Positions 1 to 22,386 are shown, counted from the first letter of the stretch. The stretch: 22,386 nucleotides of DNA from Candidatus Fraserbacteria bacterium (GCA_037442925.1 JBBIPG010000036.1:1-22386); one strand, 5' to 3'. Notes: generated from the sequence alone by a model not told the origin. Made by a program: numbers and translations.

Positions 1-1
1 G

Positions 2-721
2 GCCCCCTTCTACGACCTGATGGAAGCAGTGATGGAGTGGTTCGCCTTTCGCCGATGGCGCGAGCTTGTCTGGCAAGCTGTAGGCTCTCAGCCGCAAAAG
101 ATTCTCGAAGTCGGCGTGGGCACCGGGAAGAATATGCCATACTATCCAGAGAAGGCCCAAATCACCGCCATAGACATCAGCGACAAGATGCTCAGCCAAG
201 CTCGCCGGAGGACCATCAAGCTAAGCCTGAACATCGAGCTTCTACAAATGGACGCCCAAGCCCTGAAGTTCCCCGATGACTCTTTTGATGTCGTCGTGTC
301 CACCTTCGTCTTCTGCTCTGTGCCCGACCCTGTGCTCGGCCTGAACATCGAGCTTCTACAAATGGACGCCCAAGCCCTGAAGTTCCCCGATGACTCTTTT
401 GATGTCGTCGTGTCCACCTTCGTCTTCTGCTCTGTGCCCGACCCTGTGCTCGGCCTGCAAGAGGTCAGAAGAGTGCTGCGGCCCGACGGCCGAGCCGTGT
501 TTCTTGAGCACATGCGCCCGCAGTCGCCTTGGGTTGGAAAACTCTTTGATCTCTTCAACCCGCTCGTCGTGCGGCTGTGGGGAGCCAACATCAACCGGCG
601 CACGATAGACAACATCGAAAAAGCGGGCCTCAAGATCCAGCGAGTTGCACATCTGACCGCTCAGGGTATCGTTCGACTGATCATCACCAAGGCCGGAAAG
701 GAGAAAGCTGTAGCAGGATGA
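2..721 (+). CDS. Class I SAM-dependent methyltransferase (5'-partial; carries a 38-aa tandem duplication)
   Basis: Motifs ILEVGVGTG, AIDIS, MDAQAL-FPDDSFDVVV and EVRRVLRPDG. The frame is open to the window edge (APFYDLM...), so the true start probably lies upstream. Confidence 0.9.
   Translation, partial: APFYDLMEAVMEWFAFRRWRELVWQAVGSQPQKILEVGVGTGKNMPYYPEKAQITAIDISDKMLSQARRRTIKLSLNIELLQMDAQALKFPDDSFDVVVSTFVFCSVPDPVLGLNIELLQMDAQALKFPDDSFDVVVSTFVFCSVPDPVLGLQEVRRVLRPDGRAVFLEHMRPQSPWVGKLFDLFNPLVVRLWGANINRRTIDNIEKAGLKIQRVAHLTAQGIVRLIITKAGKEKAVAG
225..457. repeat. Exact 114-bp tandem duplication with GCCTG at all three junctions
   Basis: 225-338 repeats at 339-452; GCCTG occurs at 225, 339 and 453. 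Confidence 0.95.
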
Positions 722-1833
722 GAAACACGCTGCGCTTAGGAAGAATCTACGGCATCGAAATCGGACTCGACTACAGTTGGTTTATCGTCTTTGCGCTCGT
801 GACTTGGTCTCTTGCTGCTCATGTGTTCCCGAACAACTATCGCTGGTCAGCTACGACCTACTGGACCACAGGCTTGATCACGAGTTTGCTCTTCTTCGCT
901 TCCGTGCTGGCTCACGAGCTGGGCCACAGTGTGGTCGCGATTCGCAAGGGCATTCCCGTCAAAGCCATCACGCTCTTCATCTTCGGGGGCATGGCCCAGA
1001 TCACGAAAGAGCCCGAGCACCCACGCGACGAGTTTTTCATCGCGATTGCCGGACCCGCCGTGAGCGTGGCAGTGGGGGGTCTGTTCTGGGCGCTGCACTC
1101 TCTAGACCCCAACGCCGGTCAGCCCTTGGCAGCCCTGACCTCCTGGCTCAGCTGGATCAATCTCAGTCTGGCCGTCTTCAATCTAATTCCGGGCTTTCCC
1201 TTAGATGGCGGACGAGTCTTGCGGTCCATCGTCTGGGGGGTCACGCAGAGCTTCCAAAGAGCGACTCAGATCGCCTCCATTGCGGGTCGTGTGATCGCCT
1301 TTGGTTTTATTGCGCTGGGCATCTGGATCTTCTTTAGCGGCAACTGGGTGAGCGGCCTCTGGCTGGCCTTCATCGGCTGGTTCTTAGACAACGCTGCCTC
1401 CGGCAGCTATCAGCAGATCGCGCTGCGCCAGCAACTTACAGGCGTGAAGGCGCGCGAGATCATGATGACGGATTGCCCACATGTGTCGCGCTTCCTGACG
1501 CTGCACGAGCTGGTATACGACTACATCCTCAAGGGCACGCGTCGATGCTTTCCTGTCGTGGAGGACGCAAAAGTCTTAGGAATCATCACGCTGCATCACG
1601 TCAAAGAAATCCCACAGGAGAGGTGGGCGATGACGACCGTGGGCCAAGCGATGACTCCCTTCGAACAGACAAAGAGAGTGAGGCCGGACCAGGATCTCTT
1701 TGAAGTTCTCGAGTTCATGACCGCGGAAGATATCAATCAAGTTCCCGTGGTAGAGGATGGAAAGCTATTGGGAATGATCTCGCGCGACCGCGTGCTGGCG
1801 TTTCTCGCCACGCGCGCGGAGTTGGGAGTCTAA
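718..1833 (+). CDS. Site-2 protease (M50) with C-terminal CBS pair
   Basis: HELGH zinc motif, NLIPGFPLDGGR, several TM segments and two CBS repeats. ATG718 overlaps the previous stop (ATGA). Confidence 0.92.
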   Translation: MRNTLRLGRIYGIEIGLDYSWFIVFALVTWSLAAHVFPNNYRWSATTYWTTGLITSLLFFASVLAHELGHSVVAIRKGIPVKAITLFIFGGMAQITKEPEHPRDEFFIAIAGPAVSVAVGGLFWALHSLDPNAGQPLAALTSWLSWINLSLAVFNLIPGFPLDGGRVLRSIVWGVTQSFQRATQIASIAGRVIAFGFIALGIWIFFSGNWVSGLWLAFIGWFLDNAASGSYQQIALRQQLTGVKAREIMMTDCPHVSRFLTLHELVYDYILKGTRRCFPVVEDAKVLGIITLHHVKEIPQERWAMTTVGQAMTPFEQTKRVRPDQDLFEVLEFMTAEDINQVPVVEDGKLLGMISRDRVLAFLATRAELGV

Positions 1834-1852
1834 GAGAAGGGAGGGAAGAGTA

Positions 1853-3046
1853 ATGAAGAAGCTAGTCCTTTGGACAGCGCTCCTGTTCGCCGTGGGAGTG
1901 CTGCTGTGGTGGAGCACCTCACAATTCGACAAGAAAGAAATCGCTGTGACGCCGACGGCTCCCACGACTTCTCCTACAGCCGCCAGCAGCCAGTCCGTGG
2001 CTACCGCCCCTGCGTCCTCACCGACGCCCTCGGCTCCCGAAGAGCAACTCGTCGTGGCCATCTACGAGCGGGTCAATCCGTCCGTCGTCAACATCACGAG
2101 CCGGGCTGTTACGCAAGATTTCTTCTTCGGGTCCGTCCCTCAAGAAGGCACTGGGTCAGGGTTCGTGTTAGATAAGGGAGGTCACATCATCACCAACTAT
2201 CACGTCATCGAAGGCGCCAGTGAGATCGATGTGACGTTTTCAGACGAGACCATCGTGACAGCGCGCGTCGTCGGCACGGACCCCAGTGTGGATCTAGCCG
2301 TGCTGCAAGTCGAGATGCCCCCGGAGAAGCTCGTGCCCGTTGAGTTGGGTGAATCGAGCAACCTGAAGCCGGGACAGCTGGCGATTGCCATCGGTAACCC
2401 CTTTGGCTTAGAGCGCACTGTGACTACGGGCGTGATCAGCGCCGTCAACCGCTCACTGCAGGCCCGCAACGGTCGGCTCATCTGGGGTGTCATTCAGACG
2501 GACGCCGCGATCAATCCGGGCAACTCCGGTGGTCCGTTGCTCGACTCTCAGGGCAGAGTCATCGGAGTGAACACGGCCATCTTCAGTCCCAGCGGCGGCT
2601 CCGTGGGTGTGGGGTTCGCAATTCCCGTTGGTACCGTCAAGCGAGTCATACCGGCTTTAATGCGCACGGGGCGCTACGCACATCCGTGGGTGGGCATCGC
2701 TGGAATCTCGATCACACCGGAGCTGTCCCGCCGGTTGAAGCAGATGGGAGTGGATGTGGGAGCAGAACGAGGTGTGTTGATTGCACAGGTGCTCCCCGGC
2801 GGTCCCGCAGAGCGCGTGGGTCTGCGCGGTGGCACTCGACAGGTCCGTGTCGGTAACCGGGTGCTCCTTGTGGGCGGCGACATCATCACGGCCATCGATA
2901 GCGTACCTGTAGATGATATGGAAGGACTGATTCAGCATTTGGAGACCCGGACAAGCGTGGGACAAAAGGCAGAACTGACCATCAAACGCAGTGGTCAAGA
3001 ACTGCGCGTGTCTATGGAAATCGGTGAGCGGCCACCTGACCAATGA
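1853..3046 (+). CDS. htrA: HtrA/DegP-family serine protease with PDZ domain
   Basis: N-terminal TM and PT-rich linker; triad TNYHVI, VDLAVL, GNSGGP; C-terminal PDZ (GDIITAID); AGGGAGG RBS. Confidence 0.93.
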   Translation: MKKLVLWTALLFAVGVLLWWSTSQFDKKEIAVTPTAPTTSPTAASSQSVATAPASSPTPSAPEEQLVVAIYERVNPSVVNITSRAVTQDFFFGSVPQEGTGSGFVLDKGGHIITNYHVIEGASEIDVTFSDETIVTARVVGTDPSVDLAVLQVEMPPEKLVPVELGESSNLKPGQLAIAIGNPFGLERTVTTGVISAVNRSLQARNGRLIWGVIQTDAAINPGNSGGPLLDSQGRVIGVNTAIFSPSGGSVGVGFAIPVGTVKRVIPALMRTGRYAHPWVGIAGISITPELSRRLKQMGVDVGAERGVLIAQVLPGGPAERVGLRGGTRQVRVGNRVLLVGGDIITAIDSVPVDDMEGLIQHLETRTSVGQKAELTIKRSGQELRVSMEIGERPPDQ

Positions 3047-3065
3047 CGCCGAAGGAGCAATCAGC

Positions 3066-4142
3066 ATGGCAGAGATGCAGAAGACAACACCGCAGTCGTC
3101 TGTGGCGCGCTGGCTGGATGAGCATCTGGGGCTCTCAGCTCTGTATTATGAAGTGCCTGCCCACGCCAATACACTGCCGTATCTTCTAGGCGGGATCAGT
3201 TTCGTGGGCTTTCTCGTGTTGATCATCACGGGTATATGGCTGGCCCAGTATTACCACCCTCACCCCACAGAAGCCCACGAGAGCGTCGTCTACATCATCA
3301 CAAAAGCATCCCTGGGAGACTTCATCCGCAGCCTCCACTTCTGGGCCTCGAACTTGGTGATCGTGACCGTGCTGCTCCACATGATCCGCATCTTCATCAC
3401 TGCTTCCTACAAGCATCCCCGCGAGATCAACTGGCTCGTCGGTCTGGGGCTTCTCGCTGTCACGATTGGGTTCATCTTCACCAGCACCGTGCTGAAGTGG
3501 GATCAAGAAGGGTACGAAGCGATGGTGCACAATACCGAGATGGCAGAGCTAGTAGGACGCGTGGGGAGCTGGTTCTCCACAGAATTTACTCGAAGTGTCC
3601 CACTGCTCACTCGTTTGTATATGGCCCATGTGAGCATCCTACCCATCGCGCTCGTCTTGCTGCTCCTGCTCCACTTCTTTTTGATCAAGCGTCACGGGGT
3701 CTCGCCCCTGCCGCGCTTCGAGGGCCAGCCCTATGATGCCAAGAAGGGACCCACGACCTTCGTCATGCATCAGAAGAGAATGCTCGGCTACGGGTTGCTG
3801 ATCTTCGTGACAGCGGCAGGGCTTTTGGCCGTGCTCTGGCCGGCTCCGCTGGGCATGCCGCCAGTGCCCGGTGCGGAAGTCACCAAGCCGCCGTGGCTCT
3901 TCTATTGGATATATGCCTTTGAGGACTGGGGCGGTATCCGAGCACTGCTGCTAGCTCCTTTTCTGTTCTTCTTGTTGCTGGCTCTGGCACCGTTCGTGGA
4001 CCGCAGCGCCTGGTTGCGGCCGCGCCGGCGTATGATCTTCGTGATCGCCGGGACGGTGTTGCTCTTGGGGCTGATCGGGCTCAGCTTCGTCACCGCCCTG
4101 ACGCCTCAAGTCCCACACACAGAGGAGATGATTAAGCCCTGA
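3066..4142 (+). CDS. Cytochrome b of the bc/b6 family (fused b6 + subunit IV-like)
   Basis: LGGISF...TGIWLA, heme His pairs in RSLHFW...LLHMIR and MAHVS...LLHFF, PRE-NW-G, PPWLF at the PEWY position; AAGGAG RBS before ATG3066. Confidence 0.88.
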   Translation: MAEMQKTTPQSSVARWLDEHLGLSALYYEVPAHANTLPYLLGGISFVGFLVLIITGIWLAQYYHPHPTEAHESVVYIITKASLGDFIRSLHFWASNLVIVTVLLHMIRIFITASYKHPREINWLVGLGLLAVTIGFIFTSTVLKWDQEGYEAMVHNTEMAELVGRVGSWFSTEFTRSVPLLTRLYMAHVSILPIALVLLLLLHFFLIKRHGVSPLPRFEGQPYDAKKGPTTFVMHQKRMLGYGLLIFVTAAGLLAVLWPAPLGMPPVPGAEVTKPPWLFYWIYAFEDWGGIRALLLAPFLFFLLLALAPFVDRSAWLRPRRRMIFVIAGTVLLLGLIGLSFVTALTPQVPHTEEMIKP

Positions 4143-4357
4143 AGAAGCTGCCCGTCACCTTCATCGTGCTGCTCGCACTTGCGACCCTAGCATCGGGTAG
4201 CCTATGGTCGCAGATGAAGCTGTTGGCGAACGGTACATTCAGCTGGGCAAATGGGCTGCTGGTAGCCCTAAGCCTGATCTTATTCGTCTTCGCAATTGCC
4301 GTATTGGGCCGCATCTTATATCTGACCGCAAGGACAAAGGCAAGAGGGAGGAGATGA
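4139..4357 (+). CDS. Small two-TM membrane protein (start CTG4139 or GTG4166)
   Basis: Fills the operon gap; two hydrophobic helices and a basic tail. CTG4139 follows GAGGAG and gives a natural-looking N-terminus, MKKLPVTFIVLL. Confidence 0.65.
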   Translation: MKKLPVTFIVLLALATLASGSLWSQMKLLANGTFSWANGLLVALSLILFVFAIAVLGRILYLTARTKARGRR

Positions 4358-4358
4358 G

Positions 4359-4889
4359 ATGATGGTGATGATGGGACAACATGCTTGGCTCAGGGCTATG
4401 TTGCTCGGCCTGATGGTCGTAACCGGCTGGCCGTTGGGAGCATGGGCGCACGAGGGACCGGAGATCACGGTCAAGCCCCGGACTGTGGCTGCCGGAGGTG
4501 CCATCGTCGTAAGCGGGGAAGCCCTGACCCCTAACGGGGGGATCACGATCACCCTAGAGGGAGCCAACTTCAGTGCGACGTTGGGCACGGTGCACAGCGA
4601 CGCCGAAGGCGCGTTTCAGCAGAGCGTCCCCGTGGCGCCGAATGCACCTCCGGGCCTATATTCCGTGAAGGCCATCGGAGAGGACGGCAAGAGTGCAGCC
4701 TTCGAGATCACGATCGTGGCCGCCCGGGAGGAAGCCGCCCCCGCACAAACCGGCCAAAGCGAGGCGGAGGCCTCAGCTGCAGAGCATGAACTCCAGCGCC
4801 CACAATCCGCAACGCAACTCATCGGGATCAGCGTTGTGCTGGTCCTTAGCACACTCTTGGGGCTTACTTTGGTCATTCGGAGGAAGTAG
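4359..4889 (+). CDS. Secreted beta-rich (Ig-like) protein with C-terminal membrane anchor; His at the predicted mature N-terminus
   Basis: Signal peptide ending AWA|HEG, beta-strand pattern including PGLYSVKA, C-terminal TM followed by IRRK; GGAGGAG RBS. Confidence 0.75.
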   Translation: MMVMMGQHAWLRAMLLGLMVVTGWPLGAWAHEGPEITVKPRTVAAGGAIVVSGEALTPNGGITITLEGANFSATLGTVHSDAEGAFQQSVPVAPNAPPGLYSVKAIGEDGKSAAFEITIVAAREEAAPAQTGQSEAEASAAEHELQRPQSATQLIGISVVLVLSTLLGLTLVIRRK

Positions 4890-4890
4890 C

Positions 4891-5667
4891 ATGGCGATGG
4901 CAGCGATCCCGTTTGAGCCGGTCAGACACATTGCACTTGGGCCGTTGATAATACAAACATTCGGGCTCCTGGTCGCAGTGGGGCTCTTGATCGCCTACTT
5001 CGCTGCCCGACGGCATATCCGACAGCATCAGCTGGACGTGGCAGCCTTTGAGAGCCTCTTTCTCTGGGTGATCTTGGGGGGCTTCGTGGGAGCGCGCCTG
5101 CTGTATGTCATCTTGAATTTCCATCTGTACGGCAACCCCATTGATCTCCTGAAAGTATGGGAAGGTGGGTTGGTTTCCTACGGCGGGATTGTGGGAGGCG
5201 TTTTGAGCGCTTGGCTATATATACGACGCAAGCGACTGGACTTCTGGGCCTACGCGGATCAGATCGCACCGTTCATCTTTCTGGGCTGGGCCTTTGGCAG
5301 ACTGGGGGATTTTCTGTCGGGCCAACTCGTCGGAACCCCTTCGGAACTGCCGTGGGCCGTGCAGAGCGCGGGCGACGTGCCTCGCCACCCTGTCCAAGTC
5401 TACGCGACGATTCTGCTGCTGGCACTCTTCTTGATCGTGCTGAGGCTGCAACGATATGTGACGCAAAAGCAGCTGAAACTTCCGAACGGATTCATCACAT
5501 TCACGGCATTGGGGCTCTACGGGATCGAGCGCTTCTTCATCGAGTTTCTGCGCGATTACCCCAATAGCGAGTATCTCTTCAGCTATCGCGCCTTCTCGCA
5601 GGGGGTAAGCGTGGGCTTGCTCGCTCTAGCAATTCTCGGCCTGCGGTGGAAGCTAAAGTCGGCGTGA
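4891..5667 (+). CDS. lgt: Prolipoprotein diacylglyceryl transferase family protein (atypical motifs)
   Basis: GARLLYV, WEGGLVSYGG, GRLGDF, RHPVQVY and RFFIEFLR; ATG4891 lies just after the upstream stop. Confidence 0.85.
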   Translation: MAMAAIPFEPVRHIALGPLIIQTFGLLVAVGLLIAYFAARRHIRQHQLDVAAFESLFLWVILGGFVGARLLYVILNFHLYGNPIDLLKVWEGGLVSYGGIVGGVLSAWLYIRRKRLDFWAYADQIAPFIFLGWAFGRLGDFLSGQLVGTPSELPWAVQSAGDVPRHPVQVYATILLLALFLIVLRLQRYVTQKQLKLPNGFITFTALGLYGIERFFIEFLRDYPNSEYLFSYRAFSQGVSVGLLALAILGLRWKLKSA

Positions 5668-5690
5668 GAGCCATCAGGAGGTGAATGAAG

Positions 5691-5861
5691 ATGGCAGAGA
5701 AGGTCAAGGACCCGGTTTGCAAGATGGAGATCGAGGTGGACAAAGCGGTCGGCAGGTTGGAGTATAAGGGCCAAATCTATTACTTCTGTTCCATGGGCTG
5801 CAAGAAACAGTTCGACAAAGATCCAGAGAAGTACGTGATGACGTACTTCAAGATCAGTTGA
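5691..5861 (+). CDS. YHS-domain protein, 56 aa (not in the ORF track)
   Basis: MAEKVKDPVCKMEIEVDKAVGRLEYKGQIYYFCSMGCKKQFDKDPEKYVMTYFKIS; DPVC-M and YYFCS-GC motifs; AGGAGGTG RBS. Confidence 0.92.
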   Translation: MAEKVKDPVCKMEIEVDKAVGRLEYKGQIYYFCSMGCKKQFDKDPEKYVMTYFKIS

Positions 5862-5872
5862 GCTTGGGGTCA

Positions 5873-6970
5873 TCACGGGACGTTCGGCATCCTCACCGTA
5901 GTAGAAGAGGGAGTGTAATGGGTCAAGAGATCGTTACCAGGGTGTAGCGTCCAGCCGGTGGAGATCCGATCCAGCACAATCGGTGGAAGCAACGCAAACT
6001 CCGGGGGCACTTTCACTCCCAACTCTACCAGCTTGCGCCACGGACTCCTCCCGTCCATGCCCGCCCCCGTATGCGGCCGCTCCACGTTGTAATAGTAGAG
6101 CCACTGCGCCGCTCGCCGCAACAGCGCCCGCTCGTCTGGCAGCCGCTCCAGCAGGGGCAGGTAGAACTCCTCGTCGTCGGTGCGATGGCTGCGCTCCACC
6201 CGCCCGTTGTACCCCTTGCGTCCCAAGGGGAAGCGTACCAGCTCGGCCCCCAAGGGCCGGAAGAACTTCTGGTTGAGCCGCTCGATCTTGGGGAGACTCT
6301 CCCCGCCCCACTCGCTGCCCCAGTCCGTCTGCCACTGCAGCGTCTGCTTGAGCCCATGGGCCCGCAACCAGAACAAGACCAGCCCGGCAAAGCAGAGTGC
6401 GTTCGTCTGGGTGAGCTGATGGCTGTAGGCCAGAAAGCGCAGGCGGGTTCTCCCTTCCAGGAAGGTCCATTGGTAGCGAGGCAGGCGCCGCATCTGCAGG
6501 TGGTGGACCAAGCGAGACCCCAGCGTCTGCTCGTCACGGATGTCCTTGACGTCCACCTGAGCCAGAGCGAAGGGTTGCCCAGTCTCCCAAGCCCAGTGGG
6601 CGGGGTAACAGACCTTCCGTCGGCGTCGGGGCTGTACGAGGCCATGTCGGCGCAAGATGTGGCGGATGGTGTTGGGGGAGAGCCTCAGCTGCTGGCGGTG
6701 CCACAGCTCACGGCTGAGGCGGGCACGACCGTAGCCTGTGGACTCTCTCAGCTGGACCACCCGTTCCTCCACAGCGGTGGGGGTTTGCTTAGGGCAGGAG
6801 TGGGGACGGCGGCTGTGATCTTGCAACCCGGCTTCTCCTTCGCTCTGGAAGCGGCGCAGCCACTTGCGCACCACCTGACGGCTGGTCTGCCAGAGCTGAG
6901 CGGTGCGGGCGATGGAGCCCGTCTCTTGGTGGGTTCGCACCAGCTGTTGCCTTGCCTCTTGCGGGTTCAT
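5873..6970 (-). CDS. IS481-type DDE transposase (HTH + integrase core)
   Basis: VRKWLRRF...GL-D-SRRPH, QVDVKD, QTDWGSE, NGRVERSHRTD and YYNVERPH; ATG6970 follows AGGAAG. Confidence 0.9.
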   Translation of the reverse strand: MNPQEARQQLVRTHQETGSIARTAQLWQTSRQVVRKWLRRFQSEGEAGLQDHSRRPHSCPKQTPTAVEERVVQLRESTGYGRARLSRELWHRQQLRLSPNTIRHILRRHGLVQPRRRRKVCYPAHWAWETGQPFALAQVDVKDIRDEQTLGSRLVHHLQMRRLPRYQWTFLEGRTRLRFLAYSHQLTQTNALCFAGLVLFWLRAHGLKQTLQWQTDWGSEWGGESLPKIERLNQKFFRPLGAELVRFPLGRKGYNGRVERSHRTDDEEFYLPLLERLPDERALLRRAAQWLYYYNVERPHTGAGMDGRSPWRKLVELGVKVPPEFALLPPIVLDRISTGWTLHPGNDLLTHYTPSSTTVRMPNVP

Positions 6971-7110
6971 CGCGTACACTTCCTGGTACGTAAGATCCAA
7001 GGCGAGCATCCTCCTTGAACGCTCTTCCAGAGCCGTATCCAAGAGAGGATGCCTGCTTTCTTGAGCCAGCGCCACACTTCCCCCTGGTAACGATCTCTTG
7101 GCGCAGGGAC
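5914..7110 (-). mobile_element. IS481-family-like insertion sequence
   Basis: Perfect 19-bp inverted repeat CAAGAGATCGTTACCAGGG (5924-5942 and 7082-7100). TGT terminus at 5914; the other terminus is imprecise and no clear target duplication is seen. Higher GC than the flanks. Confidence 0.85.
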
Positions 7111-7119
7111 CAGCTGGAC

Positions 7120-7155
7120 TTGACTTTCGTGTTCGATTATGCTATTTGCTATCAT
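7120..7155 (+). promoter_or_regulatory. Possible sigma70-type promoter
   Basis: TTGACT at 7120 and an extended -10-like TGCTATCAT at 7147-7155 in AT-rich DNA. Their spacing is not canonical. Confidence 0.35.
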
Positions 7156-7194
7156 TCGCAATAGGTCAACGTAGGGAGGGGGAAAGGGGAGTAG

Positions 7195-7459
7195 ATGTCG
7201 AACCTACCAAATTGGGCAGTGGGGTTATTGTTCCTTGCTGTCATCGTGTTCCTCGGGATCATACACATGGGGCCGACCTTGAAGCCCGCGGTGATTGACG
7301 CCGCTCAGCTAGCGGCCCAAGGCCAAGAAATCGAGGAAGGGTTCTATGCAACACCGATAGCGCATACGCGCACCGGTGAGGTTCGGTGATGAGCCTCTGG
7401 ATTTCATTCTCTTTTCCGCACCGGCTTTCAACGCTGACGACATCGTCTGGGTGAAGTGA
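7195..7459 (+). pseudogene. Probable internally deleted, frameshifted membrane-anchored cupin gene (or a 64-aa membrane protein, 7195-7389)
   Basis: The ORF has an RBS and a TM helix and stops at 7389. A second frame (7385-7459) reads GDEPLDFILFSAPAFNADDIVWVK*, resembling a cupin C-terminus. Confidence 0.5.
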
Positions 7460-7529
7460 CTTTCGCCCAGGAGATGCAATCGTTGAATATCTGCTGCCTT
7501 GGACGGCAAAACATAAGAAAGGAACAGCT

Positions 7530-9974
7530 ATGGATAACAAGGTGCTCATCTTGATTGGTGTATTGCTCATCGGAGCTATACTCCTCTTCGTCGCACAGCC
7601 ACGCAGCGAAAGGCCTGCCAATGTAGAACCCCAGAAGGGGACGATCGCTGTCGAGCCATCAAGGACGGAGGAGTATCCGAAGACACCCATTCTGGCAGTC
7701 GTGGATTACACATCGCATACGGGCAAGCCCGGCGAGGCCGATGGGCTTGCCATTGTGGATCTCAACCCGCACTCGACCACGTTTGGTAAGGTTTTCCAGC
7801 AAGTTTCGATGGGTGAAGGTGTTAGCCCTCACCATCTCTACTACAATCGCGACGGATCGAAGCTCTATACCACGGCGCTGGGAGGAGCGCGCCTCTACCG
7901 AATTGACATGATGGGGGACCGCATCCAGCAGGTCGTGCCCATCGATACCGGCCCGTGTCAGATCGGCGAAGACCTCTACTTCACCGCAGATGGCTCCAAA
8001 TACTATCTCACCTGCATGGGTTCACACGTGGTCGTGATCTTTGATGCGTACACCGACAAGATGGTCGGGCAGATTCAAGCCCCGGCTCCCAATAAGCCCT
8101 ATGTCAAGTACCCACACGGGATCGCAGTGGATGAGTCGATTGACCGCATGATCGTGACGGAGACGGTCTCCCCTGCTCTCAATGATCCGGGCACAAGCGT
8201 CACGGTCATTGAACTCAGCACAGGCAAAGTCCTCTCCACACACCCCATCACGAAGGACGGCCAGGGCGGGACGGCACCCGTGGAGGTCATGTTCTTGCCG
8301 GGGCAGCCGATAGCATATGTCACGGCCATGTTCGAAGGCACACTCTGGGCCGGGATGTGGGATGCGTACACCAAAGACTTTCGCTTCAAGATGGTGGACG
8401 ATCTGACGGCACGGGGTCAGGGTGTGCCCCTTGAGATGTACGTGGAGCCCGATGGGTATTTCTACGTGAGTTTCGGCCAGCCTGGGGGTGTTAATGTCTA
8501 TGACATCTCCAACCCGTTGGCTCCTAAGTTCGTGAAGACTCTGCCCGCCGACGCCGGAGCCCATCATATTGCCTTCACCAACGATGGGGAATACATGTTT
8601 GTCCAAAATAATCTTCTCAATCTGGAGGAGATGAACGCGGGGACAATCTCTGTGGTCAATCGGGAGTCGGGCAAGTTAGTGGCAACCATGGACAACCTCG
8701 TCAAGCAGGGCTTGCAGCCTGCGTCGCTGGTGCTCCTGGGGCAGCCGGATCACCACGGCGCCATGATGCCGACGACGCCCACTCCGGCACAGGGGTTCGC
8801 ATTGCACATCGACGCGAAGAAGCACATCAACGAGCTGCCGGAGTACGTCGTCCATCACTACTGCAAGAACATCGATTCCCAAGTCATCCAGTGTATGCTG
8901 TTCGATAGCGATGCGCCCAACGCGCATGTGATTGGGGTTGAGACGATCATCAGCCCTGAGATCTACACCCAACTGCCTGAAGCAGAGAAGTCCAGCTGGC
9001 ACTACCACAAGGACGAGATCCCACTGGTGGATGCCAAGCTTCCAGGGTTGAGCGACGAGGAGATCGAGAAGGTGGTAGCGGCTGTGGAGAACACCTACGG
9101 CAGAGTGGTTATCTTCTGGGTTCCAGGGACACCGGCACCGATGGGCATGCCGTCGGTGGTAAATCCGCAGAGTGGACATCCAACCGAGACCACAGTAAGC
9201 ATTCCACCCGAGATCCCTGCCATCACGATCAAGGCGAAAGACTACGCATTCGAGGTTCCGGATGAGATGAATGCCGGTCCGGTATCGATCACGCTTGAGA
9301 ATGACGGTGCAGAGCCCCATCATGTGCAGCTGGCACGGCTTAAGGATCGTGCGACGATGGAGGATGTGCAGGATGCCCTGCGCCAAGGGCCGGAGTCTGC
9401 ACTTTTTGAGCTACTGGAATGGGTAGGAGGTGCAAGTATAGTTGCGCCCGGAGGGCGCCAACAAGTCTTGCTGGATCTCAGCGAAGGGCAGTACGTGTTG
9501 CTCTGTTTCGTCGCGAGCCCGGACGGGGTGCCCCATCTGGCCAAGGGGATGGTCAAGGCCCTAGAAGTCGTGGCTCATCCCTACCGGCGCATATCGGTGG
9601 ATCTGAATCCCCACATTCCCGTCACGCTCATGGACTTCGCTTTCAAGATGCCCCAGGAAGTCAAGGCCGGAGTACAAGTCTGGAAGATCACCAACGAAGG
9701 GGTTCAACCTCACGAGATGACGCTCATCAAGCTGGCACCGGACAAGACGGTGCAGGACGCCATGAATTTCATGCAATCGGAGTCTCCACAAGAACCCATG
9801 CCTTTCGAGTTCGTCGGAGGCATGCAAGCCCTGGACACGGGTAAGACAGGCTGGGTCGTGCTCAACCTGACAGCCGGCACCTACATGGCTCTTTGCTTCG
9901 TCCCAGATCCGGAGTCAGGAAAAGCGCACACTGAACTGGGCATGATCCAGGCGTTCACGGTTTCAAGCAAGTGA
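7530..9974 (+). CDS. Exported multidomain protein: SBP56/YncE-like beta-propeller + DUF1264-like domain + two cupredoxin-like domains
   Basis: N-terminal TM; DGLAIVDLNPHSTTFGKV and PHHLYYN; HHYC...QCMLFDSD...IGVETIIS...WHYH; two H...C...H-x4-M type-1 Cu patterns. Confidence 0.8.
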   Translation: MDNKVLILIGVLLIGAILLFVAQPRSERPANVEPQKGTIAVEPSRTEEYPKTPILAVVDYTSHTGKPGEADGLAIVDLNPHSTTFGKVFQQVSMGEGVSPHHLYYNRDGSKLYTTALGGARLYRIDMMGDRIQQVVPIDTGPCQIGEDLYFTADGSKYYLTCMGSHVVVIFDAYTDKMVGQIQAPAPNKPYVKYPHGIAVDESIDRMIVTETVSPALNDPGTSVTVIELSTGKVLSTHPITKDGQGGTAPVEVMFLPGQPIAYVTAMFEGTLWAGMWDAYTKDFRFKMVDDLTARGQGVPLEMYVEPDGYFYVSFGQPGGVNVYDISNPLAPKFVKTLPADAGAHHIAFTNDGEYMFVQNNLLNLEEMNAGTISVVNRESGKLVATMDNLVKQGLQPASLVLLGQPDHHGAMMPTTPTPAQGFALHIDAKKHINELPEYVVHHYCKNIDSQVIQCMLFDSDAPNAHVIGVETIISPEIYTQLPEAEKSSWHYHKDEIPLVDAKLPGLSDEEIEKVVAAVENTYGRVVIFWVPGTPAPMGMPSVVNPQSGHPTETTVSIPPEIPAITIKAKDYAFEVPDEMNAGPVSITLENDGAEPHHVQLARLKDRATMEDVQDALRQGPESALFELLEWVGGASIVAPGGRQQVLLDLSEGQYVLLCFVASPDGVPHLAKGMVKALEVVAHPYRRISVDLNPHIPVTLMDFAFKMPQEVKAGVQVWKITNEGVQPHEMTLIKLAPDKTVQDAMNFMQSESPQEPMPFEFVGGMQALDTGKTGWVVLNLTAGTYMALCFVPDPESGKAHTELGMIQAFTVSSK

Positions 9975-9996
9975 TCATCAGACGGACACTTGAAGC

Positions 9997-11622
9997 TCAG
10001 CCCATGTAGGGTCTGCGCCAGTCGCGAGCGGGAACGAGCGTCTCTTTCATGGTTCGTGGGCTGAGCCATCGTAGCAGATTCACCCACGAACCGGCTTTGT
10101 CGTTGGTGCCAGAGCGACGCGCACCTCCGAAGGGCTGCCGCCCCACGATGGCTCCCGTCGGCTTGTCGTTGATGTAAAAGTTGCCTGCGGCAAAGCGCAA
10201 CGCATTTTCAGCCTGCACAATGGCTTGTCTGTCTTGGGCGAAGATTGATCCCGTGAGTGCATACGGTGTGGAAGCATCACACAACTTGAGCACTTCGTCG
10301 TATGCCTCGTCCGGGTAGACATAAATCGTGAGCACGGGGCCGAAGATCTCCTCGGTCATAAGCTTGCCCTTGGGATCTTTGGTAAGCACTACGGTCGGTG
10401 TGACGAACCAGCCTTTCGAGTCATCGTACTCGCCGCCGTGCAGAATCGAGTATTCTTTGGGGTTCTTCTTCGCATACTCAATGTATGAGGCGATCTTCCG
10501 GTATGCCTCTTCTGTGATAACAGCACCCACGAAGACGCTTAAGTCTTCTATGGGGCCGACTTTGAGCTTGGCCAGTTCACTCTGCAAGCCCACTTTGATC
10601 TCTTCCCATAGGCTCTTCGGCACGTACATGCGCGAAGCGGCGGAGCACTTTTGGCCTTGATACTCAAACGCTCCTCGAATCGCGTTGGCGACAACCGTCT
10701 CAACATCCGCTGAGGCATGGACGAGTATGAAATCTTTGCCTCCGGTCTCGCCCACAATGCGCGGGAAGTTCTTATAGTTTGGAAGATTCATGCCAATGGT
10801 CTGCCACAGGCTCACGAGGGTCTCGTAGCTGCCGGTGAAGTGAAGCCCCGCGAAATCCGGGTGCTGGAGCACGACATCACTGTGTTGGCTGGAGAAGGGC
10901 ACAAAGTTGATCACGCCATCCGGAAGGCCCGCTTCACGCAGGACCTGCATGATGCGGAAGTTCGCCAGCGCCACAGAGCGCGCGGGTTTCCAAAGGGCCA
11001 CGTTGCCCACCATAGCAGGAGCTGTGGGAAGGTTGCCTCCGATGGAGTAGAAGTTGAAGGGTGGGACGGCCAGCACGAAGCCTTCCAGCGGTCGCCAGTC
11101 CAAGCGATTGATCTCACCGGGTGATTGAGCGGGTTGCTGCTCATACAAGAACTGCATGTAGTAGGCATTAAACCGCCAGAAGTCGATGAGTTCAATCAAG
11201 TCGATCTCGGCCTCAAAGGGTGTCTTGGATTGATTCATCATGATGGCCGCAAGATTCTCTATACGTCGCGGTCCGGCCAAAAGATCGGCTGCTCGGTGGA
11301 AGATGGCAGCTCGTTGATAGCCATCTAGAGAGGCCCACGTTCCCTGAGCTTCGAGTGCAGTATCAATGGCATTCTTGATTTCTTCTTTGCCTGCCATGTG
11401 AGCCCGTGCCAGCACTCTGCGGTGATCGTGAGGACAGCGGACTTCGTAGATGTCGCCCGTCTGCACAGGTCGGCCGTTGATGATGAGGGGGATTTCCTCC
11501 GTCCGTCGTTTGAGGGATTCAATCTCCTTTAGAAGCTGTTCGCGTTCGGGTGTGCCGGGAGCATAGGTGGGAATGCGATCCATTGCGTTTTTGGGTTGTT
11601 CCAGTTTCCATTTGGTCTCCAT
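9997..11622 (-). CDS. pruA: L-glutamate gamma-semialdehyde (P5C) dehydrogenase
   Basis: YAPGTPER, RPLEGFV, PFNF, FTGS, GETGGKDF, FEYQGQKCSA, EEIFGP and NDKPTGAIVGRQPFGG; start at ATG11622 (alternatively 11628). Confidence 0.95.
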   Translation of the reverse strand: METKWKLEQPKNAMDRIPTYAPGTPEREQLLKEIESLKRRTEEIPLIINGRPVQTGDIYEVRCPHDHRRVLARAHMAGKEEIKNAIDTALEAQGTWASLDGYQRAAIFHRAADLLAGPRRIENLAAIMMNQSKTPFEAEIDLIELIDFWRFNAYYMQFLYEQQPAQSPGEINRLDWRPLEGFVLAVPPFNFYSIGGNLPTAPAMVGNVALWKPARSVALANFRIMQVLREAGLPDGVINFVPFSSQHSDVVLQHPDFAGLHFTGSYETLVSLWQTIGMNLPNYKNFPRIVGETGGKDFILVHASADVETVVANAIRGAFEYQGQKCSAASRMYVPKSLWEEIKVGLQSELAKLKVGPIEDLSVFVGAVITEEAYRKIASYIEYAKKNPKEYSILHGGEYDDSKGWFVTPTVVLTKDPKGKLMTEEIFGPVLTIYVYPDEAYDEVLKLCDASTPYALTGSIFAQDRQAIVQAENALRFAAGNFYINDKPTGAIVGRQPFGGARRSGTNDKAGSWVNLLRWLSPRTMKETLVPARDWRRPYMG

Positions 11623-11685
11623 GTTCATCTCACCGGATCCAAAGTAACAGATCGCTATTCTAAAGGCAATAAGAACTCCTGTTCG

Positions 11686-11714
11686 TTGATAGGGTATGGG
11701 TAAGAGGGTAAAAT
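11686..11714 (+). promoter_or_regulatory. Sigma70-type promoter for the riboswitch-regulator transcript
   Basis: TTGATA (11686-11691), 17-nt spacer, TAAAAT (11709-11714). The predicted +1 near 11721 is just upstream of the aptamer. Confidence 0.7.
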
Positions 11715-11728
11715 AATGCTTGATAGCA

Positions 11729-11822
11729 ATATCCGATAAAGGCAAACCCGCTGAAAGGCGGGGACGCAAAGGCGCGGGCCTTGTGAAAGGGGCTAAACAT
11801 GGCCGCCGGGCTGCCGAAGATG
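11729..11822 (+). ncRNA. c-di-GMP-I (GEMM) riboswitch
   Basis: AAAGGCAAAC, stem CCCGCT-GAAA-GGCGGG, GACGCAAAG, then ...GCCGGGCTGCCGA, matching the GEMM-I consensus. G at the position equivalent to G20 favours c-di-GMP over c-AMP-GMP. Confidence 0.85.
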
Positions 11823-12542
11823 CAGCAAGTGTCCTGCACTGCCTGTGACTGCAGTTGCGTACTCACTCAAATTCCCCATAAGGAGCGAGTCCAGATCGCT
11901 TACCTGGTCGTCCACAAACTCTATACAAAGCGAGGAGTGATCTTTGAACAGGGAGCTGAGATCGACGGTTGTTATCTTCTCTGCCACGGCAAGGTCATAC
12001 TGGTGCGCTCCACGCGTGATGGTCGGAAGCAGATTCTAAGATTTCTTGGTGATGGTGATCTATTTGGGGAGTCAGGGTTTTCCGGTAAGCAAGTTTCCAG
12101 CGTGGAGGCCCAGGCTGTAACAGATTCGATGATCGCTCAGCTAAGAGCGGGAGACTATCAGTATCTGATGAAGCGATATCCTCCGATAGCATTCGACATT
12201 CAGAGGAGACTGAGCCAGGAAATCGACGAACTACGAATTCGTCTAACAGAGCGGTCATATCGAGGAGCGCGCGAGAGGCTGGTCAGACTACTGCTGTATT
12301 TGGCAGAGAAGTATGGATGCAAGACTGGTAGGCAAGCTCGTATCAAGCTAGAACTCACAGAGTCCGAGCTTGCCGAGATGTTGGGCAACTCTCGGGAGTG
12401 GATTTGCAAACAGATGAAGAAGTTGCAGAGGCAAGGATGGATCGCTTATCGACGGCGCAAGCTCGTGATTCTAGATGAGGCGGGCCTGCGGCAGTTTGTT
12501 ACCCCCCCCTGCATAAGCACTGTGCTACCCTCTCGCTCTTGA
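11799..12542 (+). CDS. Crp/Fnr-family transcriptional regulator with N-terminal Cys cluster (start 11799 or 11820)
   Basis: IFEQG, GDLFGE, RERLVRLLL-LA and the HTH LTESELAEMLGNSREWI; CTACDCSC at the N-terminus. Confidence 0.92.
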   Translation: MAAGLPKMQQVSCTACDCSCVLTQIPHKERVQIAYLVVHKLYTKRGVIFEQGAEIDGCYLLCHGKVILVRSTRDGRKQILRFLGDGDLFGESGFSGKQVSSVEAQAVTDSMIAQLRAGDYQYLMKRYPPIAFDIQRRLSQEIDELRIRLTERSYRGARERLVRLLLYLAEKYGCKTGRQARIKLELTESELAEMLGNSREWICKQMKKLQRQGWIAYRRRKLVILDEAGLRQFVTPPCISTVLPSRS

Positions 12543-12558
12543 ACAACCAACCAGGATC

Positions 12559-12601
12559 TGTGAACTAGTTCATAGGCGCGGGCAGGGTTCAATTATACAA
12601 T
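12559..12601 (+). promoter_or_regulatory. CRP-type box plus -10 element (class II promoter)
   Basis: TGTGA-ACTAGT-TCATA (12559-12574) and TACAAT (12596-12601). The box centre is at -41.5 if +1 is 12608. Confidence 0.8.
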
Positions 12602-12626
12602 CAACGGAGAAAGGGGGTGAAGAAGC

Positions 12627-12710
12627 ATGTACGAAAGGCCTAGAATCATGGAAATAAATGAACTGGCTCGTGGTTGTGGGACTGGAGGTTGTTGCGGAGG
12701 GAAAGGGTAA
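12627..12710 (+). CDS. RiPP precursor peptide, 27 aa: MYERPRIMEINELARGCGTGGCCGGKG
   Basis: GGGGGTGA RBS; YxxPxI leader motif; Cys/Gly-rich C-terminal core; lies directly upstream of PqqD and radical SAM genes. Confidence 0.88.
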   Translation: MYERPRIMEINELARGCGTGGCCGGKG

Positions 12711-12715
12711 GGATC

Positions 12716-12745
12716 TGAGGGAGGAATTACTTCCATCCTCCCTCA
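12716..12745 (+). terminator. Stem-loop after the precursor gene (attenuator or stabiliser)
   Basis: TGAGGGAGGA / TCCTCCCTCA perfect 10-bp stem, 10-nt loop, no U-tract. Confidence 0.65.
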
Positions 12746-12781
12746 TCTGTGCAACAACCTCAATAGGAGAAGGAGCTGCAT

Positions 12782-13072
12782 ATGAGGCAGGTTGAGTTTG
12801 AATTGCAGCTCAAACCTAAGTTGAAGTCTAGCTGCAAATTAGTTGAAGAGGAATCTTACGGCTATGTCTACGACTATGACAATGAAAGTGTGTATGCCTT
12901 AAATAAAACTGGTCTGCAGATTGCAAAACTGTGCGATGGCAGTTTAAGCATCGAGAGCATTATTCGCATACTATGCGATAAATATCCCTCTATAGACCCG
13001 GAAGAGATCGCGAAAGATGTTATGTCGTTCATTGCAGATACAGTAACTGGGCGCAACGTGATGACTATATGA
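12782..13072 (+). CDS. PqqD-family RiPP recognition element (RRE)
   Basis: VYALNKTGLQIAKLCDGSLSIESIIRILCDKY...DVMSFI pattern; AAGGAG RBS; ATGA overlap with the next gene. Confidence 0.92.
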   Translation: MRQVEFELQLKPKLKSSCKLVEEESYGYVYDYDNESVYALNKTGLQIAKLCDGSLSIESIIRILCDKYPSIDPEEIAKDVMSFIADTVTGRNVMTI

Positions 13073-13314
13073 ATTCTCCTCCATTGGTAGCCTTATATCT
13101 GTACATAACCTGGCGATGTAACATGGCCTGTAAGCATTGTTGGGTGGTTGCAGGACCACCTCCTAGCGCTGAGAACGAGGTCACATTCGAAGACCTACAG
13201 AAGGCTATCCAAGATGCCAAGGAGTTAGGGTTAAAATGGATCAAAATCACAGGAGGCGAACCATATGTGAGGAGAAGATTGCTTCGTGCGTTATTAGGCC
13301 TAGGAACTGAATTA

Positions 13315-14170
13315 GAACTCATTTCAAAACCCTCCGCAGGGTGAGGAGGGCGCATGCCAGATGGAAGAAGCCGGCATAGGTCGTGATCAGCCGCTCATAG
13401 CGCACCACCAGCCGCCGAAAGTGCCCCAGCCAGGCAAAGGTGCGCTCCACAATCCATCGCCGCCGGTACCGCCGCAGCTTGCGCCCATCCTGGTCCGTAG
13501 CGCGGCGGTGGTTCCTGCGCGCGGGGATGATCGGCTCCGTCCCCCGCTGCTTGAGCCGCTGCCGCAACGGATTGCTGTCGTAGGCCCGATCGGCCACCAG
13601 TCGCTCCGGCCGCTTGCGGGGCCGACCCGGCTGGCCCGTCCTCCTCACCGCGACCGTGTCGAGCGTCTCCTCCAAGAGCGTGACCTCCGCCGGGGATGCC
13701 GAGTCCAAGTATGCTCCCAGCGGAGTACCCGCGCCATCGACCAGAACCATCCACTTCGTGCCCTTGCCCCGCTTGGTCTTGCCCACTTTCGACCCCCCTT
13801 TTTCGCCGGGGCGAAGCTGCCATCGGCGAAGCACTCATCCCAGCGGATCTTCTCTTGGTCGTTGAGTTGGGCCAGGAAAGCCCGCCAGAGCTCCAGCAGG
13901 ACGCCGTTCTCGGCCCACTCCCGCAGGCGGCGCCAGCAGGTGCTGGGGCTGGCATACCGCCGGGGCAATTCGCTCCAGTGGGCTCCGGTCCACAGGATCC
14001 AGAGAATGCCTTCCAAGCACCGGCGGTCATCGGCTCGGGGTCGGCCGCCCTTGGGCTTGGGTCGGGGCGGCGGTAGATGCACGCGAATCCTCTCCCACTG
14101 TTCATCGGTTAGGTTTCTCCAGGCCATGCCTCCAGTCTACTCACGCCTGGTGAGGTTTTGAAATCAGTTC
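13315..14170 (-). mobile_element. IS5-family element (IS427-like), 856 bp, TA target duplication
   Basis: Inverted repeats GAACTCATTTCAAAACC / GGTTTTGAAATCAGTTC (1 mismatch); TA at 13313-13314 and 14171-14172; much higher GC than the host gene. Confidence 0.93.
13319..14127 (-). CDS. IS5 transposase in two ORFs joined by a -1 frameshift
   Basis: OrfA: LTDEQWERI, W-ELPRRY, DGSF. OrfB: GKTKRGKGTK, ADRAYDS, RWIVERTFAWL. A5G6 slippery run at 13793-13803. Confidence 0.9.
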
Positions 14171-15053
14171 TAGGGATGAACTTAACTCTTGAAACCAATG
14201 GTTCCTTTCTCACCGAAGAAGAGGCAAGATTCCTCAGTGCTCAAAACATCAGAGAGGTAGGTATTAGCCTCGATTTCCCTGACGAAGCCAGGTATGAAGA
14301 GTTTCGCGGTCTGAAAAACTCCTTTGGTCGAGTTGTACGAGGCATGGAGTTATTGACCAAATACGGGGTACCTTGGGAAGCTATAATGACTGTGACGAAG
14401 ATAAATCGACATCAAATACCCGCAGTAGCTAAGTTGACCCTCGGTTTGGGCGGGAGAAATCTTAAGATTAACATTTGCATTCCTATGGGAAGAGCGAAGG
14501 AACTTGAAGAACAAGGAGAACTGCTTACACCATACGAATGTATTGAATTGGCTGAAGCTATTGCGGAGCTAGAGAAATCGTATCCGGAAAAGATAGCAAT
14601 GTCTATACCTTGGGCTCTCCCTGCATCCTTTGAAAACAAACCCTTTAGGATAGCACGTTCAGTTTGCCAGTACAAGAATTTACTCAGCATACTCCCATAT
14701 GGGGAAATCAGCTTATGCGGTTTAGGTAGGACCCATCCAGAGGTGGTTTTCGGCAACGTTCGCAAAGATGGTATCAAAGATTTGTGGATGAAGGGAATGG
14801 GATGTCTCAAAGCGTTGCGCAAACTAACTCCAAGCCACTTCAGAGGCGTATGTAACAAGTGTATGTTTAGAAAGTACTGTGCAAACTTGTGTCCGGCATT
14901 GGTATATGAAGCCTATGGAACATTTGAGGCATCTTACCCCCTATGTGAAGATCTTTATAGATGTGGCCTTTTCCCGACGAAGTATCTTGTGAGAGAGTGA
15001 GTGTAGGCAGTAGATTGTTGTGAATATGTCACAATTTGCTCTCGTTCCGAACC

Positions 15054-16268
15054 ATGATAAACAGAGCAAGAAGATTTCTGGAAGTGCTGCAATTATCATT
15101 ATCTGTACCCCGTAATTTCTTCTTGCTAGTGCCCACGTCTCTACTCATTGGGTTTGTCCTCGGGTACTTCATGTGGGCTCTTCCCCTCTTATTAATGAGA
15201 GCCAGTGGGGTCAATGTGCTCGGGGTCGTTTTCTCCCTCTCCTTCCTCTTGAACGCCCTCCTTTCGTTTTCTACGGGATTCGCCGCAGATGTTATGGGAA
15301 GGAAGGCCATTCTTGTCTTTGCCACAACTCTTTTTGCCCTCGGTGCCTTAATCATTTTCATGGCTCCGTACTGGCTTCTCCCGGTGGGGATCATCATAGT
15401 ATTTGCTTCATCCAGCTTGCACGGTCCTGCATTGGATGCCCTGCTAGCTGAATCCATGCAGGAAGAGGCAAGGGGCAAAGCCTTCGGAATCCTGCAGTTC
15501 AGCACGCTGATCGGACTCGCTCTCGGGTCCACCGTTCTAGGCATTGTCACACAATCGGCGGGGCTCAATCTTGCCTTGGGGATCACGGTCTTCCTAGCGC
15601 TCCTAGCTATACCTCTCCGAATGATGCTCATTGAGACCAAGACGCACAAAAGCAACGTGAGTGTGGCTTCAGCTTCCCCGGCGCTTCTCAGGAATGCTGT
15701 GTTGTTATTCTCCAACAAGGCACTCCTTCCCTTCAGTCTCATCCTGATTGGAGGCAGCTTAGTTAGCTGGATCATGCAGTTTATGCCAGGCTATCTATCC
15801 GAGGTGTTAGGATTAGGCGAGAGTGTAATAGGACTAGCGTACTCCCTGACTATGATAAGCCAGGCTATAGGCCAGCCTGTAGCGGGCTGGTTCTCTGACC
15901 GGTATGGTGCTAAAAGAGCACTCATAGTCAATAAAGTAGGATCTGCCATCTCTCTCATATTATTTGTTCTTCTTTCAACTGTAAATCCTATTCTAGCCCT
16001 GGCGTTCCCTTTCGTAGTTGGTGCTTGGCTCAGTGCCTTTAACAATGTGGGATGGTCTTTGTATATTGCCCAAAACACAGATGAGGACCACCGCGGCACG
16101 ATCTATGGGAGCGCGAGTGGCTTAGAGGCGATCTCCCAGGCGCCCGCTCCCATATTGGGTGCTCTATTATGGCAGATCGAACCGCGGCTGGTTTTCGTAG
16201 GGACTGCCATAGGATGGTTTGCTCTAATGCCGTTACTGATGCGACTTAGAGATGAGGGACATGCTTGA
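15054..16268 (+). CDS. MFS transporter (probable peptide export or immunity)
   Basis: About 12 TM segments, motif A in both halves (GFAADVMGRK, GWFSDRYGAK). Start uncertain (15036 or 15054). Confidence 0.88.
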   Translation: MINRARRFLEVLQLSLSVPRNFFLLVPTSLLIGFVLGYFMWALPLLLMRASGVNVLGVVFSLSFLLNALLSFSTGFAADVMGRKAILVFATTLFALGALIIFMAPYWLLPVGIIIVFASSSLHGPALDALLAESMQEEARGKAFGILQFSTLIGLALGSTVLGIVTQSAGLNLALGITVFLALLAIPLRMMLIETKTHKSNVSVASASPALLRNAVLLFSNKALLPFSLILIGGSLVSWIMQFMPGYLSEVLGLGESVIGLAYSLTMISQAIGQPVAGWFSDRYGAKRALIVNKVGSAISLILFVLLSTVNPILALAFPFVVGAWLSAFNNVGWSLYIAQNTDEDHRGTIYGSASGLEAISQAPAPILGALLWQIEPRLVFVGTAIGWFALMPLLMRLRDEGHA

Positions 16269-16791
16269 AAGGACTTCGCAAAGATTCAAATACATGGATT
16301 ACGTCACGCCGGAAGATGACTGTGTTAAAGAGATAGCCACCAGGATTGTTAAGTCTAAAGGGAGACGTGTCGAAAAATCGACGATCGTCGAACTCGTCTT
16401 CTCTTGGATTAAGAATAACATACTACCAGAGGGAAGCAGCCCAGAAAAAGATCTGCGCCCATGTGTGACTTTAAGGAAGCGTCAAGGTACGTGTTTGGCG
16501 CAGTCGATTCTGACAGCATCTCTCTTGCGCGCCTTATCATTTAGTGAAAATGAGGTGTGGGTTGCCGTCACTCTGCATCGTGGAGAAAGCCCTTTTGAAG
16601 CGATGCACGCAATAGTCATCCTGCAAACGAGTGACAAGGGGAAAGTCATAGCATTGGATACCACAGAATCCCTTCTTGAAGTGACGACTTTAAATGAGAT
16701 AATTCAGACGAATACTATATTGCTCATGTTTAATGATAAGTTTGCTTGGGTCCCCAAACAGCCACTTCATAGTTCACAATGTGATGCTTGA
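16261..16791 (+). CDS. Transglutaminase-like cysteine protease (candidate leader peptidase)
   Basis: VFSWIKNNI and a putative triad in GTCLAQSIL-ASLLRA (Cys), HAIV (His), LDTT (Asp); overlaps the MFS stop; GAGGG RBS. Confidence 0.82.
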   Translation: MLERTSQRFKYMDYVTPEDDCVKEIATRIVKSKGRRVEKSTIVELVFSWIKNNILPEGSSPEKDLRPCVTLRKRQGTCLAQSILTASLLRALSFSENEVWVAVTLHRGESPFEAMHAIVILQTSDKGKVIALDTTESLLEVTTLNEIIQTNTILLMFNDKFAWVPKQPLHSSQCDA

Positions 16792-16963
16792 GCCAGGTAA
16801 CTTGGAGGTGATCCGGCATCGGTATTAAGCCTAGGCGGTATCCGATTGGAGAGCACTAACAGAGTAGGTCCCAAGAGATCTTCAGACTTGCTCAACAAGA
16901 GGGCGAAACGGCTGCACCCCGAAGTCCATCATCCTTGGCGGGATTCAATCCCGTGATGCCGAT

Positions 16964-17224
16964 CTACTCGCTCAAGGCTTGGGTGGTGGCGCGCAGGCGC
17001 CGGGCTAGCTCCGTGAGCATCTTGAGGGCGATGTCTGGGTACGTAGAGATCAGGCTGCGTAGGTCCCAGCGGGTCAACATCAAGCAGTGAGATAGAATCC
17101 GACTCCTCCGGGGTCCCCCTCACGAACGATGACGCTCCCGGCTCGAAGACACGTTGTTTGGCTGTGCGTAACACAGCTTCCAGTTCCTTCTCGTCAAGAG
17201 CTTGACGATTTCTGGATTGGCCAT
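16964..17224 (-). pseudogene. Cyclic-nucleotide-binding domain protein, decayed
   Basis: Frame-switching segments: MANPEIVKLL / LDEKELEAVLRTAKQRVFEPGA / VIVREGDPGGVGFYL / CLMLTRWDLRSLISTYPDIALKMLTELARRLRATTQALSE*. The core (FGE...RSAT) is missing; AAGGAG lies upstream. Confidence 0.8.
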
Positions 17225-17288
17225 CTGCCTCGCGCTCCTTTCCCAGCGGATTTCTTTGCCATGGGGTCGTGCTTCACACTATAGCGGA

Positions 17289-17304
17289 GCCTCCCTGCGG
17301 AGGC
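17289..17304 (-). terminator. Hairpin just after lepB
   Basis: GCCTCC-N4-GGAGGC about 10 nt after the stop; no U-tract. Confidence 0.35.
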
Positions 17305-17313
17305 AAGCAGCTT

Positions 17314-18066
17314 TCAGTGCGGGCTCCCAAAATAACCGTTCATCGGGCCAATTCGATTGACCGGCCAGACACGAAAGAAGGGCTCTCCGATGAACTCCCG
17401 TGCATCGAGGGAGCCCCAATAGCGGCTGTCATTGCTATTGCGCGTGTTATCTCCCAGTACGAAATAATGGCCAGCTGGGACGCTCCAGCGGCACTCGCGC
17501 GTGCGTAGAAGAGGGGGAGTATTGGCATCGATGGGATCACAAATATAGTCGCGCTGAAAAGCCGAGTCGGTGAGCAGCTGACCGTCGATATAGATCTGAC
17601 CTTGGCGTATGACGACGGTCTGTCCGCCAAGGGCGATGAGGCGTTTCACGAGGCGATCTCGGCAGGGCTTAAGCTCACCCCAGCGGAATATCCAGAATCC
17701 GGAACGACACAGCATCCCTTCCTGTGTGTGCCAGAAGACGATGATGTCCCCGGGCTTCGGCTTCTTTAGACCCAAAAGATAGGGGAGCCTATCGATGAAA
17801 AAACTATCACCCGCCAGGATGGTTGGCTCCATGGACTCGGAAGGAACCCACATGCGGACCGTGACAAAGCTGATGAGCAGCCAAGTCAAGAGGCTCGCCA
17901 TAGCTAGTATTTGCACCCATTCGAGAACGCGATCCGCCTCGGGTTTGACGGGGATACCTAACCGGGTCAGTAGTCGTGCCAGAAGCGGCCGACGTCTCTT
18001 TATGGATGTTCCTTCGGGGGCAATGCCGCTGGAAGCCCCGTGCTGCTCGTGATCGTCGTGAGCCAT
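17314..18066 (-). CDS. lepB: Signal peptidase I
   Basis: VPSESMEPTI (Ser), LVKRLIA (Lys), GDNTRNSNDSRYWG; single TM. Confidence 0.95.
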   Translation of the reverse strand: MAHDDHEQHGASSGIAPEGTSIKRRRPLLARLLTRLGIPVKPEADRVLEWVQILAMASLLTWLLISFVTVRMWVPSESMEPTILAGDSFFIDRLPYLLGLKKPKPGDIIVFWHTQEGMLCRSGFWIFRWGELKPCRDRLVKRLIALGGQTVVIRQGQIYIDGQLLTDSAFQRDYICDPIDANTPPLLRTRECRWSVPAGHYFVLGDNTRNSNDSRYWGSLDAREFIGEPFFRVWPVNRIGPMNGYFGSPH

Positions 18067-18167
18067 CGGATCTCGTCAGGGAACGTAGCACATTCCCACG
18101 GCAAAAACAAGATGGCGGTGGCCGTAAGGGCTTTAGAACTCCTCTGCTAGATGTATGCCAGAGAGTT

Positions 18168-21100
18168 CTACTCTTTTGGCAGTTTGGGCAGCGCGCGACT
18201 CGGGCGTCGATGGAGATCGGCCTTGAGCGGCGGGCTCTTCTCCAGGATCGCCAGGATCTCTTGTGTCGCTCGCTCGAGTTGTGGATCTTTGCCCGCGGCA
18301 TAGTCCTGCGGCTTCATTTCCACTTCGATGTCCGGATCGGTCCCGTAGTTCTCCACGTCCCAGCCCACGTCGATGAACCAGAACGAATGCTCCGGCTGTG
18401 TTGTGATCCCTTTATCGACCAGCCATTGGCGCGGCGATATGCCAATCACTCCACCCCAGGTGCGCTTGCCGATAAGAGGACCCAATTTCAGCAGCTTGAA
18501 GCTGTGTGAGAAGATATCCCCGTCGGAGCCCGCCCACTCGTTGGTCAGAGCGACCAGTGGGCCAGCGGGAGAATCATCGGGCCACGGCCATACACCGAAC
18601 CAGCGGGTCTTGATAAAGGCCAAGCGCCGGCGGGCGAGTTTTTCGAGCAGCAAGCTCGATACGTGTCCGCCGCCATTGAAGCGAACATCGACGACGAGCC
18701 CATCCCGGTCGATCTCCATCAGAAAGTACCGGTGGAACTCGGAGTAGCCCTGCGGCCCCATGTCCGGGATATGCACGTAGCCCACACGGCCTCGCGTCTG
18801 CTCGTGAACATAGGCGCGATTCTTCTCCACCCAGTCACGATAGCGTGCAGACGTCTCGTCCTTAAGCGTCTTGACCGTGACGGTGCGTGGCGACTTTCCA
18901 TTCTTGTCACCGAGTGTGATCGAGATCTCTGCACTAGCCTGGTTGACAAGCAGCTCGCCGGGAGTGAGATCGCGCGTCAATCTCCGCCCGCCGATGGCCA
19001 AGAGCGTATCGCCCACGTGAGCGTTCACACCAGAGCGGATCAGTGGAGAACTCTTCGCCTCGTCCCAGGGGTCGCCCTGGACGATGTGTGTGATCTTCCA
19101 AGCCTTCGTTCTCTGGTCGTACGCGAAGTCTGCTCCCAAGAAGCCCATCAAGTATTGAGGAGCAGGTCGGTAATCCCCACCGAACTCGTAGGCGTGCGAG
19201 GTTCCCAATTCTCCTTGCATCTCCCACATCAGGTCTGAAAATTCGCCGCGCGTCGAGATGCGGTCAAGCAGGGGAAGATACCGCTCATAGACAGTCTCCC
19301 AGTCGACTTTGGACATGTCCTCCGACCAGAAGTGATCCCGCTGCAGTCGCCATGCCTCACGGTACATCTGCTGCCACTCCCAGGGCGGCGTAACGGAGGT
19401 TTTTACACGTCCTAGATTGATCCATCCGCTCTTCTCGTTCGGTGGCTCCTGTGCGAGCTTTTCGTCGGGCTTCTCACCCGCTTTGAGCACCCTCAGCTTG
19501 TTCCCCGCACGGTAGATGAGTGTCTTCTTATCGCCTGAAAGCTTGAAGCTCGTGATTCCCTGAATCAGGGTCTCAGGCTTTTGAGATTGGAAGTCGAACA
19601 TTTCAAGAGTGGCTTTCGCCGGTGGCTCAGAGACGTCAAACCACTGCTGGTTGAGGCTCCCCTCGATGGGCAACGACGTGTAGAGTATCTTGCCCTTCAT
19701 GGCGGCCAGCTGTTGATATCGCCCATCGGAGACGGGGAAGGCCAGGACGCGCTCTTCGATGCCCTCGAAATCGATCTCCACCTTCACCGGCTCAGCCCCG
19801 TTTTTGCCCTTCTCTCGAGCATCGTTTGGCTTAGTCCCCTCTGGATCGGGTGCTTTGGGCTCTCGCAGGAATGGCGAGGGCAGGTCTTTTCTCAACGTCA
19901 CCAGATACGGCTTCACGCCCCGGGGGAAGCCGAGATCGAAATGGAGATTGTCATAGACGGGGTCGAACTCCCGATGCGAGAGGAAGTAGAGATAATTGCC
20001 TTCGGGGTCGAACTGCGGTGACACGTCGTAGTGAACGGGGCGTGTAATACGGTGAGTCTTGCCCGTCGCAGCCTCACAAATCTTAATGATTGTCGTGTGA
20101 GGGGTCTCTGCGAATCCGTAGGCGATCCAGCGACCGTCAGGAGACCAATCAAACCCGGAAATCGTTTGCCACCCACTGCGATCGAGGATCTTCCGCTCTT
20201 TCGTCTTCAGATCGATCAGCATGAGCTCATTGCGATGGTTGGAGAGTGCCACCTTGTCCTCAATGGGCGAGGCGCGCAATTCCTCGGGGCGTCCGACATC
20301 GAGCTGGCTGAGGCGCTCGGACGGTGTGAGGCCGTCCTCGTGATGGATTTCCAAGCGTTCTTCGCCCTCGGCATCGCTTACGACGACCAACCGCTTTCCA
20401 TCGCTTAACCACCGTGGCAGACGATAGCGCACGCCATCGGATTCCCCGTGCTGGGAGACAGGGCCATGCCAGTTTCCCATGGCAAACGCCTTCCCGCGCA
20501 CGTTGAGGGTCACTTTGTATCCCTGGGGGTGTAGCTCGTAATCTTCCAAGTATTGTGCTGCCTCGACGAACTTGCGGTTGCGTTGGGTGCGCGGGCTAGG
20601 ATACTCGATCTCGACCTTCGCGCTCTGGTTCGCTTTGGGATCGAAGAGATAGAGATCGGCTCCGGCGTGGTAGACGATCCTTCTCCCATCGGTGGCGGGG
20701 TGGCGCACGTAGTAGTCATCGTGGCGGGTGTGGCGGGTTACGTCTTTTCCTTCCGGAGTGCAGGAGTACAGATTGCCGATGCCTTCATGGTCTGAAGTAA
20801 AGTAAATGCGATTGCCTACCCAAAGCGGAAAGGCAATGTTCCCGTCCAACTTGATCAGACGCTCAAACTGTCCCTGGCCATCGCGGTCGATCCAGAGATC
20901 ACCTGCTGTGCCGCCTCGATAGCGCTTCCAGTACGCGGGCTCACGCGTGACCATGCCGTAGCGCCCGAGCACGCACCCCCCATCCGGTCCGTAGGAGATC
21001 GTGAGCGCCGGACCGTAGGGTAGCTGTTGCGCTGTCCCACCCTCAGGTGAGACGGCGAAGAGCGTGAACAGACGCAAAAAGGGCTGGTTGGCATGACTGG

Positions 21101-21407
21101 AGAAGACGATTCGACCCTGACGATCCCAACCGACAACGATGACGTTGCTTCCCAAATACGTAAGGCGCTTGGGCTGCCCGCCCTCTGCGGGCATCACGTA
21201 CACTTCCGTGTGGCCCTCCTCGCGCCCACTGAACGCGAGCCACTTCCCATCGGGTGAGAGCTTGGGGTAGCTGGCGGCGCCCAATCCCGACGTAAGCCGG
21301 CGGGCCACGCCACCTTCAGCCGAGACAGTCCAGAGGTCGTCTTCGCTCACGAAGACGATTTGATCATCGTGAATTGTGGGGAAACGATAATACCCTGCTG
21401 ATGTCAT
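18168..21407 (-). CDS. tri: Tricorn protease homolog (S41), 1079 aa
   Basis: YRFPTIHDDQIVFVSEDDLW, WKRYRGGTAG, GELGTSHAY, DVRFNGGG, AGSDGDIF and RTWGGVIG; GAGGAGGAG RBS before ATG21407. Confidence 0.95.
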   Translation of the reverse strand: MTSAGYYRFPTIHDDQIVFVSEDDLWTVSAEGGVARRLTSGLGAASYPKLSPDGKWLAFSGREEGHTEVYVMPAEGGQPKRLTYLGSNVIVVGWDRQGRIVFSSHANQPFLRLFTLFAVSPEGGTAQQLPYGPALTISYGPDGGCVLGRYGMVTREPAYWKRYRGGTAGDLWIDRDGQGQFERLIKLDGNIAFPLWVGNRIYFTSDHEGIGNLYSCTPEGKDVTRHTRHDDYYVRHPATDGRRIVYHAGADLYLFDPKANQSAKVEIEYPSPRTQRNRKFVEAAQYLEDYELHPQGYKVTLNVRGKAFAMGNWHGPVSQHGESDGVRYRLPRWLSDGKRLVVVSDAEGEERLEIHHEDGLTPSERLSQLDVGRPEELRASPIEDKVALSNHRNELMLIDLKTKERKILDRSGWQTISGFDWSPDGRWIAYGFAETPHTTIIKICEAATGKTHRITRPVHYDVSPQFDPEGNYLYFLSHREFDPVYDNLHFDLGFPRGVKPYLVTLRKDLPSPFLREPKAPDPEGTKPNDAREKGKNGAEPVKVEIDFEGIEERVLAFPVSDGRYQQLAAMKGKILYTSLPIEGSLNQQWFDVSEPPAKATLEMFDFQSQKPETLIQGITSFKLSGDKKTLIYRAGNKLRVLKAGEKPDEKLAQEPPNEKSGWINLGRVKTSVTPPWEWQQMYREAWRLQRDHFWSEDMSKVDWETVYERYLPLLDRISTRGEFSDLMWEMQGELGTSHAYEFGGDYRPAPQYLMGFLGADFAYDQRTKAWKITHIVQGDPWDEAKSSPLIRSGVNAHVGDTLLAIGGRRLTRDLTPGELLVNQASAEISITLGDKNGKSPRTVTVKTLKDETSARYRDWVEKNRAYVHEQTRGRVGYVHIPDMGPQGYSEFHRYFLMEIDRDGLVVDVRFNGGGHVSSLLLEKLARRRLAFIKTRWFGVWPWPDDSPAGPLVALTNEWAGSDGDIFSHSFKLLKLGPLIGKRTWGGVIGISPRQWLVDKGITTQPEHSFWFIDVGWDVENYGTDPDIEVEMKPQDYAAGKDPQLERATQEILAILEKSPPLKADLHRRPSRALPKLPKE

Positions 21408-21458
21408 GGGACTCCTCCTCAAGTCGTTGGGGGTAAAACCTAGAGCTTAAACCACCCT

Positions 21459-21488
21459 GTTATAACCGGTCGGATGGGCGTCGTGCAA
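21459..21488 (-). promoter_or_regulatory. Possible sigma70-type promoter for the tricorn gene
   Basis: On the minus strand: TTGCAC, 18-nt spacer, TATAAC. Confidence 0.5.
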
Positions 21489-21551
21489 CTGCTGCCTGAG
21501 AGCGAATGGTTTACAATGGTATAAGGTTAGAGCGAGTCAACCGATTCGCTA

Positions 21552-22249
21552 TCACAGGGAGAGCAATTTGGCGAAGAGGTAGGCAATAGCGCCGCAGGCC
21601 GGAAATGTTAGCACCCACGCCGTCACGATCTGCAGGCTCACCCCCCAACGCACAGCGGAGAACCGACGCGTCGCCCCCACACCCATGATGGCAGTATTAA
21701 TTGTATGGGTGGTACTCAATGGAATACCCAATGAGGATGCCAGTTGAATGGTTCCGGCAGCGGAGGTTTCGGCGGCAAAGCCGTGGACCGATTTCAGCTT
21801 GGTCAGGCGAAGCCCCATGGTCTTGACGATGCGCCACCCGCCGAACGCTGTGCCAAGACCCATAACGACCGCACATAGCAGGATGACCCACAGCTTGACT
21901 TGAAACTCAGGAATCATCCCGCCGAGTAGTAGCGCCAGGGTAAACACACCGATGAACTTTTGACCGTCGTTGGAGCCATGACTGAACGCCATAAAGGCAG
22001 CAGAGAGGATCTGTAGTTTACTGAAAACGCGCGTGATGGTGGTTGGGCGAGCGCGGTAACACATGCGGTAAATTGCCGCCATCAGCAGCCATCCGACCCC
22101 GAACCCTAAGAATGTCGAAAATACCAGACCGACGCCGACTTTCCGCCAGCCCTCTACCAAGAGCGCGTCTGGGCCTGCTGTAGCTAGTGTCGCTCCAGCT
22201 AATCCAGCAACTAGGGCGTGAGACTCGCTGGTCGGCAGTCCGTAATGCC
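21552..22249 (-). pseudogene. pit: PiT-family inorganic phosphate transporter, 5'-truncated
   Basis: GLPTSESHALV, HGSNDGQK, GGWRIVKTMG and GIPLSTTH are present. Sequence upstream of about 22250 is not PiT-like and the first signature motif is absent. Confidence 0.8.
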
Positions 22250-22386
22250 GGCGTTGAACAGTAGGCAGGCACGAGAAAGCAGGTAAAAGGCCCTGCAGAA
22301 TAGCATTCTCCCGCACTTGACCGGCTGTGGGCGTAGTGTCTACGCCCGGGCGGGCTCGATCCGGGGATAGCGCGGCGGCTCCGGGA

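Follow-up and report, generated by a model that had tools for sequence, protein, structure and literature searches.

We analyzed a 22,386-nt stretch of DNA from a Candidatus Fraserbacteria bacterium, referred to here as the window. On its plus strand, a predicted sigma70-type promoter (11686..11714; TTGATA-17-TAAAAT, +1 near 11721) precedes a c-di-GMP-I aptamer (11730..11822), whose P1 3' strand runs into an AUG at 11820-11822, and the gene for a Crp/Fnr-family regulator (11820..12542). The promoter is weak evidence alone, as 3 such sites were found vs. 1.8 ± 1.4 in shuffled sequences; a sigma70-type promoter is similarly placed in the orthologous cassettes. The aptamer, identified with covariance models, is the sole RNA found by Rfam in the window: it matched RF03167 at 11732-11819 (66.5 bits vs. 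a gathering score of 59, E = 5.5e-14) and RF01051 at 11731-11818 (65.4 bits vs. a cut-off of 35). The regulator has 240 residues when started at 11820 and 247 when started at 11799. Its cNMP_binding (PF00027) and HTH_Crp_2 (PF13545) domains scored above their cut-offs, and both a structural model and a fold search backed a Crp/Fnr fold. Sixteen nucleotides past the stop codon lies a predicted operator, TGTGAACTAGTTCATA (12559..12574), and then a predicted cargo promoter (12573..12601, plus strand) with TACAAT at 12596-12601, a +1 near 12608, and TAGGCG (3/6) at the -35 position, which shares 2 nt with the box. Reckoned from the +1 implied by TACAAT, the center of the box (12566.5) falls at -41.5. 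A first-pass annotation had proposed the promoter, a GEMM-I aptamer (along with the covariance-model search for it), the Crp/Fnr gene, and a CRP-like box 16 nt after the stop, centered at -41.5 and accompanied by a poor -35; all of these held up. An antisense promoter-like match (12621-12592) was treated as chance.

The cargo is a predicted RiPP operon, also on the plus strand. Its first gene (12627..12710) would encode a 27-aa precursor with a Cys/Gly-rich C-terminus; it matched no family, and similar precursors occur in genomes G051, G055, and G056. A 10-bp hairpin behind it (12716..12745, plus strand) is a possible mRNA-stability or partial-termination element. Profile matches identified a PqqD-family peptide chaperone (RRE; 12782..13072) and, beyond a radical SAM/SPASM maturase gene (13069..15000), an MFS transporter that is a predicted exporter (15036..16268). 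The last gene (16252..16791) encodes a protein with a weak transglutaminase-like domain (DUF553, below cut-off). The maturase is ScmF-like, below the family cut-off. As in SynChlorMet, there are a PqqD protein and a small precursor, and the best NCBIfam matches of the maturase's 3' piece and of an intact homologue, P0026, are to SynChlorMet families (TIGR04251 ScmF, TIGR04248 ScmD). Unlike SynChlorMet, the operon has a single radical SAM enzyme, an MFS exporter, and a precursor without a family, and P0026 scored 188 vs. a cut-off of 400. A SynChlorMet cassette was rejected, as ScmF, ScmE, and ScmD were not above their cut-offs. Five maturase homologues (P0027, P0029, P0030, P0031, P0033) carry a C-terminal HTH_17 domain and are possibly self-regulating RiPP enzymes. 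A scan of viral contigs with a maturase homologue returned no match.

The first-pass annotation did not mention that the maturase gene is split after codon 82 by an 856-bp IS5-family element (13315..14170, minus strand). The element is bounded by inverted repeats of 17-19 nt, shows a TA target duplication, and is present as a single copy in the assembly. The two halves of the maturase abut when aligned with intact homologues of 357-363 aa. In run X1, which may be the source sample and whose cover ends at about 14320, a single contig connects 13312 directly with 14171 (short side of 27 letters, 85% likeness), skipping 858 bases (the IS plus TA) at a depth of 12.8 vs. 17.9 in the flank. Because this contig joins the flanks without the IS, an IS-free maturase allele likely coexists with the split one. 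A 392-nt contig covering 12644-13035 (precursor and PqqD genes) with 1 difference was found in runs X2 and X3, labeled hot springs metagenome.

Elsewhere in the window, ~44 codons are duplicated exactly inside a methyltransferase ORF (2-721), which may reflect an assembly artefact; an IS481-like transposase gene lies at 5873-7075 (minus strand); and a divergent gene for P5C dehydrogenase (TIGR01236, above cut-off) occupies 9997-11625 (minus strand). A longer, TTG-started version of the last ORF overlaps the aptamer and is probably a mechanical over-extension.

The regulator, its predicted operator, and the predicted cargo promoter

What kind of Crp/Fnr protein is the regulator? Residues R199, E200, and K204 of its recognition helix correspond to CRP residues 180, 181, and 185, the numbering used below. 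The phosphate-binding Arg of the CRP cAMP pocket aligns to a Val, on which ground cAMP was rejected as the effector, and the CRP equivalog score is 73.5 vs. 266 bits. The FNR family model (NF008365) gave 56 bits vs. a cut-off of 228. Three N-terminal Cys residues, as in FNR proper, are present, but position 180 is Arg rather than Val, and there is no TTGAT box. The N-terminal motif is CxxCxCxC (candidate ligands C13, C16, and C18/C20); a CxxC-xn-C cluster, found in most clade members, is reminiscent of the Fe-S oxygen sensors FNR and FnrN, and the related paralogues L215 and L218 precede cytochrome genes. Unlike FNR, the window regulator has Ala, and the clade Ala or Gly, at the position of the fourth FNR ligand (C122); Cys62, kept in 15 of 16 members, may substitute for it. 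On these scores and residues, the regulator is a Crp/Fnr-family protein that is neither CRP proper nor FNR proper. The AlphaFold model is unreliable at the N-terminus (pLDDT 31-47) and uninformative on the Cys cluster. Whether this cluster would provide a second input, either redox or Fe-S (or metal), is in our estimation an evenly balanced proposition.

Near the end of the gene, a poly-C run (12502-12511 in the window, and also in orthologues) encodes the C-terminal Pro-Pro codons. Its length varies, shifting the stop relative to the boxes; the regulator ORF of some copies extends through the distal box described below.

By itself, the window box is unremarkable, because the 2.07-Mb host genome (G000) contains 70 sites within one mismatch of TGTGA-N6-TCACA, and TAnnnT lies 20-22 nt downstream of 7 of 140 strand-wise CRP-like sites. 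No other copy of TGTGAACTAGTTCATA within 2 mismatches exists in the genome. The remarkable feature is the conservation of the box in orthologues. We compared 12 loci having both the helix and a proximal box; left out of this count were L060 and L064 (same promoter as L052), the first copy in L054 and L067 (helix, no box found), and L058, L059, and L191 (no helix). At all 12 loci, 20-22 nt separate the end of the box from TAnnnT, which places its center at -40.5 to -42.5, and the last two box bases begin the -35 position. The conserved core of the box is TGAA-N4-TTCA. A second, distal box lies upstream in 11 of 11 orthologues, at 23 bp in nine and 17 bp in two; it is absent from the window. A center at -41.5 is the class II CRP/FNR position (PMC5957442), and the class II geometry claimed for the window is thus kept across the set. 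We consider it likely that the regulator activates the cargo promoter rather than represses it.

The main rival reading, which we judge unlikely, is that the regulator would repress by covering the -35, such that c-di-GMP, by a double negative, would switch the cargo ON. The box indeed overlaps the -35 by 2 nt, tandem sites like those created by the distal box are frequent in repression, and the orthologues combine a TAnnnT -10, at normal spacing, with a near-consensus -35 (5/6; TAGACA in 9 of 11), so that the cargo promoter may not need an activator. Against repression stand the poor -35 hexamers of the window, L215, and L218 (TAGGCG, TAGCCT, and TAGCCC, respectively) and the constant position of the box center at the 12 loci, a constraint that is typical for class II activation and unneeded for steric repression. 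Activation is the reading with which we proceed.

CRP-like palindromes also lie behind three other Crp genes in the host genome (C31:678-1500, C2:19036-19860, and C46:17092-17890), at 17, 106, and 65 nt past their respective stops; among the C31 cargo are secreted and solute-binding-like proteins. At C1:46916-46931, an intergenic box on the minus strand, TGTGAACTCTTTCAAA, has TATGAT 22 nt downstream and faces a convergent PIN-type gene; it may be a chance occurrence.

The cassette in related genomes

Among 184 genomes from the phylum Bipolaricaulota, nine carry members of the regulator clade: the host genome and 8 of the 18 genomes of family f5, with none in the 8 genomes of the host's own family. 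Additional clade copies were taken from metagenome contigs, and the closest homologues are named Candidatus Acetothermia. This patchy distribution and the low GC content of the precursor-maturase genes (44% vs. 56% for the genome) suggest horizontal acquisition. Compared across these loci, the conserved unit is a promoter, an aptamer, a Crp/Fnr gene, a box, and an exchangeable cargo. The cargo at the 12 loci comprises radical-SAM clusters of unrelated subfamilies (six), secreted or lipoprotein-like proteins (four), an M1 peptidase (one), and surface proteins (one). Because the cargo differs, the regulator appears dedicated to a position, whatever follows it, and not to RiPPs. The first-pass annotation had described a dedicated activator of the RiPP operon under c-di-GMP; its pairing of the regulator with the adjacent box is borne out by covariation (see below), and the idea of a RiPP-specific activator was rejected. 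At L062 (1122-2249), the cargo protein has a C-terminal pretoxin-HINT domain, and its gene adjoins a signal peptidase-like gene.

A box pattern run across the 184 genomes gave 11 matches vs. 4 for a reversed control; as the pattern was built from the cassette loci, its fit to them is circular. The search added three genomes: L191 is a cassette from which the HTH is deleted, L193 has the two boxes but lacks the gene, and L188 has no regulator nearby.

For 14 clade copies, the 5' DNA could be inspected: a full aptamer match is present in 11 (7 besides the window's over the gathering score, the others by E-value), a remnant with P3 deleted in one, and no match in two. Half of these 14 copies are broken by frameshifts, stops, or deletions, some of which may be assembly errors. 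Four paralogous loci (L202-L205) retain aptamer remnants only. In these and in L058, P3 is deleted (in L058, between two CAAAG repeats), and a G-rich SD from P2 now fronts the regulator; such loci are possibly natural constitutive mutants.

These losses raise the question of whether the cascade has decayed or become irrelevant in this strain, with a vestigial riboswitch or a silent operon. The IS5 insertion in the maturase, the broken clade copies, the remnants in L058 and L202-L205, and the window's own lack of a distal box and weak P1 could all be read in this manner. Yet the window regulator ORF is intact, its aptamer keeps the contact bases and passes both Rfam cut-offs, and the joint in run X1, at its depth of 12.8 vs. 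17.9, is free of the IS. We regard decay as improbable.

Does the adjacent regulator read the box? Over the 12 loci, helix residue 180 and proximal box position 2 change together: all five Arg loci have G, and all seven Pro loci have T (Fisher p = 0.0013, a value that ignores kinship). A perfect Arg/Pro split occurs in 1 of 259 variable coding columns (372 linked coding bases), that column being the middle base of codon 180, and in 1 of 42 variable promoter columns (of 50 promoter columns). The symmetric base of the distal box splits as well, with C in 4 of 4 Arg loci and A in 7 of 7 Pro loci; its left half fits the code in 9 of 11, L061 and L054b disagreeing. The right half of the proximal box is invariant, as part of the -35. 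Val181, present at two loci through one event, is accompanied in both by A at box position 4 and T at position 13. The earlier statement that an RE pair reads TGTGA applies to only 5 of the 12 loci; what is conserved is the core TGAA-N4-TTCA.

These pairs fall within the CRP/FNR 180/181/185 code (Desai et al. 2009, PMC2677863), three elements of which (Pro180-T5, Arg180-G5, and Val181-A7) recur as natural cassette variants. In that study, engineered E. coli CRP with Pro180 was active at a T5 site but not at the wild-type one, whereas Val181, selected on A/T at position 7, mainly loses discrimination and did not activate its site. The code was previously seen across distant subfamilies and in engineered mutants; here, it switches within one clade (59-90% coding-DNA identity), beside its own operator.

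The tree of these loci is poorly resolved, with three changes at 180, one independent pair on strongly supported branches, and one change at 181; with so few changes, significance is out of reach of a sign test. L061 and L063, which share 90% identity across this region, differ in both helix and box. Hitch-hiking by linkage is not supported by these comparisons as the cause of the covariation at 180; it may be the cause at 181, where 8 coding columns share the same single split. Three further arrangements broaden the picture. L166 has the helix SHRATVN, tandem TGTCG boxes, and an intact riboswitch, with the cassette layout kept. L215 and L218 have the helix TREA and TGTGAA-N4-TTCATA with the same promoter layout, before multi-CxxCH cytochrome genes. 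L223 and L224, which are outside the clade and at which no riboswitch was found, have the helix SRQ and GTTC boxes, behind which lies a precursor of the window's family; their R180/Q181 goes with T, breaking a simple Arg-to-G rule.

Because box and helix covary, the box is very probably the cognate predicted site of the adjacent regulator. A global CRP-type protein could conceivably read it instead, leaving the neighboring riboswitch-regulator gene incidental: the host genome has 12 Crp-type HTH matches over cut-off, six other paralogues have an RE helix, and 70 CRP-like boxes are present. However, the box changes with the helix of the adjacent gene over the 12 loci and no linked column does, and the TGAAnTAnTTCA core occurs at just two places in the genome, the other inside a coding region. 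We thus hold a global reader to be very improbable and retain the adjacent regulator in this role.

The aptamer and the start codons

The window aptamer has the P2 GNRA loop, the P3 receptor, and a C44-G83 pair, with one mismatch at the P3 base; G20, C44, A47, G83, and C92 lie at 11741, 11765, 11768, 11805, and 11814, respectively. The ligand-contact bases G20, A47, and C92 are kept in all 13 tabulated cassette aptamers, and the tertiary pair 44:83 covaries (U-A in 10, C-G in 2, and C-A in 1 of 13). G20 and C92 contact c-di-GMP, and A20 marks c-AMP-GMP switches (PMC6140456); given the retained contacts and the covarying pair, the c-di-GMP pocket is apparently maintained. By covariance score, contact bases, and its P2, P3, and tertiary-pair features, the aptamer is of the c-di-GMP-I class, and we have high confidence that it would bind c-di-GMP. 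The c-AMP-GMP (GEMM-Ib) signature A20 is not found in any of the 13, and a ligand such as c-AMP-GMP or another nucleotide is scarcely credible: although orthologous aptamers depart from consensus at positions 22, 23, and 43, G20 is universal among them, whereas c-AMP-GMP switches have A20 (PMC6140456), and the single cyclase of the host has a GGDEF motif.

The signaling context is in keeping with c-di-GMP as the ligand. The host genome encodes 1 GGDEF protein and 2 HD-GYP-type proteins, has 17 RF01051 matches, and gave zero matches for EAL. Of 35 genomes in the order, 33 carry the riboswitch; a GGDEF match is likewise present in 33. A scan of 20 loci holding other Crp paralogues gave no riboswitch match. 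The host genome does contain a second riboswitch-Crp gene (C8:1-676, minus strand; L226), which has the helix HTYQRVN and starts at the AUG of the P3 receptor; the gene is cut by the contig end, and the area for a box search is lost.

The regulator ORF has two candidate AUGs, at 11799 and 11820, in or against the aptamer, a point missing from the first-pass annotation. An AUG occupies aptamer positions 98-100 in 13 of 13 cassette aptamers, which in the window is AUG 11820. Of the 12 aptamers outside the window, 11 form 7-8 of the 8 pairs of P1, with the helix extending into the AUG; in L166, P1 shows a compensatory change from U-A to C-G. The window's P1 is weak (duplex, -1.5 kcal/mol), consisting of 2 pairs, a bulge, and further pairs that cover the AUG. 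No clear SD precedes AUG 11820. The alternative start (11786..11801, plus strand) comprises an SD-like AAAGGGG in loop L3 and the in-frame AUG 11799 inside the P3 tetraloop receptor, buried in the folded aptamer. As short-P3 orthologues lack AUG 11799, 11820 is the better conserved start. We considered whether its role in the tetraloop receptor alone explains the conservation of AUG 11799; judging from the SD bias (13/18 vs. 9/48), this codon may still be a start.

How would ligand binding affect the use of these codons? The junction between aptamer and gene leaves no room for a terminator. P1 forms on ligand binding and is the switching element of the translational Vc2 riboswitch (PMC9262584). 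Because both starts need the 3' half of the aptamer unfolded and the ligand stabilizes P1, translational repression by c-di-GMP is likely. We infer that c-di-GMP quite probably turns the regulator OFF by hiding its start codon. The ligand-free minimum-free-energy structure is an alternative fold, not the aptamer, and pairs part of the L3 SD.

The placement of start codons is not peculiar to the cassette. Order-wide, an ATG lies within 15 nt after C93 in 39 of 66 aptamers vs. 159 of 1350 control windows (12%), and an ATG or GTG is exactly at 98-100 in 23 of the 66. These 66 are a pattern-found subset (fetched loci plus the host genome) of about 170 Rfam matches, with 3 doubtful cases and 1 duplicate dropped, and kin are counted as if independent. 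On these sequence counts, an AUG-burying design is common in the order.

Variations on this design were seen at several loci. At L150 (174-1431; G005:C9), the receptor AUG of an intact aptamer, behind AAAGGAG, is the first codon for a 399-aa secreted protein, and here the gene clearly begins inside the aptamer. At two loci of the host genome (C40:8240-8330, minus strand; C58:880-971, plus strand), a leader ORF, 44 or 37 codons long, begins at a P3-receptor AUG that follows an SD-like loop. The stop of each leader overlaps the start of the main gene (ATGA), and the lengths differ by 21 nt with the frame kept, which suggests riboswitch control via translational coupling. A similar leader in C26 ends at the SD. 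Long repetitive P3 inserts (GACTC/GAGTC units) occur in the host aptamers at C34:181-326 and C26:3360-3524, and related genomes contain tandem or nested c-di-GMP-I aptamers (L130:2270-2430, L162:902-1060, L126:1510-1690).

The proposed circuit and its significance

We propose the following sequence of events. At low c-di-GMP, the leader would be open and the regulator made; the regulator, its Cys sensor permitting, would bind the box and recruit RNA polymerase to the -41.5 promoter in the style of CRP class II. The peptide operon would then be transcribed, and the predicted output is peptide or secretion cargo at low c-di-GMP. At high c-di-GMP, the aptamer would fold over the AUG, and the operon would be silent. 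A negative sign is likely because c-di-GMP would hide the start codon. On balance, we favor this chain as a whole, in which c-di-GMP blocks translation of the regulator and the regulator activates the predicted RiPP operon.

The closest known system is Vc2-TfoY of Vibrio cholerae, in which a transcription factor is kept under translational restriction by a c-di-GMP-I riboswitch, with type VI secretion as an output at low c-di-GMP (PMC7371385). The cassette is predicted to be similar in both respects, with a riboswitch limiting a transcription factor and an antagonism-type output at low c-di-GMP. Unlike the cassette regulator, TfoY lies outside the Crp/Fnr family and has distant loci as its targets; the cassette holds regulator, operator, and exchangeable cargo in one unit. 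Vc2 reportedly masks an RBS distant from the aptamer (Inuzuka 2018), whereas in the cassette the AUG itself lies in P1. The cassette also resembles E. coli CRP/FNR class II promoters in its Crp/Fnr fold and in a site at -41.5 that overlaps the -35 (PMC5957442). It differs from E. coli CRP/FNR in that its regulator lacks the cAMP-binding Arg, the core is TGAA-N4-TTCA, the regulon is local, and activation is predicted.

A literature search, mainly of the main texts of open-access papers, found no description of the cassette, nor any paper that mentions c-di-GMP or riboswitches together with the names of the phylum; within this scope, the cassette may still have been described elsewhere, and supplementary tables of riboswitch gene contexts may list such loci. 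The logic of riboswitch, transcription factor, and antagonism genes is already known from Vc2-TfoY, and the surprise is limited by this precedent.

More tentatively, and with less than even confidence, we suggest that Bipolaricaulota may possess a family of self-contained, orthogonal gates, each comprising a promoter, a c-di-GMP OFF riboswitch with its AUG in P1, an Fe-S/redox-sensing Crp/Fnr protein, tandem cognate operators, and a class II promoter, which would capture unrelated RiPP or secretion cargo. Paired changes in helix and operator would avoid cross-talk, and peptide weapons would be made only at low c-di-GMP AND the right redox state; order-wide, the aptamer would be its own expression platform, sometimes via a coupled leader ORF.

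What the locus offers is a regulatory circuit readable from sequence in an uncultured phylum. If our reading is true, the cassettes would repeat the CRP 180/181 code naturally inside a single clade and could supply orthogonal regulator/operator pairs, and the aptamers would represent a c-di-GMP-I riboswitch design without a separate expression platform. RiPP clusters would then be under c-di-GMP control of a predictable sign, which would give hints for waking such clusters.
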